A stretch of 64,000 bases of DNA from Candidatus Saccharimonadales bacterium (lineage in GTDB: Bacteria > Patescibacteriota > Saccharimonadia > Saccharimonadales > JBGSXW01), in NCBI GenBank assembly GCA_041751215.1, contig JBGSXW010000002.1, positions 350,591 to 414,590 on the forward strand, in the 5' to 3' direction. Positions 1 to 64,000 of this stretch are shown here, piece by piece. Positions within the stretch are counted from its first letter, which is position 1. Every line of letters starts with the position of its first letter. The translations under genes and the position numbers were made by a program. A model generated the notes under the pieces. The model made no database searches, was not told where the DNA came from, and saw nothing but the letters and a program-made list of their open reading frames with translations.

Positions 1-236
1 TCTTCTTCGACCGGAGCAACCGGAGTCTCATTTATAGCTATAAAGACCGAGTCCAGAGCATCGTAAACACGTTCGGCGCTATCGTTTAGCTCGTCGACCC
101 AGTCTTGGGTTACGGTAGTTGCACCGTCGGTTGCAACGATACCAAGGCCAGCAATCGCATCATGACTAGCTCGCTCAATGCGCTCGGCTAGCTCTGCAAA
201 TTCGGCTGAAATAGTAGCTGGATCAAAGTCTGGCAT
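1..236 (-). CDS. hypothetical protein, N-terminal 78 codons (gene runs off left edge)
   Basis: Uninterrupted minus-strand frame from ATG 236-234 to the window edge (MPDFDPATISAEFAELAERIERASHDAIAGL...). GGAGG (complement of 242-246) lies 5 nt upstream. It is absent from the ORF track because it is open-ended. Confidence 0.45.
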   Translation of the reverse strand, partial: MPDFDPATISAEFAELAERIERASHDAIAGLGIVATDGATTVTQDWVDELNDSAERVYDALDSVFIAINETPVAPVEE

Positions 237-286
237 AATAGCCTCCAGCATATCTGTCGACTTGATCTCAAGCAAGCATAAGCTAG

Positions 287-688
287 CTAGTCTATGTAGC
301 CGACCATTTTTAGCAGATCGTGTAAGTCGTGGATCAAATCCGATTTAGCGTAACACTCTTGTGGTGTTAGCCATTTGTAATCTGAGTGCGCCGAGTCTTC
401 AAGCCTTACTTCGTGGTGATCATCAATCTTGATTCTGTAAGTTACGTATTCATAAGGTGTGTCTGGAGCTGGTAAGAAATCAAAGACACCTAGTAGTTCC
501 AGCTGTGAGGCCCCGCCACTGTAACCGGTTTCTTCCTCGAGTTCACGAAGTACAGCCTGGTCGTCAGTCTCGCCGGGCTCTACCTTTCCGCCTGGCAGAC
601 CCCAGGTGTTTCCGTGGGGCTTGTGGCTGTGTCGCAGCAATACCAGAAACTTGCCGTCATATTCTAAAAAACAACCTACTATTCTCAT
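287..688 (-). CDS. NUDIX hydrolase
   Basis: Nudix box [23 protein letters not shown]. Confidence 0.85.
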
Positions 689-750
689 TAGATAATCTTA
701 GCAAAACCATGCTATAACGCACGCTGCTTGAATAAAGTATCAGCATAATC

Positions 751-756
751 GATTAT
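751..756 (+). promoter_or_regulatory. -10-like hexamer GATTAT exactly 6 nt before ATG 763 (leaderless geometry)
   Basis: GATTAT-GTAAGT-ATG with no SD. Five other genes in the window show the same spacing. Confidence 0.3.
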
Positions 757-762
757 GTAAGT

Positions 763-1746
763 ATGAATAACGAGCAGCAAAAGCTTGAGATTATGATAAA
801 ACTACCTCGGGGATTGAGTCTACCGGGTGGTCTGGTGGGGGCTGTCGCAAAAACTAAACTTTGCGACAAAGACACCTCTATATACACGCCCTCCTTTCGT
901 AAGATAAGGCGTAGGGATGAATTTAAGCCGATAGTCCCCGTTAAAACTGCTGCGAATTGGGAGCAGCACTTTAATAGTCCGCCACACGATACGCGAGCAC
1001 CCTGGGGGCGTGTGACTAGCCATCAAGAAGGCGAGGGCGGGCGTGGAATTCATTCTTTTTATGTAACTCGATTAATTGCTATTACCGACGAATCCGTCAC
1101 GCATAATACTGCGCAAAAAATTTATCACTCACTGGATGACTGGGCACAATTACTATGCGACTGGTATGAGGTCTACTTTCAAACAACCAGAGGAAATTCC
1201 TTAGAAGTAAAGCAGCACTCCAAGCATCATGAGGGGGTACAAGTTGATAGCAATGGAAAAATCGACAGCGAACTGAAGTGTAAGCATCCAATCGCAATTA
1301 CACTTGAGGTGGGCGACAAGCCTAATATACGACCGCAAGACTGGAGACGCATACTGGAACTTACTGGCATGGAGTCTGCGCCTCCTGAACCACATATTTT
1401 GTTACGAGATTCTCGAATTGAATATGGCAGAAAAAATTATCGGAGATGTGTGCTCGATGCAGCAACTGCAGCTGAAATGGCTTTGATTAAGTTGCAAGAT
1501 TCCACCCTTTTAAATACAGACTTGAAAATTGCTAAGTCAGTTAGGAAAAAGTACCGAGGAATTTACGAGCTTGTGGAATACCTCAAGACTACAGAAGTAG
1601 AATTTCCAAAAGACCAAATAAACAATGACGTCGCAAAGCCTAGGAACAAAGCCATACATGAGGGGGTTATGCCTAGCAAGGAACAAGCGGTGGCATGTTT
1701 AGAAAAAGCGACGGAGCTAGTAAACCGAGCTTTTCCTATTAATTAG
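763..1746 (+). CDS. HEPN-domain protein (RX4H motif), candidate RNase / abortive-infection-type effector
   Basis: The C-terminal ~110 aa are predicted helical, with AKPRNKAIHEG (R294-x4-H299, nt 1642-1659) in the position of the HEPN catalytic motif. I did not recognise the N-terminal 200 aa. Confidence 0.55.
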   Translation: MNNEQQKLEIMIKLPRGLSLPGGLVGAVAKTKLCDKDTSIYTPSFRKIRRRDEFKPIVPVKTAANWEQHFNSPPHDTRAPWGRVTSHQEGEGGRGIHSFYVTRLIAITDESVTHNTAQKIYHSLDDWAQLLCDWYEVYFQTTRGNSLEVKQHSKHHEGVQVDSNGKIDSELKCKHPIAITLEVGDKPNIRPQDWRRILELTGMESAPPEPHILLRDSRIEYGRKNYRRCVLDAATAAEMALIKLQDSTLLNTDLKIAKSVRKKYRGIYELVEYLKTTEVEFPKDQINNDVAKPRNKAIHEGVMPSKEQAVACLEKATELVNRAFPIN

Positions 1747-1775
1747 GGGTTCTCCCGCGCACAAACTTTGACGAC

Positions 1776-1805
1776 CGAACCTGGTGCTTTGCACCTTCAG
1801 GTTCG
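1776..1805 (-). other. tRNA-trailer hairpin module (T-arm mimic) downstream of tRNA-Arg
   Basis: In tRNA sense: CGAACCT-GAA-GGTGC-AAA-GCACC-AGGTTCG. The 3' strand CAGGTTCG equals the 5' half of the tRNA-Arg T-arm. The architecture matches the modules at 32114-32143 and 4145-4171. Confidence 0.55.
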
Positions 1806-1835
1806 ATGCTTGTCAGAACTACCACGAAAACAAAA

Positions 1836-1850
1836 CCACCCCTTGGGTGG
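1836..1850. terminator. bidirectional stem-loop terminator
   Basis: CCACCC-CTT-GGGTGG is followed by cattatttt on the plus strand and by TTTTGTTTTC on the minus strand. It sits between the HEPN gene end and the 3' end of tRNA-Arg. Confidence 0.5.
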
Positions 1851-1861
1851 CATTATTTTCG

Positions 1862-1938
1862 TGGTACCCCGGGCAGGAATCGAACCTGCGACACGTGGGA
1901 TAGAAGCCCACTGCTCTAATCCGCTGAGCTACCGGGGC
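1862..1938 (-). tRNA. tRNA-Arg (anticodon TCT)
   Basis: Hand-folded cloverleaf GCCCCGG/CCGGGGT, anticodon arm GTGGG-CTTCTAT-CCCAC, T-arm GCAGG-TTCGATT-CCTGC, encoded ACCA. Confidence 0.95.
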
Positions 1939-2073
1939 ATGTTTGTTGCCACTTCGGGGCCCCCGCAAAGTTCCTACTTTGTGGGGAAGAGGAGGAATGA
2001 CGGAAAACTTACATCGCATGGACAGCGACACTTGTTCTTGTTCATGCCAGTAAGTTTGTAGTCCATTCCGACG

Positions 2074-2148
2074 TGGTGCGGGATAACGGAGTCGAACCGA
2101 TGTCCTCAGTTTGGAAAACTGATATATTAACCGCTATACGAATCCCGC
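2074..2148 (-). tRNA. tRNA-Gly (anticodon TCC)
   Basis: Acceptor GCGGGAT/ATCCCGC, anticodon arm TCAGT-TTTCCAA-ACTGA (anticodon TCC, not CCA), T-loop GGTTCGACTCC, encoded CCA. It closely resembles E. coli tRNA-Gly(UCC). Confidence 0.93.
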
Positions 2149-2163
2149 GTCTTGCAAATTATA

Positions 2164-2814
2164 TCAGAGAGAGTTCAGTAGCGCAGCAGCAACCACCGGA
2201 ACAAACAAGTTATCAAAACCGCCAGCAAAGGCTCCTTCTACGCCAGTCAGGAACAAAGATCCTGCAATCACCGCTGCCAGCCTAAACTGCGTTACGTCTC
2301 CGACCAAAACAAATGTGCTCATCAAAACTAGGGTTACGATAAAGAACACTGTGCTCCCGTAGAAAGTTTTATATCCGCCCAATGCTCTATAACGGCGCTT
2401 CCCTCGCCACTTACCAAAAACTGCCGCCAGGCCATCAGATAGAGCCAGCACCAACACAGCAAACGAATAAACCACCGGGTCTTTAAATATAACGGTAACG
2501 GCAATAATTCCTATCGGGTACAAAAAATGCCCCAGTGTCCAACGCGGCACATCCTCAATCGATTTAAACAGGTGGAGTATTCCCGATAGCAGTATCAAAC
2601 CGATAAACAATGAGATGTTGATCAAAACAATCTCACGGCGATTCATATAGAGCGGCAGCGTAGCTAGAAATAACCCAACAGATATATGAATTAGCTTGCG
2701 AGCGTACTCACCGTGGACCAAACCAAATCGCTTCATCGCCTCGGCTACTAGCAGAATCACCCACATTACCAGGATGGCAAAAACCAGATCAATTATGTTT
2801 ACGTGGAATATCAT
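2164..2814 (-). CDS. polytopic membrane protein, CTP-dependent kinase / cytidylyltransferase family (dolichol/phytol-kinase-like)
   Basis: About seven hydrophobic helices. SDGLAAVFGKWRGK...YKTFYGS resembles the D..A..G...G / K(S/T).EG signature of the CdsA/dolichol-kinase superfamily. Confidence 0.45.
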   Translation of the reverse strand: MIFHVNIIDLVFAILVMWVILLVAEAMKRFGLVHGEYARKLIHISVGLFLATLPLYMNRREIVLINISLFIGLILLSGILHLFKSIEDVPRWTLGHFLYPIGIIAVTVIFKDPVVYSFAVLVLALSDGLAAVFGKWRGKRRYRALGGYKTFYGSTVFFIVTLVLMSTFVLVGDVTQFRLAAVIAGSLFLTGVEGAFAGGFDNLFVPVVAAALLNSL

Positions 2815-2863
2815 TAACGCTAATTATACGACGATCGCGTAAAAGCTTATCATTGATGCAACA

Positions 2864-3724
2864 GTGGTTTTAGGTTATAGTATGCAAATTATGTCTGTTG
2901 ACGTTTTTGACCCCATTCCCTGCTTGGACGAAGCTCGTGAACTAAAGGTTGGCTTCAGAGATCACCCGATTGATCCTGATCAGCCGCTTTTTGATGAACC
3001 GCTGGTTGCATTGGCCGATTACGGTGTTGAAGGTGTTAACTACTACAGTCAACCCAACAATGCCACCATCGATCCGGTTGAAGGCGTAACTCCCAACGTA
3101 TTTGTGCGTCGCACCGTAGCCGAGAAGTTAGCTGCCGCCGATGAGTTTCTTTTAGCCCACGACGGATTAGCGGCAATGTTTGATGGCCGTATTAAACTCT
3201 ACGTTCGCGACGGCTTTCGGTCTCCGGTTTTGCAGGAACACTTAAACAATACTGTGATCCCAAATCTGATCCGGACTCAGAATCCGCAGTGGTCCGAGCA
3301 GCAAGTAGCCCAGCGTGCTTCACAAGTTATGACTTCCGGTCTATGGAGTGAGTCCTCTATACCTCCGCACTTCACAGGTGGCGCCGCCGACGTAATACTG
3401 GTCAGAGCCGATGATGGATCGATTATTAACACCGGTTTTAAAATCGTTACTCTCGGCAGCGAAGCAATTCACACCGACCACCTAGAAGCCATTGATGTTG
3501 AAGAACATGAACTAGTGCTGGCTCGCTATGCTCGGCGCGCTTTGTATAATGTTTTAACTTCCAATGAAGTCGGCAATGTGGCGATGACTAACAATCCAAC
3601 TGAAACTTGGCATTTTTCTATTTACGATCAAATGTGGGCCCGACTCAGTAACCAGCCCGCAGCACTCTATGGAGTCCCGCCCGAAATACCAGAGGAATTA
3701 AATCTGGTGGAAATTAATAATTAG
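2864..3724 (+). CDS. D-alanyl-D-alanine dipeptidase family (peptidase M15, VanX/DdpX-like)
   Basis: PPHFTGGAADVILV and ETWHFS match the zinc-binding H..G.A.D and (E)WWHF motifs. The start is uncertain (GTG 2864, ATG 2881 or ATG 2890). Confidence 0.65.
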   Translation: MVLGYSMQIMSVDVFDPIPCLDEARELKVGFRDHPIDPDQPLFDEPLVALADYGVEGVNYYSQPNNATIDPVEGVTPNVFVRRTVAEKLAAADEFLLAHDGLAAMFDGRIKLYVRDGFRSPVLQEHLNNTVIPNLIRTQNPQWSEQQVAQRASQVMTSGLWSESSIPPHFTGGAADVILVRADDGSIINTGFKIVTLGSEAIHTDHLEAIDVEEHELVLARYARRALYNVLTSNEVGNVAMTNNPTETWHFSIYDQMWARLSNQPAALYGVPPEIPEELNLVEINN

Positions 3725-3727
3725 CTC

Positions 3728-3746
3728 TTGGTCGGGGTGAGAGGAC
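3728..3746 (-). repeat. exact 19-nt copy of the tRNA-Pro(CGG) 3' end (att-like direct repeat)
   Basis: TTGGTCGGGGTGAGAGGAC at 3728-3746 is identical to 3933-3951. It starts 4 nt after the stop of the upstream CDS. Confidence 0.85.
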
Positions 3747-3901
3747 AGCGCTCCGGCTTCGCGCGGGGCTAACCTCCGAATTATTTTGCTCGCTCGTAAA
3801 GTGCGCTTAACGCACCTCGCTCGGCCAAGCAAGGAAAACATAAAGCCAAGACTTTGGCTTTATGCCTATCGGTCGGAGGTTCAAGACCAACAATCAGCCA
3901 A
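3747..3901 (-). repeat. tRNA-trailer module E1 (GC-rich, hairpin-rich, built partly from tRNA-Pro T-arm pieces)
   Basis: AACCTCCGA (3771-3779) is a direct T-stem copy. GGTCGGAGGTTCAAGACC (3871-3888) is a 17/18 inverted copy of the tRNA T-arm. An 11-bp hairpin CATAAAGCCAA/TTGGCTTTATG is also present. There is no credible ORF. Confidence 0.6.
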
Positions 3902-3933
3902 CCAAAAAGGGCCACAAAGCGGCCCCCTTTGGT
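3902..3933 (-). terminator. intrinsic terminator after tRNA-Pro(CGG)
   Basis: Minus sense: GGGGCC-GCTTTGT-GGCCC followed by TTTTTGG. Confidence 0.6.
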
Positions 3934-4008
3934 TGGTCGGGGTGAGAGGACTTGAACCTCCGACCTCCGCGTCCCGAACGCGGCGCGCTACCACTGCGCC
4001 ACACCCCG
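3934..4008 (-). tRNA. tRNA-Pro (anticodon CGG)
   Basis: CGGGGTG/CACCCCG acceptor, CCGCG-TTCGGGA-CGCGG anticodon arm, GGAGG-TTCAAGT-CCTCT T-arm, encoded ACCA. Confidence 0.95.
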
Positions 4009-4040
4009 ATCAATAACTAAGTCTATCAAACGGTATTAGT

Positions 4041-4053
4041 GCGGTGAAAGGAC
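4041..4053 (-). repeat. degenerate copy of the tRNA-Pro(TGG) 3' end
   Basis: GCGGTGAAAGGAC versus GGGGTGAAAGGAC in the tRNA (4233-4245), 12/13 identical. Its position is analogous to the 3728-3746 copy. Confidence 0.45.
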
Positions 4054-4190
4054 ATCGCGCGGCTAAGAAGTGAGTGAAAGGGGCCGCCTTCGGCGCGTTT
4101 CCTCATGTGCTCGAAGTAAACTTCTGCGCGCATTCGTCACGAACGAACCTTCTGCTACGCAGTACAGGTTCTCGGGTCTATGCATCCGCA
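4054..4190 (-). repeat. tRNA-trailer module E2 (homolog of the module after tRNA-Lys)
   Basis: The reverse complement of 4110-4149 matches 32138-32177 at 33/40 positions without gaps (hand count). The hairpin GAACCT...AGGTTC (4145-4171) has a 3' strand, in tRNA sense, of GAAGGTTCG, which equals the tRNA-Pro(TGG) T-arm. Confidence 0.65.
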
Positions 4191-4227
4191 CCAAGCAAAA
4201 AGCCCTGCATTAGCAGGACTCTTTGCT
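4191..4227 (-). terminator. intrinsic terminator after tRNA-Pro(TGG)
   Basis: Minus sense: AGTCCTGC-TAAT-GCAGGGCT followed by TTTTTGCTTGG. Confidence 0.6.
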
Positions 4228-4304
4228 TGGTCGGGGTGAAAGGACTCGAACCTTCGACCCCCGCGTCCCAAACGCGGTGCGCTAGCCAACTGCGCTACAC
4301 CCCG
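4228..4304 (-). tRNA. tRNA-Pro (anticodon TGG)
   Basis: CGGGGTG/CACCCCG acceptor, CCGCG-TTTGGGA-CGCGG anticodon arm, GAAGG-TTCGAGT-CCTTT T-arm, encoded ACCA. Confidence 0.95.
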
Positions 4305-4318
4305 ACGAACAGAGGCGA

Positions 4319-4858
4319 TTATACCAACTCAAACCGATAAATACTACTGTTTTGTAGCTGCTTTACGGTACTCATTTCTTCTGGTTGACGATTCTCAGCT
4401 ATCACTTGTACCATTCTACCGGTGCCGTTGTGACTAACAACTAAGATGTTCTCAGCAGGCAAAGCCCGTAACTTATCTAAGCCTCGCTTAACTTTTTCGT
4501 ACATTTCTTGCTTAGAATCAGCACCGGTGATGGGAGGTCCATTTTTTTCACGTTCAAAATACTCGTCTCTTTTCATGCCGGTTGCTTCACCAACATTTCG
4601 TTCAGTCAGCTCTGGTATGATCACAATCTTGTCGGAATCATAACCGATAACATTGGCGATAATTTTAGCACTATCTAGTGCTCTAGATTTAGGAGAGCTA
4701 ACGACTAGGTCTATGCCCTTTGACCTCAGCTCTTCAGCAACACTCTTTGCTTGATCTCGGCCAATGTCAGTCAGCGGAGAGTCAATCCCATCGCCAGCAA
4801 TTACGCCGTCGCGATTAGCTTGACTCTCGCCGTGCCTAACAAAGTAAACAGTTTTCAC
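4319..4858 (-). CDS. histidine phosphatase family protein (phosphoglycerate-mutase-like)
   Basis: N-terminal VYFVRHGESQAN (RHG catalytic motif) and a later SH(N)G motif. Confidence 0.8.
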   Translation of the reverse strand: MKTVYFVRHGESQANRDGVIAGDGIDSPLTDIGRDQAKSVAEELRSKGIDLVVSSPKSRALDSAKIIANVIGYDSDKIVIIPELTERNVGEATGMKRDEYFEREKNGPPITGADSKQEMYEKVKRGLDKLRALPAENILVVSHNGTGRMVQVIAENRQPEEMSTVKQLQNSSIYRFELV

Positions 4859-4860
4859 TG

Positions 4861-6375
4861 CTACTTAGCGAACTCGATAGCGCGAGTTTCGCGAATTACA
4901 TTTACTTTTATTGTGCCCGGGTACTGCATTGTCGATTCAATCTTGTTGGCAATATCTCGGGCCAGCTTGATGGCGCTAAGGTCATCGATATCTTTGGGAC
5001 GAACAACCACACGGATTTCGCGACCGGCAGAAATAGCGTAGGCCTTGTCGATCCCTTGGAATCCAGTAGCAATATTTTCGAGTTCTCGCATGCGCTCAGC
5101 AAAGTTCTCGGCACTAACGTTACGAGCACCGGGGCGTGCCGCGCTAATTGCGTCTACGATACGCACCACCAAGGCCTCGGGAGTTGTAGCCTCGACATCA
5201 TCGTGGTGAGCCTCAATCGCGTGCGCAACTTCTTCTGGCAGACCGTACTTACGAGCCAGCTCGCCGCCAATGTGGTGGTGCTTGCCCTCAATCTTGTGCG
5301 TTAACGCCTTACCAAAGTCGTGTAGCAAAGCTGCAGTTTTGGCAACACGCACATCAGCACCGATTTCATCGGCAATCATGCCAGCTAGGTGTGACATTTC
5401 GGTTGAGTGCTTGAGCACATTCTGGCCGTAAGAAGTTCGGTATTTTAGCTCACCTAGGTAGCGCATGACTTCTTTTGGAATGCCCACTACGCCGACTTCG
5501 CGGCAAGCATCTTCGGCTGCAAGATCAATGTCTTTATCCATTTGTTTGTGCGCTTTTTGAACAACTTCTTCGATACGAGCTGGATGCACTCGGCCATCTT
5601 TGAGTAACATTTCGAGGGCAATTCTGGCAGTCTGGCGCCGAATCGGATCAAAACTAGAAAGAATAATCATGCCTGGCGTGTCGTCAACTAATATGTCGAC
5701 GCCGGTCTCTCGCTGCAAGGCCTGAATGTTTCGGCCTTCTTTACCGATAATGCGGCCCTTCATTTCTTCGTCGTCGAGTTTAACGGCGGTCACTGTTCGC
5801 TCGGCCGTAACCTCGGAAGACATACGCTCCATGGCGGTTAGCAGCACCAGTTGAGCCTGTTCTTCGGCGTCTTCTTTGGCGGTATTTTGCAACTTAGCGA
5901 CCAGGCCTTTTAGGTCCTCTTTAATGTCGCGCTCGGTCATTTTCATCAACTTATCAGCGGCCTCTTGCTTGGTAAGCTTGGCAACTTTTTCGAGCTTGTC
6001 TTGTTGTTTTGAGCGAATGGCTCTAATCTCATCTTTGAGTTTTTCCATCTCGCCTTCGCCAGTACGTAGCCGCTCGGCTCGCTTGTCGAGTTCGTCAAGT
6101 TTCTTGTCGAGATTTTCCTCGCGCGAGAGAATTCGCTCTTCGGTTTTCTTTAGCTCGTTGCGAGCTTGACGCTCAGCCTTGCGGGCTTCATCAGCAATCT
6201 GATCGGCCTCAGCTTTGGCTTTTCGGATCTCGTCTTGAGCCTTTTTTTCAGCATCACGAAGAGTCTTTTCGGCTTTTTTATCGACTTCGCCAAGTCGTTT
6301 TTTAGTTACAGCTGTCGACGCTCCGAATCCGGCAACAATTGCCACGGCGCCGACCACAAGAGTAATTGGGTCCAT
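4861..6375 (-). CDS. rny: ribonuclease Y
   Basis: N-terminal TM helix, long K/E-rich coiled coil, KH domain (GKEGRNIQALQRETGVDILVDD) and HD domain (LLHDFGKA...HH). The start was moved to ATG 6375 (MDPITLVV), which is preceded by AGAAAGGAAAA. Confidence 0.92.
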   Translation of the reverse strand: MDPITLVVGAVAIVAGFGASTAVTKKRLGEVDKKAEKTLRDAEKKAQDEIRKAKAEADQIADEARKAERQARNELKKTEERILSREENLDKKLDELDKRAERLRTGEGEMEKLKDEIRAIRSKQQDKLEKVAKLTKQEAADKLMKMTERDIKEDLKGLVAKLQNTAKEDAEEQAQLVLLTAMERMSSEVTAERTVTAVKLDDEEMKGRIIGKEGRNIQALQRETGVDILVDDTPGMIILSSFDPIRRQTARIALEMLLKDGRVHPARIEEVVQKAHKQMDKDIDLAAEDACREVGVVGIPKEVMRYLGELKYRTSYGQNVLKHSTEMSHLAGMIADEIGADVRVAKTAALLHDFGKALTHKIEGKHHHIGGELARKYGLPEEVAHAIEAHHDDVEATTPEALVVRIVDAISAARPGARNVSAENFAERMRELENIATGFQGIDKAYAISAGREIRVVVRPKDIDDLSAIKLARDIANKIESTMQYPGTIKVNVIRETRAIEFAK

Positions 6376-6560
6376 AGTTTTCCTTTCTGCACCTCTGTCC
6401 TGCGGGCCAAACTGTGCGTGTTTGGCTAGTTGTATCACCGCCCAACAAAGATGTATATCACTATCTAAATTTTTCTAACTGGACTTCCTCACACAATAAA
6501 GAAATCTGTACTTATAATACGCGTCTTAGTTTTGCTTGGTCAATGCCAATAGCTTTTAGG

Positions 6561-6953
6561 CTATTTACGAGGCTTAGTAATGTTTGCTTCGCCGCCGTAT
6601 TCGGGCATAGCAATTTGATCGCTCTCGCCGTTGTTTAATCGTTTAAGCCCTAGTTCAATCCAAGCCGCCTCGCTGGTTGCAACAACCGGCACATCGTTTG
6701 AATAAGCTAGGGTATTGGCTATAGTGTGTCCGATTCTCAGGCCCGTAAACGAACCTGGTCCCTTAAACACAATCACGCCAGTTATGTCACCGAGGGCTTT
6801 GCCCTGTTTAGCCAATAGTGCTTCGATTTGAGCAAGCAGATCATCCGATAATTCGCGTCCGGCGTTCCAGGTCTTTTGCTCAAGCGTTGAGCCCGAGTTA
6901 TCAATTAGTGAAATGGCTGCCTCAGGTTGGTCGGTTTTAAGAGTTAAGATCAT
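6561..6953 (-). CDS. tsaB: tRNA t6A biosynthesis protein TsaB (short, N-terminal domain only)
   Basis: GPGSFTGLRIG motif. The protein is 130 aa against the usual ~230 aa. It is translationally coupled to tsaE. Confidence 0.7.
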   Translation of the reverse strand: MILTLKTDQPEAAISLIDNSGSTLEQKTWNAGRELSDDLLAQIEALLAKQGKALGDITGVIVFKGPGSFTGLRIGHTIANTLAYSNDVPVVATSEAAWIELGLKRLNNGESDQIAMPEYGGEANITKPRK

Positions 6954-7420
6954 GCTAGATCCTTAGTTAAGTGTTTGTGAGCAGGGCCAATGATGAGTTC
7001 GAGCTTTCTGGTGTTTTCTGTCGGACTCGTAAACTTTATCTGTAGACGATCATCAGGCAGCACTGAGCTTATGACGTCAGACCACTCTACAACAACCGTT
7101 TCTTGAGCGTGCCCAATAATTTCCGCTATTTCGTTCTTCATAATTCCAGCATCAGCTAGCCGATAAAAATCAAAGTGGTTGATTCTTAGCTCGTCTTTGG
7201 CCTTATAAATTCTGCTAATTGTAAAGGTTGGGCTTGCCACCTGATCGCTACTACCCGCTCCACGAGCCAGACCTCGAACAAACTCAGTTTTACCAACACC
7301 AACATCACCGATAAGCTCTATTACCTCTTTGCCTCGGAGGTTTTTTCCAATCGCTTCACCGATCTGTTGCGTATTTGTAAAGCTTTTTGACTCCAGCAGT
7401 AAGGTTGTGTCGGTATTCAT
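6950..7420 (-). CDS. tsaE: tRNA t6A biosynthesis ATPase TsaE
   Basis: Walker A GDVGVGKTEFVRGLARG. Start chosen at ATG 7420 (MNTDTT). It still overlaps the upstream gene end by 65 nt. Confidence 0.8.
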   Translation of the reverse strand: MNTDTTLLLESKSFTNTQQIGEAIGKNLRGKEVIELIGDVGVGKTEFVRGLARGAGSSDQVASPTFTISRIYKAKDELRINHFDFYRLADAGIMKNEIAEIIGHAQETVVVEWSDVISSVLPDDRLQIKFTSPTENTRKLELIIGPAHKHLTKDLA

Positions 7421-8714
7421 AACAGCCATAGAGTACGCCAGCAACCACCAATCCCACAAGTACAGTCCTGCTCAAGACTGCCTTTGTCTCGTCGGTTTCG
7501 GCAGTATCATCCTCGGAGCTATCTGAGCCTGTGGTGTAAGCACTTAACACCTCTCCTCGGTCGGATAAGCTGGTTGAGCTGCCCGAGAGCTCTGTTTCTC
7601 CTTCTAATCCGGCTGGCAATTCACTGTCGGCAAAAACATTAGGCGCGCCTGGGGTCGGCGTCTCTGTCCATTGCCAACCCCCCGAATTATCCTTGGCCCA
7701 AGCTTCGTTTGGATCTGCAACTTCGTAAGGTTGAGTTTGGTCAATCGCCTGACCGACAGGACTCATTAGCCTAGCCACTCCTCCACTGTTAGAAAGTGTG
7801 AGATTACTATCAATTGAATACACAGCCAGATATGACTTAGGTTTCATGACCTGCGAGGGTAGCGTAAAGGAGTAAGAAAACGTGCTACCGGTCTGGATTG
7901 TATAGCCAGATAAGTTAACCGCTTGATTAGTTGGATTATAGATTTCAACAAACTCGTCTTCATCGTCCAGCAATGGTTTATCGGGATCGATGAACAGTTC
8001 TGTTAGCTGTAGCGGAGCATTGCTCAAGTTTGCAGCCGACCCTCCGGCCCCGGAGCCAGTTGTAGGCTTGGGGCTGGACGCTGGTGCTGGAGCTGGCTTA
8101 GGTTTTGTAACTGGTTTGGGCGTAGAAGTAGGCTGATTAGGCACAACTGCAACTTGGTCGCCGTGCGGAGTTGGCTGCGTGCTAACAAAAAAGTCTAAGC
8201 TGTTGTTGTCGGTATCAATAAAGTAGCCATCCTCATTAATCACACGCTTCAGTGACTCGCCATTATCCGGAGCGGTAGCTGGCAATTCCTCTGGTTCTAG
8301 TGCGTCACCCCAGCCAACACGGTCGTATTCCGTAACTTCACCGTTACTATTAACCACCGACACTCTCACGTGACCGCCACCGCCCGCCAAGCCGCTGCTC
8401 ATGACGTCATTGCTGGAGTCTTCTAGGTAGCCACTAGTTGCAACGAGGAACCGCCCACGCGGTTCAATTTTGCCGCTCAGCTCCGCCTTGCTAGTCCAAG
8501 TGCTGCCACTCGATGACAAATAGCCGATCGTCCAGCCAGTTAAATCTACTGTCGACCCGCCAAGATTGTGCAGCTCTACAAACTCCTCGCTCGATGAATT
8601 TGCCGAGCCGGTTTGTAACTCTGCAATGATTATTTCCGGTGTTGAGTTTGCGCCAGCTATCGATGCGAAAGCTACAACAACGAATCCGCTGAGCGCAATT
8701 AATAAGTATTTCAT
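7356..8714 (-). CDS. secreted, C-terminally anchored protein with two lamin-tail (LTD) domains
   Basis: Signal peptide, two E(E/D)FVE(L/I)xN LTD signatures, a P/T/K-rich linker and a C-terminal TM helix. Confidence 0.7.
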   Translation of the reverse strand: MKYLLIALSGFVVVAFASIAGANSTPEIIIAELQTGSANSSSEEFVELHNLGGSTVDLTGWTIGYLSSSGSTWTSKAELSGKIEPRGRFLVATSGYLEDSSNDVMSSGLAGGGGHVRVSVVNSNGEVTEYDRVGWGDALEPEELPATAPDNGESLKRVINEDGYFIDTDNNSLDFFVSTQPTPHGDQVAVVPNQPTSTPKPVTKPKPAPAPASSPKPTTGSGAGGSAANLSNAPLQLTELFIDPDKPLLDDEDEFVEIYNPTNQAVNLSGYTIQTGSTFSYSFTLPSQVMKPKSYLAVYSIDSNLTLSNSGGVARLMSPVGQAIDQTQPYEVADPNEAWAKDNSGGWQWTETPTPGAPNVFADSELPAGLEGETELSGSSTSLSDRGEVLSAYTTGSDSSEDDTAETDETKAVLSRTVLVGLVVAGVLYGCYEYRHNLTAGVKKLYKYATDR

Positions 8715-8776
8715 GCCGGTGAGTGTAGCTGTTCCTAGCTTAGAGTAGGATTAGAACCTGTTATTATGGTTATGCT

Positions 8777-9301
8777 ATGTTCCGATCATCTCTTCAGCGC
8801 GGATTTACCATCATCGAACTCTTGATAGTAATTGTAGTCATTGGAATTATTGCCGGCTTTGTCGTATTTATTGTTCCTAATTCGCGTGAGCGAAGTTTTT
8901 ATGCCCGAGGAGAGTCCGAACTCAGAACAATGGGCAACGCCGTTAAGTTTTATGTAGATAAATATGACGAGTACCCAGCCGATGTTAACCGCGGCCTGCC
9001 AGCTGGTATCGAGGAGTTTGTTCAGGCCGAAGACGAATGGCCAGACGCTCCGTGGCCAAACAGTGTTTACGACTACGACTACTACGATAATGACGGCGAG
9101 ACCGTTCAGATAAGTATTCGGTTTTGCCCGATTGGCGGACCTCTTTCTGCTTGTAACTTTCCTGATCAGCCGTGGGCTGCAGACTTTGAAGTAAACAGCA
9201 GCATGTACTACTGCATCAAGGGAAACTGTAAAGCCCACCCAGACTCGCCAGCCGACACACCTGGATATTGCATCAACTGCGGCCACAGCGAAGACGATTA
9301 G
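8777..9301 (+). CDS. type IV pilin-like protein (prepilin N-terminal methylation motif)
   Basis: QRG|FTIIELLIVIVVIGIIAG. Confidence 0.7.
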   Translation: MFRSSLQRGFTIIELLIVIVVIGIIAGFVVFIVPNSRERSFYARGESELRTMGNAVKFYVDKYDEYPADVNRGLPAGIEEFVQAEDEWPDAPWPNSVYDYDYYDNDGETVQISIRFCPIGGPLSACNFPDQPWAADFEVNSSMYYCIKGNCKAHPDSPADTPGYCINCGHSEDD

Positions 9302-9312
9302 ACTAAGTCGAG

Positions 9313-9318
9313 TACAAT
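9313..9318 (+). promoter_or_regulatory. -10-like hexamer TACAAT exactly 6 nt before ATG 9325 (leaderless geometry)
   Basis: TACAAT-ATAAGT-ATG with no SD. Confidence 0.35.
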
Positions 9319-9324
9319 ATAAGT

Positions 9325-9864
9325 ATGCTGCTTTTATCTGATCAGTTATTAAACCTCCCGATCAATAGCCTTCAGGTGGGTGGCCAGGTTGGAACTATTC
9401 TAAGACCGATAATTGATCCAAATAACCTGGAGTTGCCAGCTTTTTGGTGCTCTGGGGCAGTCGGCAATTCTGAGCTTATTTTGCACACGAACGACATTAG
9501 AGAACTAAATCAGTTTGGAGCTGTAATCGATGACGAAGATAAACTCACAAGCACCGAAGATCTAGTTCGACTCCAAAAAGTGATAAAACTAAACTTTAAT
9601 CTGCAGCGAACTTTGGTTGTCACAAACAACGGTTCCAAAATCGGCCGAATCGAGGAATACGTAATAAATACCGACGAATTTTTAGTACAAAAAATTCATG
9701 TATCTCAGCCGTTTTTTAAAAGCATCCTAATCGGCAGTCGCATCATTGATCGGCAACAAATTATTAGAGTCGAGGGCAAAAAGATCGTTGTGCAAGAGGC
9801 CGAGAATAAAGGGTCGAACCGCGCAAGCGCAATCGCGTTTACTCCTCCTCAAGGGCAGATTTAA
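9325..9864 (+). CDS. hypothetical protein (possibly tandem PRC-barrel-like)
   Basis: The call rests on ORF length and codon usage. A weak PRC-barrel-like pattern (L.G..V....G..(I/V)G.I....I) occurs twice. Confidence 0.35.
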   Translation: MLLLSDQLLNLPINSLQVGGQVGTILRPIIDPNNLELPAFWCSGAVGNSELILHTNDIRELNQFGAVIDDEDKLTSTEDLVRLQKVIKLNFNLQRTLVVTNNGSKIGRIEEYVINTDEFLVQKIHVSQPFFKSILIGSRIIDRQQIIRVEGKKIVVQEAENKGSNRASAIAFTPPQGQI

Positions 9865-10438
9865 TTTGATGATAGTTGAAGCCGCGGCGAGCTAAAAAGG
9901 CCATTAGTTTCTGATCATCCTCGTAGCGCGCAATCTTGCGCTTCTTTGCGACAAGCTCTTTAAGAGCGGCTTCTTCTGACTGTTCTGAGTCGCCCAGCAC
10001 TTGATCGATTACGTCTTTGCCTATTCGCTTTTTCATCAGTTCTGCTTGCAGTTGCCTATCGCTGCGCTGAGACAGTCTCCGTCGCTCATCCACCCAGACT
10101 TTGGCAAACTGTAAATCATCAAGATACTTAGTCTCAAAAAGACGTTCGATCACACGATCAATTAGCTCTGGTTCATAATCTTTGCGTTTTAGATAATCTC
10201 GTATCTCCCACTCGCTACGGCGGCGTCGAGCCAACAGATCATAGGAGCGCATAATTGCCTTGTCTTCTGCGGCCCGGTCTTGAAGTTCATCTAGCCCTGC
10301 CTCGGTGACTTCCTGCTCAAGCTTTAGCCCAGATTTTATCAACTCGGGTTCCGAGAGCGAAAAGCTGTACTTGCCATCAACAAAAATCGAATATCGCCCT
10401 TGGCGCTTAACTTGGGCTTTGATGTTAGTTATCTTCAT
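9839..10438 (-). CDS. recX: recombination regulator RecX
   Basis: Repeated three-helix modules, and its position directly downstream of recA. Confidence 0.8.
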   Translation of the reverse strand: MKITNIKAQVKRQGRYSIFVDGKYSFSLSEPELIKSGLKLEQEVTEAGLDELQDRAAEDKAIMRSYDLLARRRRSEWEIRDYLKRKDYEPELIDRVIERLFETKYLDDLQFAKVWVDERRRLSQRSDRQLQAELMKKRIGKDVIDQVLGDSEQSEEAALKELVAKKRKIARYEDDQKLMAFLARRGFNYHQIKSALEEE

Positions 10439-10507
10439 TTAGTCTCTTGGGCTGTGTGGGTTTTGCCTCTTCAGCATATCCTTTAAGAGTTGGCACACTG
10501 CTCGCTT

Positions 10508-11542
10508 TTAGTCGTGGCTGGCGGCTTCAATAACCAGAGCCCGAATCTTCTCGAGTAGCTTGGGGTCGTCTGTCAAAGTCTGCTTTGCGGCCTCTCGACC
10601 CTGACCGAGCTTAGCGCCTTCGTACTCAAACCAGGCACCAGCTTTGCCAACAATTTCATAGTTGACCGCTAGATCGAGTACGTCACCACTGGTTGAAATA
10701 CCATTGTTGTACATGATGTCGAACTCAGCCACTCTAAACGGCGGCGCAATCTTGTTTTTTACGACTTTTACGCGCACATGGTTACCAACAATTTTTTCAC
10801 CATTTTTTAATTGACCAATTCGGCGGATATCCAGTCGAACTGATGAGTAGAATTTTAAGGCATTACCGCCGGTAGTTGTTTCGGGGTTGCCAAACATCAC
10901 GCCGATCTTCATACGAATCTGGTTGATAAAGATGACCGTCGTACCAGTTTTACTAATAGTTCCGGTTAGTTTGCGGAGCGCCTGGCTCATTAAGCGAGCT
11001 TGCAGACCCATATGTGAATCGCCCATCTCGCCTTCAATCTCGGCCCGTGGAACTAACGCTGCCACCGAGTCGACAATAACGATGTCAACGGCGTTGGACC
11101 GAACTAGCGTCTCTACAATCTCGAGAGCTTGCTCACCGGCATCGGGTTGAGATATGAGCAGGTTATCAATGTCTACGCCGATTTTTTTGGCGTACTGTGG
11201 GTCAAGGGCGTGCTCGGCATCAACAAAGGCTGCAGTGCCCCCAGCCTTTTGGACTTCGGCCAGTATATGAAGCGTTAGAGTGGTTTTACCGCTTGATTCT
11301 GGGCCATAAACCTCAATGACTCGCCCTTTAGGGATTCCGCCACCAAGGGCTAGGTCTAGAGAAAGACTGCCAGTTGGTATGGTCTCGACTTCGACCTTCT
11401 GAGCTTCTCCCAGCTTCATGATTGAACCTTTGCCGAATTGCTTCTCGATTTGCTCGAGCGCAAGATCAAGTGCCTTGCTTTTACCGCTGTCGGCCCCTGT
11501 GTTCGTCTTGGCCACCCCTTTGGCTGCTTTCTTTGTAGCCAT
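10508..11542 (-). CDS. recA: recombinase RecA
   Basis: [10 protein letters not shown] Walker A and canonical RecA sequence throughout. TATAAT plus a GGGGG SD lie upstream. Confidence 0.98.
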
Positions 11543-11665
11543 TTTTACCCCCAGTTATTTGTGTTCATTATAGCGTTTGTGGTCAGCTTCTAAAAGGGGT
11601 GCCTCCCAGTCTCTAATAAAAATCTCATCTGCAACATACCTCTAGTTTTAGCACAAGCATTTAGT

Positions 11666-11671
11666 TATACT
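11666..11671 (+). promoter_or_regulatory. -10 hexamer TATACT exactly 6 nt before pilB ATG (leaderless geometry)
   Basis: TATACT-GGCCAT-ATG with no SD. Confidence 0.4.
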
Positions 11672-11677
11672 GGCCAT

Positions 11678-13432
11678 ATGCGCATATCTGATGCAGCGGT
11701 GGAGCAGATTTTGCTTGCCGCCGGCAAAATTAAGACTGAAGATATCAAAAAGCTTGAGGAACAGGTGAAAGCCGACAAAAAGCCTCTTCAGGACATTGTA
11801 TTAAAGGATAATTTAGTTAGCGAACAGGAGTGGACCAAGCTCTACGCTAAAGAATTTAACTACCCCTATCTTCAGATTGATCCAAAAAGCCTCAAGAAAG
11901 AAATTGTTCAACTCATCCCTGAAAAATTTGCCAGGCAGTACAACACGTTATTAATTGAGCTCAATAAAGACGGCTCATACGAGCTAGCCATGGAAGACCC
12001 CGACGATGTTCAGGCCATCGACTTCTTAAAAAAGCAGCTGGGCTCAAAAATTAACATTAGCGTTGCTTCAAAGTCCGACATTTTAGCCGGGCTAGATCAA
12101 TACCGCGAGAACATAACCACCGAGATTAGCGACGTTATTACTGAAGCTGATGAAACCGAGAACGCTAATGAAGAGGTCGACGAAGAAGACATCGCCGAAG
12201 ACTCACCAATCGCTCAAACCGTTAACCTGATTATCGAATATGCTGTTAAAACCGGCGCCTCAGACATCCACATTGAGCCACACGAAGGCAAGGTCATGGT
12301 TCGCTATCGACTCGATGGCGTGTTAAAAGAAGGCAATACGCTGCCTAAAAAGGTCCACGCGGCCCTAGTTTCTCGTATTAAAATCTTGGCTAATCTTAAA
12401 ATCGATGAACGCCGAGCGCCGCAAGACGGTCGCTTTAAAATCAACCTTAATGGTCGCATTTTTGCCTTTCGTGTTTCGGTCTTGCCGATTGTTGACGGCG
12501 AAAAGGTAGTGATGCGAGTGTTGGATGAGTCTAGTGAGCCAGCCAGTCTCGAGCAGCTGGGCCTTTGGGGGGCTTCGTTAGAAAAGCTCAACGGCGTTAT
12601 TCACGAACCGCACGGCATGGTATTGGTGACTGGGCCAACCGGTTCTGGTAAGTCCACTACTCTACACAGCGTGCTAAACATTCTGAACACGCCGGGGGTT
12701 AATATTTCTACCGTCGAGGATCCAGTTGAGTATCGATTGGACGGAACCAACCAGACTCAGGTTAACGATAAGGCTGGTATGACCTTTGCAAACGGCCTGC
12801 GCGCACTGCTGCGACAAGACCCTAATATCATCATGGTCGGTGAGGTTCGCGATACCGAAACCGGCTCTCTGTGTGTGCAGGCGGCGCTGACCGGTCACTT
12901 GGTGTTCTCTACGCTCCACACAAACAATGCCGCAACTTGTTTACCGCGCTTGCTCGACATGAAGATCGAGCCTTTCTTGATTGCTTCAACAGTACGAGCC
13001 GTTGTTGGACAGCGCCTGGTGCGCCGAGTCAATGAGGAAGAGTGCGAACAGTACACCCCAGATGAAAACGAGCTCAAAGAACTTGAAAAAACTTTCAACA
13101 TTCAAGGCGAAGAAGGCTGGAAAACTGTCTTCGGCTTAGTTAAACAAGCCAACGATAAAGTTGATATCAAATCTGTCAAAGACATCAAACTGTGGCGACC
13201 AAAATCAAAGCTAGAAAAGGGTCAGACTGGCTACAAAGGCCGGCAGGGAATCTACGAAGTTTTGGTAAACACCTCCGACATTCAAAAGATGATCATGGCC
13301 AACGCCACCAGTGAGGACATAAATAACCAGTCCATTAAAGAAGGAATGGTTACGATGTTTATGGATGGTTTGGTGCGAGCATTAATTGGTCAGACCAGTA
13401 TTGAAGAAGTGTTGCGAGTTACAAGAGACTAG
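11678..13432 (+). CDS. pilB: type IV pilus assembly ATPase PilB (GspE family)
   Basis: GPTGSGKST Walker A, Asp box, His box and an N-terminal GspII_E domain. Confidence 0.92.
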   Translation: MRISDAAVEQILLAAGKIKTEDIKKLEEQVKADKKPLQDIVLKDNLVSEQEWTKLYAKEFNYPYLQIDPKSLKKEIVQLIPEKFARQYNTLLIELNKDGSYELAMEDPDDVQAIDFLKKQLGSKINISVASKSDILAGLDQYRENITTEISDVITEADETENANEEVDEEDIAEDSPIAQTVNLIIEYAVKTGASDIHIEPHEGKVMVRYRLDGVLKEGNTLPKKVHAALVSRIKILANLKIDERRAPQDGRFKINLNGRIFAFRVSVLPIVDGEKVVMRVLDESSEPASLEQLGLWGASLEKLNGVIHEPHGMVLVTGPTGSGKSTTLHSVLNILNTPGVNISTVEDPVEYRLDGTNQTQVNDKAGMTFANGLRALLRQDPNIIMVGEVRDTETGSLCVQAALTGHLVFSTLHTNNAATCLPRLLDMKIEPFLIASTVRAVVGQRLVRRVNEEECEQYTPDENELKELEKTFNIQGEEGWKTVFGLVKQANDKVDIKSVKDIKLWRPKSKLEKGQTGYKGRQGIYEVLVNTSDIQKMIMANATSEDINNQSIKEGMVTMFMDGLVRALIGQTSIEEVLRVTRD

Positions 13433-13434
13433 TC

Positions 13435-14661
13435 ATGACAAAGTTTACTTACACAGCAAAAAATAAAGAAGGCAAGGCCGCTGGCGGAACCGTAGAAGCT
13501 TCCGATAAAGCTGCTGCGCTTAGTCTGCTAGAAAAACAATACCTAACCGCTGTTAGTTTGCATGAGGAAAAGACCGGTTTTGACCCAAATAACCTAAACA
13601 TTGGCTTTCTTAAATCAAAAAAAGTTAAAACCAAGGACATGGTCATTTTTTCTCGACAGCTATCGACCATGGTTAACGCTGGCGTTCCGCTCGTAAGATC
13701 TCTTAACACCTTAAAGTCTCAAACCAAGAGTTTGTATTTTCAAGAGGTAATTACTGGCGTTGCGAAAGATGTTGAAAGCGGCACGCCACTAGCCGACTCT
13801 CTGCAAAAGTACCCAAGAGTTTTTTCAGATGTGTACATAAATATGGTGAGAGCCGGTGAAGCTGCGGGTATCTTGGATGAAATCCTCAAACGCTTGGCGG
13901 TACAACAAGAAAAAGAAGCGACCATAAAAAAGAAGATTAAGAGCGCTTCCATGTATCCGATGGTTCTTTTGGTCATAACCACGGTGGCATTTTTTGCCTT
14001 AATGATCTTTATTGTCCCTAAGATCGGCGATATTGTGGTCGATCTGGCAGGAGAAGATACACAACTTCCTCCCTACACCCGCGCCATGCTGGCTTTAAGT
14101 GATTTTATGGTCAACCAATGGTACTTCTTTATGGCCATCATTTTTGGGGGCATTTTTAGCTTTAGGCGATACACCAGAACTAAAAATGGCAAGCGTCAGT
14201 GGCACAAACTACTACTAAAAATGCCGATCGTTAGCGGAATTTTAACTAAGATTGCTGTGGCTAGATTTGCTAGAACCTTCGCTTCGCTCCTTGGGGCTGG
14301 CGTTGGCGTGCTCGATTCTATCCACATCACCGGTCGCGCGGTTGGTAATGTGATTATAAAAGAAGAGTTAGATGCCGCTGCTGAGCAAGTAAAAAACGGT
14401 AAGCAACTCTCAGAGCCGTTATCAAATAGTCAGGTCTTTCCCCCAATTGTGGCGCAAATGCTCTCAATCGGTGAAGAGTCGGGTAAAACAGATGAAATCC
14501 TGCTTAAAGTGGCAGATTTTTACGAAGAAGAGGTTGATGCTGTTATTGACGGCCTCAGCTCTATAATTGAGCCTATTATGATTGTGATCCTCGGGGCAAT
14601 GGTCGGACTGATTGCCGCCAGTGTTATGGGCCCAATTAGCGAGCTGTCTCAGAATATTTAG
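13435..14661 (+). CDS. pilC: type IV pilus platform protein PilC (GspF family)
   Basis: Two GspF repeats and three TM segments. It is coupled to pilB. Confidence 0.9.
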   Translation: MTKFTYTAKNKEGKAAGGTVEASDKAAALSLLEKQYLTAVSLHEEKTGFDPNNLNIGFLKSKKVKTKDMVIFSRQLSTMVNAGVPLVRSLNTLKSQTKSLYFQEVITGVAKDVESGTPLADSLQKYPRVFSDVYINMVRAGEAAGILDEILKRLAVQQEKEATIKKKIKSASMYPMVLLVITTVAFFALMIFIVPKIGDIVVDLAGEDTQLPPYTRAMLALSDFMVNQWYFFMAIIFGGIFSFRRYTRTKNGKRQWHKLLLKMPIVSGILTKIAVARFARTFASLLGAGVGVLDSIHITGRAVGNVIIKEELDAAAEQVKNGKQLSEPLSNSQVFPPIVAQMLSIGEESGKTDEILLKVADFYEEEVDAVIDGLSSIIEPIMIVILGAMVGLIAASVMGPISELSQNI

Positions 14662-14705
14662 TCCGCTGTTTCGGTTTGTGCTGTGTCCTCTCTCTTAGAA
14701 TGGCA

Positions 14706-14733
14706 TTGACTTCATTAGGCTAGTGCTTATAAT
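14706..14733 (+). promoter_or_regulatory. sigma70-type promoter of the major pilin gene
   Basis: TTGACT (14706-14711), 16-nt spacer, TATAAT (14728-14733). A 5'UTR hairpin and an AGGAGGG SD follow. Confidence 0.6.
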
Positions 14734-14809
14734 TGTGTTCAGGTACTCGTCTTAAAAGATGACGAGCCATAGTATAAGTAACAGTAAAAAAATTAGGAGG
14801 GTGGGCTAA

Positions 14810-15256
14810 ATGACCTCACGCATTAACAAACAATCAGGTTTCACCATTGTGGAACTTTTGATCGTAATAGTCGTTATCGGTATCTTGGCCGGTCTCGTCT
14901 TGAATACATTTAACGGTATCCAAGCCCGAGCACGTGACGACGAAAGAAAAACTGACATTAACGCTGTGCAGGGTCACCTTGAGGCCTACCACGCAGATAA
15001 TGGTAGCTATCCAACAACTGCCAACATCGCAGACACAGCATGGGTTAGCTCAAACCTACAGGGCCTCGACCCAGAAGCTTTGATCGACCCAAGTAGCGGT
15101 AACTACAGCTATGTTGCAGAACCAGCAGATTGTGATAACGCAACTGATGACTGTACGGACTTCACGCTATCCGCCGATCTTGAAGAAGACGGTCGCGGTT
15201 CAGCTGACGCCGACGACGACACGGCTGATTACGTAAAGAGTGGTCTAAACAACTAA
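14810..15256 (+). CDS. pilA: major type IV pilin
   Basis: KQSG|FTIVELLIVIVVIGILAGL. It has its own strong promoter, SD and terminator. Confidence 0.8.
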   Translation: MTSRINKQSGFTIVELLIVIVVIGILAGLVLNTFNGIQARARDDERKTDINAVQGHLEAYHADNGSYPTTANIADTAWVSSNLQGLDPEALIDPSSGNYSYVAEPADCDNATDDCTDFTLSADLEEDGRGSADADDDTADYVKSGLNN

Positions 15257-15279
15257 CTCTAGCTAGTCTAGCTAAGTTT

Positions 15280-15316
15280 ATCCCCGGTTTAGTTATCTGA
15301 ACCGGGGATTTGTCTT
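15280..15316 (+). terminator. intrinsic terminator/attenuator after pilA
   Basis: ATCCCCGGTT-N10-AACCGGGGAT followed by TTGTCTT. Confidence 0.65.
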
Positions 15317-15332
15317 ATACTTAAACGTAAGC

Positions 15333-15752
15333 ATGAAGAACTGTCATAAAAACGAGTCGGGTTTCACTATTGTTGAGCTGCTTATAACGCTCACGATTTT
15401 AGCGACCGCTTACATATCCTTTAACAGTTTGTTCGTGAGTGTTCTGCGCATTTCGGACAGGAGTAGCGAATTCGTTCTAGCTAACTCTTCAACTGCCCAA
15501 AAGATGCAGGCTTACGAGAACACCAATTTTGACAACATCGGTACGGGCGGCGTACTAGAAGAAGTAGAGATTGAAGACTTTGAATCAGATCTTCCTAGCG
15601 AACTAAACGAGCCACGCTCTGCTAAAGTCTACGCGACTATGCTATCCCCGACTTTAAAGCGCGTAAGAGTCACCGTAATGTATCAAGATTTTTCTGATGG
15701 TGAAGAAGTTACTTATGTCAGCCTAATTCACGAAAGCGGGCTAGGCAGATGA
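15333..15752 (+). CDS. minor pilin / pseudopilin
   Basis: NESG|FTIVELLITL. Confidence 0.7.
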   Translation: MKNCHKNESGFTIVELLITLTILATAYISFNSLFVSVLRISDRSSEFVLANSSTAQKMQAYENTNFDNIGTGGVLEEVEIEDFESDLPSELNEPRSAKVYATMLSPTLKRVRVTVMYQDFSDGEEVTYVSLIHESGLGR

Positions 15753-16483
15753 GGCAACGCGGATTTACTCTGGTTGAAATTGTTATCATTGCCCCCTTAT
15801 TTATTGTTACCGCGCTCGTAATCCTAAGTTACTTAGTCAACCATTACGGCGACTTGATTCAGAAGTCGGCTAGAACCAATCTTAAGATAGAGGGTCAAAG
15901 CATCCTGTTTGTTTTGCAAGACCAGCTGACTTTTGCTGGAGGTTTTGATGAGACCCTATCTGACCACGTCGAAAGCCAACTCAGTGATGACTTTCAGCCA
16001 GCCGGCGGTTGGACTTTTAATACCGATCCGGACACCTTAATTCTAAAAGAGCTAGCTACTACCGCTTCTCACCGTGACCCGGACCGTGAGTTCGTTTATC
16101 GCAACCTGACAGGCTGCAACGACGACTTATCACAAAACCCCGTAGTTCTTAACAACATAATTTACTTTGTTGAAGGCCAAACTCTTTATAAGCGCACAGT
16201 GACTCCTGGTGACAATTCAACACTTTGCAACGACAATTATAAAACTCAATCCTGCCCAGAATCCGAAGTTACTGAGGACTGTATCGCCGACGTAGTGATG
16301 AGCGACAAAATTGCCGACTTCGACATTGTTTACTACGCAGAGAATAACGTTTTAGTTAACGATGAGGCTGGCGATACACCAACGGCCGCAACCCGAGCCG
16401 ATATCTCTATTACACTTACCGACACTGCCTTTGGCGAAACCATTGAAGAAACCGTAATTATAGCGATTAAGCGCCTTAATTAA
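15749..16483 (+). CDS. minor pilin (PilW-like)
   Basis: QRG|FTLVEIVIIAPLF. A 4-nt overlap couples it to the previous gene. Confidence 0.65.
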   Translation: MRQRGFTLVEIVIIAPLFIVTALVILSYLVNHYGDLIQKSARTNLKIEGQSILFVLQDQLTFAGGFDETLSDHVESQLSDDFQPAGGWTFNTDPDTLILKELATTASHRDPDREFVYRNLTGCNDDLSQNPVVLNNIIYFVEGQTLYKRTVTPGDNSTLCNDNYKTQSCPESEVTEDCIADVVMSDKIADFDIVYYAENNVLVNDEAGDTPTAATRADISITLTDTAFGETIEETVIIAIKRLN

Positions 16484-16487
16484 TGCT

Positions 16488-18230
16488 ATGAAAAAGATAC
16501 TTTCAACTTACAAGATCCGCCAACAGTCAGGGTTCATTATGCCCTCGGTTATCATAATGATGCTGACAATGATGGTGCTCTCGGCTGTCACCATGCAGGT
16601 CGTTATCGGAAACTTCAGTCTGGCTAAGCGCCAGGCCTATTTACAGATCGCACAGGTTGCCTCCAAGTCAGCCATTGACTACGCCAAGGAGCAATTTGAA
16701 GCCGACCCTAACTACAACGGAACGCCAGAAACAGAGTTGGTCAACGTTGGAAAATATCGAGTGACATTTCAGGTTAACGTTGTTGACACTTCAGATGATG
16801 GGCTAGAAAAAAACATCCAAGGGTTTGGCAACGTTTATGTACCTGAAACCTCAGAAACAGCTAGGTTTGTAAGAGACATTAAAGCTCAAATTATTAGACG
16901 TGGAACTGTTAGTGGCGATCCTACCGACTACAGCCCCAGCCTATGGCTAGATGCCAGCGATGAGAGCACCTTGCTAACCAACACGGTCAGCTCGATTACA
17001 CGAATCGCGAGCAGCACTAAGGAAGAAAAAACCAGTGGCTGGCATTCTATATTCTCTTGGCTTAGCAACGATCTAGAGTTTTTTGATGGATTTATTTTGG
17101 GGCTGCAAAGACTTGGGGTTAGATTTGCAAATGTTGCCATCCCACCAGGAGCCAACATTACCCAAGCATACTTACAGTTCCAGGTTGATGAAACCGGAAG
17201 CGCCCAGGGTATTACTGCAAACATTCGCGGAATCGATACAGACAATAAAGGCAACTTTTTAGCTCCACTGTCGTCAGACGAACTCAAGGACGCTTCGCTT
17301 ACAAATGCTTCCACTCTCTGGCCAATACCAACCTGGAACGTTGTTGGCCAGAGCAGTTTAGCGCAGCGTACACCTGATTTATCGGGGATTGTTCAGGAAA
17401 TTGTAGATCGAGGCGGATGGAGCAGCGGCAATGGTCTAGCCTTTAGGCTTAATAAACAAGGTGGCGGCAGTGGGCTACGGGTAGCAGAAAAGAATCCAGT
17501 GTCGCTTTACGTAGAATGGGGCGGCGGTGGAACCGACGAAGCCGATGATGGCGAGGCGGTTGTTCAGTGGAATGATAAGTCCGGCAACGGCAATAATGCA
17601 TTTGTAGAGTACGGCAACGCTCCGATTAAGCGCAGTGATGAGCAGAACAACCAGTCGGTGGTCGAGTTTAACGGCGACGGGGCGATGCGCAGTGGCCTCT
17701 CTGCTGATATTAATTCGGAGTCTCTGACTGCCTTTTTAGTAACTCGTCCCAAGACTACAAGCTATGGCAATGGACGTTTTCTTAGCGCAATGAACTCTGA
17801 CCAAGACCATGACTGGAACACCACCAGCGGAGCTGCATTGTTTAGGCGCGTAAACAGCTCTGCAAATATTGACGGCTACCACAACTCACAAACCGGACCA
17901 GCGGCAATAGCTGCCATCAACGACAGCTATGGTGTGTTTTCGAATCTGTTGTCTGATCCAGAAACTGATGTTATTCGCCATAACGGCGTAGAGGCAGAGT
18001 TAAATATTACGAATGATTTTGAAGACCTAGAAGAAATTTTTATTGGCGGCAGACGATGCAGCTCATCTGGTTGCGACTACGTTGATGCGTATATAGCCGA
18101 GGTAATTGTCTACGACTACGCGCTCAACTGCGATCAGATTCAGGCCATCGAAAACTACTTAGCAGATAAGTGGAGTATCAACCAGACAGAATACACATGT
18201 CCAGCCACTCCAACAGAACCAGTTCTTTAA
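16488..18230 (+). CDS. large pilus-associated protein (PilX-like N-terminus, LamG/jelly-roll-like C-terminal region)
   Basis: QQSG|FIMPSVIIMMLTMMVL hydrophobic N-terminus lacking Glu5. The 580 aa include a C-terminal ...DEVIVYDYALN-type LamG-like ending. Confidence 0.5.
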   Translation: MKKILSTYKIRQQSGFIMPSVIIMMLTMMVLSAVTMQVVIGNFSLAKRQAYLQIAQVASKSAIDYAKEQFEADPNYNGTPETELVNVGKYRVTFQVNVVDTSDDGLEKNIQGFGNVYVPETSETARFVRDIKAQIIRRGTVSGDPTDYSPSLWLDASDESTLLTNTVSSITRIASSTKEEKTSGWHSIFSWLSNDLEFFDGFILGLQRLGVRFANVAIPPGANITQAYLQFQVDETGSAQGITANIRGIDTDNKGNFLAPLSSDELKDASLTNASTLWPIPTWNVVGQSSLAQRTPDLSGIVQEIVDRGGWSSGNGLAFRLNKQGGGSGLRVAEKNPVSLYVEWGGGGTDEADDGEAVVQWNDKSGNGNNAFVEYGNAPIKRSDEQNNQSVVEFNGDGAMRSGLSADINSESLTAFLVTRPKTTSYGNGRFLSAMNSDQDHDWNTTSGAALFRRVNSSANIDGYHNSQTGPAAIAAINDSYGVFSNLLSDPETDVIRHNGVEAELNITNDFEDLEEIFIGGRRCSSSGCDYVDAYIAEVIVYDYALNCDQIQAIENYLADKWSINQTEYTCPATPTEPVL

Positions 18231-18286
18231 TAGGCATTACCTCTAAGAATTGATATAATTTAGCCAAGTAGCGCTAATGCTTAACT

Positions 18287-19354
18287 ATGATTAATACTCC
18301 ACTATTTTACCGCGACGAACCAATCTTTGGCTTTGACCTGGGCTATAACAGCTTGAAGGTCATGGAGATCAATACTGCCAGACAGCCCAACAAAGTTGTA
18401 GGTTATGGTTTTGCTAGTTTTGATCCAAAATTTGTCCAAAAAGGAGTAATTAAAGATCCTGAGGGTGTCGCCAAAGCCGCCCATGATTTGTTTACCCATA
18501 ACCTAGTGGGGCAGATCGACACTAAGCGCGTTGTGACCGCCCTGCCCGTTGCCCAAACTTTTGTGCGAGTCTTGACCATGCCTAAAGTTTCTAAAGAAAA
18601 CCTCGAAAGCGCAGTAATGGCCGAAGCCGAGCAGTACTTGCCGGTTGCCACAGGTGAACTTTACTTTGATTTTGAGGTTAGTGACTCAGAAGAAAAAGAA
18701 ACTCAAGAGGTTTTAGTGGTGGCAGCTCCCAAGAAAATTGTTGATTCTTACTTAACATTATTTAGCTTACTCGGTCTTGAGTTAGCTGCACTTGAAACTA
18801 CTATTAGCGCCTCGACTCGCTTGGTACGGCACGCCGAAGGTACCGACATGCCAACCCTAATGATCGATTTTGGCAGCATTTCGACCGACCTAGCCATATT
18901 CGATAAAACGCTGCGCGTTACTGGTGCTGTAGCTGATGGTGGAGACACTATCACTGCTACGATTGCGAGTAAATTAGGACTCTCAGCTAAGCAAGCTCAT
19001 ATCGTCAAAACCCGACATGGACTGAGCGCCGGCAAACATCAGCAGCACATAACCAAAGCTATTGAGCCAATGCTAGCTAACCTCGTTAACGAGATTAAGC
19101 GCATGGTACGCTTTTATCAAGAACGCTCAGGGACAAGCAGCAAGTTAGAGCAAGTAATTATTGTTGGCGGCGGGGCAAACATGCCCGGACTTGCTGATTT
19201 TTTGACCGATCGTCTGCGTATGGCAACTCGAACCGTTGACCCTTGGCTACACCTTGATTTTGGACGACTGCAACCACCACATCAGCTTGAAAAAACTTTA
19301 TATGCAACTGTAGCCGGTCTGGCACTGCTTGACCCAAGGAGTATTCACAAATGA
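18287..19354 (+). CDS. pilM: type IV pilus assembly protein PilM (actin-like ATPase)
   Basis: FGFDLGYNSLKVMEI phosphate-1 motif and ...IIVGGGANMPGL. Confidence 0.85.
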   Translation: MINTPLFYRDEPIFGFDLGYNSLKVMEINTARQPNKVVGYGFASFDPKFVQKGVIKDPEGVAKAAHDLFTHNLVGQIDTKRVVTALPVAQTFVRVLTMPKVSKENLESAVMAEAEQYLPVATGELYFDFEVSDSEEKETQEVLVVAAPKKIVDSYLTLFSLLGLELAALETTISASTRLVRHAEGTDMPTLMIDFGSISTDLAIFDKTLRVTGAVADGGDTITATIASKLGLSAKQAHIVKTRHGLSAGKHQQHITKAIEPMLANLVNEIKRMVRFYQERSGTSSKLEQVIIVGGGANMPGLADFLTDRLRMATRTVDPWLHLDFGRLQPPHQLEKTLYATVAGLALLDPRSIHK

Positions 19355-19962
19355 TCAGTTTGCTTCCCCCAGAGTCTAAGAATGCAACTAAATACGCACG
19401 CCTAAATGTGACTCTAATTGAATACTGCGTGTTGGTCATAATAATTAGCGCTGGACTACTTGGCATCGTCTTTTTTGGGATGGTAATTGTTAGTCGTGAA
19501 GAAAAAAATCTAAAAGCGTCGATTGCCGCCGACGAAGCGCAGGTCCGCGAGCTTGCTTCAATAAGCAGCGAGGCTAAGGAACTGTCTAGCACAGTTGACA
19601 CTATCTCTACCCTGCTTGAGCGTGAAGTTAAATTCTCTGAACTACTAGATGAAATTGGCTCAATTTTGCCACGAGGCTCTGTGTTGACCGGTCTTACTTT
19701 GTCTACTCAACAAGATCAGCCGTTAACGCTTGATGCGCTGGTAGTAGACGAGGAGGCGGCGGCGGTTTTACGAGAAAACCTAGCTGACTCGGATCTGTTT
19801 GAAGCCGCCGATATTGTTAGCATCTCTTCTGGCGAAACCGACAGCGGCAATCAATCATATAGCTATACCGCCCAGTACCGCGCCTACTTTACCGGCTCAG
19901 CTGACGCCACAAAGAAGAAAGCCGCTGATCAAAACAAGCCAAGCGAGGAGTCTGAAGAATGA
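19351..19962 (+). CDS. pilN: PilN-like pilus assembly protein
   Basis: N-terminal SLLP motif, a single TM helix and a coiled coil. It is coupled to pilM. Confidence 0.6.
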   Translation: MISLLPPESKNATKYARLNVTLIEYCVLVIIISAGLLGIVFFGMVIVSREEKNLKASIAADEAQVRELASISSEAKELSSTVDTISTLLEREVKFSELLDEIGSILPRGSVLTGLTLSTQQDQPLTLDALVVDEEAAAVLRENLADSDLFEAADIVSISSGETDSGNQSYSYTAQYRAYFTGSADATKKKAADQNKPSEESEE

Positions 19963-20534
19963 GACAAAAACGCGCCTACTTAGTCATGCTTGGTGTTTTA
20001 GCGGCTACGGTATTGATCGGGCTGGCTGGCTTTTACCTGGGCGAGCAAAGACTAGCAAAAAGAGCAGCCTCGATTGCTGATTTAAAGGCTGATCAACAAA
20101 TTGCTCAGCAGCAAATAGAAATCTATAAAGAAACTGAAGCCAAGGTTGAAGAACTATCGTTTGTAAAAGAACTAGCTGATGATGTGCTGCCTCAAGAAAA
20201 GGCGCAGGCGGCTGCTGTCGCTCAACTTCAAGTGTTAGCCCGCGAATCAGGCGTGGGCGTCCAGACTATTAGTTTTGGCGGCAGCAGTGATCCTAAGTCG
20301 CCGGAACTATCTCAAACAAATGCGGTCGACGGCGTAACCGGAGTTAGAACATTTCAGGTAACCCTTAGTTTAGAAACTGGATCAACCTACAAAGAATTCC
20401 TCAACTTTTTGCAAAAACTCGAGCGGAACAGACGAAAGATGCAAGTTACTAGCCTCGCAATTACACCGGATTCTAATAACCGAAATATTCTCTCATCGGC
20501 CAACTTATCAATTAATGTTTACTTGAGAGGCTAG
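19959..20534 (+). CDS. pilO: PilO-like pilus assembly protein
   Basis: Single TM helix followed by a coiled coil, plus operon position. Confidence 0.55.
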   Translation: MRQKRAYLVMLGVLAATVLIGLAGFYLGEQRLAKRAASIADLKADQQIAQQQIEIYKETEAKVEELSFVKELADDVLPQEKAQAAAVAQLQVLARESGVGVQTISFGGSSDPKSPELSQTNAVDGVTGVRTFQVTLSLETGSTYKEFLNFLQKLERNRRKMQVTSLAITPDSNNRNILSSANLSINVYLRG

Positions 20535-20535
20535 T

Positions 20536-20841
20536 ATGAAGCTATTTGGACTTGAGCTTGAAACCAAAAAGTACATAACTCAGGCTAAGAACTATGCCAG
20601 TAAATACCGAGTAACACTTACGAGTATTGCAATCTTGCTGGTGTTTTCAACAGCAATCATTCGCATTGACCGTTTAGCTAGCCCGGACATGAATCAAGAT
20701 CGATACGATGAGCAATTAGAAACCATCCAACGTGTGGATTTTGATGAAGACGCGATCAAAGAGATTAGAGCACTGAGAGATGTCGATGTCGATGTTGACT
20801 CACGCTTTAATGACCGCCGCGAAAATCCATTTAGCGAATAG
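20536..20841 (+). CDS. hypothetical single-TM protein, last gene of the pilus operon
   Basis: An ORF coupled to pilO with one TM helix. Confidence 0.4.
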   Translation: MKLFGLELETKKYITQAKNYASKYRVTLTSIAILLVFSTAIIRIDRLASPDMNQDRYDEQLETIQRVDFDEDAIKEIRALRDVDVDVDSRFNDRRENPFSE

Positions 20842-20843
20842 TC

Positions 20844-21407
20844 TTAGATACCAGCACCAGACGGCGACTGAGGGCCTTGTCGGTTATGAACATATTGTTC
20901 GTGGGCTTCGATAATTTGCTTTGATAATCGATCTGGATTGCGTGCATACGTAAAACGAAAGTTAGCAGCCTCTCCTGCGGTCTCTATCTCAACCGTTCCA
21001 TAGCTGAACATGCTTGCTAGAATCCCTACTTTATCAGCCGATACATCTTGAATCTTGGCCAGATTAAGTTGTGATATTTGACGGTTAAACAAGCCAAATT
21101 GAAGAATCTGCAGAATGTTTTCGTTGGTTAATACTAGCTGGTTTGTCCGATAAATCTTGATGGCAATTGCTGCTATCGCAAAGATAAAGACAATAACGGC
21201 ACCGAACACCAGCATTATTATGCCGTTGCCAAAATCTTCCAAGCCAACATCAGCTTTTTTATTAATCACAAAGTACATGGCGCCGAGCAACATAGCGATG
21301 GCTGCAAAGGCTCCGAGAAAAATTTCGATCATTCCGATTGGATGACGCTTTTCGTTAAAAATGATTTTTTCGTTAGGATCGATGTCTAGAATATCTTGTA
21401 ATGACAT
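20844..21407 (-). CDS. membrane protein with bacterial PH domain (YdbS/YdbT-like)
   Basis: Two TM helices followed by a ~80-aa bPH-like domain (LTNENILQI...GTVEIETAG). Confidence 0.55.
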   Translation of the reverse strand: MSLQDILDIDPNEKIIFNEKRHPIGMIEIFLGAFAAIAMLLGAMYFVINKKADVGLEDFGNGIIMLVFGAVIVFIFAIAAIAIKIYRTNQLVLTNENILQILQFGLFNRQISQLNLAKIQDVSADKVGILASMFSYGTVEIETAGEAANFRFTYARNPDRLSKQIIEAHEQYVHNRQGPQSPSGAGI

Positions 21408-21432
21408 GGTGTTCTCTTTCTTGTTATTAAGA

Positions 21433-22467
21433 TTATAACAGCTTGGCTTGATCTTTATTGTCAGTGTTTTTTGGACCTGCTATGCCCAGATGCCTGTAGG
21501 CTTTGGGTGTAGCTTTTCTACCCCTCGGTGTCCGTTCTAGTAGTCCGATTTGCAATAGGTACGGTTCATAAAAATCTTCGATAGTGGATCGTTCCTCGGA
21601 AGTTAGGGCAGCAATCGTTTCGACACCAACAGGACCACCACTGTGGTTAACGATGATTGCTTCAAGCAAGCGTCGGTCACCGTGGTCTAAGCCAATCTCA
21701 TCAATTTCTAACATCTCGAGTGCTTTTAGCCCTGTAGGGTGATCAATAATTCCATCGCCGTTAACGTCAGCGTAGTCGCGGGCGCGTTTTAGCAAGCGGT
21801 TAGCGATTCTTGGGGTTAGACGCGAGCGCTTAGCAATTTCGTGACCAGCCGGTTTATCGAGTTTTACGCCAAGTATCCGCGAAGATCGACTCAGAATCTT
21901 TTCAATTTCTTCAGGTGTGTAAAATTCCAGTCGCTGCAAAATCCCAAAACGGTCACGCAGCGGTGCGGCCAGGTTTCCGGTTCTGGTAGTCGCACCGATG
22001 ATCGTAAACTTGGGTAAATCTAGTCGCAGACTACGCGCTGAGGGGCCTTTGCCGAGCATGATATCGAGCTGGTAATCCTCCATGGCCGAGTAGAGTACTT
22101 CCTCTACTTGCCGACTTAGGCGGTGAATCTCATCAATAAACAAGATCTGGTTATCTTCTAGGTTGGTAAGCAGTGAGGCTAGATCACCTGCGCGTTCAAT
22201 GGCCGGACCTGAAGTAACTCGCATATCCACGCCCATTTCATGAGCAATCACACCGGCCATGGTCGTTTTGCCCAGTCCTGGCGGACCGTGCAGCAAGATA
22301 TGATCGATTGGCTCACCCCGCTTTTTGGCCGCATCGATCGCCAACTTGACGGTTTTCTTTAATCGCTCCTGACCAATGTAGTTCTCAAAGTCTTTAGGCC
22401 GCAGAGTTTCTTCTACCTGCTCCTCTTCTTTATCTTCTGGCTCGTCTTTGGCGATTCTCTCGATCAT
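21433..22467 (-). CDS. ruvB: Holliday junction helicase RuvB
   Basis: [19 protein letters not shown] and canonical RuvB sequence throughout. Confidence 0.97.
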
Positions 22468-22955
22468 GCCGTAACCTCTCGGGTTGCTAGTTCAATAACT
22501 TCTCTGAAGTCATGCGTGCTAGCACGTTTAAGGCCACTAACTTTCTCAAGCGGAACCCATTCAGGCATTCCCATATAATCCTTCTCGGCTTCTTCTATAC
22601 CATCGATACTAAACTCTCCGCCCACATACTCGCAGAGGTAGTAGATAAGGATCGAGTGATAGTTATATTGTTTTTCAGGATCGGGCCAAACAAAGAAACT
22701 TTCAGCGACATCAAGTAGCTTCATTGGCCTTGTTTCGATGCCGGTTTCTTCTCGGACTTCTCTAACCACGGCTTCAGTCATCTGCTCACCCAGCTCAATA
22801 CCGCCACCAGGCAGATCATACTTGTCTCCAAATTGGTGCGACATCAATAACTTGCCGTCTTTTATAACTAGCCCGTAAATACTGGGGCGCCACTCTAAAT
22901 CACCAGCCTCAATCTTATAGGTTTTACCGAAGACATCTCGACCACTAACAATCAT
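22464..22955 (-). CDS. NUDIX hydrolase (embedded between ruvA and ruvB)
   Basis: Nudix box [23 protein letters not shown]. Confidence 0.85.
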
Positions 22956-23521
22956 CAGTTAAGTCCCTTCAGGGCTTGCTTTACGCGCTCCTCGGTTTTA
23001 AGCGCGCGGTCAACGCCAGCTAGTGCGGCAGCGGCTTCGTTGGCGGGGTAGCCAAGCGCAACTAACGCAGCTTGCGCATCGTCTCCCGCTGCCACTACTC
23101 CAACTCCCGAACTCACGCCAGCTAAGCCGACCTTATCTTTAAGGTCAACGCAGATTCGATCAGCAATCTTTTTGCCAACACCGGGAGCACTAGATATGTA
23201 AGCCGAGTCTTGGTTGGCAATCGCGTTCTGGAGCGCCGAGGCATCACCCAGACCGATAATCGATAAAGCGGCCTTTGGACCCACACCGTTAACTCCAATT
23301 AGCTGCGTAAAAAGTCTTTCGGCAGTAGCAGACATAAAGCCGTAGAGTTCTTCTGCTTGTTCGCGAACATGGTGGTAAGTGTGCAAATCAACCTTGTCGC
23401 CAAGCTTGTTTTTATCGATATCGTGCCCACTCATTAAAATTTCGTAGCCAATACCAGAAACTTCCACCACCAGACTCTGTGGCAAGATATCTATCACCTC
23501 TCCCCTAATTCGCGCAATCAT
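22955..23521 (-). CDS. ruvA: Holliday junction binding protein RuvA
   Basis: MIARIRGEV... OB fold and tandem HhH motifs (GVGPKAAL, GVGKKIADR). Confidence 0.92.
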   Translation of the reverse strand: MIARIRGEVIDILPQSLVVEVSGIGYEILMSGHDIDKNKLGDKVDLHTYHHVREQAEELYGFMSATAERLFTQLIGVNGVGPKAALSIIGLGDASALQNAIANQDSAYISSAPGVGKKIADRICVDLKDKVGLAGVSSGVGVVAAGDDAQAALVALGYPANEAAAALAGVDRALKTEERVKQALKGLN

Positions 23522-23543
23522 GTCCTAATTATAGCAACCGGCA

Positions 23544-24011
23544 TCAGATAGACATAGCGCAACAGATAGCAGCTGCTAGCGCATCGGCACAATCATCGGG
23601 TTTGGGAACTTCTTTGAGTTTTAGCAACACCTTAACCATCTCTTGAACCTGCTGTTTGTCGGCTTTACCGTAGCCGGTAATGGCTTGTTTGATCTGCAGG
23701 GGAGTGTATTCGTAAATTGGCAGCTTGTTTTGGCGAGCAACCAACATAACAACACCGCGAGCTTGTGATACGGACATCGCCGTTGAAACATTGGTCTGAA
23801 AGAATAGCTTTTCAATTGAGACGACTTCTGGCTTGTTGGTCTTGATGATGTCTGCGACTGAATCGCAAATTATCTCTAATCGCTCGTCATCTGGCGTGTG
23901 CGGCTTGGTCCGAATCACTCCAGCATCAACCATCTTGTACTTTTGCCCATCAACATCAATCACGCCAAAACCAGTTATACCGGTGCCGGGATCAATGCCG
24001 AGTATTCTCAT
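23544..24011 (-). CDS. ruvC: Holliday junction resolvase RuvC
   Basis: MRILGIDPGTGITGFGVI and the C-terminal DDCADALA catalytic Asp. Confidence 0.92.
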   Translation of the reverse strand: MRILGIDPGTGITGFGVIDVDGQKYKMVDAGVIRTKPHTPDDERLEIICDSVADIIKTNKPEVVSIEKLFFQTNVSTAMSVSQARGVVMLVARQNKLPIYEYTPLQIKQAITGYGKADKQQVQEMVKVLLKLKEVPKPDDCADALAAAICCAMSI

Positions 24012-24322
24012 TTTTTGGTTCTGTTAAAAACCGTAATTGCACCAAATGAGACTGTCGTCCAAAAGAGCATATTAAGTGCAAATGCCCCAGCGTTAAGTTC
24101 GGTTTTAGGAGGATTATAAACTGGGTTACCCCCCTCGCTCTGCATTATGAAGGAAGCTGGCCAGCCTCTCTCTTCATAACGACCCCGCTCGTCCACAACA
24201 TCAGGGCAGAAACCGCTCGTCCTGCATCGTTCCGCTAAGCTACTGTGCTTATCAACCTTTAAGACCGCGCTAGCTAAGCAAGCGACAAGTCCAATCGCTA
24301 TGGCTATTAATAAAAGTTTCAA
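24008..24322 (-). CDS. hypothetical small exported/membrane protein
   Basis: N-terminal signal/TM and C-terminal TM helix. It is coupled between yebC and ruvC. Confidence 0.4.
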   Translation of the reverse strand: MKLLLIAIAIGLVACLASAVLKVDKHSSLAERCRTSGFCPDVVDERGRYEERGWPASFIMQSEGGNPVYNPPKTELNAGAFALNMLFWTTVSFGAITVFNRTKK

Positions 24323-25053
24323 ATCTCTATTCCTTCAGCTATCTCGAAATTTGAGTAGGTATTCGTAACGTCATCTATATCATCAATTGCCTCAAGTAGC
24401 CGCACCAGTTTTTGCGCGGTAGACTGGTCGCCAACTTCTACGGTGTTCTTCGGAATGTAGGCCAGTTCAGCTTCGATCACTTCGATTCCGCCCTCTTTGA
24501 GCTTGTTGCGAACTGCCGCTAGGTCTTTCATCTCTGTGTAGACAATAATTTCATCGCCCTCTTCACTTGCATCTTGGGCGCCGGCGTCTAGAACTTCAAG
24601 GAGAGTGGTTTCAGGATCGTCCCCAGCCTTAACTCGAATTACACCTCTTCGATCAAACTGATAGGCCACCGCTCCTGTTTCGGCAAGGTTACCGCCGTGT
24701 TTAGAGAAGGCAGTTTTAACTTCGGTTGATATGCGGTTCTTGTTGTCAGAAGCCGCTTCAACAATGATCGCAGTTCCGCCTGGTCCATAACCTTCGTAGG
24801 TATATTCGGTGATTTGATCACCGCCGAGTTCGCCGGTTCCGCGTTTAATAGAACGCTCGATGTTAGCGTTTGGCATGTTGGCAGCTTTGGCTTTTTCGAT
24901 CGCCAGGGCAAGAGTTGGATTCATGGTGGGGTCGCCGCCCGATTTAGCTGCTACCGCGACGGTATTTCCGAGCTTGGTAAACAACTGCCCGCGCTTGGCG
25001 TCGTTTGCACCTTTTTGTCGTTTAATTGTTGCCCATTTTGAATGACCAGACAT
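24319..25053 (-). CDS. yebC: YebC/PmpR family DNA-binding regulator
   Basis: MSGHSKWATIKRQKGANDAKRG... Confidence 0.92.
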   Translation of the reverse strand: MSGHSKWATIKRQKGANDAKRGQLFTKLGNTVAVAAKSGGDPTMNPTLALAIEKAKAANMPNANIERSIKRGTGELGGDQITEYTYEGYGPGGTAIIVEAASDNKNRISTEVKTAFSKHGGNLAETGAVAYQFDRRGVIRVKAGDDPETTLLEVLDAGAQDASEEGDEIIVYTEMKDLAAVRNKLKEGGIEVIEAELAYIPKNTVEVGDQSTAQKLVRLLEAIDDIDDVTNTYSNFEIAEGIEI

Positions 25054-25063
25054 AAAGCTCCTT

Positions 25064-26467
25064 TTATTGTCTCTTTAAGTATAGCTTACGGTGATAATGG
25101 AGTGCCAGAGCAAACGCTCCAACCAGACAATAGATTACGCCGAGTTGATACCAGGTCATTGTTACCTCAACTAGTGCTCCAGGAATAACTGCCAGCAAGT
25201 CTACTATCTTGATGATTAGCCCTAAAACAAGAGTGGCTGGCAAACTAAGAAGCGGGCTAGCAAACGAGCCGATCAATGCGATGGTCGTCATCAGCATTGC
25301 TAGTGGTACCAGGGGCACAACCAGAGCGTTGGCTAGAAACGAAATGACCGAGAGTTCGCCGAAGATTACCATTATCAACGGCAACGCCATAATTTGAGCA
25401 CTAAACGTTTCTATTAAAACACTCGGCAACAAGCCGGGTGTTCTTTTCTTGTAAAATCGATCGGTAAGCAAGGGCGCTACAATTAATATCCCACTAAATG
25501 CTAAGAATGAAAGCCACCAGCCCAGATCCGACCACAAGTAAAGTGGACTGATGGTTGCAGTGACGGCCGCAGGCAACATGATTACAACAAGCGGCGAAAC
25601 GGCCCTGCCAAAATAAGCGGCGGCAAGCGCCACACCAGAAACCGCCGATGCCCGAACTATTGAAGGGCTTAGGCCGGTAATACCTAAAAAAGCAATAATC
25701 AGAGCTATCGAACCAAACAAGGCCAGCCGATGCGAAAAACGGCCAACCGTGCGCTGCGATACTCTAACTAAAATTGTTAGATTATAGCCCGAAGCTACCA
25801 CAATATGCGTGAGGCCTACGACTGCCAGATTTTCCTCTAGGTTCGCGGGCAAAAAGCTTTTTATGCCAACCAGAAAACCCAAGCCGAGTGATGCGTGCGG
25901 CTCAGGCAAAATAGTGTAGGTCTTAGTTATTGCCTCGGTTCTTAGTCGCTCGAGCTGGCTGTTCGACTCTTCCAGCACCTCAGTCTCAGCAAAACTCACG
26001 CTACCCTGCCAGCTGCCAAAGCCTGGATAAAGTTTGCCTTCGCTTGAAACAATGTCGCCGCGATTAATGTTGCCAGTGCCAAACGAGCGTACCCGAACTC
26101 GACCAATTAGCTGCTCGTTATTAATCTGTGGCGATCCAATATGAAATTGAGTTTGGCCACGGTCATCATACGAGGGGTCATCGATAACTCTTCCGATTAC
26201 TGTTACTTGTTGTTCGATATATCGATCGTATTTACTTAGATCGCCTAAAGCCGCCTGGCCACGCCAACACCCAATCCAAAGCGTGGCAACAAACAAAACA
26301 ATCAGCAGCTTTAAGCCTTTGCGCATTAAAATCCAGCCAATTGTGGCCGCAATTAGAGCTAATTCCAGGGGAAAGTCTGTAATAAAACGAGCCAAAACCA
26401 AGCCAGCAATTAAACCACTGCAGCCAACCAAGATCAGTGCGCGATTATCCAAATGCATGAAATTCAA
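25064..26467 (-). CDS. comEC: DNA internalisation channel ComEC/Rec2 (competence domain only)
   Basis: Polytopic membrane protein with an N-terminal OB-like segment and a GLTHIVVASGYNLTIL competence-domain motif. There is no C-terminal beta-lactamase domain. Confidence 0.78.
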   Translation of the reverse strand: MNFMHLDNRALILVGCSGLIAGLVLARFITDFPLELALIAATIGWILMRKGLKLLIVLFVATLWIGCWRGQAALGDLSKYDRYIEQQVTVIGRVIDDPSYDDRGQTQFHIGSPQINNEQLIGRVRVRSFGTGNINRGDIVSSEGKLYPGFGSWQGSVSFAETEVLEESNSQLERLRTEAITKTYTILPEPHASLGLGFLVGIKSFLPANLEENLAVVGLTHIVVASGYNLTILVRVSQRTVGRFSHRLALFGSIALIIAFLGITGLSPSIVRASAVSGVALAAAYFGRAVSPLVVIMLPAAVTATISPLYLWSDLGWWLSFLAFSGILIVAPLLTDRFYKKRTPGLLPSVLIETFSAQIMALPLIMVIFGELSVISFLANALVVPLVPLAMLMTTIALIGSFASPLLSLPATLVLGLIIKIVDLLAVIPGALVEVTMTWYQLGVIYCLVGAFALALHYHRKLYLKRQ

Positions 26468-26526
26468 GCTATCAGAATAGAGACAGACTTAAATAGCTTC
26501 TGAACTATTAATTCACAAACTTTTAA

Positions 26527-27447
26527 CTATTGATTTGCAGCTGGAGCGTCGCCGTAGCTAGCAACTACTCCCTTTTCGTCTAAGAACAAGCAGCCCTGTC
26601 CGCCCTTTAGAGTTGCGGCCGCAACCAGTGGAGCGCCGGTTACAACTTTTACTTGTCTGCCCAGGCATGGGACGCTACTACCACTTGGAAAGGCAAATAC
26701 TTCACCGTTTTTACCGAGCAGAGCATAGCCAAACTCGCCTTTGTCTTCGACTAAAATCATATCCACAATTTGCTCGTCGCTCGACAATCCAGCAACCCGG
26801 CCTAAGTCTCCGAGGTGCTCTGCGTCGCCGTAAGCATAAACAACGCCCATATTGTCGACTATCCAAAAGCCGCTACCATCGGGCAGGCCGACTGCCGACA
26901 CCGCTCGACTGTTATCGCGAGCTATTTGGTTCACTGGGTCGGGAGTTGCTAAGGGCCGCTGTTGTTCGATGTTAAAATCGTAAACTCGACCATCGGCACC
27001 AACTAAGCGATACCCTCCGGTCTGTGCGGGCACAATGTCAACAATGGGTGCTGGCGGAAAACTGCCATCAAGGCCGCCGTAGTACTCAGCCCCACCATAA
27101 CCATATACTCCACCGGTTGATGAGACTGCCCAAAAGCCCCCGGCGGATCTCGGGCTAGCCGCTACAACATCGCTAAGGGGTAGCTCGTCTGGAAAAGTTT
27201 GATCAAGTGGTGCGCCTTCTTCTGCCTGAACCTGTCCGTCTAGCGACAGCAACCAATAACCATCGTTGCTAGATGAAACTAAAACTGTAACTGGTGACGC
27301 AGGAGAGTTTGTTAAGCCAACAAAAACTAAAAAAGCCGCCAGTATAAATAAAATCGCTGCGATGGTTCGATCACGAAATCGCATTCCGTGACTTATAAAA
27401 GACATCCCCTTGCGATTGTTGCTTTGAGCTGTTTTAGTTTTGGCCAT
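26527..27447 (-). CDS. membrane-anchored exported protein with six G(Y/F)W-type repeats (probable beta-propeller)
   Basis: Signal anchor followed by six repeats: GYWLLSLDGQV, GFWAVSSTGGVYGYGGA, GYRLVGADGRVYDF, GFWIVDNMGVVYAYGDA, GYALLGKNGEVFAF, GCLFLDEKGVVASYGDA. Confidence 0.5.
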   Translation of the reverse strand: MAKTKTAQSNNRKGMSFISHGMRFRDRTIAAILFILAAFLVFVGLTNSPASPVTVLVSSSNDGYWLLSLDGQVQAEEGAPLDQTFPDELPLSDVVAASPRSAGGFWAVSSTGGVYGYGGAEYYGGLDGSFPPAPIVDIVPAQTGGYRLVGADGRVYDFNIEQQRPLATPDPVNQIARDNSRAVSAVGLPDGSGFWIVDNMGVVYAYGDAEHLGDLGRVAGLSSDEQIVDMILVEDKGEFGYALLGKNGEVFAFPSGSSVPCLGRQVKVVTGAPLVAAATLKGGQGCLFLDEKGVVASYGDAPAANQ

Positions 27448-27603
27448 TTTTGTTGTTGCCTTTATGCCTTAAGCATATGCGTAAAACCATAGCATGTCAA
27501 AGAAGAAGAGGCTGTTGTCCGATTGATAATGAACTTGAATTACTGCCGCTGGGCTCGGTAGATTCGCAGTAGTTGCGGAAGTGAGAAGTCTACGGGTTCA
27601 TAC

Positions 27604-27773
27604 TAAGACCAAAATCTGGGCGTCTACGACAAGGAAGGTGCGAGCAGCGGAAGGGTTGCTGTGCTTATTAGCACTGCGCCCTGAGCAGCGGAGCACCTGA
27701 CGCAGAGTCACAGGTGCCAGCAGCTGGGCTGCTGGGCAGTGGGACGATCGTAGCGTTCAGACTTTTGGTCTTA
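27604..27773 (-). repeat. GC-rich structured intergenic element, copy A
   Basis: A 25-bp closing helix (27604-27629 with 27748-27773) encloses at least three hairpins. The core 27630-27707 is homologous to copies B and C. There is no ORF. Confidence 0.65.
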
Positions 27774-27774
27774 C

Positions 27775-28971
27775 TTAGCGTTCGGAGGTTACGAAGGTGA
27801 GCGCGTAACCAATCCGGCCAGCTCGTCCCGCTCGTCCAATACGGTGAACATAGTCATCGTAGGTGTTGGGCTGAGAGTAGTTAACAACGTGAGTAATGTC
27901 GGCAACATCAATACCTCGAGCTGCAACGTCAGTAGCAACTAGAATCGTAATCTCGTTGGTACGGAATCGATTTAGTGCTCGCTGACGAGCTCCCTGGGTT
28001 TTTCCGCCGTGAATAGCGTCGGCTGCAAAGCCACGTGATTGTAGCTCTTTGCTAAGTCGTTCAACGCTACGCTGGGTGTCGTCAAAAACTAGAACTTTAG
28101 CAACTTTTTCGTCAATCAAGACGTCGTGGAGCTTATCGATCTTAGTCATGTTGCCCTGGTATTGGATGACGCTTTGTTCAATATTCTCGCCGGTGTCTCC
28201 GGTTCGGACCGAAACGTGCACAGGATCATTCAAGAAAGTGCGCATTAGGGCCTCGACCTTGTTGTCGATTGTGGCAGAGAAAAAGAATGACTGTCTAGGA
28301 GTTGCGAGTTCACCGAGCAGTTGACGGATATCATTAATGAATCCCATGTCTACCATACGGTCAACTTCGTCCAGAACAACAATGTTGAACTTAGAAAGAT
28401 TTAAGGTGCCGCGCTCAACGTGATCTTTGATGCGTCCTGGAGTTCCGATAACAATATCGGGGCGAGCCTTAAGGTCTCGTAACTGAGGACCCATTGGTGC
28501 TCCACCAATTAGCATGGCGCCGCGCAAGCCACTGCCAACGGCAAATGACTTACATTCATCTTGAATCTGAATAGCTAGCTCACGGGTTGGTGCAAGCACC
28601 AAAGCGTTTGAGTTGCGATCATTCATCAATTTGTTTAGCACTGGAATTGCAAATGCTGCAGTCTTACCGGTACCGGTGTTTGCGATACCAATAATATCGC
28701 GACCTTCTAGGCCGGCAGGAATCGATTGATCCTGAATTGGTGAAGGTGTTTCGTAACCTTTAGAAATAACATTGCGCTTAATAAGGTCGTTAATTTCAAA
28801 GTTGTCAAACGAGTGAGTAGCGTTATAAACGACTTCCTCAACTGGCTTAGCAGTCTTGATGAACTTACTAGGGTGGATGTATTGCTTGCCGGGACGTGAT
28901 GGTCGTCGGCTGTTAAAGCTTGATCGTCCGTTACGGGGGCGAGAGCTATATATAGTTTTTGGTCTAGGCAT
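27775..28971 (-). CDS. DEAD-box ATP-dependent RNA helicase
   Basis: Q motif, AxTGTGKTAAF, VLDEVD, SAT and HRIGRAGRAG. Confidence 0.93.
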   Translation of the reverse strand: MPRPKTIYSSRPRNGRSSFNSRRPSRPGKQYIHPSKFIKTAKPVEEVVYNATHSFDNFEINDLIKRNVISKGYETPSPIQDQSIPAGLEGRDIIGIANTGTGKTAAFAIPVLNKLMNDRNSNALVLAPTRELAIQIQDECKSFAVGSGLRGAMLIGGAPMGPQLRDLKARPDIVIGTPGRIKDHVERGTLNLSKFNIVVLDEVDRMVDMGFINDIRQLLGELATPRQSFFFSATIDNKVEALMRTFLNDPVHVSVRTGDTGENIEQSVIQYQGNMTKIDKLHDVLIDEKVAKVLVFDDTQRSVERLSKELQSRGFAADAIHGGKTQGARQRALNRFRTNEITILVATDVAARGIDVADITHVVNYSQPNTYDDYVHRIGRAGRAGRIGYALTFVTSER

Positions 28972-29149
28972 AAAAAAAGAATCCTTTACATTCGTTATTG
29001 TTTATACTCGATTGTCGGCAATGAAATCGAGTAATAGGTGTAACGAACCCGGATTCACTGAAACAATACCGCAATTATAGCACTTATACGATTAACTTAC
29101 AAGACCATAATCACAAGCGCTATGCTGCATAGAAGCTACTGGTGATATT

Positions 29150-29647
29150 ATGTATTTAATTATGACACCCTACCTAATAATCGCTGGTTTGCTCGCTTTG
29201 CCACTGTTGCTTGGCCTCTTGTTTAGAGTGGGCGCGCCGCATATCTTTTTTAGCGTGATGGCCGGCGAACTTCTGGGCCGATATTTTAGTCACGACGGAG
29301 AAGAGCTGTTGCTCGAAGCCGCAAATGACCCTCAGCTTGCCGAGTACATAGAAGTCGCAATCATCATTCTACCCCTGTTGCTTACCAGCTTCTTTTTGCG
29401 CGGATCGCTTAGTAAAAGCAAGCTTGTGCTGCACGTCTTTCCGTTTGTCATCACTGGTTTAGTGTTAGCAGCCTTTGTGCTGCCAGTATTGCCCGAATCT
29501 TTGATCGCCGAAATCAAGCAACTGCCTGTTGGAATGTATCTGTTGGAACTTAGCAATGTGATCATTGGAACAGTCATTGTGTTTCAACTTATTGCACTAT
29601 GGCTACTTAACCGCGGTAATGACAAAAAGCGCGGAAAAAAAGATTAG
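29150..29647 (+). CDS. hypothetical polytopic membrane protein
   Basis: Four to five hydrophobic helices and a basic C-terminus. Confidence 0.5.
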   Translation: MYLIMTPYLIIAGLLALPLLLGLLFRVGAPHIFFSVMAGELLGRYFSHDGEELLLEAANDPQLAEYIEVAIIILPLLLTSFFLRGSLSKSKLVLHVFPFVITGLVLAAFVLPVLPESLIAEIKQLPVGMYLLELSNVIIGTVIVFQLIALWLLNRGNDKKRGKKD

Positions 29648-29756
29648 TTTATTTAGTCCTCACCAAGTCTCATAAATCTTTATGAAGCTTGGTGAGAGAC
29701 AGAGCTTACTCGGAGTGAGTAGACATTCGGTCTCCCATATTCAGTTGTGGTGAGGG

Positions 29757-30533
29757 CTAGCAGGCGCCAGCCGTCACATGTTGGGTTGACCAGAGGCCGT
29801 TCTCGAAGGGCACGAGGCCGACGTCCTGCATGGACTCGAGTTCCATGATCGGGTCGTCGCTGACGCGGTTGTAAGCCGGCCAGGCATTGATCTCGTCTCC
29901 ACTCATGTAGACATGGGCCGAGATCGACTCGATGGTGTCCGTGACGAGGGCCTCACCGAATGCGTTGTGCACGCAGACCTCCATGCCGGTTTCCAGGTCC
30001 GCGAGAGACAAGGCTTCCGGATAGGTCGGATGCACGAGGTTGGCGGGAACACCCAGCAGTTCGATCGGCAACTCGATGCTCAACTCCCCTTCGGGAATGT
30101 TCACCAAGTTGGGATCGATCGGCGTGGCCGTCCACTTGTCGCTCTCGGCGCCCTGGAAGTACCAGCCCCAGTGGTCCGTCTCACAGTCGTAGTTGAAGAA
30201 CGCACCGTCCTCGCGCACTCGTGGATCATCGGGGAAACCGAGGAACTCGTAGTGATCGACGGTGACGCACTCCTCCTGCGGCAGCTCGCCGAGCATCTCG
30301 GCGCGGAGGCCGTAGTCGGGCAGGACGAACTCCTCCGGAACGCTGGTGGTCACCTCGAGCGGAGTCGGCGTGACCTCCACCACGTCCTCGTTGACCGGGA
30401 TTGTGACTTCTGGCGACGACTTGTCGCCATCATTCTCCGTCCAGTTCGCAATGAACAGGCCGATGCAAACTGACCACGCGACTGCGCCGAGGATGATGAG
30501 CCCCGCGGATTGACCGTTATCGTTACTTGGCAT
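29757..30533 (-). CDS. hypothetical membrane-anchored acidic protein on a high-GC cassette
   Basis: A 258-aa ORF with an N-terminal TM helix and GGAG 5 nt before the ATG. The other frames also stay open, which is typical of high-GC coding DNA. Confidence 0.6.
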   Translation of the reverse strand: MPSNDNGQSAGLIILGAVAWSVCIGLFIANWTENDGDKSSPEVTIPVNEDVVEVTPTPLEVTTSVPEEFVLPDYGLRAEMLGELPQEECVTVDHYEFLGFPDDPRVREDGAFFNYDCETDHWGWYFQGAESDKWTATPIDPNLVNIPEGELSIELPIELLGVPANLVHPTYPEALSLADLETGMEVCVHNAFGEALVTDTIESISAHVYMSGDEINAWPAYNRVSDDPIMELESMQDVGLVPFENGLWSTQHVTAGAC

Positions 30534-30711
30534 GTCTACTCCCTGTTTGTCGGATTATTACGTGAATGTGACCCTTTACCGACAGTTGTCGACAAGGGGC
30601 CACATTCAGGCTCCAACAGATGTGTAAGCTCTGTCAAAGTTCAAAAGTTAGAAAACTCCTAACTTGAAGTATATTGTAACACATCTGTACAAAAAACACA
30701 AGGGTTAGCGC

Positions 30712-31869
30712 CTACCTGTTATGTGGGGTGTCGCCAGCTTTATGGAAGGGATCAATTGCTGTATAAACAGTCTGCCTAATCATCTCGTTGTAGTAGGCAA
30801 TGTCTTGGGTTGAATTTGTATCCAAAAACAGTCGGCTTTTATTGGGATCAGGTGGTCGATAAACGTGATCGTGCAGATCCTCTAAAGGCACTTTTTCGGC
30901 CTCTTCCCTGCAATATGTGCGCCCGTACCACAACTGTTGTGTCGCCTCAACCATCTCGTCGGGCTTAATGCCGTATGCTCTCAGCACGTACGCAACATCG
31001 GGGTTCGCGGTTCCATAAAACTGATAATAACTTCCATGAAAAATCCGGTTAACTAAATCTAGTGGGTTTGACATCTCCATGTTCAGCCGATAGTCTCTGT
31101 AATCTTTGAACTCTTGCTCGGGAGCTCGATTTACTTCCAGCTCTCGCCTGCTCTGCACATAAAAGCTCGACAGGACTTCGGCGATCCCAACAAGCACCCG
31201 AAAACGATGTTCTTCTGGCAACGGCAAGTCTGTTTCTGGCACCCCCGCTATGTTTGCTGAGACAGCTAACGACAACAGGTCCCAGTCAACCCGAGGTAAA
31301 AGATGATCACCTGTGCGCCAGGCCATTCGTTTTGGCTCTCCCGCTTCGGTTTCATCCACAAACCCCTCTAGGAATCCGGTAATCGCCCGCTTTCCAACTA
31401 GCAAAACGGTAGGCTGGGTAATTTCGCGAAGAAATACATCCGGACAAGCCGATCCAAGTTCTCGTGCTTTGTTCTGATCTTTAACCACGCTCATAGGTTC
31501 GGAGGGCTCAATCAAGTCGGCTTCTGGAGGGTGAAAGCCAGCTAGGTGCCCGGAGCGATACATGTTTGCTGGCAGCAACTCCCATATATCAGAACGGTAA
31601 CTGACGCCAACACTAGTAATAACAAATGGATGTTGCGGCAGGCTTGGCTCTACGTCTTCTTGGGCCTCAGATTGCATACCAAAGTCAACTGGAGGAAACG
31701 CAGCTATTCGATAATCTCGGTAGGTAATATAACCGGCTTCGTAATTGCCAGGCTCTGCTGAGCGCATCGGGTTTTGTATTTGTTCTCCCAGGTCGTAAAT
31801 ACCGAGCACTGGCTCTTGCTCAAAGTCCGATAAGTACTCCGGTCTCTCGGCGGGAACGAATTCTCTCAT
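30712..31869 (-). CDS. hypothetical protein (385 aa, no recognised domain)
   Basis: A long ORF with no competing frame. Confidence 0.55.
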   Translation of the reverse strand: MREFVPAERPEYLSDFEQEPVLGIYDLGEQIQNPMRSAEPGNYEAGYITYRDYRIAAFPPVDFGMQSEAQEDVEPSLPQHPFVITSVGVSYRSDIWELLPANMYRSGHLAGFHPPEADLIEPSEPMSVVKDQNKARELGSACPDVFLREITQPTVLLVGKRAITGFLEGFVDETEAGEPKRMAWRTGDHLLPRVDWDLLSLAVSANIAGVPETDLPLPEEHRFRVLVGIAEVLSSFYVQSRRELEVNRAPEQEFKDYRDYRLNMEMSNPLDLVNRIFHGSYYQFYGTANPDVAYVLRAYGIKPDEMVEATQQLWYGRTYCREEAEKVPLEDLHDHVYRPPDPNKSRLFLDTNSTQDIAYYNEMIRQTVYTAIDPFHKAGDTPHNR

Positions 31870-31981
31870 CTAGCAAGTATATCTCCTGGGCCATAGGATA
31901 AACATGAGCCTGATAAAACTTGTCAGGAATAGCCAGTCAGGTTGCAAAAACAGAGGTGAAATAGTAAACTACTGCAGTTAA

Positions 31982-32058
31982 GGGCCCATAGCTCAGCCGG
32001 TTAGAGCACCTGCCTTTTAAGCAGGGTGTCCTGGGTTCGAGTCCCAGTGGGCCCTCCA
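31982..32058 (+). tRNA. tRNA-Lys (anticodon TTT)
   Basis: GGGCCCA/TGGGCCC acceptor, CCTGC-CTTTTAA-GCAGG anticodon arm, CTGGG-TTCGAGT-CCCAG T-arm, encoded CCA. Confidence 0.95.
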
Positions 32059-32095
32059 ATCTAAGAACCTGCCGTATGGCGGGTTTTTAGATTGG
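32056..32095 (+). terminator. intrinsic terminator after tRNA-Lys
   Basis: CCAATCTAA...AACCTGCC-GTAT-GGCGGGTT-TTT...TTAGATTGG, a nested stem ending in a T-run. Confidence 0.6.
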
Positions 32096-32096
32096 A

Positions 32097-32282
32097 GAGA
32101 TTTATTGCGTACTCGAACCCATGACGGCGTAGCCGTGGGTTCGTTCGTGAGGAGCTCTCGCAGAAGCTTGCTTCGAGAAAGTGACGAAACGGCGAACGTA
32201 AGTGAGCGCCCCCGGTGGGCCAATTTCAATCGCGAGCTGAGAGGGCGAGCGTAGATGCAAATTGCCCCCAGTGGGTTTTCAC
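32097..32282 (+). repeat. tRNA-trailer module D (homolog of E2) with degenerate tRNA-Lys 3'-end copies
   Basis: Hairpin CGAACCC-ATG-ACGGC-GTA-GCCGT-GGGTTCG (32114-32143). 32138-32177 matches E2 at 33/40. CCCCCGGTGGGCC (32209-32221) and CCCCCAGTGGG (32265-32275) echo the tRNA segment CCCAGTGGGCC. Confidence 0.6.
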
Positions 32283-32359
32283 TAGCTAGTGGCTCTGATC
32301 GAATGCCATGCCTCCTTCTGATATAGTAAGCTCAACTAATAATTACAAGGAATTACTAC

Positions 32360-32599
32360 ATGTTGAACTTCGGCTGGATCGATGAAAACACAGGATCTAT
32401 TCTGCTGTTAGCCTTTATTTTAGTAGTCGTATTGCCGCTTTTTCTATTGTTTGTATCAGCCAGCAAGTACGTGAGCGCGCGTAAAGCTGGCGACGTAGTC
32501 AATCAAAAGAAACATCGCACTCGACTTATTATCATTGTCTGCATAGTTTTGGCCTTAATAATTTTGAGGTCTGTGAGTATGAGATCAGCAAGTTTTTAG
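32360..32599 (+). CDS. small two-TM membrane protein
   Basis: A 79-aa ORF with an AAGGAA SD and two hydrophobic helices. Confidence 0.4.
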   Translation: MLNFGWIDENTGSILLLAFILVVVLPLFLLFVSASKYVSARKAGDVVNQKKHRTRLIIIVCIVLALIILRSVSMRSASF

Positions 32600-32655
32600 A
32601 TCCAGACTATCTAGTTACAAAACGAGCGCAATATTTGTGGTTTAATTAGACAATT

Positions 32656-33180
32656 ATGGCAGTCGACAACCAACCAACACCCGAAGCTACGGCTTCAACC
32701 GAAATAGAGCGCAAGTTTGTTATCGATGCTCTTCCTGAAGAACTAGATCTCGAGGGTTTTAAAGCCAAGAAGATTCGCCAAGGCTACCTCTCGAGCACAC
32801 CGAGTGAAGCCGTTAGGATCAGGCAAAAAGGCGATAGCTATTTTTGGACTTACAAGGCCGCTCCAACTAGCCACGCAGCCGAGCGAGTAGAGTTAGAATG
32901 CGAGATTTCCAAAGATCAGTTTGATGCTATGTGGCCAGGAACAGCCGGGCGACGTCTAGAGAAAACTCGCTACGAAATCCCCTTAGGCAAACATGGAGAA
33001 CACACTGTCGAGCTAGATATTTTTGAAGGCGATAACGATGGTCATATGTTGGCCGAAGTTGAGTTTAGCTCCACTCAAGGAGCGGATTTGTTTGAAGCGC
33101 CAGATTGGTTTGGACAAGACGTTACCGCCGATAAATCTTACGGCAACGCAAACATAGCCGAGCACGGATTTCCGAACTAG
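32656..33180 (+). CDS. CYTH-domain protein (triphosphate tunnel metalloenzyme)
   Basis: N-terminal EIERKF (ExExK) signature and size. Confidence 0.8.
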   Translation: MAVDNQPTPEATASTEIERKFVIDALPEELDLEGFKAKKIRQGYLSSTPSEAVRIRQKGDSYFWTYKAAPTSHAAERVELECEISKDQFDAMWPGTAGRRLEKTRYEIPLGKHGEHTVELDIFEGDNDGHMLAEVEFSSTQGADLFEAPDWFGQDVTADKSYGNANIAEHGFPN

Positions 33181-33320
33181 GAAGCTTAGCCTTCGGGGAA
33201 ATTTTTTGAGCCCGGATCATTCTTTAGTGCAATGGGCGATTATGAGCCGCTTATGTTTAGTGTTAAAATAAGCAAGAACTTTAAAGACTCTAAAGAGACT
33301 AAAATCAAAAGGATTAAAAA

Positions 33321-34325
33321 GTGGAAGCCTGCGAGCGTCTAGTTGACACCGGCCTAAGTCAAATTACTCTGTTATCTGTTGGTGTTTTAGTTATTAGTGC
33401 TGCCCTGGCTCTAATCTTTTTTGGTAATCGATACTCGATCAAAACTTTGGTTTTGGTAGTTGGAGTGCTCTTTAGTCTTACGTTTATATCTAGCCCAGCA
33501 ATTAGCTTCGCCCAAGCTGTTGAAGACGACTGCCCGACGGAAGTCGATAACGATGAAGGAACGGCCGTACTTTCTTTGGTTGATGACCAAGGCGTAATAC
33601 AACTCCCCGACGAAGATAGCAGCACTACCACTATATACATGGCGATCCTTAACAATGATCAGCATGAAGCCGGCGATCCAATAGACTGGGAAACCGTCGA
33701 CCTAGACCCAGATACTCCTGGGATCCAAAGCTCCATAGCTCTAATGCACCCAGACGATGAGGTTGACGACTACTACTGCGGCTCAATTACGGTCGAGAGT
33801 TTTGGCATTTTATCTGTATCATTATCCTTTAACTGCTTCGACGGAGAATTTGATGCATCATTAGAAATACCACTTGATTACACAATCGCACCGTTTGCCT
33901 ACACCGCCCAGACACTTGGGGGCACCCCTGCCACCGCTCCAGCCACCGTGACAGTTATTGTTGAAGCCGACATCGAAGCAAGTATTGTACTAGCAGAAAA
34001 TGACCACGCTTCCGAATTTGGCGATTGCGGTGTTTTTGAAAGCTTTTCATTCAATGTCTTAACAAACGACAGCACATCCGAAGGCAGTCTGGTGGCCTCG
34101 ACTGTGGACCTAAATCCATCGCGCGCAGGCGTGCAAAGCAGTGTCAATATAGTTGTTGATGGCACCGTCTTTACGGCAAGCGTAAATGGAGCTGGCCTAG
34201 TCACTGTGACAAATGTTAGTGAAAACGGCGAAGCTCCTCCGGTTTTCTTCTACACAGTCGAGAACTCAAACGGGGGTGTGTCTAACGTTGCCGCCATAAC
34301 TTGGTCTTGTGAAGGTATTTTTTGA
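33321..34325 (+). CDS. exported protein with cadherin/Ig-like repeats
   Basis: GTG start with an AAAGGA SD, an N-terminal TM/signal, and two (I/V)LxND..(E/S)G motifs typical of cadherin-like repeats. Confidence 0.4.
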   Translation: MEACERLVDTGLSQITLLSVGVLVISAALALIFFGNRYSIKTLVLVVGVLFSLTFISSPAISFAQAVEDDCPTEVDNDEGTAVLSLVDDQGVIQLPDEDSSTTTIYMAILNNDQHEAGDPIDWETVDLDPDTPGIQSSIALMHPDDEVDDYYCGSITVESFGILSVSLSFNCFDGEFDASLEIPLDYTIAPFAYTAQTLGGTPATAPATVTVIVEADIEASIVLAENDHASEFGDCGVFESFSFNVLTNDSTSEGSLVASTVDLNPSRAGVQSSVNIVVDGTVFTASVNGAGLVTVTNVSENGEAPPVFFYTVENSNGGVSNVAAITWSCEGIF

Positions 34326-34335
34326 GTAAACCAGC

Positions 34336-34833
34336 TTAGAGCTTAAAGCTAACAGGCTGCCCGACTTCGACGTTTAGCGACTCGGCTTCGCCGCCGTTGA
34401 TCTCTAACACGTAAATTATTGGCGCTGATGGTTTAAACGACTCCGGATACGTATCTGGGCTAATATTTGCATCGATATCAGCAACTTCTTTAGCCTCATT
34501 TATCCAAATAATGTCTAGGGGAAATTGCATGTCCTTCATCCAGAATCCAGGCTGGGCCGGAGATTCGTAAATAAAGAGCATACCCGTGCGCGGTTCTAGC
34601 GACGGTCGACCACTTAGTCCGGTGGCACGTTTTTCTGGAGTATCGGCAACTTCAAGATTTATGCGCTGATCATTAATTGTTAGATACGGCTGTTCGGTCT
34701 CTTTACTCAAACCAAAAAAAGCGGCAAAGCCAATGCAGAGTAAAACAGCAACAATACTAATTATTACTGCTAATTTATTATGGAAGATCAAAGGTATTTT
34801 TGATCGCTGCAATGGTGTCTCGGCCTTTGGCAT
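34336..34833 (-). CDS. DUF192-family exported protein
   Basis: GMLFIY...MKDMQFPLDIIWI matches the DUF192 core. It has an N-terminal TM helix. Confidence 0.65.
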   Translation of the reverse strand: MPKAETPLQRSKIPLIFHNKLAVIISIVAVLLCIGFAAFFGLSKETEQPYLTINDQRINLEVADTPEKRATGLSGRPSLEPRTGMLFIYESPAQPGFWMKDMQFPLDIIWINEAKEVADIDANISPDTYPESFKPSAPIIYVLEINGGEAESLNVEVGQPVSFKL

Positions 34834-36145
34834 TTAGGTCTCCGTTTTTAGACATGGTCTTACCATACTTCATAACCTTTAGAATACGCTTGCCGGTATC
34901 AACAGAGTCGCCCTGAGCGTGGCGAGACATGATCAGCATTTTGTCATCACCTCTTAGTGCTTGCAGTGAAAAGGCGTCTTTTACAAACTCAACCTTGTTG
35001 CCAACTTGGCGATAAACTCCAGGCTTGATGTGATGTTTCATAACTAGTGGCTCTTCGAGCGGATTACTCATAACTAATAGCGATGCCTGTTTTTTGTAGC
35101 GCCCGGTGCTAGGAAGAGCGGTTACGTCTGTGACGTCATAATCAAAATTTCCTAGCTCTAATGCGTGTAGTAGCATGAACGGGATTTTGCCGTTTTGCAT
35201 TTGTAGATCGCTAATAACATGCGAGTAACCGGTTAAGCGAGCGTTGATCTCAATGACATAAACTTCGTTGTCAGGAGTAATAATAAAGTCGACACCAAAG
35301 ATGCCTTTGTATCCGTGGCTCGCCAACTCAGAACCAATGATCGAAGCAACTTCTTGAGTTTGGTGGTGAACAATGTCTGGATACTCGACTCCAACTTCAC
35401 CGCCGCACCATTTGCTTTGATCGTCGAGCTTGCTGTTGCAAAGCCAGGCGCTGTTCATTAGCTGGCGTTGGATTCCACCGTTAAAAATTCCGTGCTTAGT
35501 AATACAAACCTGAATGCTGGTGGATTCGCCCGGGATATACTTAGAAACTACGATGTTGCGTCCACGGGAGTACTTTTTTAGAGCTCGGATTGCTTCTAGG
35601 TAATCGTCTGAATTTTCGATTCTATATGTGCCCTTTGAGCCCGAGGAGTCTTCGTCCTGCAGCATAAACCAACCATACTTTTCCTTGAGTTCTTTATAGG
35701 CGGCTGCTCGATCCAGCTCACTCATGTACATAATTTCGTACTCGGGCATCCTAATTAGATCGGCAAACTCATCACGGAAATAGCGCTTGTTTTCGTAAGC
35801 GTGGGCAATGGTTGGTGAATTCATTAAGTACGCTAACGGGTTGATCTTATAGGGTGGGTCGATTGGCGCATACATTACAAACTTGCGCTTAGAGTCTTGC
35901 TTGAACTTCTCCATGAATTGCTTGGAGCTTAGAACTTTAGGCAAGTTGTTGCCATACTGCTTTGTGCGGCCCAACCATGCCAAAGAGCCCTTGAGCGGAA
36001 GCTCGGTAAGCCAGTCTTGTTTTACTTCGGTGATAATCTTAAAGTCATCAAATAGATTATCAAAAATCAGATAATTATAAGGATCAGAACTAACCACACC
36101 AAGTGGCAGAGAACGCTTGTAATCAATTGCCTTTTGCCAAGTCAT
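34778..36145 (-). CDS. ATP-grasp domain ligase (substrate unknown)
   Basis: GYKGIFGVDFIITPDNEVYVIEINARLTG ATP-grasp C-terminal motif. Confidence 0.75.
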   Translation of the reverse strand: MTWQKAIDYKRSLPLGVVSSDPYNYLIFDNLFDDFKIITEVKQDWLTELPLKGSLAWLGRTKQYGNNLPKVLSSKQFMEKFKQDSKRKFVMYAPIDPPYKINPLAYLMNSPTIAHAYENKRYFRDEFADLIRMPEYEIMYMSELDRAAAYKELKEKYGWFMLQDEDSSGSKGTYRIENSDDYLEAIRALKKYSRGRNIVVSKYIPGESTSIQVCITKHGIFNGGIQRQLMNSAWLCNSKLDDQSKWCGGEVGVEYPDIVHHQTQEVASIIGSELASHGYKGIFGVDFIITPDNEVYVIEINARLTGYSHVISDLQMQNGKIPFMLLHALELGNFDYDVTDVTALPSTGRYKKQASLLVMSNPLEEPLVMKHHIKPGVYRQVGNKVEFVKDAFSLQALRGDDKMLIMSRHAQGDSVDTGKRILKVMKYGKTMSKNGDLNAKGRDTIAAIKNTFDLP

Positions 36146-36314
36146 ACTGATCCTTTCTAGTCTTAATTATTACATCTGTTCGGATTCGATGTACTGTACC
36201 ATAAAACACTAGTTTTATCAATACCTAAGTTGCAGCTGTCCACGGCTTCTGTCGCCATTTGTATCATACGACCTGAACTTCAAATCAGCAAAGCGCTTAT
36301 GCTAACTAATTAAA

Positions 36315-36905
36315 CTAACTACTAAGAACGGCTTCTATCACCACTCGCCCATCGGCTGCACCACCTAAAGTACAGGTGTATAGAGTCATTTTAGCCTCCT
36401 GTGACGGATCTTCTATTTCCACTGCATCTGGCTTGACGGTGTACTTATCAACCACCTTATACTGAAACCACTCGCCCTCGTAAAAGACTTTTATTTGATC
36501 GTTAACCTCAACTTCTTCGAGTCGATAAAACGGCGATTTAGCTAAAGTTCTACTAGGAGTTAGCCCTAAGTAGAATCGATGAGCGCTAAGAATAAAGTTG
36601 CCACCTTTAATTGGATTACCTCGTTCTGGATAGCGCCACCACGCTCCTTTATCTAGCTGCTCCTCACCACCAGCCCCATACGTCACCTCTAGGTTGATCT
36701 TTTCTATCTGAATTCGGTTACGAAGATCTGTAGCATCATTGCTGGTGTTGAGCGTGTTTGGGGTTCTAATAATAAACGAGGCCTGCGGCGACAATACTAA
36801 TATCAATAAATACGCACCGCTAGCCAGCATCAGCGCACCGATTGATAGCAATATTCTCCGCCTAAGGCTAGCCTTGTTTGAATTCTTACGCTTTTTAAAC
36901 CCCAT
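36315..36905 (-). CDS. sortase family transpeptidase
   Basis: N-terminal anchor, ILSAHR (His), TLYTC (catalytic Cys) and a downstream conserved Arg. Confidence 0.8.
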   Translation of the reverse strand: MGFKKRKNSNKASLRRRILLSIGALMLASGAYLLILVLSPQASFIIRTPNTLNTSNDATDLRNRIQIEKINLEVTYGAGGEEQLDKGAWWRYPERGNPIKGGNFILSAHRFYLGLTPSRTLAKSPFYRLEEVEVNDQIKVFYEGEWFQYKVVDKYTVKPDAVEIEDPSQEAKMTLYTCTLGGAADGRVVIEAVLSS

Positions 36906-36950
36906 GTCTGTATTGATTCTACTAGATCCGGCACCCTAAAGCTTTAGTGC

Positions 36951-37697
36951 TTAGTTAATAAGGAGATTGATGGCCAAGAGTGCGCTTGTAATCGCAAACA
37001 GGTTAATCACAAATTTGTTGCCTTTTTTGACTGCAATATGCGCTCCGATGTAACCACCGATCAGTGACGTCACAAAACTAACGACTGCAAAATCGTAATC
37101 AATCAAGCCGGCGATAATCAGAACCAACAAACTCACTACTGCTACTGTTAGCTGCATAAATCGCCTGGTGGCGTTAGCGGTAATAGCCGTCATGCCAAAA
37201 CAACCCATCATGACAACTAGCTGCAAGCTGCCGATCCCCGCACTCAGAGCAGCTTGGAGTAAAACGCTAAGAGTTAACAGAACAAAACCAATAATTTCTA
37301 GGTAGCGAGGCTGCTTTTTTGTTTCTAGTCCGAGGTTTCTTAAATAAAGCAGCGGTATTCCAACCGCTAGAATAATTATGCCCATCAAGTTTTCTAGCAA
37401 CTCAGTTTGCGTGCTAATCTGCGTAAGAATTAAGCTGCCTGCCAGTGCCCCAGCCGCCGCAAAGATCGAAAAAATTACGACGGTTCGTTTATCAGTTGCG
37501 TTTTCCTTGTAAAATCTGGCGCTCGTACCCATTGATATGCCGAGGCCGCCGAACTTTGCGGTTGCAATGGCCGTAGCTGGCGAAAGTCCAAGAAACACCA
37601 TAAAAGGAGTAGAAATAAGACCGCCGCCACCTCCGGTAACTCCGCTAAGTGCAGAGGCCAAAAGATTCACAACTGCAAACAAGACCAAGTTTTCCAT
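36951..37697 (-). CDS. TauE/SafE family anion exporter
   Basis: Eight-TM glycine-rich protein of typical size and pattern. Confidence 0.65.
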   Translation of the reverse strand: MENLVLFAVVNLLASALSGVTGGGGGLISTPFMVFLGLSPATAIATAKFGGLGISMGTSARFYKENATDKRTVVIFSIFAAAGALAGSLILTQISTQTELLENLMGIIILAVGIPLLYLRNLGLETKKQPRYLEIIGFVLLTLSVLLQAALSAGIGSLQLVVMMGCFGMTAITANATRRFMQLTVAVVSLLVLIIAGLIDYDFAVVSFVTSLIGGYIGAHIAVKKGNKFVINLFAITSALLAINLLIN

Positions 37698-37745
37698 TTT
37701 TGTCTCTGCCTTAAGTACTTTTAGCTTATCACGCTAAAACTTGAG

Positions 37746-38840
37746 CTACCAACGTTTGGTCTTGGCTTTTTGCAACTTCTCGAGCAAGGCTTTTTGCTCT
37801 TTGGATAGCTTTTTCGGGACTTCAACTTTAATCTGAACAATGTGATCTCCGCGACCACGTCCATTAAGATGCGGTACGCCTAAGTCTCGTAGTCTGAAGT
37901 CGGTGCCAGGCTGAGTGCCAGCCGGGATCTTGAGAGTTTTAGGGCCCTCGACGGTCTCGACCTTAATTTGAGTACCTAACGCAGCGTCAATCATAGAGAT
38001 AGTCTCGGTTGAAAGAATTAAATCACCCTCGCGGGTAAAGTGCTTGTGGGCTTTGACGTTCACGACAACGTAAAGATCGCCCTGTTCGCCGTCGGCTAGG
38101 GCTTCGCCCTTGGCACGAATGCGAATAGTCGCACCGTCGCTAATGCCAGCTGGGATCTTAACCTTAACTTCTTGGCGCTGACGAGTTACACCTTTGCCGT
38201 TACAAACCGTGCAAGCTTTTTCGGGAATTTTGCCCTTGCCTTTACAGGCTGGGCAACGAGCTGCTTGCTGAATATTTCCAAAGACCGTGCGATGAACTTG
38301 AGTCACCTGCCCGCTTCCACTACAGGTTGCACAGGTCTTGAGCTCGTGTCCTGGTTCGGCCGTAGTGCCTTTACAGTGCGTGCATTTTGCATCGAGGTTC
38401 AGACCAAGCTTTTGCTCAATACCAAAGATGGCCTCTTCAAAAGTTAACGTGACTTCAGTTTGTACGTCGCGCCCGCGCTGCGGCCCGCGTTGTCGGGCTG
38501 AACCACCAAAGAAGCTAGAAAAAACATCACCAAAGTCAAAGTCGACGTTCTGTCCGCCAAAAATATCTTCGTAGTTGAAGCCGCCGGCTCCTCCAGGTCC
38601 ACCACCACTGGCTGCGCTTGTTCCAACTCCGGCGTGACCAAACTGATCGTAGCGCTGACGCTTGGTGGTGTCTTTTAAAACCTCGTAGGCTTCGTTGATT
38701 TCTTTGAACTTGGCCTCATCGCCCCCCTCTTTGTCTGGATGGTGCTTGACCGCAAGTTTACGAAAAGCCTTCTTGATCTCGTCCTCAGAGGCCGATTTAG
38801 GAATTCCTAGAACTTCGTAGTAATCTCGTTTTTCAGCCAT
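37746..38840 (-). CDS. dnaJ: chaperone DnaJ
   Basis: J domain (HPD), G/F region and four CxxCxGxG zinc motifs. Confidence 0.97.
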
Positions 38841-39487
38841 TATTTGCTCGAGCTCAAAGCTACTTTAATTCCTAGAGCAATCAACACTACTCCGAAGACG
38901 TGCTCGAAGTGATGTTTCACTCGACTAAATACACTGTTTACGTGACGCTGGGTAAGCACTACGGAAACAAAGGCGAACCACGCAAAAGTCGCGATAGACA
39001 TTTCTAATCCATACAAAACTTTTATACCGATTGCTGTGTCTGGATTAATTACCTGCGTAAACAACGCGAGGAAGAACAAAGTAGCTTTAGGGTTTAATGC
39101 GTTAGTAAGAAAACCAACCTGAATTGCCTTAGCAGTGCTGAGATCTTTCTTGGCTGGTTCGTTGTTAAACTCTGACTTCAGCTCTGCCTCGATCTCTTTT
39201 TTTGACTCTCGCTTTGATAGCAAGGACTTAACGCCGATGTAAATTAGATAAGCTGCCCCTAAAAATTTGATCGCATTAAACAACATGACTGACTGAGAAA
39301 TAATCAGTCCAATACCGAGCAAACTATAAGTTACATGGAGCAGTATGCCCAAACCGAGGCCAACAGCAGCAAGTAGGCCGGTTCGGCGCGAATACACCAA
39401 CGAGTTGCGCACAACCATAGCAAAGTCGGGACCAGGGCTCATAACAGCTAGCAAGTGAATGCCAGCTACCAATAAAAACTCGTTCAT
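38840..39487 (-). CDS. LysE/RhtB family amino-acid exporter
   Basis: N-terminal ...[12 protein letters not shown]... motif and six TM helices. Confidence 0.78.
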
Positions 39488-39533
39488 ATCTTTGCCTCTC
39501 CTTTTTTTGCTGCTAAGCTGCTACGCTTCTGGC

Positions 39534-40346
39534 TCATTGCTTTATTCCTTCAACAACAGTTTCCATGTCATCCAGTGCGACACGGCTGGTGGCAATGCAA
39601 ACTCCGTGAATACAGAGTTCGGCTGCTAGATCGTCGAATACAGGTAGCAGCTCCTTCTGGTCTTGCATGGCTCTGTATTCTTCCGGAGTTACCCAACGCA
39701 TATCACTGTAGTCTCTAGTTTGGGTTGGAAACAAGTCTTTTTGAGACGGATCTACTTTAAGCAATACATTCAGCATCGCTACTTTTTCGATAATGTCTCG
39801 ACCATCTTCTGTAACCCCGGCCCGACTATCGCCGAGCGTCAGCGAGTGTATCGCGTAATTATACTTAAGAGCTGTGTGCCAGCCATAGCCCGGCGGGATC
39901 CCTAGTTTAGCTTCAAGCAATCCGTCGATGTCCATTTGTCCTAGTCGAGACTTGTTGTAGTGATCGTGACCAGGCCATCGCCACCCACCCTGGTATATCT
40001 CAAACAGGTGAGAGTTCGCGGTTTGTTCCAAGAGTTTAGGTCGCGAAGCTATTTCCACAAACCCTTCTGGATCAATGCGCTTGGTAGGTGTGCTGACAAC
40101 ATTTGGGTGAATGACATTGGATCGCGGATCGCGCACCCCGACCAAAATTTCATTAACACCGTCCCTGTCGGCAGTGAATACGGTCAACGCTAGGACTGGA
40201 GCATAGTGTTGCTCCCCGGTAAATAGCTCTGCGTACTCTTGAGTCCTGTCTCTGTCGATGTCGCCGACTTCAAGCGTTGGCAAGCTATGGTCCGAGCCTT
40301 CTACAACAAACTGCGGGCCCTCTAATTCTGTAGCGACAGCAGTCAC
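39534..40346 (-). CDS. hypothetical protein (270 aa) inside the chaperone operon
   Basis: A long ORF with a 4-nt overlap to the upstream ORF. Confidence 0.5.
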   Translation of the reverse strand: MTAVATELEGPQFVVEGSDHSLPTLEVGDIDRDRTQEYAELFTGEQHYAPVLALTVFTADRDGVNEILVGVRDPRSNVIHPNVVSTPTKRIDPEGFVEIASRPKLLEQTANSHLFEIYQGGWRWPGHDHYNKSRLGQMDIDGLLEAKLGIPPGYGWHTALKYNYAIHSLTLGDSRAGVTEDGRDIIEKVAMLNVLLKVDPSQKDLFPTQTRDYSDMRWVTPEEYRAMQDQKELLPVFDDLAAELCIHGVCIATSRVALDDMETVVEGIKQ

Positions 40347-40681
40347 GATGCTAAGCCTCCGGTTTCTGTTGGGTAGTCTGCTATTTGGCCGTCCTGATCT
40401 GGAAGCTGCAAGATAACTCCATTTATGTCATCGGTGTTAAATCTAAGCAGCTGCGCTACCAAACCGTCTGGGTCGTCTTGTTTATTGACTTCACCAACAA
40501 ACAATATGCCCTGTTCATACTCAAAGTCTGTTAGCTCGCCTGCTAGATACGCCAAGTCAACCCGTGCCTCTAAGTCAGCGACAGTCTCTGGGAAGTCATC
40601 CGAAAACAACGGTATGTGAAGAACGTCCATTCCTAATACACAATCATCAACCAGTTGTAGCTCTTCTTGTGAATCAGGCAT
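40343..40681 (-). CDS. hypothetical acidic protein (112 aa)
   Basis: The ORF lies 8 nt downstream of dnaK and is coupled to the next ORF. Confidence 0.45.
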   Translation of the reverse strand: MPDSQEELQLVDDCVLGMDVLHIPLFSDDFPETVADLEARVDLAYLAGELTDFEYEQGILFVGEVNKQDDPDGLVAQLLRFNTDDINGVILQLPDQDGQIADYPTETGGLAS

Positions 40682-40689
40682 CGTAGACC

Positions 40690-42594
40690 TTATTTCTTCT
40701 TTTCCTCGGTCTCTGGCGGATCAACGATTTCGCCTTCAACCGGTTCATCCTTTTTGTCGCCGTCTTTAGCTTCTTCTTCGGCTTTGGCAGCCTCTTCGTA
40801 AAGCTTGGTGGCGATTGGCTGGATCTTCTCGTTCATTTCGCTTAGAGCTTTTTCGATCTCTTCTTTGTCATCTGAGCTCTCGTGCTTTTTAGCTTCGGCT
40901 ATAGCGTCTTCCATAGCTTTCTTGTCTTCTTCAGCTAGCTTGTCGCCAGCTTCTTTAAGCGACTTTTCGGCTGAGTAGATACTGGTAGAAAGTGTGTTCT
41001 TCATTTCTACAACTTCACGCTTTTTCTTGTCTTCGTCGGCGTGGGCTTCAGCCTCTTTTTGAGCTTTTTCGATATCCTCTTTACTCAAGTTGCCCGAGTC
41101 TTTGATGGTGATCGACTGCTCTTTGCCAGTGCCTTTGTCTTTAGCGGTAACATTTAAAATACCGTTGGCATCGATGTTAAAGGTAACTTCAACTTGTGGC
41201 ACACCGCGCGGAGCTGGTGCAATACCATCAAGCACAAAGCGTCCGAGAGTTTTGTTGTCATTAGCCATTTCGCGCTCACCTTGCAGAACATGGATTTCAA
41301 CTTGTGGCTGATTATCGGCCGCGGTTGAGAATACTTCGCTCTTGCTGGTTGGCACCGTAGTGTTGCGCTCAATCAGCTTGGTCATGACGCCGCCCATGGT
41401 TTCGACACCAAGAGACAGGGGAGTAACATCGAGTAACAGAACGTCTTTGACGTCTCCGGCTAGCACACCAGCTTGAATAGCAGCACCGATCGCTACTACT
41501 TCGTCGGGGTTTACACCTTGCAGCGGATCTTTACCAAATATTTTCTTAACGCTCTCGACAACTGCTGGCATTCGGGTCATACCACCAACTAAGATCACCT
41601 CATCGATGTCTTTTGGCTCTAACTTTGCGTCCTTAAGTGCAGCACGAACCGGAGCTTCGGTTTTAGCAACCAGATCCGCAACCAATGATTCAAGCGTAGC
41701 TCGGCTAAGTTTCATCTCGAAGTGCTTTGGACCATCGGCATCAGCGGTCAAGAACGGAAGATTGATGTCGGTTTCGTTGGTAGTCGAGAGTTCTTTCTTG
41801 GCTTTTTCGGCTTCTTCTTTAAGACGCTGCATGGCTGCTTTGTCGCCCTTAATGTCGGTGCCGTGTTCTTTCTTAAATTCTTCTAGCAGGTGGTTAACGA
41901 TTACCATGTCAAAGTCTTCGCCGCCGAGGTGAGTATCACCGTTGGTAGACTTAACTTCAAACACTCCGTCGCCAAGTTCCAGGATAGAGATATCAAACGT
42001 ACCGCCGCCGAGGTCAAAGACGGCAATATTTTCTTCGGTCTTAGCTTTTTTGTCTAAACCGTAAGCAAGGGCAGCCGCAGTTGGCTCGTTGATGATGCGT
42101 TTTACTTCAAGTCCGGCAATCTTACCGGCGTCTTTAGTCGCCTGACGCTGAGCGTCGTTAAAGTAGGCTGGAACCGTGATAACAGCTTCGGATACTTCTT
42201 GGCCCAAGAACTTTTCGGCGTCGGCTTTAAGCTTAGAAAGAATCATAGCTGAGACTTCCTCTGAGCTGTAGTCTTTGTCGCCCATCTTAACTTTTACGGC
42301 CGTGCCCGACTTAACAATCTCGTAAGGCATTAGCTCAAGATCTTTTTGAACTTCTTTATCGTTAAAGTTGCGGCCAATCAGTCGCTTAACGCCGAAGATA
42401 GTGTTTGTAGCGTTAGTGACCCGTTGGCGACTAGCCACCTGGCCAACTAAACGTTCGCTGTTTTTGTTAACCGCCACAACACTTGGCGTGGTTCGGTTGC
42501 CTTCTGAGTTGGCAATAATTTCTGGCTTGCCACCTTCCATCACAGCCATAGCTGAGTTGGTGGTGCCTAAGTCGATTCCGATGATTTTTCCCAT
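40690..42594 (-). CDS. dnaK: chaperone DnaK (Hsp70)
   Basis: [17 protein letters not shown] and canonical Hsp70 sequence throughout. Confidence 0.98.
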
Positions 42595-42607
42595 AATTTG
42601 TTCTCCT

Positions 42608-42790
42608 TTATTCGTTTGCGTAAAATTCTATATCTAGGCCGAGTTCCCCTGCAGCTGCCCATGCATCCTTCACGTGGTCTAGTGTTGCGGTTGGCGCTTT
42701 GGTGACATCGTCGGTGATGTGTTCCACGAGTTGGGCCGCTTCGTCTGGGGTTAGGCCGTCTCGCCAGCTGGCTTCAAATGTTTCGCTCAT
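42608..42790 (-). CDS. hypothetical small acidic protein (60 aa)
   Basis: An ORF with a 4-nt overlap to the upstream ORF. It ends 13 nt before dnaK. Confidence 0.35.
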
Positions 42791-43092
42791 GTCGTTGCTC
42801 CTTTCAAGTTGCCTGGTAGGCCAGCGAAGAGTTTCGCTTTGTTGTGTTCAGAGCTGAACTCAAGGCTAGAAATTAAAACCGGTATTGCAACCTCTCTGGT
42901 GCCAAAACGAGCCTCGGCATGAACGTCTAGTAAGGCTCCGGCAATTGCTAGCTTCTCAAGATCGCCCTCCTCGACTATTCCAGCTAGCGTATCGCCGGTT
43001 AGTTCGCCGGCTCTTGCAGTCTCAAACAGTTGCGCTAACTGCTCTTGATCAAATTCAGCACCTTCTCTAATTGGATCGTGGTCTATAGTCAT
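42787..43092 (-). CDS. hypothetical acidic protein (101 aa)
   Basis: An ORF whose start overlaps the grpE stop by 1 nt. Confidence 0.4.
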   Translation of the reverse strand: MTIDHDPIREGAEFDQEQLAQLFETARAGELTGDTLAGIVEEGDLEKLAIAGALLDVHAEARFGTREVAIPVLISSLEFSSEHNKAKLFAGLPGNLKGATT

Positions 43093-43556
43093 TATTTACT
43101 CCTTTTAACTTTAACTATTGCGTGTCTAATAACTTGCTCGCCTAATATGTAGCCGGCTTGCAATTCATCGGTGATTACTTCGCGGTCGCCGTCGCCATCT
43201 TCCATTTGTACAGCTTCGTGAAAGTTAGGGTCGAATTCTTCGCCGACAGTTACGATCCGCCTGACGTCTAGCTGCTCGAGTTGGCCGGTTACCTGCTTGG
43301 CTACTTGGCTAACCCCTTTGGCCCAATCGTTTCTTTCTAGTTCTTTGGGCATATGAGAAAGCGCGCGTTCTAAGTTGTCGATTACCGGGAGAATCTGAGT
43401 CAAAACCTCTTGCTTGGCAAAGGTTACAACCTGAGATCTTTCGTCTTCGATGCGCCGCTTGTAGTTAACGAAGTCAGCCTGAAGACGCTGCAAATCTTCG
43501 GTTAAAGCTGCTAGCTCATCTGGTTTCTTAGCTTTGGACTGTTTTTTTTCACTCAC
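43092..43556 (-). CDS. grpE: nucleotide exchange factor GrpE
   Basis: Coiled-coil N-terminus, ADFVNYKRR motif and a C-terminal beta domain. Confidence 0.92.
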   Translation of the reverse strand: MSEKKQSKAKKPDELAALTEDLQRLQADFVNYKRRIEDERSQVVTFAKQEVLTQILPVIDNLERALSHMPKELERNDWAKGVSQVAKQVTGQLEQLDVRRIVTVGEEFDPNFHEAVQMEDGDGDREVITDELQAGYILGEQVIRHAIVKVKRSK

Positions 43557-43568
43557 TGCTTTGTTCTC

Positions 43569-44282
43569 CTATAAAACTGCTTCTAATTGTCGTCCGGCTT
43601 GTCGAACTAGATTCATAACTTCTCGGTAGTTTTGCCGCGTTGGACCGAGCACGCCGATGTAGCTTCGGTCGCTGTAAGGCGAGCTAAACCGAGCAATTAT
43701 CAGCGAACAGCCACTGGCTTTGCCGATTGGGTTTTCGCGGCCAATATAAACGCTGAGTGGTTCACTTGGGGCTGCTTCTTGTAGCCAAGGCTCAAGATTA
43801 TCAAGCAAACTTGCTACTTCTTGAACTGTGTCTCCGCGCAAAAATTCTGGCTGACCAAAGAGGTTTGTAAGTCCGCTGATATAAAGTTGATCGCCAATCG
43901 TAGCTAACCCAAGATTGTGCGTGAGCTCAACTAGTGAATCGACGGCGCTCTTTATTGCAAATCCAGAACCTCCGGCGCTTTGAACTCTCGTTTCCATCGC
44001 TCTTGTGCTGCGAGGAAGTTGTCCAACCCGTGACTCTTGCTCGCCTAGGCTGTTTACGTAGAACCGATAGCCTTTGTCGCTTGGCACCCTACCAGCAGAA
44101 GTGTGTGGCTGTTTGATGTAGCCTAACTGTTCTAAGATAGCCATTTCGTTGCGAATGGTAGCTGGTGAAACGTTAAAGAGCCTCGCAAGTGTCACTGAAC
44201 CAACCGGACTGGCTACTTCGGCGTATTGCTCTACGATTGAGCATAAAATGCTGGCTTGTCGACTCGTAATGTTGTTGGTCAT
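43569..44282 (-). CDS. hrcA: heat-inducible repressor HrcA (short form)
   Basis: N-terminal winged helix ([13 protein letters not shown]...VGS.TLA) and operon position. The start was moved to ATG 44282 so that the CIRCE element lies upstream. Confidence 0.8.
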
Positions 44283-44320
44283 GCTTATCACTCGCGTGTT
44301 TGTACTGCTAATTATAGCAG

Positions 44321-44347
44321 TTAGCACTCACGGGTCAAGAGTGCTAA
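44321..44347. promoter_or_regulatory. CIRCE operator (HrcA binding site)
   Basis: TTAGCACTC-ACGGGTCAA-GAGTGCTAA, a perfect match to the consensus TTAGCACTC-N9-GAGTGCTAA, 39 nt upstream of hrcA. Confidence 0.92.
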
Positions 44348-44375
44348 TCAGAGTTTTAGTTGAGTTTGCTTGGGG

Positions 44376-45134
44376 CTAGTGGCTCTCTAGGTAGTCGTTA
44401 AGGTCTTCGAGCAATTGTTCTGTGGTTTCTTGAGCGATCTTAACTTCGGTCAGATCCCTCGCACCTCTTAAAATATAGTCGTCAATGGCATTTACGCACT
44501 TTTTAATGTCGTCGTTAACCATCAATGTAAAGTATTGATGTGTTAAGCCAAACTCAAGAATGGCCTGAGCGGATTTTAGTCGCCTAGTTTTCTCAATTGG
44601 ACTCATTTTTCCGCGCTTTTCCATTCTTTTCATCCAGGTGTCAAAAGTTGGAGGCACCAGCAGAATTACTAACGAATCGTATTTAACCTCGTGGATAAAC
44701 TTTGCGCCGAGCAGATCCATGTCAGTAATTGCAATTTTGTTCTCATCTGCAGCTTTTTTGAGTTCATTTAAGCTAACTCCAGAAACTTGTTGCTGATGAA
44801 TAATTTCGGCTTCTAAAAAGTCTCCTCGCTTAAGCTCCTCCAAAACTTCTTTCTCGGTACGAAAATTATACTCAACACCGTCTTGCTCGAGGACGCCGTC
44901 GTTAACCCGTGGCTTGCGAGTAGTATCAGAAATAATAAATCGATAATGACCAGTTTTAATTAACTGCTTTATTACCGTATTGCGGCCACTCGATGATGGC
45001 GCCAACAGCGCTACGAACTTTAGTTTTTTAAGTAATTTTTGGCCCTCGTCGCTAATCTTGTAATTGCCAATTACTTCTTCAAACTCTTGCTTATAAACTA
45101 GTTCGTTGTCACTCATGTCCTTATATACTATCAA
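44376..45134 (-). CDS. guanylate-kinase-like P-loop kinase
   Basis: A degenerate P-loop (APSSSGRNT) plus SDTTRKPR...DGVEYNF...F(L)E matches the guanylate kinase core pattern. Confidence 0.5.
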   Translation of the reverse strand: MIVYKDMSDNELVYKQEFEEVIGNYKISDEGQKLLKKLKFVALLAPSSSGRNTVIKQLIKTGHYRFIISDTTRKPRVNDGVLEQDGVEYNFRTEKEVLEELKRGDFLEAEIIHQQQVSGVSLNELKKAADENKIAITDMDLLGAKFIHEVKYDSLVILLVPPTFDTWMKRMEKRGKMSPIEKTRRLKSAQAILEFGLTHQYFTLMVNDDIKKCVNAIDDYILRGARDLTEVKIAQETTEQLLEDLNDYLESH

Positions 45135-45136
45135 CT

Positions 45137-47059
45137 TTAGTCGCGTCTTAGTAATGTCGTGAAGGCTTCGGGCGGAATATCAACCTTCCCAAACTTCTTC
45201 ATTCGCTCTTTGCCTTTTTTCTGTTTGGCTAGAACTTTCTTCTTCCGCGAGACATCTCCACCGTACAAACCTTTGGTCACATCTTTACGAAAAGCCGACA
45301 AGTCCTCGCGGGCAATAAACTTTGACCCGATAGCTGCCTGGAGGCTAACTTTAAACTGTTGCCGCGGGATAATGTCTTTGAGTTTTTTGACAGTTTCGCG
45401 CCCAAGACGATCAGCTTCGCTGCGATGAGCCATCAAACTTAGGCTGTCTACCATCTCGCCAGCCACTAAAAAGTCGACTCGGACTAGTTCTTCGGTTCGG
45501 TAATCATCGAGTTCGTAGTTAAAAGACCCGTAGCCACTTGTGGAGCTTTTGAGTTGATCGTAAAAATCGGTTAAAACGTTTGCCAACGGAGCTTCAAAGG
45601 TAATTAGTGCGGTTTTATCGTCAATAAAGTCTAGGCCTTTTTGCAGACCGCGTAGTCCAACCACTAACTGAATGACTGTCCCGACATAATCTTTGGGGAC
45701 AATTATCTCGCCCTTGATCCAAGGTTCTCTGATTTCAACAATGCGACTAACGTCCGGAAGTTCTCCGGCATTTTTAATTTCTATGTCTTCGCCATCGGTC
45801 AGGCTAACTTCGTATCTGGTTGAGGGGTTGGTGATGATCAAATCTAAGTCATAGCCGCGTTCTAGCCGTTCTTTAACAATCTCGAGATGCAGCAACCCTA
45901 AGAATCCCACTCTAAATCCAAAGCCTAGAACCTGCGAAGTTTCTGGCTCGTAGCTCAACGAAGCGTCGTTAAGCGAAAGTTTAGATAGCGCATCCTTGAC
46001 CCGGTTATAGTCGTCGGATGAAGCAGGGAATAGACCAGCATAAACAAATGGTTTGACTTGCTTATATCCTGGCAGCGCTTCTGAGGCAGGATTTAATTGC
46101 AAAGTAACAGTGTCGCCAACTCGAGCATCGGCAACCGTTTTAAGATCAGTTACGATGTAGCCAATCTCGCCAGTTTGCAGAAACTTTGTGGCTTGCCGCT
46201 TAGGAGTCGTGAAGCCAACTTCATTGGCAATTGCGCCTGCACTTGTAGCCATCATTTTAAGCTTGGCTTCTTTATCAATTGCGCCGTCAACAACTCGAAC
46301 CGATAAAATAACTCCTCGATAATCGTCGTACATGGAGTCAAAAATTAGAGCACGAGTCGGAGCGTCTTTATCGCCGGTCGGCGGTGGAACCTGTTCAACT
46401 ACCGAACTTAATACGCGGTCGACGCCCTCACCGGTTTTAGCCGAAATCGGGATAATGTCTTCTTTGCCGCAACCTAACAGGTTAATAATTTCCTGGCTAA
46501 CTCGGTTAACATCTGAGGCCGGCAGATCAATCTTGTTAATGACTGGGATTATCTTTAGGTCAGCCTCGATTGCTAAATAAACATTGGCAAGTGTTTGCGC
46601 TTGAATCCCTTGAGTAGCGTCAACTACTAGCAAGGCGCCCTCGCAGGCTACTAGGCTACGAGAAACTTCGTAGCTGAAATCAACATGACCTGGTGTATCA
46701 ATTAAATTTAGTTGGTGGCCTTGATAATCCATCCGTACGGGCTGCAACTTAATCGTTATGCCCTTTTCGCGCTCGAGATCCATTTGGTCAAGCAGTTGAG
46801 CCTTCATTTCTCGCCGCTCCACTGTATTGGTCAATTCGAGCAAGCGATCAGCTAGCGTAGATTTGCCGTGATCTATATGCGCAATAATACAAAAGTTCCT
46901 GATCGCCTGCTGACCGACCGCATTCACCTGCCTACCGGCAGAGCCGGCTGCACCGTGAATGCTCTTGGCGGACTGCTTTGTCTGTGACTCCGGTACTCGC
47001 TCGTCGTATGTCATATACGGCGTGCTCCGTTCCTCGTCACATCCTTGCATTCCATCCAA
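45137..47059 (-). CDS. lepA: translation elongation factor 4 (LepA)
   Basis: IIAHIDHGKST, DTPGH, NKID and the LepA C-terminal domain. The N-terminal extension is uncertain (alternative start ATG 47014). Confidence 0.95.
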   Translation of the reverse strand: MDGMQGCDEERSTPYMTYDERVPESQTKQSAKSIHGAAGSAGRQVNAVGQQAIRNFCIIAHIDHGKSTLADRLLELTNTVERREMKAQLLDQMDLEREKGITIKLQPVRMDYQGHQLNLIDTPGHVDFSYEVSRSLVACEGALLVVDATQGIQAQTLANVYLAIEADLKIIPVINKIDLPASDVNRVSQEIINLLGCGKEDIIPISAKTGEGVDRVLSSVVEQVPPPTGDKDAPTRALIFDSMYDDYRGVILSVRVVDGAIDKEAKLKMMATSAGAIANEVGFTTPKRQATKFLQTGEIGYIVTDLKTVADARVGDTVTLQLNPASEALPGYKQVKPFVYAGLFPASSDDYNRVKDALSKLSLNDASLSYEPETSQVLGFGFRVGFLGLLHLEIVKERLERGYDLDLIITNPSTRYEVSLTDGEDIEIKNAGELPDVSRIVEIREPWIKGEIIVPKDYVGTVIQLVVGLRGLQKGLDFIDDKTALITFEAPLANVLTDFYDQLKSSTSGYGSFNYELDDYRTEELVRVDFLVAGEMVDSLSLMAHRSEADRLGRETVKKLKDIIPRQQFKVSLQAAIGSKFIAREDLSAFRKDVTKGLYGGDVSRKKKVLAKQKKGKERMKKFGKVDIPPEAFTTLLRRD

Positions 47060-47189
47060 GTCGGCAACAGCGATTTTTTATAGAAGCGGGTCATTAGGTT
47101 AATAGTATAAGATCTTGAGCTAAAAGCACAAAGCGAAATCTATAAAATTATATAACTTCCTGACCTTCTTTTCAGCAATCAAGCACAAG

Positions 47190-47394
47190 GAAGCCTAGAT
47201 TCCTGCTTCCGCAGGAATGACAAGGTTTTGGTCTAAGTTCTTTTCGCGGATGAAATGCAAGGAAGATGTGAAGCACAGAGGCGGGCTGTGCAAGTGGCAC
47301 TGCCCCCGAGTACTGGAGCGTCTGACGCAGAGCCGGCAGAGCTGTTGGCTCTGCCAACAGGCAGGCCGGCGACAGTTCGCCGTGAGAGGTTAGG
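47190..47394 (-). repeat. GC-rich structured intergenic element, copy B
   Basis: The core 47258-47332 aligns to copy C at 53/75 without gaps (hand count) and to copy A with small indels. Hairpins lie at 47199-47218, 47335-47355 and 47367-47382. It abuts the murJ stop. Confidence 0.6.
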
Positions 47395-48987
47395 CTATTG
47401 AATACGAACTGGCTTAAACACAAAGTCAGTAATCTTGCGCACAACTGGGATCGACTCCTTTAGCTGAAGGGCATAGGAGAAACAGAGGTAAACCACCAGA
47501 GTTAGCGCAACCGATAGCACAAACTTAGGCACCAGCGAGAAGAACCCAACATCAGTAATTCTAAGTGGCAGAACTCGTATCAGGAAGTACATGGTGGCTG
47601 AGGTAAATATCGCGGCAATTACCATCCTTAGCAAACCACGGAAAAACTCAGGCTCAAACAAACCGGGGAATCGTCGACTCAAAATGTATATCAAAGTCAA
47701 AACCTCAAAGACGGCCACAATTGATTGCGCCACAGCCAAGCCGTAAATACCTAGATTGGCACCCCACGGAAGCACCAAATAAACCGCCAAGGCAATGTTT
47801 AATAGAATCGCAAACACTGAAACAAAGAATGGTGTTTTGGTATCTTGCTGAGCATAAAAGCTACGTGACACCAGGTGAAAAATACCTCGGAAGAAGATAG
47901 CCATGACCAATAGTCCAAGCAAATCGGCAATGATTGCGTTTCCATCCGCCACTAACAGGCGCACGATATATCCACGCCCAAAGTAGGCAACAATTATGAC
48001 CGGCAGGCTGATCCAGATTAAAACTCGCAAAATGCTGGTGAATTCTTTTTTAAACAAATCCGGCCGACCTTGGTTTAAGCGCTCGCTCATTTGTGGAAAC
48101 GCGGCAGTTGAAATAGCCACGCCAATTAGGTTGATCGGTACCCAGTGCAGCGTAAACGCAACTTCCCAAACGTTAATGAACCCGCGGCCAATACGAGAAG
48201 CCAAGTGAATCTCAACAATACTGTTAAAGTAATCGATTCCCTGGTCGACCGATCGCCAAGGCAGTAAGCTAAGCACCTGTTTAAAGCCACGGCTCCGCCA
48301 GTTAATTCGGTTGTGATACTCAAAACCAATACCAATCATTCCAATAGCAGCAATAGCTAGCTGGGCAAACGACCCCAGCAGCACACCGTAAGCCACACCA
48401 ATAATCCCTAGTTGTGGAGCCAAAAAGACAATCCCAAAAATTATGCCCAGGTTGTAAATGGCTGGAGCCATAGCAAAAAAGAAGAACCTACCCATGGCTT
48501 GCTGAACACTAGTTAAGACACTGGAAATCGCAAACAAAAACGGGTTGAAGGCGATTATTCGCATCATAATTGTAGACAATTCTTTACTGGTTGCCGACAT
48601 TTCATCGGACACAACCAAATCCACAATCTGCCCAGCAAAAATAATGATAAAGATGCTGGCTGCAAAAATAATTATCGCTAAAAAGTTAAGCAAACTAGAC
48701 GACATATCCCAGGCGGACTTCTTATTTCCGTTGGCTAGTCGCTCGTTTAAAACCGGGATGAAGGTGACGCTAAGAGCGCCTGAAACCAAAATGATAAACA
48801 TGAAGTCGGGGAACTTAAAGGCCACGCGGTAAGCATCGAGTTCTTCACTGAAAACCCCAAACTGGGTAATGAGCAGTCGCTCCCTGAAAAGGCTCAAAAT
48901 CATGCCAAAAAAGCTCATGCCGGCCAGCAAGGCTGCTGCCCATCCAATCGATAACTTGGAATTAGCTTTGTTTAGCCATTTTCTCAT
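47395..48987 (-). CDS. murJ: lipid II flippase MurJ (MviN family)
   Basis: A 14-TM MOP-superfamily pattern with the conserved N-terminal segment ...SRLLGFIR-like (FRERLLITQFG). Confidence 0.85.
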   Translation of the reverse strand: MRKWLNKANSKLSIGWAAALLAGMSFFGMILSLFRERLLITQFGVFSEELDAYRVAFKFPDFMFIILVSGALSVTFIPVLNERLANGNKKSAWDMSSSLLNFLAIIIFAASIFIIIFAGQIVDLVVSDEMSATSKELSTIMMRIIAFNPFLFAISSVLTSVQQAMGRFFFFAMAPAIYNLGIIFGIVFLAPQLGIIGVAYGVLLGSFAQLAIAAIGMIGIGFEYHNRINWRSRGFKQVLSLLPWRSVDQGIDYFNSIVEIHLASRIGRGFINVWEVAFTLHWVPINLIGVAISTAAFPQMSERLNQGRPDLFKKEFTSILRVLIWISLPVIIVAYFGRGYIVRLLVADGNAIIADLLGLLVMAIFFRGIFHLVSRSFYAQQDTKTPFFVSVFAILLNIALAVYLVLPWGANLGIYGLAVAQSIVAVFEVLTLIYILSRRFPGLFEPEFFRGLLRMVIAAIFTSATMYFLIRVLPLRITDVGFFSLVPKFVLSVALTLVVYLCFSYALQLKESIPVVRKITDFVFKPVRIQ

Positions 48988-49047
48988 CTTGAACTTAGTA
49001 TAGACCCTGCGCCACTTTTCATGACATCAATTTTTTCATCGATCGGT

Positions 49048-50253
49048 CTATAAATCACGGGCAAACACCTCAAAGACAGCATTGGTCCAAGCAAATCCAT
49101 GCTGAATTGGATAAACACCTTCGGCCGCTCCAGCATCTGGATCTACCACGTTGTACTTTTCGTAAAACCGCCCTGTCTTAGCGTAAGCTCTTAGGTTAGT
49201 GGACAGCCACTTTTTACGGATTCGCTTTGCTTCATCGTGATAGCCGTATCGCTTTAAGCCCTCGACCACAAAATAATGTAGTGGCGCCCAGCCGTTTGGT
49301 GAAGCCCATTGTTTTAGCGAGTAGTCTCCATCCTCTGGTGGTGTGGTGGCGAGCCCGTAAGGTGTTTCAAAAAGATCAAGCTTGCTCACTAGCTGGGCAG
49401 CCCGCTTGCTGCTAACCATTCCGACGAACATCGGTACATAAGCGGCAAGTGAATAAACTTTACCGGAGACATCGCCAATAAAATCGTAGTCAAAGTAAAA
49501 CTCTCGGGATTCCTGCCAAAGGTTGGCATCAACTACACCCGAGCGCGTCTCGGCTCGATCGTGCCACTCTGCTGCAGCCAATCTATCTCCAGCTTGCTCA
49601 TAGTATGTCGCCAGATCTTTTTCATACTTCCAAAGAAAAGCGTTTAAATCGATTGGGATGAAGTTAAGACAACGACCATCAAAGCGCGGCGTGTAATCCC
49701 AACCACTCTCGGCTTCGGCCAGCTCGTTTAACATATTGATATCGTAGTAACGCGACAAGCCTTTAAAGATACGGCGGTTGTGCGGGTGCAAATTCGCCAT
49801 CCAAACATTGTGATATTCGGCTTCGGCAGCCTTCATTGCCTCACTAAGAAAATCATGGTCACCGGTTTTCTCGTAGACCATCATGGCCTGAGTCGTTAAG
49901 GTCGGCGGTTGAGACCTTCCTAGCATGTAGTAACGACTGGCATTTGGAACCATGCCGAATCGACTTATCAACTCAACCTCATTTTCTACTATGCCTTTGG
50001 CTAAATCAGTGCGATCAGAAGCCAAGAGGCCCGTGATTATAAAAAGATTATCCCAGTAGTACATTTCATCAAACACAAACCCAGATGTATCGTCGGCCGA
50101 GGGAACAATGTATGGATGTGGGAGCCCAATCAATGTTTGTTGATCGTGAGAATTCTTTCGCTCTAGCTCCTCCCAATAACTATCGGCATACGACAGCGCG
50201 GTTTGGAGGAGAGCATCATCAATACTGGTGTGTAGGTTAGTGTTTGTTTGCAT
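49048..50253 (-). CDS. trehalase-like glycoside hydrolase (GH37)
   Basis: F.EMYYWD and QWASPNGWAPLH resemble GH37 signatures 1 and 2. Confidence 0.7.
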   Translation of the reverse strand: MQTNTNLHTSIDDALLQTALSYADSYWEELERKNSHDQQTLIGLPHPYIVPSADDTSGFVFDEMYYWDNLFIITGLLASDRTDLAKGIVENEVELISRFGMVPNASRYYMLGRSQPPTLTTQAMMVYEKTGDHDFLSEAMKAAEAEYHNVWMANLHPHNRRIFKGLSRYYDINMLNELAEAESGWDYTPRFDGRCLNFIPIDLNAFLWKYEKDLATYYEQAGDRLAAAEWHDRAETRSGVVDANLWQESREFYFDYDFIGDVSGKVYSLAAYVPMFVGMVSSKRAAQLVSKLDLFETPYGLATTPPEDGDYSLKQWASPNGWAPLHYFVVEGLKRYGYHDEAKRIRKKWLSTNLRAYAKTGRFYEKYNVVDPDAGAAEGVYPIQHGFAWTNAVFEVFARDL

Positions 50254-50320
50254 AAGAGCTTACGCAAATTATAACGTTACCAAGCAGTTTATACGAGGGC
50301 TATTTCGATAAACTTTTTAT

Positions 50321-52174
50321 CTAGTAAAGCGAAGCTTCTTTGGGCATTTTTGTACCCTTTAAGATTTTTTCGACTTCTTCGGCTTCGACTGTTTCTTTGT
50401 CGATTAGCTCGTCTTTGAGTTTATCTAGGAAAGATCGGTTGGCTTTAATTACCACCTCGGCCCGACGCGCAGCCTCTTCGATTAGTTGTTCGACTTCTTT
50501 ATCAATTAGCTTGGCTGTTTCTTCAGAATACGGACGCTCGTGCACAATTTTATCGATCATCATTCCACCTTCATCCTGATGAAAAACCTTGTTGCGAGTA
50601 GTTTTACCCATGCCTTGCTCGATAACCATCTCGCGCGCTAATTCGGTTGCCTTTTGCAGGTCGTTTCCAGCACCGGTCGTAACGTGTTCTGCTCCAAGCA
50701 CAACTTTCTCGGCCACTCGCCCACCAAGCATTCGCGCCAAAACATCTTTGTACTCAATGATCGAGTGATAGCTTTTGTCTTCTGGAGGAATAAACCAGGT
50801 GACTCCGCCGGTAGCTCCGCGCGGAATGATTGTAACTTTATGAACCATGTCAGAATCTGGCAAAACCTGCCCAACTACAGCATGGCCTGCTTCGTGATAA
50901 GCGGTTATCTGCTTTTCCTTTTCGCTCATAATCTTGCCCTTGCGCTCTGGACCGATGGCCACCTTTTCAAAAGCATTCGTTACGTCTTGGCTGATAATGG
51001 TTTTTCGGTTATGTCTGGCTGCTAGAATTGCAGCTTCGTTAGCAATATTAGCCAAGTCAGCACCTGAAGATCCGGCGGTTTTAGCGGCCAGCGCATCGAG
51101 GTTTACATTTTTTTCTAGCGGCTTGTTCTCAAAATGAAGCTTCAAAATTGCTTCTCGGTCTTTACGGTCTGGCAAAGCCATACCAACTCGACGGTCAAAG
51201 CGACCAGGACGAAGCAGCGCCGGGTCAAGTACGTCGGCTCGGTTGGTAGCAGCTAGGACGATTACGTTGGTTCCTTGCTCGAACCCATCCATCTCAACCA
51301 GGATTTGGTTAAGGGTTTGTTCGCGCTCATCGTGACCACCACCCATTCCGCTGCCACGGCGACGGCCAACGGCATCAATCTCATCTACAAATATAATGCA
51401 CGGTGCGTTTTTCTTAGCTTTAGTAAAGAGATCGCGCACACGACTAGCACCCACACCAACAAACATCTCTACGAATTCAGAACCAGAAATGCTAAAGAAT
51501 GGAACGTTGGCTTCACCGGCTACGGCTCGAGCCACCATCGTTTTACCAGTTCCCGGAGGGCCCACTAGCAGCACCCCCTTTGGAATCTTAGCGCCAACAT
51601 CGCGGAACTTCTTAGGAAACTTTAAAAACTCTACAACTTCTTGCAAATCTTGCTTGGCTTCTTCGTTTCCGGCAACATCGTTGAATAGAATTTTTTCTTT
51701 GTCATTGCCGTAAAGCTTGGCTTTAGACTTTCCGAAATTGAGGGCTTGGCTACCCTGTCCTTGAGCTTGGCGCATCATAAAGTAAAAGAATCCGATGATA
51801 ATCGCGATCGGCAAAATCGTTAGTCCGATGCTTAGCCAGGCTTGGTTATCGGCGGCCGGCTTAACTGAAAGTGAAAACTTGGTTTCGTCAAAACCTTGCT
51901 CGGTCAAACTCGAAGATGGGTCCTTACGCGACTCTATAGTTGGGTTTTCTTCGCCGGCAGGTGTAATTATTAGAGTGTCGCCCTCTTGGACGATTAAGTC
52001 TATCTCGCCAGCATTGGCCTTGGTTCGAGCTTCAGAAAGCGGAACTTCAGTTAGTTGTGTGGTGTCGGAAAAAGCGGCCACAACTGTAAGTCCTAACACT
52101 AGTAAAATGGCTACAAAGCCGATGTTCTTCATTGATTTGTTTGGTTTCTTTGACAACTGTTTTACCACGTACAC
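50321..52174 (-). CDS. ftsH: ATP-dependent zinc metalloprotease FtsH
   Basis: GPPGTGKT, the SRH region and the HEAGHA zinc motif. Confidence 0.98.
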
Positions 52175-52204
52175 TCCTATTCGTTGCTGGGATTCAGTCT
52201 CATA

Positions 52205-53113
52205 TTATACCAGTCTCTTGAGTTCTAAGTTGTTTCTTCCTGAAGTTAAGGCCAATCCGCCGCCCACCTGATAGGTTTTTCCGGCCTTGGCTGTCTTGGC
52301 AAAATGAACAACCTTTTCAACAGTTTTAGTCGAGAGCTTTCCGTGTTCGGGCTCGTGCCGCAGCAACTGAGCAGCAACCTCTTTGGCCACAGCGTGTGGC
52401 AGCTGAGCAAAGCGACTACGATTTAGGTCCTCGCCTAGCCACTCGTTTAGGTTTGCGAGCTCTGAATCAATGCCAGATTCTTGCTTGATAAGTTGATCTC
52501 TAATTTCAAGCAGGCTCGTTCTAAACTCAGGGTCGGTTTTTTCGAGCCGCGGCAAAACAACGTGACGAAAGTGATTCCGTAAGTAGTTGGTGTCTTGGTT
52601 GGTTGGATCCTCACGCCAATCAATGTTTTGGTCCTGAGCGTACTCCACAAGTTGCTTTTTTGAGTAATCTAACAAGGGGCGAATACGATTTGGAGCGCTT
52701 TTAAGTGAGGTCAAGCCGCGCCAGGAAGTTCCGCGCCATAAGTTAATTAGCATAGTCTCGACTACATCGTCTTGATGATGGGCGGTAACAATTGCGGTGC
52801 ATTTGTTGTCTTTGCTCGTCTTTTCTAAGAATTCATAACGAGCAGCGCGCGCAGATGCCTCGTTTTTTAGCAGGCCTGGCTTGGCCTTTTCTGTAACAAA
52901 CTTGAAACCGTAACTCGCAGCCGCATCAGATACAAAATTACAATCACGATCCGAATTCAAGCGCATCGAATGGTCAAAGTGAGCCACAATCAACTCGATT
53001 TGTTTTTGCTTGGCCAGCAATTCTAAGAGCACCATCGAATCAACGCCGCCAGAAACAGCAATTACATACTTACCTGCTTTGATGTCATCTATTCTCATGT
53101 CTTTAACCAGCAT
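52205..53113 (-). CDS. tilS: tRNA(Ile)-lysidine synthase TilS
   Basis: SGGVDSMVLL PP-loop. Confidence 0.87.
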   Translation of the reverse strand: MLVKDMRIDDIKAGKYVIAVSGGVDSMVLLELLAKQKQIELIVAHFDHSMRLNSDRDCNFVSDAAASYGFKFVTEKAKPGLLKNEASARAARYEFLEKTSKDNKCTAIVTAHHQDDVVETMLINLWRGTSWRGLTSLKSAPNRIRPLLDYSKKQLVEYAQDQNIDWREDPTNQDTNYLRNHFRHVVLPRLEKTDPEFRTSLLEIRDQLIKQESGIDSELANLNEWLGEDLNRSRFAQLPHAVAKEVAAQLLRHEPEHGKLSTKTVEKVVHFAKTAKAGKTYQVGGGLALTSGRNNLELKRLV

Positions 53114-53120
53114 ACTCTTG

Positions 53121-54497
53121 TTAGTCTGAGACTTCGACTGCTCGGCTCATGTCCTGATAAAGCTTAAGAAAGTCTTGCCAGTCAGCCAACGCAGCAATTT
53201 TATTCACGTCCCCGGTTTCTACTCGGTCTCCGTCACGGTAATGAAAGCTGACTCCCGCCAGCCCAAAGGCTGTTAGCTTTCCTGGTGCATCAATTCTAAA
53301 TAGCTCTTGTTTCTCCTGAATACCAGACCTACACTGCGCAACTCTATAAGTTGATTCGCCCAGATTAAATGTTTGTGGTGACAGCGCTGCGGCTAAATAA
53401 TTTGCTGCTGGTGATACAGCCACTCGAACTCTGTCCCCGATTATGCCTGGGCCATCTCGGAGCGTATCAATCCGTTGGCGAATTGCTCTAAGGCGGTGCC
53501 TCTCCCACTCAAAAGGCTTTACTGGTTTTTGTTCTAGATCGGCCTGCAAGACATTTGATACAACAACGACACTACCTAACAGAGCGTAATTTGAGCGTTG
53601 CAGTAGGGCCTCTTCTCGATTTGCTAACAGTTCTTCGATGTCTGATTCAACGAGCTTAAGCGCGCCCTCAACCAGCTCCACACTAACTGGCGAACTATTT
53701 AGTGGGCCTCTTGCAAACTCTGCAGTTTCGACAGGCGCCTGGTAAAAGGTTCTGCGGGATTTTGCTACGACCTCTTCAATGCGGGCTAATGCAAGTTCAT
53801 CAAGTTCTTTCTTTTCGCCCGATTGGTCTTTTTTCTTCTTTTTGGGATCTTCGGATTGGATCTTGGCTCTAGTTTTTGCCAACGCATCATCAAAACATGG
53901 ATTGGCTAATACATTTTTAATGTCGCAGACAGCACCTGCGCGCTCATCGGAGTCGGTCAGAAGCCGGCGCTGTATCCGACCTTGGTCAAATTTGCCAACT
54001 TTGCTCTCAGCTATGTCTGTCTGGTCAGGAGATGCCAAAAGCTCAATCTCTCGCCGGGCGTGTGTCTTGCAGTCGGTTTCGGTAAGCACCCACTTAAACA
54101 AGGCATCGTCCTGCTTGGCCATGGTAAGAGTTACCAAGCTTAGGCCGTCAACTCCGAGTCGAGCTTTGGTATCGGCTTTAGTCTGTTCATTAACATTTGC
54201 CAGAGCAAACTCACCCGAAGCTCCGCGGAAAAACTGTACCGATACCTCTGATAGATCGTCATCTTCACTAGTTAGAATGTTTGGCCACATGCGCTCGATA
54301 TCTTCAAAGCTACCAAGCGATCCCTCGCCTATTGTTTGCTGATTAGAATAAAGTAAGACGCTCTGTTCTGGACTGATGAGCCCCGGTTCAGGCCAGTGCC
54401 AGCCGTTTTTTCGTGCCTGCAAATCAATGGTTTCAAGTTCAAAAAAAGCACCCTGTTCGGGTGCCACCGGTTCAGCATGTGAGTCTATTACAGTCAT
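53121..54497 (-). CDS. hypothetical protein (458 aa, no recognised domain)
   Basis: A long ORF with an internal K/E-rich linker (DPKKKKKDQSGEKKE). Confidence 0.5.
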   Translation of the reverse strand: MTVIDSHAEPVAPEQGAFFELETIDLQARKNGWHWPEPGLISPEQSVLLYSNQQTIGEGSLGSFEDIERMWPNILTSEDDDLSEVSVQFFRGASGEFALANVNEQTKADTKARLGVDGLSLVTLTMAKQDDALFKWVLTETDCKTHARREIELLASPDQTDIAESKVGKFDQGRIQRRLLTDSDERAGAVCDIKNVLANPCFDDALAKTRAKIQSEDPKKKKKDQSGEKKELDELALARIEEVVAKSRRTFYQAPVETAEFARGPLNSSPVSVELVEGALKLVESDIEELLANREEALLQRSNYALLGSVVVVSNVLQADLEQKPVKPFEWERHRLRAIRQRIDTLRDGPGIIGDRVRVAVSPAANYLAAALSPQTFNLGESTYRVAQCRSGIQEKQELFRIDAPGKLTAFGLAGVSFHYRDGDRVETGDVNKIAALADWQDFLKLYQDMSRAVEVSD

Positions 54498-54572
54498 ACT
54501 GAGGTTTAATTATAGCTCATTTTGAGCCTACAACATATAACTAATGATGATGCCTGTATAATAAACGCCAGC

Positions 54573-55496
54573 ATGAATCATTTAGTTTCACTCGATCAAC
54601 TGCTCGACACAGAATTATTGGCAAAACTATTTGACCGAGCAGCTGAGTTCAAACTCTTAAGCAGCCGCGATTACCCTCAGGTACTGCAAGGAAAAACCGT
54701 GGCAACGTTGTTTTACGAACCCAGCACTCGCACGCGCTTGTCTTTTGAAGCAGCGGCGCAAAATTTGGGTGCACGTCTAATTAGCACTGAAAACGCCGGT
54801 CAATTCTCGTCTGCTGCAAAAGGGGAGTCGCTAGAAGACAGTATTTGCACTGTTGGCTGTTACGCTGATTGCATCATTCTTAGGCATCCAGAAAAAGGCG
54901 CATCCCACGCCGCTGCCGAAGTTTCTAAAGTGCCGATTATCAACGCTGGCGATGGCGCCGGTGAACATCCAACCCAGGCCATGCTAGATTTATTTACGGT
55001 TCTTGAATCCAAGCCAAATGCTAGTGATTTATCAATTGGCCTAGTGGGCGACTTACTGTACGGTCGCACCATTCACTCGCTTTGCCAATTGCTAGCTCTC
55101 TACAAGCCCAAAACCGTTTACGCGGTTGCTCCGTCTGGCTTAGAGTTGCCAGCTCAGTATGCAAAAACCCTAAAGGAGTCGGGAGTTGATCTAAAGCAGG
55201 TTGATAACTGGGACGAGGCCATCACGAAAATTGACGTACTTTATATGACAAGAATTCAGCGTGAGCGCTTTGCGACAGAATCGCAATATCTAAAACTCAA
55301 GGACTCGTTTGTTCTAACGCCTGACGAAGTTAAGAAAATGAAAAGCGATGCTATGATCCTTCATCCATTGCCAAGAGTAAACGAAATCGACCCGCTTGTA
55401 GATGCCGATCTTCGTGCCCTCTACCTTGAACAAGCGCGCAATGGATTGTTTGTTCGAATGGCGTTGCTTGAGTATGCAATAAACAGACCTTCATAG
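54573..55496 (+). CDS. pyrB: aspartate carbamoyltransferase catalytic subunit
   Basis: STRTR, HPTQ, GRTIHS, TRIQRERF and HPLPR are all present. Start chosen at ATG 54573 (MNHLVSLDQL), 10 nt after TATAAT. Confidence 0.9.
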   Translation: MNHLVSLDQLLDTELLAKLFDRAAEFKLLSSRDYPQVLQGKTVATLFYEPSTRTRLSFEAAAQNLGARLISTENAGQFSSAAKGESLEDSICTVGCYADCIILRHPEKGASHAAAEVSKVPIINAGDGAGEHPTQAMLDLFTVLESKPNASDLSIGLVGDLLYGRTIHSLCQLLALYKPKTVYAVAPSGLELPAQYAKTLKESGVDLKQVDNWDEAITKIDVLYMTRIQRERFATESQYLKLKDSFVLTPDEVKKMKSDAMILHPLPRVNEIDPLVDADLRALYLEQARNGLFVRMALLEYAINRPS

Positions 55497-55499
55497 TGT

Positions 55500-55505
55500 T
55501 ATATT
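55500..55505 (+). promoter_or_regulatory. -10 hexamer TATATT (with TGn) exactly 6 nt before ATG 55512
   Basis: TGT-TATATT-AGATTA-ATG. Confidence 0.35.
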
Positions 55506-55511
55506 AGATTA

Positions 55512-56600
55512 ATGAGCGCTCGGGCATTCTACGATCCAGCAAAAACTTACGATGATAACTTTGATTCTGGTCCTTTTCTAACCAGTGACAACGACAAGCC
55601 ACTGGCAACAAAGACCGAGCCCAGCAAGAGCTATACCTTTCTCGGAAAAAAAGTAGGATTACCATTTGGAATCCCAGCCGGCCCGTTGCTGCATAGCGGG
55701 CACATAAAGTACGCCTTTGAGCGCGGCTTTGATATCAACTGCTATAAAACTCAACGAAGCGTTCCGTTTGGAGTAAATGAATTCCCGAATGTGCTGTATC
55801 TGGATATTGACGGTGATTTAACTTTAGAAAAAGCCGCAAATCCACAGCTTGGACTAACGTCTACCAAAAAAGGCCCGACAGAACTATCTATTACTAATTC
55901 GTTTGGTAATCCGTCTAAGGGTCCAGAGTTTTGGGTAGACGACCTCAAAAAAGCTTTGAGCTATCAGGGCGAAAACCAACTCTTGATCATGAGTGTGGTC
56001 GGGACAATTCAAGACGGATTTTCGGAAGAAGACTACTGGGACGATTTTGCTAAAGCCGCCGGATTGGCTGCCGATGCCGGAGTGGAAGCCATCGAACTTA
56101 ACTTGTCTTGTCCGAACGTCGCCAATGAGGGCGTTCTTTGCTACACCCATGACGCAGTCGTCGAAATCTGTAAACGAGTAAAAAACCGCGTCGGCAATAC
56201 GCCAGTTGTGGCCAAATTTGGCTACTTCTCGGCCGAGCAGCAAGAACTTCTTGAGAGCATCGTCAAAGATAGCTCACCATTCTTGGCTGCATATTCTTCG
56301 ATCAACACCATAGCAGCGCCAGTTGTAGACGAAAACGGGGACCAAGCTTTGCCAGGAGCAAATCGACTTAAAAGCGGGGTTTGCGGAGCTAGCATTAAGT
56401 GGGCTGGACTCGATATGGTTAAGCGACTCTCGGCCATCCGTGAAGCTAACAACTTAGACTACGAAATTATTGGAGTTGGAGGAGTAATGACGCCAGAGGA
56501 CTTTAACGACTACATAAGCGCCGGAGCAGATTCGGTGCAATCGGCTACGGGAGCAATGTGGAATCCAGGTTTAGCTGCCGAGATTAAAGCGAGCCTATAA
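55512..56600 (+). CDS. pyrD: dihydroorotate dehydrogenase-like flavoenzyme
   Basis: ELNLSCPNV active-site loop, a TIM-barrel pattern (GVGGV...) and its position beside pyrB/pyrC. Confidence 0.72.
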   Translation: MSARAFYDPAKTYDDNFDSGPFLTSDNDKPLATKTEPSKSYTFLGKKVGLPFGIPAGPLLHSGHIKYAFERGFDINCYKTQRSVPFGVNEFPNVLYLDIDGDLTLEKAANPQLGLTSTKKGPTELSITNSFGNPSKGPEFWVDDLKKALSYQGENQLLIMSVVGTIQDGFSEEDYWDDFAKAAGLAADAGVEAIELNLSCPNVANEGVLCYTHDAVVEICKRVKNRVGNTPVVAKFGYFSAEQQELLESIVKDSSPFLAAYSSINTIAAPVVDENGDQALPGANRLKSGVCGASIKWAGLDMVKRLSAIREANNLDYEIIGVGGVMTPEDFNDYISAGADSVQSATGAMWNPGLAAEIKASL

Positions 56601-57642
56601 CCCGGCCGCTGCCTGGCGCTACTAAAACTTTTCCCTCAGAAAAAACTAACTCGCCGCGCAAAAATGTTTGTTTAACTTGACCAGCTACCTTGCGTCCGGC
56701 AAAAGGACTCCAGCCGCACTTGGTAAGTAGTTTTTCATTCTCGATCGCAAACTCACCTAACTCGACTTCAACCTTTGAGCTCTCGTCTGTCTTGAGTTTA
56801 AAAATTCGTTGAGGGGAGCCGTGCAGAAGATCAATAAGCTTGGCTTGGCTAATCTTTCCTTCTTGCTGAGCAGTTAGCATTAAAGGTAGCGTGGTCTCGA
56901 GCCCAGGAACTCCAAAAGGTGGCTCGGCACTATCTTTCTCAGCCTTAGTATGCGGAGCATGATCGGATTCTATGATGTCTACGGCATCGATGTGGTTCCA
57001 CAAAAAGTCTAGGTCTTTTTGAGTCTTAAGATAAGGCTTCATGTGTCCGTAAGCACCAAGTCGATCGGCATCCTTGTTGGTCAAAAATAAGTGATGAGGC
57101 GTTACGCCGCACGAAATCGGAAGACCCTCCTCTTTAGCTTTCATTACAAACTCAAGCTCCGCTTGGCTCGAAACGTGACAAATGTGAGTTTGGCGCTTGG
57201 TTTTTCTGATGGCGTTAAGGACAATGTCGGATACGTCTTCTTCGGCGTGGAGTAAAATTGGCTTGCTAGCTGGCCAAGCTTCGTAAATCGAGAGCAACTT
57301 GGTTTTATCGATTATAAAGTTCCCGGTCGTGACGTTGAGATATATTTTAAGTCCGCAAACTTGATCGATTACTTTGCTAAATTCATCAAAATTATCGCCT
57401 AAGGTTCCAAAATGAAATCCGATGTCGCTGACTGTTTGTTTGGAGGCACTATCAATCTTAGTCTGCAGTTTTTTGCTAGTAGTTATTGGATCGGCGTTGT
57501 TTGGCATGTCGAGTACCGTGGTGTAGCCCCCAGCTAGCGCTGCCGAAGTGCCGGTGAAAAAATCTTCTTTGTGAGTCTGTCCTGGATCTCGAAGATGCAC
57601 GTGCGGATCAATTAAACCTGGCAGCGTGATGATCTTATTCAT
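56584..57642 (-). CDS. pyrC: dihydroorotase
   Basis: LIDPHVHLRDPG metal-binding motif and the amidohydrolase pattern. Confidence 0.8.
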   Translation of the reverse strand: MNKIITLPGLIDPHVHLRDPGQTHKEDFFTGTSAALAGGYTTVLDMPNNADPITTSKKLQTKIDSASKQTVSDIGFHFGTLGDNFDEFSKVIDQVCGLKIYLNVTTGNFIIDKTKLLSIYEAWPASKPILLHAEEDVSDIVLNAIRKTKRQTHICHVSSQAELEFVMKAKEEGLPISCGVTPHHLFLTNKDADRLGAYGHMKPYLKTQKDLDFLWNHIDAVDIIESDHAPHTKAEKDSAEPPFGVPGLETTLPLMLTAQQEGKISQAKLIDLLHGSPQRIFKLKTDESSKVEVELGEFAIENEKLLTKCGWSPFAGRKVAGQVKQTFLRGELVFSEGKVLVAPGSGRVIGSL

Positions 57643-57662
57643 TCTGCTATTTTAGCAGCTGC

Positions 57663-57668
57663 TATAGT
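57663..57668 (+). promoter_or_regulatory. extended -10 (TGc-TATAGT) exactly 6 nt before ATG 57675
   Basis: TGCTATAGT-ATTTTT-ATG with no SD. Confidence 0.4.
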
Positions 57669-57674
57669 ATTTTT

Positions 57675-58283
57675 ATGACAAAAGTAAGCTTTGATGACCT
57701 GCGCAAACTCTACCTAGAGGCGATCATCCCCTTTCATGAAATTAAGCGGGATATTTGTTTACCGCTTGATGAACATCGACCAGACAACGATGCCGAGCAT
57801 TCATGGTCATTGGCTTTAATGGCCTGCGCCTTAGCAGCAGAAGTAGACAAAGAGCTCGATGTTGGCCAAGTAACAATTTTTGCGGTTGTTCACGACCTGG
57901 TAGAAATCTACGCCGGCGACACTTCGGTTTGGAGCGATCCAGATCAGCTTGCAAACAAGAATGATCGCGAGGCCAAGGCTTTGAAAAAGATTGCCCAAAA
58001 TTTTAGTGCGTTTCCTGGCTTGGTTAAGCATGTTCAAAATTACGAGTCCAAGGAAAGCGCAGAAGCTAAGTTTGTTTATGCCCTAGATAAGTTTTTGAAC
58101 CTACTTAATCTGCTCGAAGATAAAGGTCACTTTTATCGAGATCTGCGCAAAATTACAAAAGCTCAGGTTGATGAGCAGCTCAAAGAGCACCGAGAAAAAG
58201 GCATGAGCGATCCAAATGTAGCCCCATATTACAAAAAGCTACGCGAAGCCTTTGATGCCCATCCAGAGTATTTTTATAAGTAG
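57675..58283 (+). CDS. HD-domain phosphohydrolase (YfbR-like 5'-nucleotidase)
   Basis: EHSWSLALMA...VHDLVEIYAGD (the H...HD...D pattern). Confidence 0.75.
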   Translation: MTKVSFDDLRKLYLEAIIPFHEIKRDICLPLDEHRPDNDAEHSWSLALMACALAAEVDKELDVGQVTIFAVVHDLVEIYAGDTSVWSDPDQLANKNDREAKALKKIAQNFSAFPGLVKHVQNYESKESAEAKFVYALDKFLNLLNLLEDKGHFYRDLRKITKAQVDEQLKEHREKGMSDPNVAPYYKKLREAFDAHPEYFYK

Positions 58284-58319
58284 GCTTCTGGTCGGAATGA
58301 ATCTCAGAAATTACAAAAA

Positions 58320-58868
58320 CTAAATAAGTTCTAGAATTTCGCAGTTACCAATGCGAGCTACTTCATGAGTGTATTCGTGATGATGTGGTCGCTCCTCAAC
58401 TACTAGTCTGAATGCGCGGCCGAATGATCCGTGACTAACAACCAGAATCACGTTTTCTGGGCGCGTTTTTAAGTATTGCAATGCTTCGGCTGCTCGCTCA
58501 TGCATAGCCTCAAAAGTTTCTGCACCATTTACTTTGTCCATCTCCTTGTAGTGATGAACTTTTATAAAATCTGGGGCAGACTTTCCCTCTTGATCTCCGA
58601 AGTTGCGCTCAACAAACCGATCGTCCGTAACGATTTTGTCTGCTGGGTAATCGATCTGCTCGGCAATTAGTTTAGCCGTATTGTGAGCTCTAGATAACGG
58701 AGAGCAGATTATTAAATCAATCTTTGGATGTTTTTCATGAATAACTGCACCAGCTGCACGAGCTTGCTCTTTGCCTTCTTCGGTTAACTTAGCGTCAGTC
58801 AAACCAGCAAACTGCTCCAACACGTTCATGTCGGTTTGACCGTGGCGCACAAAGAAAAGTTTTTTCAT
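58320..58868 (-). CDS. histidine phosphatase family protein
   Basis: MKKLFFVRHGQTDMN (RHG) and ...SHG. Start moved to ATG 58868. Confidence 0.8.
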   Translation of the reverse strand: MKKLFFVRHGQTDMNVLEQFAGLTDAKLTEEGKEQARAAGAVIHEKHPKIDLIICSPLSRAHNTAKLIAEQIDYPADKIVTDDRFVERNFGDQEGKSAPDFIKVHHYKEMDKVNGAETFEAMHERAAEALQYLKTRPENVILVVSHGSFGRAFRLVVEERPHHHEYTHEVARIGNCEILELI

Positions 58869-58892
58869 AACAGATACAACTATACCAGATGG

Positions 58893-58898
58893 TATAAT
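58893..58898 (+). promoter_or_regulatory. extended -10 (TGg-TATAAT) exactly 6 nt before ATG 58905
   Basis: TGGTATAAT-TCCTGC-ATG. Confidence 0.4.
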
Positions 58899-58904
58899 TC
58901 CTGC

Positions 58905-59210
58905 ATGCTTAACCTTTTTGCCCATGCCGGTGAGGTTCACGATGACGTGTTAGATAGCACCGCGCACTTACTAGATTTATGGTACGTTACGTTACCAATT
59001 TACGTCTTGGCTATCGCTGCCATAACGATTGTCTCTTACTACGCCACTAAAAAATCAGTTAATGCTGCATTTTTAGTTTTAAACACCGCCTTGCTAGTTG
59101 GTGGGCTAGTGATGTATCAACTTTCACCAACTGTCAGCGCGGTTTCTCTTAGTCTTGGCTTTACAATGGCCTTAATTTCGGTGTTAGGTGGACTAAAGGT
59201 AGGAAAATAA
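58905..59210 (+). CDS. small three-TM membrane protein
   Basis: MLNLFAHAGEVHDD followed by hydrophobic helices. The start was chosen to avoid overlap with the divergent gene. Confidence 0.4.
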   Translation: MLNLFAHAGEVHDDVLDSTAHLLDLWYVTLPIYVLAIAAITIVSYYATKKSVNAAFLVLNTALLVGGLVMYQLSPTVSAVSLSLGFTMALISVLGGLKVGK

Positions 59211-59737
59211 TGCCCCATATCCACACCGAGCCCGGGCATCACGACCAAACTGCAAGCGCCATAATCGTACGTACCGATGGCTCAGAGCCACGAGTCATGC
59301 TGCATCGTCACAAAAAACTAGGGCTCTATTTGCAGTTTGGCGGACACATTGAGTTGGATGAAACACCTTGGCAGGCGATTGCCCACGAACTTGAAGAAGA
59401 GTCCGGCTACACGCTCGGACAATTGAACATACTGCAACCACCAGATCGTCTAAAGGATCTACCGTCGAACGACCTTCACCCATATCCCATCTGCCAAATT
59501 ACTCATCGTTTTAGTGATATTCACAACCATACCGACACGATGTACGGTTTTATAACCGATCAAGAACCCTCAAAAACAATCGCCGAAGGTGAGTCAACCG
59601 ACATAAAGCTTTTTAGCAAAGCTGAGTTAAAGGATTTTCAGGCTAACGACATTCAACCCGACATTGCTGCCACGGCCTTATTTGTACTCGACGTGGCGTT
59701 GAGCAAATGGGATATTCTAAAAACTAAAGATCTTTAG
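59210..59737 (+). CDS. NUDIX hydrolase
   Basis: Nudix box GGHIELDETPWQAIAHELEEESGY. Confidence 0.8.
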   Translation: MPHIHTEPGHHDQTASAIIVRTDGSEPRVMLHRHKKLGLYLQFGGHIELDETPWQAIAHELEEESGYTLGQLNILQPPDRLKDLPSNDLHPYPICQITHRFSDIHNHTDTMYGFITDQEPSKTIAEGESTDIKLFSKAELKDFQANDIQPDIAATALFVLDVALSKWDILKTKDL

Positions 59738-60039
59738 GCTGGTCTAGCCGAACAACAACCACAACCGCAAGGTCCAGTTGGTTCGGCAGCAATTGTTACC
59801 CCGCCTATTTTGATTTCGTTAAAGCTAGTGTCAAACAGCTGATGTGTTGGATTAACTGATCTAACCACAGCCGTGCGCTCCGATTTTGCTGGAGTTAAAC
59901 CAAGAACAGTTTTGCTAACCTGAACTGTCATCAAGTACGCTATCGTAAACGCTGAGGTTACAATGATTAAACTTGATGCAACAACTTTTGATTTATTCAT
60001 TCTAAGCGCAAGTATAGTATCCTTCGTCCTCAAGCTCAA
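59734..60039 (-). CDS. hypothetical anchored protein with C-terminal CGCGCC motif
   Basis: An ORF with a TM helix and the C-terminus ...EPTGPCGCGCCSARPA. Confidence 0.4.
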   Translation of the reverse strand: MSLRTKDTILALRMNKSKVVASSLIIVTSAFTIAYLMTVQVSKTVLGLTPAKSERTAVVRSVNPTHQLFDTSFNEIKIGGVTIAAEPTGPCGCGCCSARPA

Positions 60040-60042
60040 GCG

Positions 60043-60525
60043 CTATCTAGCAAGTGCGCGTAGAGTAAGTAAATCGACTTCTGATTTGTTGTGTCTATCA
60101 TCGTTGACCCACGCAGCTTCAATGGTTGCAACGTAGATTCTCAGCGGGCTTTCATCAAGAAAATCCTCGACTGGTGGCACGGTCTTGCCCCGAAAACGAA
60201 CTTCCAGTAAGCGCTTGAGCTCATTCGTATCAACCACTTCATGCGCTACGGCCTTGGTGTAAAAACCAAAGTCGCCCACGTCTTCTGTTTCACTGAAAAC
60301 GGTAATAGATACCTGAGGATTTTTCTTAATATGCTCTGAGTGCTGCGTATCTTTTAAAGATTTCCAGATGATATTCACGTCTGAGTCATAGCTCAAGTTC
60401 AAGCAAACACACCACGGCGCTCCCTCCGAATCGACAGTCGCCAAAGCAAACTGCTTGTGACGCGGCAAGTTATCGAGCACAAAGGACGCAACAGATTTTG
60501 GATCGTTTTCGTTAAAGTTGCTCAT
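60043..60525 (-). CDS. pyridoxamine 5'-phosphate oxidase-like FMN-binding protein
   Basis: The size and split-barrel pattern fit (...ATVDSEGAPWCVCLN...). This is a weak motif-level call. Confidence 0.5.
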   Translation of the reverse strand: MSNFNENDPKSVASFVLDNLPRHKQFALATVDSEGAPWCVCLNLSYDSDVNIIWKSLKDTQHSEHIKKNPQVSITVFSETEDVGDFGFYTKAVAHEVVDTNELKRLLEVRFRGKTVPPVEDFLDESPLRIYVATIEAAWVNDDRHNKSEVDLLTLRALAR

Positions 60526-60540
60526 AAGGGTAATTATACA

Positions 60541-60729
60541 CGTCGAGAAGTGGCGGCCTTGTTAACAGAACCGCAGTGCTTGATTTGGTTTCTGGCCAGG
60601 AAGAACTGAAACACAGACCGATGCTGTGTAACTGACACCGCTCGGGAGTATTGGAGGCTCTGACGCCGCCAGAAAGCAAAAGGCCGGCAGCGCAGTGAGC
60701 TATGCTCGCTGGCAGGCCGGCCGATCAAG
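60541..60729 (-). repeat. GC-rich structured intergenic element, copy C
   Basis: The core 60596-60670 aligns to copy B at 53/75 without gaps. The hairpin GCTGTGT/ACACCGC covaries with GCTGTGC/GCACTGC of A and B. An 8-bp hairpin CAGTGAGC-TAT-GCTCGCTG is present. Confidence 0.6.
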
Positions 60730-60734
60730 TTCTG

Positions 60735-60781
60735 TGGTAGCGGCGACTGGATTTGAACCAGTGACCCCAGGCTTATGAGTC
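60735..60781 (-). pseudogene. truncated tRNA(CAT): 3' half only (anticodon loop to CCA)
   Basis: GACTCATAAGCCTGGGGTCACTGGTTCAAATCCAGTCGCCGCTACCA is 40/47 identical to the 3' half of the intact tRNA at 60949-61025, with compensatory T-stem changes. There is no matching 5' acceptor strand upstream. Confidence 0.8.
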
Positions 60782-60948
60782 TTGCCTTTGACGCTAATGC
60801 TAACGACTTCACCAAGGTGTACGAACGAGCATCACTGCGTTTTCGTCAGCACATGATTGGTGCTATTGCCGTCAACTCTAGCCGTCAGAATGATTAACAC
60901 GAGCAGGGATTAAGTTGTTATTTGTATAACTTTTTTAATAAAGTCAAA

Positions 60949-61025
60949 TGGTAGCACCGACAGGAATTGAACCTGTGACCTTAGGCTTATGAGTCCTACG
61001 CTCTAACCAACTGAGCTACGGTGCC
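60949..61025 (-). tRNA. tRNA with CAT anticodon (elongator Met or lysidine-dependent Ile2)
   Basis: GGCACCG/CGGTGCT acceptor, loop CTCATAA, T-arm ACAGG-TTCAATT-CCTGT, encoded ACCA. It is not initiator-like. There is an A31-G39 mismatch. Confidence 0.9.
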
Positions 61026-61154
61026 ACATTAAGCTAATATATCATAATACGCCCCTGTTGGCTACTGTAAAAGCTAGGTGCTAGATACTTTGGCTTATTA
61101 AGTCAAATGCCCTACGAACTACCGACCCACCATGCCTACCTATATAGTTGCCGA

Positions 61155-62066
61155 CTATAATAGGAAATGCTTAACGATAGCCATACGCATGTATAAGCCT
61201 AATTCATTTTGAATAAAGTAGTAGGCTTTCGGGGATTTATCAACTTCTGTGTCTATCTCGTCAATTCTTGGCAATGGGTTCATGATTATACAGTCCTCAG
61301 CTAATAAAGCTTCAATCTTACTATCTATAATGTACTGTCGGACTATTTTCTGGCTAAAAGTTCCCGATGGATTTATGGGCGGAAAGCCAGCACTATAAAC
61401 TACCTGTTCATTACCAAGCTCTTGTTTGGTAATTTGCTTTAATGAATTGCTCTTCTTGAAGTCATCAGTATATTTATCTGGTAAGCTCAACTCTTTTGGT
61501 GTTATCTCATTCACTGTATTACCCGAAAACTTGGCAAGTAAAAGCATTAGCGAATGTACCGAGCGAGAATAACGGGTATCGCCGATAAAAGTAATGGTTA
61601 GATTATCTAGCCTTCCAAACCTAACCCATATTGCGTATGCGTCAATCAGTGCTTGTGATGGGTGTTCATCATAGCCATTTCCGCAGTTGATAATCGGGTA
61701 GTCAGTAAAGGGCGTGACTTCTTTAAAAACCCTTTCATCATGATGACGAATAAAATATGCGTTCACATACGCATTCAAAGTCCTGATGGTATCAGGCATA
61801 CTTTCAGCCCACCCCTCTGATACGCTAGGCTTTGCTTCATCAAGTAGCACAGATTTATATCCAAGCTTCCAAGAAGCCGTTTCAAAACCAATTCTAGTAC
61901 GGGTTGAGGGCTGGAAAAAGAGCAAGCCAAATAACTTAGAATTATCTATACCGTTACTGTTAATGGGCTTTAAGCGGAAATCATTAGCTGTCGCAAAAAG
62001 GCTGAGAATATCTTCTCGTTTTAAGTCTTTAATGGATAGCAAGTTCATTACTTGATAATAACCCAA
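61155..62066 (-). CDS. divergent aspartate/ornithine transcarbamylase-family paralog (substrate unknown)
   Basis: The carbamoyl-phosphate site is conserved (STRTR, HPSQ, GDTRYSRSVHS, NPLPR), but the ATCase TR(V/I)QKER aspartate-binding motif is absent. Confidence 0.7.
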   Translation of the reverse strand: MGYYQVMNLLSIKDLKREDILSLFATANDFRLKPINSNGIDNSKLFGLLFFQPSTRTRIGFETASWKLGYKSVLLDEAKPSVSEGWAESMPDTIRTLNAYVNAYFIRHHDERVFKEVTPFTDYPIINCGNGYDEHPSQALIDAYAIWVRFGRLDNLTITFIGDTRYSRSVHSLMLLLAKFSGNTVNEITPKELSLPDKYTDDFKKSNSLKQITKQELGNEQVVYSAGFPPINPSGTFSQKIVRQYIIDSKIEALLAEDCIIMNPLPRIDEIDTEVDKSPKAYYFIQNELGLYMRMAIVKHFLL

Positions 62067-62193
62067 AATAATTTTTTACAATAGTACTTCCAGGGTGTAA
62101 TATTATATATAGAACAATAATTGGACTTTCCACATGTGATAGCTTAAAAATCGCTAGCTGGTATTGGAAAAAATAAGAGGGTAAACAAATTAT

Positions 62194-62898
62194 ATGACAG
62201 AACGCTTACCAGAAAGTATTGAACGAACCGAGGAGCCCACACGTGAGATTGGCAGGCTAGTCCTTGACGTTATTCAGACAAGACGAAGTATCCGTGAGGG
62301 ATTTATGGATATACCAGTCTCAAACGATGTCATTAACGGAATTATTCAGAGTGGCTTAACAGCACCATCAAGTAAAAATGCACAGCCCTGGCGGGTTCAT
62401 GTGGTTCATAGAGGAGAGATGCTTGATGACATTGCCGACTATGTGCAAAGTGCTAAGGATGCAAGTCGATATGCGCCAATAGACCCTGCAACAGAAGAAA
62501 TACGAGAATGGCCTTCCACTGTAGCTGAATCTGCTCAAACTCTAAGAGGTGTAAGCGTTGGTTTATTTGTTGAAAATACAGTTCCTTTTAGTGAAGGCAA
62601 GAACTATTTATCCAAGTATATAAGACAAAATGAAGGGGTACTTTTGGATGGCTATGCTTTGGAAATGATGAGCCTTGGTGCAATGATACAAAATATGTGG
62701 TTAAGTGCCCACGCACAAGGCCTTTCTGGTGTATTTATGGGTGATGTAATGGTCGCTGAAGATGATATACGAGAACGACTAGAAATTGACGGTGATTTAA
62801 CAGGCGTTCTTGCACTTGGTTATGCAGACCAGAACACATTTGATAAGAAGCTAAGGGGTGATAAAGTAGTCTTTCACACGATGGGTGAGGAGGTATAG
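62194..62898 (+). CDS. nitroreductase-family flavoprotein
   Basis: TRRSIREGF...APSSKNAQPWRVHVV. Confidence 0.8.
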   Translation: MTERLPESIERTEEPTREIGRLVLDVIQTRRSIREGFMDIPVSNDVINGIIQSGLTAPSSKNAQPWRVHVVHRGEMLDDIADYVQSAKDASRYAPIDPATEEIREWPSTVAESAQTLRGVSVGLFVENTVPFSEGKNYLSKYIRQNEGVLLDGYALEMMSLGAMIQNMWLSAHAQGLSGVFMGDVMVAEDDIRERLEIDGDLTGVLALGYADQNTFDKKLRGDKVVFHTMGEEV

Positions 62899-62900
62899 TT

Positions 62901-64000
62901 ATGTCGTACGGAATTGAACAGAGTGGGTTCTCTCCTATCACTGATCCAGAGGCCGCACAGCGACTAAAAATTGATTTAATTACCGATGGCTTATCAGTTA
63001 GTCCTGAAACAAAGGCAGCCTTAGTAGAATCAGAGGATATACCGCTTACGCTTGCTGACTACGCTTCTACGTCTGGTGTAACATTGAAACTACCCAATGA
63101 TACTTGGGTTAATGCTCCTTTTAGTGAGTTCAACCCTAATTTTGTAGATACACCAGCTAACAGCTTGTCAGTAGAAGACGGAAAATTATATGTAGTAAAC
63201 GGTGATGACGCATACGAAGCAGAGTTTATCCCCGTTCCTGCTTATCACGACAAGACATTAGAAGATGGTAGCCCAGTAAAATGGATTGCAATTACTCACT
63301 CCGATAGAGTACGCTTATCGCCTATCAAAGGTTGTGCAATTCAATGTGATTTCTGTGACATACCATTTGATAAAGCTCCTGACGAACCAGCATACCGTGG
63401 ACAAAAAATCATCGGTAATATTCTTGAAGCAACTGGTGTAGCCTTGCAAGACCCCATATTGCCTGCTCAACACGCATTAATATCTGGTGGTACACCGAGA
63501 AAGAGTGATTACGGCTATGAGAATGAAGTGTACGAACGCATGGTTATTGAGAACCCAGATATTGATGTAGATATTATGATGGTGCCAATGCCTGGTCTGC
63601 TTAATATCAAGCGATTAGGTGAAATCGGCATACATGGTTTAAGTATCAATATAGAGCTATGGAACAAAGACATTGCAAAAGCTACTATGCGTAGTAAAGC
63701 AAAGGCTTCAAGGGAACTGTACTTAGACTTTATTGAAAAGGCTGCAGAGGAATTTGGTGCTGGCAGAGTTCGTTCATTACTAATGGTCGGAATTGAGCCA
63801 ATAGAAGATACGCTTCGGGGCGTGGAAGCTCTAGCTGAACGTGGTTGCGACCCAGTGCTTAGTCCGTTCCGCCCAGACCCCATCACTCCTATGAGAGATG
63901 TTAAACCATCAACAGCAGACGAACTATTAGAGGTATGGCAACGCAGCCAAGAGATTGTTGGTAAATACGAAGGCGTTAAACTAGGTCCACGCTGTATCCC
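62901..64000 (+). CDS. radical SAM enzyme with ~140-aa N-terminal extension (partial; runs off right edge)
   Basis: The frame is open from ATG 62901 (GAGGAGG SD) to the window end. The CAIQCDFC CX3CX2C motif lies at 63333-63356, with a downstream ISGGTP glycine-rich SAM motif. It is absent from the ORF track because it is open-ended. Confidence 0.75.
   Translation, partial: MSYGIEQSGFSPITDPEAAQRLKIDLITDGLSVSPETKAALVESEDIPLTLADYASTSGVTLKLPNDTWVNAPFSEFNPNFVDTPANSLSVEDGKLYVVNGDDAYEAEFIPVPAYHDKTLEDGSPVKWIAITHSDRVRLSPIKGCAIQCDFCDIPFDKAPDEPAYRGQKIIGNILEATGVALQDPILPAQHALISGGTPRKSDYGYENEVYERMVIENPDIDVDIMMVPMPGLLNIKRLGEIGIHGLSINIELWNKDIAKATMRSKAKASRELYLDFIEKAAEEFGAGRVRSLLMVGIEPIEDTLRGVEALAERGCDPVLSPFRPDPITPMRDVKPSTADELLEVWQRSQEIVGKYEGVKLGPRCI

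Follow-up and report, generated by a model that had tools for sequence, protein, structure and literature searches.

The trailers of tRNA-Lys(ttt) and tRNA-Pro(tgg) in the window, by which we mean the whole 64-kb stretch of DNA analysed, contain diverged members of one trailer-module family, here termed D and E2. Module D is quite possibly a copy in decay, and the family to which it belongs lineage-specific, consisting of gene-less units of ~130–190 bp that lie 3' of tRNA genes in part of the Saccharimonadales.

Positions 32138–32177 of D and the reverse complement of positions 4110–4149 of E2 are identical at 33 of 40 positions without gaps. This match, claimed in an earlier note on the sequence, was reproduced. 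When both trailers were shuffled (n = 1000), the best 40-mer identity had a mean of 21.3 (sd 1.07) and a maximum of 25, and 33 was never reached. A repeat search extended the homology to 68 nt at 78% identity (4096–4163 / 32124–32191), the longest inverted pair in the 64-kb window, and the common block begins 80 nt past the end of tRNA-Lys and 79 nt past the end of tRNA-Pro. Both GGTTCGTTCGTGA and CGCAGAAGnTTnCTTCGAG are found exactly in D and in E2 and nowhere else. The homology of the two modules was borne out by a covariance model, R2, built from 13 copies that all lie outside the window. Its significant matches in the 64 kb are E2 (47.2 bits, E 2.3e-10, at 4072–4152) and D (27.3 bits, E 6.8e-5, over 32135–32222) only; the trailer of tRNA-Arg is marginal (12.7 bits, E 0.7; model R1, 15.8 bits).

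The features of module D are all on the plus strand. tRNA-Lys(ttt) itself (31982..32058; ARAGORN; Rfam tRNA, 72.4 bits) has an encoded CCA and provides F1, the intact T-arm and 3' end. The terminator scan placed a terminator-like hairpin of 20 pairs at 32054..32097, its stem beginning in the CCA end and its A-tract pairing with the T-tract, which would suit termination in both directions. This CCA-embedding design recurs after tRNA-Pro-cgg, tRNA-Pro-tgg and tRNA-Arg. Downstream lies R (32111..32125), an inverted copy of the tRNA-Lys T-arm identified by local alignment to the reverse-complemented tRNA 3' half (score 25), for which the own tRNA ranks first among 14 tRNAs. The ‘anti-T-arm’ of the earlier note, TCGAACCCA at 32113–32121, is indeed complementary to 32032–32040, and the full complementary stretch is 11 nt long: ACTCGAACCCA (32111–32121) is the exact complement of TGGGTTCGAGT, positions 32032–32042 of tRNA-Lys. 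R is followed by the apical hairpin P1a, ACGGC-GTA-GCCGT (32124..32136, read from the sequence), at which the homology with E2 starts; P1a varies across the family, the apex GCGTAGC being common to D and E2. F2L, TGGGTTCG (32136..32143, by alignment and folding), repeats the T-arm 5' strand and the T-loop through G57 in direct orientation and pairs with R to form the stem P1. The conserved insert, or P2 domain (extra-hairpin subtype), replaces T-loop nucleotide 58 (32144..32191, by R2 score and family covariation) and has the core CGCAG-AAG-CTTG-CTT-CGAG at 32159–32177. After a GAAACG motif, folding indicates a small extra hairpin, P3, of the form GGCG...CGCC (32192..32210); the members of the P3 subtype are D, E2, L007a, L026a, L036 and L021e. 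Two copies of the tRNA-Lys 3' end had been reported at the end of D and were confirmed by alignment: a degenerate one, F2R (CCCGGTGGGCCA vs CCCAGTGGGCCCTCCA; 32211..32222), and a distal one, CCCAGTGGG (32267..32275), probably the remnant of an older unit.

The remaining modules of the window are on the minus strand. E2 (4043..4227, delimited by alignment, repeats and R2) is preceded by tRNA-Pro(tgg) (4228..4304; ARAGORN, Rfam) and comprises a terminator (~4190–4231), the R arm GAACCT (4166–4171), P1a (4153–4165), F2L GAAGGTTCG (4144–4152), the insert (4096–4143, core 4110–4128), P3 (4084–4095) and two copies of the tRNA 3' end (4074–4081 and 4043–4057). Behind tRNA-Arg(tct) (1862–1938) lies a truncated module (1752..1861) with a terminator (~1835–1851), R ATCGAACCTG (1798–1807), P1a GGTGC-AAA-GCACC, F2L CAGGTTCG (1776–1783) and, of a canonical insert, the first half (GTCGTCAAAG..CGCGGGAG). 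The module breaks off at the end of a convergent ORF (763–1746); a full module behind tRNA-Arg(tct) is present in L025. The module behind tRNA-Pro(cgg) (3934–4008) is a variant (3729..3933). Its terminator (3898–3936) and R, whose inverted T-arm core is exact at 14/14 positions (within 3871–3888), are followed by ~90 nt of other hairpins, by F2L TCGGAGGTT (3771–3779), by an unrelated 24-nt insert that replaces the T-loop CAA (3747–3770) and by a repeat of the tRNA 3' end that is exact at 18/18 positions (3729–3746). The hairpins of D, E2 and the Arg trailer read as the earlier note had quoted them.

Across the family, a unit runs from a terminator that includes the CCA end through the inverted T-arm (R), a variable hairpin and a direct T-arm copy ending with G57 to the P2 insert, with or without P3, which replaces A58; tRNA nucleotides 59–76 with CCA and often a second terminator complete it. 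R spans ~nucleotides 46–65 of the tRNA and follows the terminator within ~5–20 nt in 18 of the 18 units mapped in detail. In the 13 tRNA/trailer pairs compared, every module with the conserved insert has a left tRNA copy that stops at G57; in the ProCGG variant it stops at T55. The right copy, that of the 3' end, begins at a distance of 18 to 16 nt from the CCA end in 12 of the 13 trailers (18 in most units). The homology to the tRNA ends 8–15 nt upstream of TTCG. Between the tRNA and its displaced copy there are 80–190 nt without an ORF; ~45–55 nt are common to the copies and the remainder is specific to the local tRNA. This anatomy goes beyond that described in the earlier note: the anti-T-arm turns out to be the T-arm inverted in full, and the conserved block is structured and interrupts a partial tRNA copy precisely at position 58 of its T-loop.

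The earlier note had cautioned that GGTTCG is near-universal in T-loops. This caveat was tested on 14 tRNA/trailer pairs, and specificity lay above the chance level of 1 in 14: the own tRNA 3' end was the best match to its trailer in 8/14 cases and the own inverted T-arm in 7/14, in keeping with the claim that the arms are tRNA-specific on both strands. The outer 5' arm of E2, GAACCT, has 6 nt only, ranks tenth and is not tRNA-specific by this test. Essentially no such matches were obtained with 17 control tRNAs, none of which has a model-detected module. The control scan also returned a degenerate copy behind the L021 tRNA-Arg-gcg and a possible vestige behind the L038 tRNA-Pro. The short E2 arm, the universality of the T-loop motif and the pattern matches inside ORFs of unrelated phyla might suggest that there is no real element here and that the modules are a chance product or by-product of the near-universal GGTTCGA T-loop and of GC-rich terminators. 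This explanation has next to no probability and is already refuted by the tests: the match of 33/40 against a shuffled maximum of 25 at equal offset from both tRNAs, the R2 E values of 2e-10 and 7e-5, the covariation described below, the ranking of cognate tRNAs and the clean controls.

R can pair with the direct copy, and the resulting stem is a duplex version of the T-arm region; in the predicted fold P2 branches from the centre of this P1 stem, giving a three- or four-way junction. Double changes occur in 10 of the 14 P2 pairs. In the family alignment 95.8% of cells are paired, compared with 77.8% in shuffles and at most 43.5% in register-shifted controls. The P2 stems differ between loci with the pairing kept, and the internal-loop nucleotides CGCAG / CGAGCA are invariant. 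The z-scores of the junction fold are −3.6 (L025), −5.9 (L036) and −4.4 (L021e). In 11 of 15 units the sense (tRNA) strand has a more favourable fold than the antisense strand (sum −716 vs −652 kcal/mol), and it is richer in G-U pairs.

The strong P2 covariation, the invariant loop and the better-folding, G-U-rich sense strand argue for a structured RNA, as do the many units that end in an intact NCCA and then their own terminator (L012, L019, L021, L026). Such an RNA would arise by terminator read-through (or from an orphan promoter), carry T-arm stems and the tRNA acceptor 3' strand with CCA, and serve as a mimic, decoy or sponge of tRNA ends for a tRNA-binding enzyme, a toxin or a processing nuclease, with P2 binding protein and the arms conferring identity. 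We regard this explanation, the main rival of the DNA-element reading given below, as rather unlikely. Every unit sits behind a terminator of 18–20 pairs with a T-tract, the promoter scan found no promoter-like site inside the module, and no Rfam family matches. The closing stem that would mimic an acceptor is not conserved either: a minihelix forms in L013, L036 and L021e and is absent in L019 and the L021 Ser-gct units, and was rejected as a general feature.

Known tRNA-like RNAs (viral tRNA-like structures, mascRNA, the Y-RNA YrlA, tmRNA) resemble the units in their T-arm sequence, multi-branch junction and NCCA tail, and possibly in a tRNA-mimic role. They differ in that the T-loop of the unit is destroyed by the insert, its acceptor stem is not conserved and a terminator lies upstream. 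Even with E allowed up to 10, the module drew no match from the tRNA clan, tmRNA or Y-RNA families of Rfam.

Pattern scans of genomes and metagenomes gave real copies only in contigs of Saccharibacteria (TM7). Several pattern matches, inside ORFs of unrelated phyla, were due to chance. Modules occur behind other tRNAs and in related genomes, namely behind at least eight tRNA species on ~10 contigs. The host genes are those for tRNA-Pro, Glu, Ser (three isoacceptors), Asp, Arg and probably Gln, and in the module-bearing contigs examined roughly every second tRNA gene has at least one unit. Tandem arrays are present in L021, L007 and L026; L026b has a chimeric 3'-end copy. All copies but two adjoin a tRNA 3' end, and none are scattered. 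The exceptions are the orphan units of L012 and L017, the only ones without a tRNA. Both are flanked by GAGCCA repeats and lie just 3' of a repeated promoter-like intergenic motif, a position that is another point in favour of an RNA. The orphan sequence GTGAGCCA is probably part of this repeated motif, not a tRNA remnant.

In genomes with RNase Y ~70% identical, modules are found behind tRNA-Pro-tgg and tRNA-Arg-tct, and such maintenance behind the same tRNAs in a streamlined phylum is again what an RNA would predict. In contrast, the relatives L030, L031 and L032, with RNase Y 79–91% identical, are without modules; L036 (79%) has one. Copy number varies and copies decay (the Arg copy truncated by the gene end, D at 27 bits), which likewise weighs against an RNA. 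The role in RNase P/Z processing considered in the earlier note is unsupported, because the module lies behind the 18–20-bp terminator, is promoterless and is absent from close relatives. Directly downstream of tRNA-Lys lies the gene of a CYTH-domain protein. Its closest homologue has 71% identity and no longer shares synteny, and no orthologous tRNA-Lys locus was found in the relatives. For the closest relative by RNase Y (96% identical), the contig ends before the tRNAs. Near-identical strains did not yield an empty and a filled version of one locus that would give exact boundaries. An independent contig of the same genome starts inside the module.

A comparison of L019 with L023 bears on mobility. 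Terminator and module are identical at 96/106 positions (91%), tRNA-Glu at 57/76 (75%) and the upstream flank at 23/51 (45%), the gene being ~55% identical in amino acids, and identity breaks exactly at the CCA end. Because the module is far more conserved than the tRNA and flank, the unit seems laterally mobile; judged from these alignments, it seems to move between related genomes as DNA. R and the 3'-end copy of L019 match the tRNA-Glu of L023 and mismatch the adjacent tRNA, which speaks once more against an RNA. The proposal that the anti-T-arm pairs either with its own copy or with the real tRNA thus holds in its first half: pairing with the own copy is kept, whereas pairing with the real tRNA is not a conserved feature, because the L019 arms match the tRNA of another contig.

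We tentatively favour, with confidence somewhat short of even, an insertion element of cassette-like, gene-less kind, located at tRNA 3' ends and acting in the form of a folded strand. The unit would be a selfish element inserting at the tRNA 3' end, and insertion there would leave direct repeats of that end flanking it. The resulting layout may be read as the signature known from integrative elements that target tRNAs, ‘regenerated target plus displaced fragment’, with the cargo absent; this signature marks integrated islands (PMC4383910). The conserved fold would be read by a trans-acting enzyme, the substrate probably being single-stranded DNA like that of integron attC sites and the CTX hairpin; recombination of a folded single strand with a duplex target has been described for CTX phage (PMC3442271) and for integrons (PMC4792948). 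After landing beside a non-identical tRNA, the arms may gradually be converted to the local tRNA sequence, in which case L019 and the chimeric L026b could represent stages before or midway through conversion, and D versus E2 its completed state.

Several points tell against such a cassette. At ~150 bp the unit is very small for a circular intermediate, and gene conversion has to be assumed, the gain of tRNA-specific sequence by R and the left copy being without a mechanistic account. The junction evidence is mixed, since the copy boundary lies at nucleotides 58/59 and the junctions of L019 and the orphans at the CCA end. The modules behind Pro-tgg and Arg-tct in the ~70% RNase Y genomes would also fit a selected function, and covariation in a palindrome can arise by template-switch correction without selection. 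Finally, no recombinase, transposase or shared neighbour gene was found among the tested ORFs of the window or the best 25 of 65 neighbour families of the 11 module-bearing loci, and no copy in viral contigs, phage records or plasmids.

Likeness to islands and prophages at tRNAs extends to the intact tRNA followed by inserted DNA and a displaced 3'-end copy (mostly 18 nt from CCA), to arrays by repeated events, to a terminator supplied by the element and to a patchy distribution (PMC4383910). The units differ from islands in their size of ~130–190 bp without integrase or gene, in the structured domain that interrupts the displaced copy at nucleotide 58, in the inverted T-arm copy that precedes it and in that a full-length parent element was not found. 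Among the marks of tRNA targeting, the displaced direct 3' copy is present; an integrase or cargo between the two copies, and an attP in phage, plasmid or viral DNA, were not found. These likenesses raise the question of scars, left when integrase islands or phages at tRNAs were later deleted down to the regenerated tRNA, the attachment arm (P2 + R) and the displaced fragment, with the hairpins kept perfect by palindrome correction and selection not needed. The island signature itself (PMC4383910) fits scars, as does a classical scar of this type in the window, the displaced 45-nt 3' part of another tRNA-Met allele that lies 167 nt downstream of tRNA-Met with its own terminator after it. Palindrome correction could also account for two near-identical tandem units of L021, which differ by a double change, A-T to C-G, that keeps a P1a pair. 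We nevertheless think scars improbable: 18 of 18 units are without a trace of cargo or integrase, so that an identical precise deletion would have to recur, and the exact interruption of the displaced copy at nucleotide 58 by a conserved domain is unlike a normal attachment junction. Nor do scars sit well with P2 stems that vary with the pairing kept, or with the lack of matches in viral, phage and plasmid collections.

For the folded-strand cassette that we favour, integron attC sites offer a formal parallel in their folded imperfect palindrome with a variable apex (compare P1a) and an unpaired central element (compare P2), in the formation of arrays by a fixed site and in a structure kept while arm sequences vary. 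ORF-less cassettes exist among integron cassettes. Unlike attC, the units lack the GTTRRRY / RYYYAAC core: their stem base is CGAACC / GGTTCGG, and the nearest heptamer, GTTCGGT, breaks the consensus with a C in place of the first R. Their arms derive from the neighbouring tRNA, a conserved hairpin of 45–90 nt stands at the centre, and no IntI or attI was found among the tested ORFs of the 64-kb window or, among the best 25 of 65 neighbour families, in the related loci. The likeness in fold and arrays is a resemblance of form only. Elements of the CTX-phage type, which integrate as a folded single strand through host Xer recombinases, share two inverted target copies forming a forked hairpin that mimics the duplex target, the F-R-F order (once integrated: target copy, element, inverted copy, spacer, target copy), common tandem copies and the lack of an element-encoded recombinase (PMC3442271). 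However, the target of the unit is the tRNA 3' end, not dif; no phage genome lies between the sites, and no similarity to Xer-type sites was seen.

REP/REPIN sequences and IS200/IS605 miniature elements are likewise small, gene-less, hairpin-forming and multi-copy, and follow gene ends. IS200/IS605 elements insert 3' of a fixed short motif without target duplication; the P2 insert, which follows TTCG in a hairpin loop with no duplication, has the look of such an insertion. In contrast to these elements, only ~45–55 nt of the unit are common, the rest being tRNA-specific, and all copies but two are tied to tRNAs; no TnpA, TnpB or RAYT was seen among the best 25 of 65 neighbour families of the related loci, and there was no match to an IS-associated RNA of Rfam. 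The units do not behave as MITEs, which have terminal inverted repeats, a target-site duplication of fixed length and near-identical copies scattered over the genome: R and F2L, the inverted repeats of the unit, are internal and tRNA-specific, 6–18 nt of tRNA 3' end form the flanking repeats, and the copies in the window lie only behind tRNAs.

Searches for associated genes and for known families were negative. Among the best 25 of 65 neighbour families, none recurs in more than two of the 11 module-bearing loci, and an associated protein was rejected on these grounds. No recombinase, transposase or integrase was found among the tested ORFs of the window or among these 25 families in the 11 loci; as the neighbour scan covers 25 of 65 families, a single integrase could be missed. 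Viral contigs, phage records and plasmids gave no real match to the unit, and an origin from phage or plasmid was discarded. Rfam gathering scores in the window are reached by tRNAs only, and in permissive searches the module remained uncovered at E up to 10 in the window and up to 1 in four related loci; a known RNA family was rejected at both thresholds. A literature search gave no paper describing such a design, in line with the suggestion of the earlier note that it is undescribed.

Further candidates were rejected. A small ORF is not supported, the overlapping ORFs (23–70 aa) being spurious. A tRNA pseudogene or intron-containing tRNA lacks its acceptor 5' strand, D-arm and anticodon arm, and ARAGORN finds no gene. 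For a group I or archaeal-type T-loop intron, the 5' two-thirds of the tRNA are missing upstream. Group I introns end in guanosine; as read from the sequence, the insert has no terminal guanosine and is too short. The known tRNA introns of Patescibacteria are at position 35/36, in the anticodon loop (10.1101/2025.07.03.662931). Hammerhead, kink-turn, SRP helix 8 and group II domain V, compared by eye only, have registers that conflict with the covariation. Derivation of P1a from the anticodon arm was dropped for want of consistent similarity, and a DNA-uptake sequence was discarded, the core motif being confined to modules.

That the units constitute a new class of mini-cassette of candidate-phyla-radiation (CPR) bacteria, with the folded strand (a T-arm duplex mimic from which a conserved hairpin branches at T-loop position 58) as attachment site or, equally new, tRNA-specific mimic RNAs acting in cis is possible, though we hold it with some doubt. 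As a new class of cassette, a host or distant recombinase would help insertion, and the unit would then be re-tailored to the local tRNA. Genomes of Saccharibacteria have ~1 Mb and little spare DNA, yet the units are common. They break short-read assemblies and can confuse the annotation of tRNAs and genomic islands; the covariance models (R1, R2) make a census straightforward. If RNAs, the units would be a new tRNA-specific mimic class. If mobile, they would be smaller than any other known insertion element that targets tRNAs, would exemplify hairpin-based site recognition at tRNA genes and would mark lateral DNA flow between uncultured episymbionts.

The DNA of the window is ~47% G+C and belongs to the core chromosome of a member of the Saccharibacteria (TM7, order Saccharimonadales). 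Housekeeping genes such as RecA, RuvB, DnaK/DnaJ, PilM and RNase Y are present, the RNase Y shares 70-96% identity with proteins named Saccharibacteria or Saccharimonadales, and a Saccharimonadales MAG contig (L007) is syntenic with the window around the tRNA-Pro pair. There are six tRNA genes (Arg-tct, Gly-tcc, Pro-cgg, Pro-tgg, Lys-ttt and Met-cat). Four carry a unit of the kind described here: module D behind tRNA-Lys, module E2 behind tRNA-Pro-tgg, a truncated unit behind tRNA-Arg-tct, and a variant behind tRNA-Pro-cgg with an inverted T-arm core of 14/14, a perfect 3′-end copy (18/18) and an unrelated 24-nt insert. ORFs of 300-385 aa without a Pfam match adjoin tRNA loci at 763-1746 (+), 30712-31869 (-), 33321-34325 (+) and 26527-27447 (-), and the end of the first coincides exactly with the truncation point of the Arg module.

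The likeness of D and E2 had been given in an earlier note as 33 matches in 40 positions (32138-32177 against the reverse complement of 4110-4149), and this count was reproduced; when both trailers were shuffled 1000 times, the best 40-mer identity averaged 21.3 ± 1.07 and never exceeded 25. The block common to both starts 80 nt past the end of tRNA-Lys and 79 nt past that of tRNA-Pro, and the homology spans 68 nt at 78%, making it the longest inverted pair in the window. The hairpins occur in the sequence as quoted there, the ‘anti-T-arm’ said to be complementary to tRNA-Lys reaches 11 nt (32111-32121 against 32032-32042), and D has its two tRNA-Lys 3′-end copies at 32211-32221 and 32267-32275. 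The original observation is real and larger than reported. Chance resemblance is excluded.

In 13 tRNA/trailer pairs, taken from the window and from related contigs, alignment of the last 45 nt of the tRNA with the trailer that follows it, in either orientation, revealed a single consistent anatomy. Each unit begins with a terminator hairpin of 18-20 pairs, the stem of which starts in the CCA end. Some 5-20 nt past it the whole T-arm (about nt 46-65) is copied in inverted orientation (R). Next come P1a, a hairpin of variable sequence that is at times just a 3-nt loop, and F2L, a direct copy of the variable region and T-arm 5′ strand. An insert separates F2L from F2R, a direct tRNA copy running from about nt 59 (18 to 16 nt from the CCA end) through CCA. 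Since F2L ends at G57 of the T-loop (…TTCG) in modules with the conserved insert, the insert replaces just A58. The conserved block described previously (GGTTCGTTCGTGA…CGCAGAAG…CTTCGAG) is F2L plus the insert, and the outer stem is R paired with F2L; in most units R is also able to pair with the T-arm 3′ strand within F2R. The predicted fold is a three-way junction, or a four-way junction in a subtype with an extra hairpin (P3), in which the closing stems would reproduce the T-arm as a duplex with the insert branching from its centre. Folding z-scores were as low as −5.9. Unusually long terminator hairpins (18-20 pairs or more) stand at all four module-bearing tRNAs of the window (1798-1888, 3898-3936, 4172-4249 and 32054-32097); here the CCA end and an A-tract pair with a T-tract and TGG, and the T-arm of the tRNA can be taken into the inverted repeat as well (two inverted-repeat pairs).

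Scanning 185,579 species genomes with a degenerate pattern returned 17 matches; four are real, all in Saccharibacteria MAGs, and the remainder are chance matches inside ORFs. The same approach in metagenomes added six further contigs with real copies. At these loci the units follow tRNAs for Pro, Glu, Asp and Arg, three tRNA-Ser isoacceptors and a probable tRNA-Gln, always in the orientation of the tRNA and past its terminator, and tandem arrays of two are frequent. The covariance model R2 was built from 13 copies, all outside the window (model R1 included the window copies). Its sole significant matches in the window were E2 (47.2 bits, E 2e-10) and D (27.3 bits, E 7e-5), with the tRNA-Arg trailer marginal (E 0.7), all E-values being rough owing to a shortened calibration. 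D and E2 are therefore homologous, as had been proposed. Both fall in the subtype marked by a GAAACG-like purine stretch plus P3, as do four units on related contigs (L007a, L026a, L036 and L021e). No Rfam family matched the module, searches of phages, plasmids and viral contigs gave no copy, and literature searches found no similar element, in agreement with the earlier statement that no described element of this design was known to its author. The known tRNA introns of Patescibacteria are group I introns at anticodon-loop position 35/36 (10.1101/2025.07.03.662931).

The insert folds as a hairpin (P2) whose internal loop has invariant nucleotides on both sides (5′ CGCAG, 3′ CGAGCA). Over 16 copies, standard pairs fill 95.8% of pair cells, against 77.8% in shuffles and at most 43.5% in register-shifted controls, and double (compensatory) changes occur at 10 of 14 pairs, although covariation in DNA palindromes can arise without selection. 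This covariation speaks for the main rival reading, namely that the units are a functional read-through RNA mimicking a tRNA end. So does the strand bias in folding, the tRNA-sense strand folding better than the antisense in 11 of 15 units, with 7 G-U pairs in P2 versus about 3 A·C mismatches. The intact CCA followed by a second terminator points the same way, as does the persistence of units at the same tRNAs between genomes whose RNase Y proteins are about 70% identical. The design is, however, poor for expression, with a strong terminator always ahead and no promoter-like site found in the units, and we consider such an RNA possible but rather doubtful. Likeness to known ribozymes and protein-binding RNA motifs was judged by eye. 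In near-identical tandem tRNA-Ser(gct) units (L021 1700-1990), a double change in P1a keeps the pair (CCAAGA…TCTTGG vs CCAAGC…GCTTGG), which fits either selection for pairing or template-switch palindrome correction.

In a comparison of 14 tRNA/trailer pairs, the trailer's own tRNA ranked first by its 18-nt 3′ end in 8 cases and by its inverted T-arm in 7, where chance gives 1 in 14. Tailoring to the local tRNA is thus real, notwithstanding the caveat that GGTTCG is near-universal in T-loops. Seventeen control tRNAs without a model-detected module gave essentially no such matches, save for a neighbouring tRNA gene and a tRNA-Met scar; the control scan also yielded a degenerate module copy behind the tRNA-Arg-gcg of L021 and a possible vestige behind the tRNA-Pro of L038. 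Tailoring is not obligatory, because on contig L019 R, F2L and F2R all match the tRNA-Glu of contig L023 and mismatch the adjacent tRNA-Glu. The proposed pairing of the anti-T-arm is accordingly kept with the module's own T-arm copy and not with the real tRNA, and pairing inside the module is the conserved feature.

L019 and L023 are syntenic but distant (upstream gene about 55% amino-acid identity, upstream DNA 23/51). Their tRNAs are identical at 57/76 positions and terminator plus module at 96/106, the shift in conservation falling exactly at …GATCACCA, the tRNA 3′ end; at the sequence level this is a signal pointing to lateral transfer. The distribution is patchy. Relatives with RNase Y 91%, 84% and 79% identical to that of the window (L030, L031, L032) have no unit behind tRNA-Pro-tgg and L038 (78%) at most a vestige, while L036 (79%), L007 (70%) and L025 do carry a unit. 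No empty/filled pair from near-identical strains was seen in the collections searched, in which close relatives are few; the contig of the closest (L029, RNase Y 96%) stops just ahead of the tRNA cluster. At L030 5176-5290 and L032 13720-13850 tRNA-Pro(tgg) has no terminator and a protein gene starts ~30-50 nt on; a called gene in L030 (5182-5541) overlaps the tRNA. A contig (L027) of an independent short-read assembly of the window's genome (Logan SRR28170463) begins at window position 32117, within the inverted T-arm copy of D, so tRNA-like repeats evidently fragment assemblies.

L021 carries two tRNA-Ser-gct units that are nearly identical, terminator included, and two tRNA-Ser-tga units with near-identical P2 and unrelated R and P1a. 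The 3′-end copy of L026b is chimeric, an Asp T-arm strand followed by an …ATCACCA end. Orphan units without a tRNA, on L012 and L017, lie directly past a repeated intergenic motif, GGTTATAACGTTCTCTAT(A/C)GT(T/G)GTGAGCCA, and are thus flanked by GAGCCA repeats. The motif (L012 7424-7469; L017 1509-1554, 2814-2853 and 4220-4309) includes two palindromes, GTTATAAC and AACGTT, and is found ahead of protein genes as well as of both orphan modules. It may be a promoter or operator and does not occur in the window. The window ORFs tested included no integrase or transposase, and among the top 25 protein families listed none was common to more than 2 of 11 module-bearing loci.

An intact tRNA, a short inserted segment and a displaced copy of the last 18 nt, often with the original terminator, together are the mark of DNA inserted site-specifically at a tRNA gene, where a regenerated tRNA plus a displaced copy is known (PMC4383910); in contrast to those insertions, the units have no cargo. 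That they are plain scars of conventional islands would explain neither why cargo is uniformly missing nor why the insert sits at nt 58, and seems quite unlikely. Downstream of tRNA-Met (60949-61025), the window itself holds a classical displaced tRNA fragment (60724-60948, -). Here, 167 nt past the tRNA, another tRNA-Met allele is represented by 45 nt of its 3′ part, from anticodon loop to CCA (79% identical over 58 nt with flank), and a GC-rich terminator of its own follows. As the fragment has neither a P2-type insert nor an inverted T-arm, it has the appearance of an ordinary integration scar, the crossover having been in the anticodon loop. This terminator is one of two copies, 77% identical, of a palindromic hairpin GCCGGC…GCCGGC (47332-47370 and 60683-60721); L013 has a similar GC-rich palindrome (about 190-215).

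With an inverted T-arm copy folding on a direct copy, a variable apex and a conserved central branch, the units are reminiscent of recombination sites that function in the form of a folded single strand, such as integron attC sites (PMC4792948) and the CTX-phage hairpin, and their forward-reverse-forward order of site copies is that left by integrated CTX phage (PMC3442271). We tentatively favour, at somewhat less than an even chance, a selfish cassette without genes. An enzyme acting in trans would insert it as a folded strand at tRNA 3′ ends, and the arms of the cassette would later become local-tRNA sequence by gene conversion. Such conversion would explain why D and E2 have P1a, P2 and the purine stretch before P3 in common and yet have Lys- and Pro-specific arms. 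For the crossover, the copy boundary would place it at nt 58/59, while L019 and the orphan junctions point to the CCA end.

What stands behind these tRNA genes of Saccharibacteria is a conserved family of structured, tRNA-derived units that shows signs of moving laterally and has no described counterpart. These would represent a variant of tRNA-targeted insertion, with a smaller but appreciable chance that they are a categorically new kind of element or RNA.

What the first reader, a model, noticed from the sequence alone, without database searches (positions are those of the whole stretch)
47190..47394. Element B: second copy of the GC-rich structured family, wedged between murJ stop and the lepA promoter region
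Core alignment on the plus strand follows. A: GCTGTGC-TTATTA-GCACTGC-GCCCTGAGCAGCGGAGCACCTGACGCAGAG. B: GCTGTGC-AAGTG-GCACTGC-CCCCGAGTACTGGAGCGTCTGACGCAGAG. C: GCTGTGT-AACTG-ACACCGC-TCGGGAGTATTGGAGGCTCTGACGCCGCC. B and C match at 53/75 positions without gaps (hand count, 47258-47332 versus 60596-60670). A versus B needs 1-nt indels, which shift every reading frame, and the frame that stays open in B hits TAA in A. That argues against a conserved peptide. The 90-aa and 93-aa track ORFs (47172..47444 and 60534..60815) share LQYS only because of this nucleotide homology. B and C also share GGCAGGCCGG near their 3' ends (47361-47370 and 60711-60720). B-specific hairpins are ATTCCTGC-TTCC-GCAGGAAT (47199-47218), GGCAGAGC-TGTTG-GCTCTGCC (47335-47355) and CGGCGA-CAGT-TCGCCG (47367-47382). 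B carries TTTTGGTCTAAG (47227-47238), which resembles the right arm of A's closing helix, but the complementary arm is missing. The copies are therefore rearranged relative to one another.
Basis: seen in the sequence. Interest (0 to 1): 0.62.

Follow-up and report, generated by a model that had tools for sequence, protein, structure and literature searches.

The report
Gene-invading structured repeat of Saccharibacteria
The flagged 150-base stretch is one copy of an apparently undescribed family of tightly folded, probably selfish DNA repeats in Saccharibacteria; copies lie between genes and also inside essential genes without breaking the reading frame, much like the palindromic elements of Rickettsia.

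Summary
Element B (47240-47389, + strand) belongs with A (27604-27773) and C (60570-60738). I also found a fourth, inverted copy, D (47074..46902, - strand), inserted in the 5' end of lepA.

The window comes from a Candidatus Saccharibacteria genome. Eighteen full-length copies from twelve contigs, plus one decayed copy, share one architecture. A copy-specific outer helix (P0) closes a long irregular hairpin (SL-I) with two conserved GA/GSA internal loops, followed by a second hairpin (SL-II). In the 17-copy alignment, 93.6% of pair cells are paired and 34 of 39 pairs show double compensatory changes. G-U pairs favour one strand.

No Rfam or Pfam family, plasmid or phage matches it, and I found no paper describing it.

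Copies sit between genes, and in sense orientation and one reading frame inside FolD, PrmC, TsaB and an MGMT-like protein. They also sit in-frame in a Mur ligase and at the N-terminal ends of LepA, RnpA and a PilX-like protein. Relatives have clean empty sites. Element similarity does not follow host relatedness or location.

The best reading is a mobile palindromic repeat that works like Rickettsia RPEs. It has two unusual features: a three-way junction, and an inverted rather than direct duplication of about 10-12 nt of the 3' target flank. No function specific to B is shown.

The parts
47240..47389 (+). Element B, the whole structured unit: outer helix P0 enclosing SL-I and SL-II (three-way junction).
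   Evidence: RNAfold with flanks gives -71.1 kcal/mol. The covariance-model core 47247-47371 scores 107.7 bits.
47240..47249 (+). B, 5' arm of the copy-specific outer helix P0 (CUUUUCGCGG).
   Evidence: Pairs with 47380-47389 (CCGUGAGAGG) through 10 bp, 3 of them G-U that would be A-C mismatches on the other strand. An alternative outer register pairs 47229-47242 with 47384-47397, which includes the murJ stop.
47256..47329 (+). B, SL-I: a long irregular hairpin with the conserved AAGG, the GA/GSA and RSA/GA internal loops, and the apical hairpin GCUGUGC-AAGUG-GCACUGC.
   Evidence: Helices 1-5 of the consensus are 91-96% paired. B lacks the roughly 13-nt CGCAGUCCGCCA segment present in most copies.
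47332..47370 (+). B, SL-II: GCCGGC outer pairs enclosing CUGUUGGC-UCU-GCCAACAG.
   Evidence: Direct-repeat family D6 with 60683-60721. Helices 6-7 are about 92% paired, and 13 of their 14 pairs show double changes.
47376..47389 (+). B, 3' strand of the outer helix: 47380-47389 is the 3' arm of P0, and 47376-47379 (UUCG) pairs with 47251-47254. It ends 5 nt from the murJ stop codon on the opposite strand.
46902..47074 (-). It is inserted after codon 2 of lepA. The 3' arm of its P0 is made of native lepA codons just before IRNF.
   Evidence: nhmmer E = 9e-7. Covariance-model core 47058..46921 scores 133.1 bits. Fold. Empty sites in L005, L085, L001 and L084.
27604..27773 (+). Element A. Its outer helix, about 25 bp, ends 1 nt from the stop codon of a convergent DEAD-box helicase gene.
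   Evidence: Covariance-model core 27619-27746 scores 92.1 bits. Fold. Pfam.
60570..60738 (+). Element C. The 3' arm of its outer helix is made of the flank and CCA end of a tRNA-Met 3'-half fragment.
   Evidence: Covariance-model core 60585-60722 scores 121.9 bits. Fold. Repeat family D2.
47011..47094 (-). A 27-codon upstream ORF. It opens at the original lepA start codon, reads through the 5' arm of D's SL-I, and stops at a UGA that overlaps the annotated lepA AUG (AUGA, 47014-47011).
   Evidence: The same arrangement occurs in L002; L003 has a UUGA overlap.
47104..47109 (-). lepA -10 box TATACT. It is kept at the same distance from the original ATG as in relatives without the element.
47395..48987 (-). 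murJ, the gene whose 3' end B abuts in antisense orientation.
   Evidence: ORF. MurJ Pfam on syntenic homologues. Alignment A4.

Best explanation
**What it is**
B is an intergenic copy of a family of non-autonomous, probably selfish, mobile structured repeats of Saccharibacteria. Each unit is about 125-180 nt.

**Shown**
- The family shares a conserved fold: outer helix P0, long hairpin SL-I with two pseudo-symmetric GA/GSA internal loops, and hairpin SL-II.
- Copies occur at unrelated places. Some are next to gene or tRNA ends, one is in a 5' UTR, and many are in sense orientation inside housekeeping genes, where one open frame is kept.
- Closely and distantly related genomes have clean empty sites.
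- Element similarity is decoupled from host relatedness and from location.
- The outer part of P0 differs in every copy. Its 3' arm is native target sequence and its 5' arm is an inverted copy of that sequence.

**Inferred**
- The element spreads through a single-stranded intermediate of the sense strand. Its fold, especially the conserved loops, is recognised by an unknown protein.
- Insertion is primed from the target. The nascent strand then snaps back on the element's terminal inverted repeat and copies about 10-12 nt of flank before being joined. This would give an inverted target duplication.
- Selection on the element's own propagation keeps the stems paired and the loops constant.
- B itself probably has no dedicated host function. 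At most it adds a stable structure between murJ and the lepA promoter.
For: **Real repeat family**
- nhmmer gives E = 1e-37 to 1e-46 for A, B and C.
- The covariance model gives 17 hits of 55-133 bits on eleven sources. An eighteenth, on L182, scores 108 bits.

**Structure**
- RNAalifold predicts 36 pairs, 30 with compensatory change.
- On 17 copies, 93.6% of cells are paired, against 27-44% for slid controls. 34 of 39 pairs show double changes, and 0 of 500 shuffles reach the observed values.
- G-U plus U-G cells number 38, against 12 for A-C plus C-A.

**Intragenic, sense, in-frame copies**
- Mur ligase carries a 38-aa insert relative to its L080 homologue.
- The element lies between or inside Pfam domains of FolD, PrmC, TsaB and an MGMT-like protein, and at the N-terminal ends of RnpA and a PilX-like protein.
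- The model confirms the copies fetched at the DNA level at 104-125 bits. Six of the seven scored on L177-L181 are in the same frame.

**Empty sites**
- For the lepA insertion: L005, L085, L001 and L084.
- For the murJ-lepA spacer: L002, L004, L005 and L085.
- Patchiness: no copy in about 1 Mb of 80 metagenomic murJ loci, and copies in only 3 of 80 genome loci.

**Similarity decoupled from host and location**
- Window D and L002 D share 0.82 identity in SL-I. Their MurJ proteins are only 44% identical and their lepA cores 0.68-0.76.
- L003B and L080 share 0.77 although they sit at different loci.
- Window A, B and C cluster together.

**Copy-specific P0 and inverted target copy**
- P0 is present in every copy folded.
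- Net insert length equals the enclosed length minus one outer arm in lepA of L004, TsaB (54 aa against 58) and Mur ligase (38 against 41).

**Context and databases**
- The gene neighbourhoods of A, B and C have nothing in common.
- No + strand promoter or terminator lies near A, B or C.
- Rfam, Pfam, plasmids and phages give nothing.
- Source annotations name Candidatus Saccharibacteria or Saccharimonadales.
Against: - No two copies are near-identical. The closest pair shares 0.82 in SL-I, so recent movement is not shown.
- No transposase, reverse transcriptase, integrase or HUH enzyme was found in about 60 window ORFs. A survey of 95 Patescibacteria genomes reports no group II introns (PMC13011429). 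The mobilising activity is therefore unknown.
- There is no direct target-site duplication and no conserved long terminal repeat, so the element fails the classical MITE definition.
- Unpaired nucleotides are more conserved than paired ones, and stems change almost only by compensation, even among the four lepA copies and between the two copies of L003. This is also the signature of a host-functional RNA.
- The same two sites, lepA codon 2 and the murJ-lepA spacer, are occupied in distant lineages. That needs either a hot spot or exchange by recombination.
- All evidence comes from MAG or metagenome contigs. The host taxa of L177-L181 were not determined.
Confidence: 0.68

Rival explanations
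1. The family is a host-functional structured RNA. In mRNAs such as lepA and rpsP it would be a cis-regulatory leader. At intergenic sites such as B it would be a paralogous small RNA or a protein-sponge RNA. The conserved GA/GSA loops would bind a dimeric protein.
For: - Covariation is very strong and unpaired positions are conserved.
- The structure is better on one strand.
- Copy D is more conserved between the window and L002 (0.82) than the adjacent lepA coding sequence.
- In lepA, P0 covaries with the codon before Ile in four genomes.
- In rpsP, the 3' arm of P0 covers the Shine-Dalgarno-like GGGGAAG next to the start codon.
- The upstream-ORF stop overlaps the lepA start in three lineages.
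Against: - The same element sits in-frame in the middle of FolD, PrmC, TsaB, an MGMT-like protein and a Mur ligase. A leader or sRNA makes no sense there.
- The contexts share no pathway.
- Intergenic copies A, B, C, L003B and L084B are antisense to both flanking genes (L080 only to the convergent gene it abuts). A, B and C have no predicted promoter or terminator on their own strand.
- Most Saccharibacteria, including the closest relative by LepA (L001, 81%), lack the lepA copy and start lepA 7-9 nt after the -10 box.
Confidence: 0.12
2. On the minus strand, B, like A and C, has been co-opted as a 3'-UTR structure. The reverse complement begins 0-5 nt after the stop codon of murJ (or the helicase, or the tRNA) and would stabilise or terminate those transcripts. 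This is compatible with a mobile origin.
For: - All six intergenic copies next to a convergent gene or tRNA end lie within 0-5 nt of that end or overlap it.
- The reverse complements also fold well, at -47 to -60 kcal/mol with z-scores of -2.1 to -3.9.
- No canonical terminators were found in these spacers.
Against: - G-U pairs outnumber A-C pairs 38 to 12 on the sense strand, and B's P0 has three G-U pairs. On the minus strand these become mismatches.
- No U-tract follows the structure.
- The rpsP copy is in sense orientation in a 5' UTR.
- The position next to stop codons can be explained by selection against disrupting the downstream promoter.
Confidence: 0.08
3. The element is an intervening sequence that is removed from RNA, by itself or by a protein enzyme. 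P0 would bring the exon ends together. Removal would restore the native lepA N-terminus, M-(K/T/N)|Q-(E/Q/S)-x-I-R-N-F.
For: - The original lepA ATG plus one codon is kept at the leaderless position in all four filled lineages, and the insert is out of frame with it.
- The 3' arm of P0 is exon sequence, loosely like P10 of group I introns.
- Patescibacteria are unusually rich in group I introns (PMC13011429).
Against: - All mid-gene copies, and six of the seven scored on L177-L181, keep one open frame of 46 codons. That would be unnecessary if the element were spliced out.
- There is no catalytic core, only two hairpins.
- No nucleotide is conserved at the junctions.
- Rfam intron models do not match, even at E = 10.
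- The two loops are 2x3 internal loops five positions apart, not a bulge-helix-bulge motif.
- Intergenic antisense copies have nothing to be spliced from.
Confidence: 0.03
4. The conserved entity is a roughly 46-residue peptide module spread among proteins. The nucleotide similarity would be secondary.
For: A conserved peptide pattern occurs in 16 protein clusters and 27 proteins.
Against: - Stems change by compensatory pairs that alter the amino acids.
- The motif is read in other frames in L004 and in part of L066.
- Many copies are intergenic with stop codons in that frame.
- No Pfam family matches the peptide.
- The peptide is low in complexity and falls between or within host domains.
Confidence: 0.04

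Closest known systems
Rickettsia palindromic elements (RPE; Ogata et al. 2000, as summarised in PMC2229807 and PMC10969869)
   Same: - Repeats of 105-150 bp in a reduced genome that fold into long stem-loops.
- Found both between genes and in-frame inside many unrelated housekeeping genes.
- Each family has a conserved encoded peptide.
- The mechanism of movement is unknown.
   Different: - No sequence relation, and a different phylum (Saccharibacteria, part of the CPR).
- The fold is a three-way junction (P0, SL-I, SL-II) with strongly conserved asymmetric internal loops.
- The outer inverted repeat is copy-specific and built from the 3' target flank. RPEs are described with a fixed 12-bp terminal repeat.
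- Whether RPEs show comparable covariation was not checked here.
Classical bacterial MITEs (Correia/NEMIS, ERIC, RUP, BOX)
   Same: They are small (about 100-200 bp), non-coding on their own, multi-copy and fold into long stem-loops. They are sometimes fused to ORFs and can affect the mRNAs of neighbouring genes (PMC2229807).
   Different: - MITEs have conserved terminal inverted repeats matching a parent IS, and direct target-site duplications such as TA.
- Here the conserved inner terminal repeat is at most about 6-8 bp, no direct duplication is seen, and no parent IS or transposase was found.
- Copies within one genome share only 46-69% identity in SL-I.
REP/REPIN elements with RAYT, and IS200/IS605-derived palindrome-associated elements
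   Same: A specific single strand folds into imperfect hairpins whose mismatches are recognised by a dimeric HUH enzyme. There are no terminal inverted repeats or direct duplications, and excision is precise. These points rest on my own knowledge of the family, plus PMC3733652 for REPs.
   Different: - REPs are 20-40 bp, extragenic, and tagged with GTAG or CGTC.
- No Y1 transposase or RAYT was seen here.
- Inverted flank duplication is not a feature of that family.
- No tetranucleotide target was identified.
Structured cis-regulatory RNAs (riboswitches, ribosomal-protein leaders)
   Same: Covarying stems, conserved loop nucleotides, and occurrence in the 5' regions of lepA and rpsP.
   Different: - The element also occurs in the middle of coding sequences and antisense between genes.
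- There is no common regulon.
- Most orthologous leaders lack it.
- No Rfam family matches.
Retroelements inserted by target-primed synthesis (SINE or LINE type, group II intron retrohoming)
   Same: This is only the inferred step. A nascent strand primed from a target nick copies a structured single-stranded template.
   Different: - Those elements give direct duplications or none.
- No reverse transcriptase was identified.
- No poly(A) or tRNA-like head is present.
- The snap-back explanation is my inference and is untested.

Membership tests
Rickettsia palindromic elements (RPE), as a kind of element | Short (about 100-150 bp) repeat that folds into a long stem-loop. | tested here: met
   Core of 125-140 nt, or 150-180 nt with P0. 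MFE -56 to -96 kcal/mol. 93.6% of pair cells are paired.
Rickettsia palindromic elements (RPE), as a kind of element | Inserted in-frame in many unrelated protein-coding genes that remain open, with a conserved peptide. | tested here: met
   FolD, PrmC, TsaB, an MGMT-like protein, a Mur ligase, RnpA, a PilX-like protein and LepA.
Rickettsia palindromic elements (RPE), as a kind of element | Sequence homology to an RPE family, and occurrence in Rickettsia. | tested here: not met
   The host is Candidatus Saccharibacteria. No RPE sequences were available for a direct comparison. This is an analogue, not a member.
Classical MITE | Conserved terminal inverted repeats shared by all copies and by a parent IS. 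| tested here: not met
   The outer helix differs in every copy. Only a short inner CACGCA/UGCGUG-like repeat recurs in some copies. No IS or transposase was found in about 60 window ORFs.
Classical MITE | Direct target-site duplication. | tested here: not met
   Filled against empty lepA sites show no direct repeat. Instead there is an inverted copy of the 3' flank.
Classical MITE | Presence/absence polymorphism at orthologous sites and multiple dispersed copies. | tested here: met
REP/REPIN | A 20-40 bp extragenic palindrome with a GTAG or CGTC tag and an associated RAYT. | tested here: not met
   The size, the intragenic copies and the lack of any Y1 transposase in the window are all inconsistent. 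Whole genomes were not searched.
Any Rfam family (4227 models) | Score at or above the gathering threshold. | tested here: not met
   Only tRNAs reach threshold in the window. In E-value mode on the B/D and A regions, the best hits are chance matches at E = 0.66 or worse.
Cis-regulatory leader or riboswitch | Consistent position upstream of functionally related genes, in sense orientation. | tested here: not met
   Contexts are unrelated, many copies are mid-gene, and several are antisense.
Self-splicing intron (group I or II) or bulge-helix-bulge intron | Catalytic core or canonical BHB motif, and no need for an open frame. | tested here: not met
   No intron model matches. The fold has two hairpins only. 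The loops are 2x3 internal loops five positions apart. An open frame is kept in all mid-gene copies. Splicing itself is not testable with these tools.
Independent small-RNA gene | Its own promoter and terminator, and a discrete transcript. | tested here: inconclusive
   Consensus scans find no + strand promoter or terminator near A, B or C. These scans are weak evidence in this phylum, and there are no expression data.

The most novel reading that the evidence does not exclude
The family may move by a mechanism not yet described for bacterial repeats. The fold of one strand would be recognised through the invariant pseudo-symmetric GA/GSA loops. Insertion would be target-primed. The nascent strand would snap back and write an inverted copy of about 10-12 nt of the 3' flank. 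Each new copy would thereby close itself into a three-way junction, which could be what makes it tolerable inside mRNAs and ORFs. If so, this is a new class of structure-guided mobile element, and a route by which streamlined CPR genomes gain protein insertions and upstream ORFs, as in lepA.
Probability: 0.3. Interest if true: 0.78.

Novelty: new variant of a known kind. Interest (0 to 1): 0.62.

Why it matters
**For biology**
- Saccharibacteria and other CPR bacteria have tiny, streamlined genomes and are thought to carry little repetitive DNA.
- A repeat family that colonises essential genes (lepA, folD, prmC, tsaB, rnpA, a Mur ligase) without inactivating them repeats the Rickettsia RPE phenomenon in an unrelated lineage of reduced, host-dependent bacteria.
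- This suggests that such protein-coding palindromes are a recurrent outcome of genome reduction.

**For annotation**
- The family explains dozens of 50-90 aa hypothetical proteins.
- It explains odd N-terminal extensions such as the 625-aa LepA.
- It explains split Pfam domains in MAG annotations.

**For mechanism**
- The inverted target duplication and the strongly conserved loops give concrete handles for finding the mobilising machinery.

**For RNA-motif discovery**
- The case is a caution. Covariation as strong as in riboswitches can belong to a selfish element.

Tried and rejected
- **Exact-pattern scans.** The A/B/C core motif gave 0 hits in genome contigs and in metagenome contigs. The pattern was too specific to the window's subfamily.
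- **Look-ups of the window's own proteins.** MurJ and LepA (P0001) are not on record, so the rest of the 419-kb source contig could not be read.
- **Rfam.** Neither gathering nor E-value mode gave a hit.
- **Covariance-model search of 80 metagenomic murJ loci.** 0 hits with the full model R1. An SL-I-only model, R2, run over the window, L001-L099 and later L100-L129, added no copies.
- **Viral contigs.** A pattern scan gave 12 loci, all chance-level by the model at 19 bits or less.
- **blastn of B and D against plasmids and phages.** No match.
- **Word-indexed protein search with the single 52-aa peptide.** It found nothing because of the index limit. The full phmmer search and the profile search did work.
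- **Search for a parent IS or enzyme.** Pfam on about 60 window ORFs gave only housekeeping genes.
- **CTAAGACCAAAA as a shared terminal repeat.** Only A's two arms and one site next to B match at one mismatch or fewer. This could be chance.
- **Ideas considered and dropped:**
  - SRP RNA or 6S RNA, because there are many copies and no Rfam hit.
  - C/D-box-like or K-turn motifs, because the CUGA and UGAUGA resemblance is not conserved in D.
  - Mimicry of the sarcin-ricin loop by GAGUACCGGAG, because it is not conserved in A, L003 or L004.
  - T-box, because there is no T-box sequence.
  - Bulge-helix-bulge intron, because the geometry is wrong and the frames stay open.
  - Stop-codon avoidance in all frames, which is not seen.
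- **A rule I had to withdraw.** I first thought that intergenic copies are always antisense to their neighbours. The rpsP 5'-UTR copy is in sense orientation.
Full report
**1. The observation**

B and C match at 53 of 75 ungapped positions, against 18.8 ± 3.9 for random 75-mer pairs from the window. The three B hairpins start at 47199, 47335 and 47367. Two coordinates are off by one: TTTTGGTCTAAG starts at 47226 and GGCAGGCCGG at 47360.

The hairpin pattern GCTGTGY-N4-8-RCACYGC occurs exactly three times, against 0.01 expected. A profile built from A, B and C scores them at E = 1e-37 to 1e-46. It also finds a fourth, divergent copy on the minus strand at 47061..46890, E = 9e-7. I call this copy D.

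The elements are 57-62% G+C in a window of 46.8%. B lies between the murJ stop (47395-47397, - strand) and lepA.

**2. The organism**

LepA homologues place the window in Candidatus Saccharibacteria. One database protein is 100% identical, on a 419-kb contig. The next best is 81% identical and the rest about 72-74%. The 80 loci recovered with a MurJ alignment from species-representative genomes are nearly all titled Saccharibacteria or Saccharimonadales.

**3. Copy D and the lepA leader**

D lies in the sense orientation of lepA and overlaps its annotated N-terminal extension. The same sequence precedes lepA in three distant Saccharibacteria: L002, L003 and L004 (LepA about 70-72% identical). 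L003 also has a B-like antisense copy between murJ and lepA. L084 has a decayed one.

Conservation is at the nucleotide level. GAG-YAC-YGGAG is read in different frames in the window and in L004. The apical hairpin changes from GCUGUGC/GCACUGC (B) to CGUAU/AUACG (D, L002), ACGUAC/GUACGU (L003) and GUAC/GUAC (L004).

**4. Structure**

RNAalifold on eight copies predicts a long irregular hairpin (SL-I) and a second hairpin (SL-II). It finds 36 pairs, 30 of them with compensatory double changes. A covariance model, R1, found 11 copies in 1.4 Mb of Saccharibacteria DNA.

After more loci were fetched, 17 copies aligned:
- 93.6% of pair cells are standard pairs, against 27-44% when partners are slid by 1-3 columns.
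- 34 of 39 pairs have changes on both sides.
- 0 of 500 shuffles reach any observed measure.
- G-U plus U-G cells number 38, against 12 for A-C plus C-A, so the structure is better on the sense strand.

Invariant or nearly invariant unpaired positions include AGG near the 5' end and the loops 5'-GA / 3'-GSA and 5'-RSA / 3'-GA. These loops flank a 2 bp, mismatch, 2 bp helix, which gives a pseudo-two-fold arrangement. Paired columns are less conserved than unpaired ones. For D against L002 D the figures are 0.64 and 0.85.

**5. The outer helix**

Folding each copy with its flanks shows that all are closed by a further helix, P0, of 10-26 bp. Its sequence differs in every copy. The unit is therefore a three-way junction.

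In B, P0 pairs 47240-47249 with 47380-47389. Three of its pairs are G-U, and these would be mismatches on the other strand. It may belong to an older outer register that pairs with the murJ stop region.

**6. What it is not**

No Rfam family matches at gathering thresholds in the window, or at E up to 10 in the B/D and A regions. The encoded peptide matches no Pfam family. Nothing similar occurs in the plasmid or phage collections or in viral contigs beyond chance.

Full-text searches found no paper that links Saccharibacteria or CPR with palindromic or MITE-type repeats.

**7. Evidence for insertion and mobility**

*Empty sites.* In L005, L085, L001 and L084, lepA starts 7-9 nt after the -10 box as ATG-AAx-CAA-GAx.... 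In L004 the element sits exactly between ATG AAA and CAA GAG. The murJ-lepA spacer lacks the B-type copy in L002, L004, L005 and L085.

*Patchiness.* Most of the 160 murJ loci have no copy.

*Intragenic copies.* In L066 the SL-I part lies inside a Mur ligase gene as a 38-aa in-frame insert relative to the L080 homologue.

I searched the 52-aa peptide read from D against 1.84 billion representative proteins. It gave 16 hits, none of them LepA. The same peptide frame lies in these places:
- between the two domains of FolD;
- before the methyltransferase domain of PrmC;
- in TsaB;
- splitting the DNA_binding_1 domain of an MGMT-like protein;
- at the N-termini of RnpA and a PilX-like protein;
- in many 50-90-aa ORFs.

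A profile search of 5.8 billion proteins found 27 more, mostly short hypothetical proteins. Several are named as Candidatus Saccharibacteria or Saccharimonadales by their sources.

The contigs were fetched. The covariance model confirms each copy at 104-125 bits on the sense strand of the host gene. Most hits are 138 nt, or 46 codons, and six of seven are in the same frame. Extra copies lie at the 5' end of ThrRS, in a pilin-like gene, and in the 5' UTR of rpsP.

*Similarity against host and place.*
- Window D is closest to L002 D, at 0.82 in SL-I. The hosts share only 44% MurJ identity, and the adjacent lepA core is 0.68-0.76 identical.
- L003B is closest to L080, at 0.77, which sits at a different locus.
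- Window A, B and C group with each other rather than with copies at the same position in other genomes.

*Context.* The neighbours of A, B and C are unrelated: a DEAD-box helicase and an unknown gene, murJ and lepA, and tRNA-Met and a PNPOx-like gene.

**8. Inverted target copy**

In lepA, the 3' arm of P0 consists of native codons (CAA GAG nnn ATT), and the 5' arm is their reverse complement. The codon before Ile covaries with the 5' arm in four genomes: GCG/CGC, UCG/CGA, CUG/CAG and GCA/UGC.

The net insert length equals the P0-enclosed length minus one outer arm:
- TsaB: 54 aa against 58.
- Mur ligase: 38 against 41.
- lepA of L004: seen by direct comparison with the empty site.

In C, the 3' arm is the flank of a duplicated tRNA-Met 3' half. 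In L003B and L080 it overlaps the end of the convergent gene.

Each insertion therefore added an inverted copy of about 10-12 nt of its 3' flank plus the element. No direct duplication is seen. My inference, untested, is that a strand primed from the target copies the element, folds back on the short intrinsic terminal repeat, and copies a few flank nucleotides before being joined.

**9. Interpretation**

The combination is what defines Rickettsia palindromic elements (PMC2229807, PMC10969869):
- a small folded repeat;
- both intergenic and in-frame intragenic copies in unrelated housekeeping genes;
- a conserved peptide as a by-product;
- a reduced host genome.

The family here is unrelated in host. 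No sequence comparison with RPEs could be made. It differs in its three-way junction, its invariant asymmetric loops and its copy-specific outer helix.

It fails the classical MITE definition, having no shared long terminal repeats, no direct duplication and no parent IS. About 60 window ORFs contain no transposase, reverse transcriptase or integrase. Group II introns are reported absent from Patescibacteria (PMC13011429).

I therefore file it as a new variant of the RPE/MITE kind, not as a member of any named family.

**10. Rivals**

*Host-functional RNA.* The quality of the covariation suggests this, but mid-gene copies and unrelated contexts speak against it. Individual copies may still have been co-opted, for example in lepA and rpsP.

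*Excisable intervening sequence.* This would explain why the original lepA ATG is retained. Against it, all mid-gene copies keep one open frame, no catalytic core exists, and the junctions are not conserved.

*3'-UTR role on the minus strand.* This is possible for B, A and C, but the G-U evidence favours the other strand.

*Peptide module.* Compensatory changes that alter residues, and copies read in other frames, exclude this.

**11. B itself**

B is a complete copy with P0, SL-I and SL-II. It has an internal deletion of about 13 nt relative to most copies. It has no predicted promoter or terminator on its strand and is antisense to both neighbours. Nothing shows a function for it.

Its position, together with D on the other side of the lepA promoter, makes the murJ-lepA junction a doubly occupied site. 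The same holds in L003.

**12. Limits**

- All comparison sequences are MAG or metagenome contigs.
- The rest of the source genome could not be read, so copy number per genome is unknown.
- No expression or protein data exist.
- The mobilising enzyme and the insertion chemistry are inferred, not shown.

Noticed in passing
window 47011-47109 (- strand): lepA has been remodelled by copy D. The conserved -10 box (47109-47104) and the original start codon (47094-47092) now open a 27-codon upstream ORF. It ends at a UGA that overlaps the annotated lepA AUG (AUGA, 47014-47011) in the apical loop of hairpin 1. L002 has the same overlap, L003 has UUGA, and L004 has only a 4-codon upstream ORF. This suggests termination-reinitiation coupling for LepA.
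   Followed up: partly
L005 3555-3585; L085 6190-6225; L084 11715-11735: In relatives without the element, lepA starts 7 nt after the -10 box, so the mRNA is leaderless or nearly so.
   Followed up: partly
window 60724-60785 (- strand) against 60938-60995: A fragment comprising a tRNA 3' half (anticodon loop to CCA) plus about 11 nt of flank is a 79% copy of the 3' half of the neighbouring tRNA-Met (60949-61025). ARAGORN calls only the full gene. It looks like an att-type remnant or a decayed tandem duplicate. Copy C abuts it.
   Followed up: partly
window 47183-47238: The stretch just upstream of B contains CACAAGGAAGCC, which resembles the element's CAAGGAAG. It also contains a perfect 8-bp hairpin (47199-47218) and TTTTGGTCTAAG, which is 11/12 identical to A's outer 3' arm. 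It could be a remnant of another copy, or a decayed inverted copy of the murJ stop region. Unexplained.
   Followed up: partly
L181 353-489 and 1175-1312; L180 107-245 and 2868-3005: Two short metagenomic contigs each carry two copies within 1-3 kb, in adjacent genes. In some genomes the local density is higher than in the window.
   Followed up: no
L182 10044-10200: A sense-oriented copy lies in the 5' UTR of rpsP (S16). The 3' arm of its outer helix covers the GGGGAAG purine tract next to the start codon, so the helix could mask the ribosome-binding site.
   Followed up: no
window 3918-3990 and 4212-4284: Two neighbouring tRNA genes (3937-4008 and 4231-4304, - strand) share 85% identity over 73 nt, including flank. 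This is a local tRNA duplication.
   Followed up: no
window 1-64000: The gene content is typical of Saccharibacteria. It includes a type IV pilus cluster (about 11.7-20.5 kb), RecA/RecX, RuvABC, ComEC, RNase Y, DnaK/DnaJ/GrpE/HrcA and two aspartate/ornithine carbamoyltransferase paralogues. None of the roughly 60 ORFs scanned is a mobile-element gene.
   Followed up: yes

Follow-up and report, generated by a model that had tools for sequence, protein, structure and literature searches.

Results

Element C and its surroundings

Element C lies on the plus strand at about 60569-60745 of the window (the whole 64-kb stretch of DNA that was analysed). On one side of it, a PNPOx-family gene (60043-60525) begins on the minus strand, and on the other lies a minus-strand tRNA(CAT) 3′ fragment (60735-60795), which consists of an anticodon arm, a T arm, the 3′ strand of the acceptor stem and CCA. 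An intact tRNA(CAT), called as Met, is found at 60949-61025, also on the minus strand. A preliminary description of this DNA had likewise put C between the gene start and the tRNA fragment, and this location holds, but the extent of 60541-60729 given there does not. In the covariance-model search, C was scored by the R2 model at 125.6 bits (E 5.9e-34), which shows that C is a true member of the family, as had been proposed, and a full canonical copy with a three-way junction. Its predicted fold has a minimum free energy of -85.8 kcal/mol and a z of -6.8, far beyond chance.

The outer stem of C, P0, is formed by 13 bp between 60571-60583 and 60725-60737, and the final 3 nt of its 3′ strand are complementary to the CCA end of the tRNA fragment. 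Inside P0, a long arm (60584-60680, plus strand like all helices of C) carries P0a, P1 and P2a-c with loops between them, and the apical stem P2d. P0a pairs 60584-87 with 60677-80, and P1 pairs 60589-96 with 60668-75 around one central mismatch; a single pair (G60599 with C60664) is followed by P2a (60602-07 with 60656-61), P2b (60610-14 with 60648-52) and P2c (60618-19 with 60644-45). These helices are separated by conserved tandem G.A loops (AGGAAG...CUGAC; GA/GGA). The second arm is the hairpin P3 (60682-60722), with a conserved internal loop (CAG.GC / GGCAGG) and the apex GCU..GC.

P2d (60623-60641) is the hairpin on which the preliminary description was built (GCUGUGU aacug ACACCGC), and it is the mere tip of a much larger fold. 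The quoted heptamers are present where they had been placed: GCTGTGT at 60623 and ACACCGC at 60635 in C, and GCTGTGC/GCACTGC at 27658/27671 in copy A and 47285/47297 in copy B. The change of the closing pair from C-G to U-A had been described as structure-preserving covariation, and the family alignment bears this out (columns 77/85: UA 60, CG 27), the hairpin pair being one of 56 covarying pairs. The internal mismatch said to be retained is indeed U.U or U.C at the third position in A, B and C, but most members of the family have an ordinary pair there (CG 32, UA 24).

Four copies in the window

A full-sensitivity R2 scan of the 64 kb found exactly four copies. C had been presented as the third copy of the family; its membership stands, and copy D adds a fourth. 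D is canonical and lies on the minus strand at 46895-47075 (R2 155 bits), having first been picked up by the R1 model at about 46906-47053 on that strand. A (27614-27768; R1 133.6 bits, R2 79 bits) and B (about 47236-47396; R1 143.5 bits, R2 80-84 bits) are short variants on the plus strand without the 3′ strands of P1 and P0a, so that in B the outer stem directly encloses P2 and P3. A short form similar to A and B also occurs in locus L092. A, B and C can be aligned at about 67% identity with both BLAST and MAFFT.

A is located between a DEAD-box helicase gene, on the side of its stop codon, and the promoter from which the next gene on the minus strand is read. D lies within the leader and N-terminal region of lepA, in the usual coding frame of the family (LDGMQGCDEERS...), and the lepA ORF (45137-47059, minus strand) is open throughout D. 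A sigma70-like promoter (47175-47147, minus strand; consensus scan) is placed upstream of both D and lepA. The LepA protein of locus L056, which is 71% identical, starts 49 residues later and does not contain the D-encoded residues; D thus gives LepA an apparent N-terminal extension of 49 residues. In L015, an S1-like protein shows the same pattern at its N-terminus. In the interval that separates D from B, which are divergent, there is a perfect 8-bp hairpin, ATTCCTGC-ttcc-GCAGGAAT (47200-47222, plus strand), with a weak, sub-threshold Rfam match to FtrB (20.9 bits, E 0.66).

Fold and covariation of the family

RNAalifold on three sequences alone gave 41 pairs, 21 of them with compensatory changes, and the plus strand folded much better than the minus strand (-109/-104/-108 vs -87/-86/-98 kcal/mol), the reverse strand also folding well (z -6.0). 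Further sequences revealed a local P1/P0a helix and the long outer P0, and the R1 model was therefore replaced by R2; the closing helix of R1, a 5-bp stem that closed P2 and P3, is wrong for most members. R2, for which 40 sequences were used, gives canonical copies 125-184 bits and finds 94 copies, of which 89 are distinct, in 559 kb (the window plus the loci described below).

The element is usually about 175-185 nt long and consists of an outer stem P0 of at least 13 bp, the long arm and the hairpin P3, joined in a three-way junction with almost no linker. The long-arm consensus begins with P0a (yyUG:CArA) and P1 (UGCAGURC:GYAAUGCG with a central G.A) and continues with P2a-d, which are divided by tandem G.A loops (AAG-GA-AG...CU-GA-C, GA/GGA and others) and capped by GUAU...AUAC. 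P3 is a hairpin with a CGG/GGCAGG internal loop. Variants without P3 and variants without the 3′ strand of P1 occur.

In the alignment of the 89 distinct copies (A8), 95.1% of the cells are paired and 56 of the 60 pairs have changed on both sides (1405 cells); A8 is fitted to R2, which favours structure, and a MAFFT-only alignment agrees for 50 of the 60 pairs. The observed covariation was reached by none of 500 shuffles, and pairing fell to 23-41% when the partners were slid as a control. P0 is hypervariable in sequence from copy to copy, with two-sided changes in 13 of its 13 pairs. With covariation this strong, sequence alone essentially settles the secondary structure, which makes the family well suited to study.

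Distribution of the family

One genome per species was searched with a pattern made from unpaired nucleotides that are conserved, and eight hits were confirmed by the covariance model: six in Saccharibacteria/Patescibacteria MAGs, one in Nocardiopsis and one in the window's own contig. The taxonomic range of the family is drawn from seven genome records. A second pattern covered the P2 arm only, so that P3 was not pre-selected; it matched at least 120 metagenome stretches, and nearly all of the 80 loci that were fetched were confirmed by the covariance model. Contigs of Saccharibacteria/Patescibacteria commonly carry the element. Gene calls in the loci were made with a longest-ORF heuristic.

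The Nocardiopsis copy (L020 5308-5483, 139.8 bits; Nocardiopsis sp. LOL_012, NZ_JBHMIV010000001.1) is the only confirmed one outside Patescibacteria. It lies in frame within a VirD4/TraG-type coupling-protein gene of an apparent integrated (conjugative) element beside tRNA-Asn, which also encodes an XRE regulator and an MT-A70 methylase. The phylum of Nocardiopsis includes hosts of Saccharibacteria. In addition, six metagenome contigs of 65-70% G+C (L033, L044, L045, L064, L079 and L095) carry diverged copies of 32-62 bits in which the P2 arm is kept and P3 is different or missing, which suggests that the range of the family, or of the long arm at least, may reach beyond Saccharibacteria.

Gene context and in-frame copies

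Copies are found at unrelated loci, several per genome and in both orientations. The flanks show each of the four possible arrangements. Both neighbours are antisense to the copy in 28 cases and sense to it in 14; a further 13 copies are placed between divergent and 4 between convergent genes. Apart from syntenic housekeeping genes (alaS|pilM in 5 loci, mnmA, lepA), no protein family is repeatedly found next to the element. Intergenic copies are usually pressed against the 3′ end of a gene. Measured on the R1 core-model hit, the stop codon of a convergent gene is 0 ± 10 nt from the end of the hit, and that of a co-oriented gene precedes the hit by about 25 nt, which places it a few nt from the start of P0. 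In the alaS|pilM spacer of three diverged genomes (L007 ~2270-2285, L048 ~2935-2950 and L099), an extended -10 (TGnTATAAT) that serves the downstream pilM-like gene directly follows the 3′ end of the element, which is placed exactly between the alaS stop codon and this promoter.

Copies also lie in frame within at least six different protein genes, with Pfam domains on both sides of the inserts. In mnmA (L046 and L062), the copy is antisense and adds about 45 residues to a loop; in L070 and L101 this loop is short and the site is empty. Sense copies are found in folD (L066), msrA (L051), an amine-oxidase-type gene (L082), a Mur-ligase-type gene (L067) and the VirD4/TraG-type gene of L020, and they are read in one constant frame (...LDAVQGSxExRSKxYxxVxRTSTGAxDxAMRQxP...). 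Some sites are therefore occupied in certain lineages and empty in others. When the mnmA insertion was compared with the empty sites, no direct repeat indicating a target-site duplication was seen at this one site.

Constraint on the fold at fixed loci

G.U pairs are far more frequent than A.C pairs on the element strand, even in copies that are antisense to both neighbours (53 vs 9), and conserved wobbles are present in P1 (U.G) and at the base of the apical stem (G.U). The syntenic alaS|pilM copies differ by 4-15 double compensatory changes, the L005 and L076 copies, whose shared neighbour is a conserved membrane-protein gene adjoining trmD, by 21, and the two mnmA-internal copies by 6 double changes among 27 differences. 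Divergence of syntenic copies by compensatory change shows that the fold is still constrained in place, and such continuing constraint does not fit inert junk.

No -10-like peak was seen at a fixed distance upstream of the copies, and consensus scans found no plus-strand promoter or terminator for A, B or C, the promoter consensus being of the E. coli type. Several antisense copies leave a gap of only about 10 nt between P0 and the ribosome-binding site of the next gene. We cannot reconcile ongoing constraint with antisense copies that leave no room for a promoter. No near-identical pairs were seen among the copies, and there is thus no sign of recent movement.

Comparison with known families

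At the Rfam 15 gathering threshold, the four window copies and seven foreign copies matched only tRNAs, and matches up to E<=10 were noise. Neither Pfam nor NCBIfam matched the translated element, and nothing was found among plasmids, phages and IMG/VR. When a profile of the in-frame peptides was run against a protein database, it returned only four spurious ORFs of 57-60 aa, the word filter limiting the sensitivity of this search. In the searchable literature on structured RNA, ncRNA, MITEs and palindromic repeats of Saccharibacteria/Patescibacteria, no description of the family was found.

The closest counterpart is offered by the Rickettsia palindromic elements (RPE), namely RPE-1 and its relatives (Ogata et al. 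2000, summarised in PMC10969869), which are found between genes and in frame within genes. Like RPE, the element is about 100-180 bp long with a stable predicted fold, exists in dozens of diverged copies without a transposase of its own, and occurs in a reduced-genome, host-dependent bacterium. Four such short, folded copies without mobility genes are present in the 64 kb of the window and 94 in 559 kb. As with RPE, copies are intergenic and, unusually often, in frame within unrelated housekeeping genes to which they add a peptide; the frame is kept in six unrelated genes, and relatives have empty mnmA sites. The element differs from RPE in phylum, in its three-way junction and conserved non-Watson-Crick loops, in much stronger covariation evidence, and in having one member in an actinobacterial mobile element. 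In addition, about 10% of copies lie in ORFs, whereas for RPE-1 it is nearly half. In its behaviour the element resembles RPE and, in part, ERIC; the likeness is one of functional class, and sequence homology to RPE is unlikely given the different phylum.

Other repeats share some of these features. ERIC/IRU repeats belong to Enterobacteriaceae and Vibrionaceae. Like them, the element is an imperfect palindrome in either orientation in transcribed intergenic DNA, with a conserved structure, some intragenic copies and a copy number that varies widely by lineage, and it is old and has no known mobilising enzyme. Unlike ERIC, a single 127-bp hairpin with conserved arms, it has its most variable part in the terminal stem and its conserved motifs in the interior. 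With MITEs (for example, Correia in Neisseria) it shares small size, non-coding nature, multiple copies and long RNA stems if co-transcribed. MITEs are defined by conserved terminal inverted repeats that match an IS transposase and by target-site duplications. Since the termini are variable (P0 being the most variable part), no target duplication was seen at the one site compared and no parent IS was found, with no transposase near any copy, the definition of a MITE does not apply. The elaborate covarying fold, the conserved loops and the lack of a known function recall raiA-motif-type ncRNAs of Rfam; unlike these, which are neither within protein genes nor in both orientations in operons, the element is found in both settings.

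Several further candidates were rejected. REP/BIME repeats with RAYT (clustered palindromes of 20-40 nt with a 5′ GTAG) differ in size and architecture. A retron msr-msd does not match a multi-copy family that enters ORFs and has no RT adjoining any copy, and a riboswitch or cis leader does not match 28 antisense vs 14 sense copies and neighbours that are diverse housekeeping genes. Integron attC sites, IS200/IS605 ends and IS110 bridge RNA, as well as 6S RNA, Y RNA, SRP RNA, 5S rRNA, hammerhead ribozymes and k-turns, were ruled out on architecture or context.

Origin and role of the element

On balance, the C family is probably an old, non-autonomous, structure-constrained RPE-like insertion element of Saccharibacteria that has kept the fold of its own strand. 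The in-frame copies within protein genes are the decisive observation for reading it as an insertion element. The fold would be the unit that is recognised or copied during spread, probably in single-stranded form (RNA or ssDNA) and with the polarity of the element, and the surviving copies would be those at places where insertion is least harmful, which are right after the 3′ end of a gene or in surface loops and termini of proteins. At C, the 3′ end of the element would have come to lie against the 3′ end of a gene, next to an unrelated att-like partial tRNA duplication. It counts against this reading that no transposase or other mobilising enzyme was found, that the ends of the element (P0) are its least conserved part, contrary to a MITE, that the mnmA insertion shows no target duplication and that near-identical copies are lacking. 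Many copies are, in addition, antisense to the local operon and leave a promoter no space, which makes expression of the constrained strand hard to explain. The deeply conserved unpaired nucleotides, the conserved G.U wobbles and the ongoing compensation at fixed loci are, moreover, more in keeping with an RNA of use to the host than with purely selfish DNA.

In Saccharibacteria, which live as ultra-small epibionts and have very compact genomes, it is unexpected to find a repeat that fills about 1% of this 64-kb window, has long been kept folded and is tolerated in essential enzymes. The family is absent from RNA-family catalogues even though its structure is essentially solved, and, next to Rickettsia, it provides a second, independent system for asking how such palindromes get into proteins and why they are kept. 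Annotation that takes the element into account avoids false N-terminal extensions (as in lepA), spurious small ORFs and 'novel domains' that are misread.

It is possible, although we consider it doubtful, that the family is a new structured-RNA class, that is, a 180-nt three-way-junction RNA and not dead selfish DNA, whose own-strand fold, G.A loops and G.U wobbles would still be selected at every locus, within coding sequences and antisense to operons as well. Such an RNA would be expected to have a partner acting in trans (a protein or a ribozyme-like activity), and it might copy itself into genes by way of RNA; the Nocardiopsis copy would hint at an exchange between Saccharibacteria and actinobacterial hosts.

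In a related explanation, A, B, C and D would each be a gene for an independently transcribed, trans-acting sRNA of about 180 nt, with a protein-binding or scaffold role, and the copies would be paralogues. The very strong covariation, the conserved internal loops, the G.U wobbles kept on one strand, the syntenic copies held by compensatory change and an orientation that is independent of the neighbours all argue for such genes. They would, however, be expected to have their own promoter and terminator at a conserved distance, which consensus scans did not find, and the roughly 10 nt between P0 and the ribosome-binding site in several antisense copies, the in-frame copies in at least six protein genes and the variants without P3 or without the 3′ strand of P1 are also at odds with them. 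We therefore regard a family of sRNA genes as unlikely.

The position of most intergenic copies right after a stop codon (about 0 nt for convergent genes and a few nt from P0 for co-oriented ones) is what would be expected of a domesticated cis-acting mRNA element, such as a 3′-end protector, a terminator without a U-tract or an RNase processing site. The TGnTATAAT of the next gene directly after the alaS|pilM copies agrees with this, and both the length and stability of P0 and the high G+C content of P3 would be in keeping with the role, for which ERIC and Correia repeats provide a precedent (PMC10969869). This explanation also seems rather unlikely to us, since 13 copies lie between divergent gene starts, where there is no 3′ end, and since constraint acts on the element's own strand even where the mRNA carries the reverse complement. 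Furthermore, copies within ORFs cannot be terminators, and no U-tract follows the element.

Alternatively, the element could be a palindrome at the DNA level without an RNA role, whose pairing is kept by intrastrand hairpins and mismatch correction (arm-to-arm conversion) during replication. Such a process would keep pairing whatever the direction of transcription, also within ORFs, and the z of -6.0 for the reverse strand agrees with it. Correction of this kind would, however, erase the conserved G.A loops, bulges and G.U positions, which have been kept across phyla, and the excess of G.U over A.C on one strand is not expected for duplex DNA; the 2:1 antisense excess would also put the folded strand mostly on the leading-strand template. 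A purely DNA-level palindrome is thus quite improbable.

tRNA genes and tRNA fragments

The truncated tRNA beside C had been noted before, and it is real: 60735-60779 (minus strand) shares 85% identity with the final 45-47 nt, at the 3′ end, of the intact tRNA(CAT), with an alignment score of 55 vs a shuffled maximum of 24. That C adjoins it is equally clear, since TGG at 60735-60737, the end of P0, complements the CCA of the fragment. The T stem of the fragment is well formed and differs from that of the neighbouring tRNA by compensatory changes; the fragment is of the same tRNA(CAT) type as this neighbour, and there is no fit between its acceptor strand and the resident 5′ half. From these features, it resembles the partial, att-type duplication that an integrative element leaves behind, or else the remnant of a foreign copy. 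No integrases or transposases are found near C and the tRNA clusters, where there are only housekeeping genes.

The preliminary description went further and tied the whole family to tRNA genes and tRNA fragments. Besides C, there are copies near a tRNA(CAT) of this type (49 nt downstream of it, L023/L080), tRNA-Arg (73 nt away, L100) and tRNA-Leu (24 nt away, L089), but copy and tRNA have one relative orientation in the window and another in L080. Enrichment near tRNAs, on which the proposed tie depended, is absent in 552 kb of loci, which were chosen for containing the element: a tRNA is the immediate neighbour of 10 of the 94 copies vs 13.6% of all inter-feature gaps (binomial p=0.84). Likewise, tRNA-like sequence is present in 5 of 180 element flanks (2.8%) vs 1.7% of random windows, and C is the only copy that touches a tRNA fragment. 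Given the lack of enrichment, the position of C is read as the usual habit of the element, which is to lie against the 3′ end of a gene, here that of the tRNA, and its place beside a broken tRNA is a coincidence.

The second part of the proposed tie, a T-arm-mimic hairpin in A (GCACCTG...CAGGTGC), fares no better, since it joins strands of two different covarying helices. In A, GCACCU (27693-27698) pairs with AGGUGC (27636-27641) as P2a, which covaries in the family, and CAGGUGC (27711-) is part of the 5′ strand of P3; the proposed hairpin is missing from B, C and D. The CGAACCTG/CAGGTTCG matches behind tRNA-Arg, tRNA-Gly and tRNA-Lys lie below the 95th percentile of shuffles. Weak R1 hits in the tRNA trailers had made these candidates for diverged family members; this was dropped, as R2 gave only noise there (best 10 bits, E about 0.3). 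A mechanistic tie to tRNAs is therefore close to refuted, and we give it very little credence.

The tRNA trailers form a repeat that is separate from the A-D family. Those of tRNA-Arg (1776-1861, minus strand), tRNA-Pro(TGG) (4040-4227, minus strand) and tRNA-Lys (32059-32260, plus strand) have one common layout, in which a terminator-like hairpin and a T-run lie within an inverted repeat of the tRNA 3′ tail, followed by a hairpin GAACC...GGTTCG that runs into GGTTCGTTCGTGA. The Pro(TGG) and Lys trailers can be aligned over about 130 nt (...CGCAGAAGyTTrCTTCGAG...GAAACG...). A second att-like case in the window is a perfect 18-nt duplicate of the 3′ end of tRNA-Pro(CGG) (GTCCTCTCACCCCGACCA) at 3729-3746 (minus strand), 187 nt downstream of the gene, with a score of 36 vs a shuffled maximum of 23 and no integrase nearby.

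The anticodon arm of the intact tRNA at 60949-61025 (GGACUCAUAAGCC) resembles that of a third CAT type seen in L023, L058 and L080, which in L023 occurs beside elongator-like and initiator-like tRNAs. Judging from this arm, the tRNA(CAT) may be tRNA-Ile2 (lysidine type) and not Met. In L076, ARAGORN called two tRNA-like genes with two-base 'anticodons' (tRNA-???) at 3686-3758 and 3827-3900 on the minus strand, which may contain introns or be otherwise aberrant, as described for Patescibacteria.
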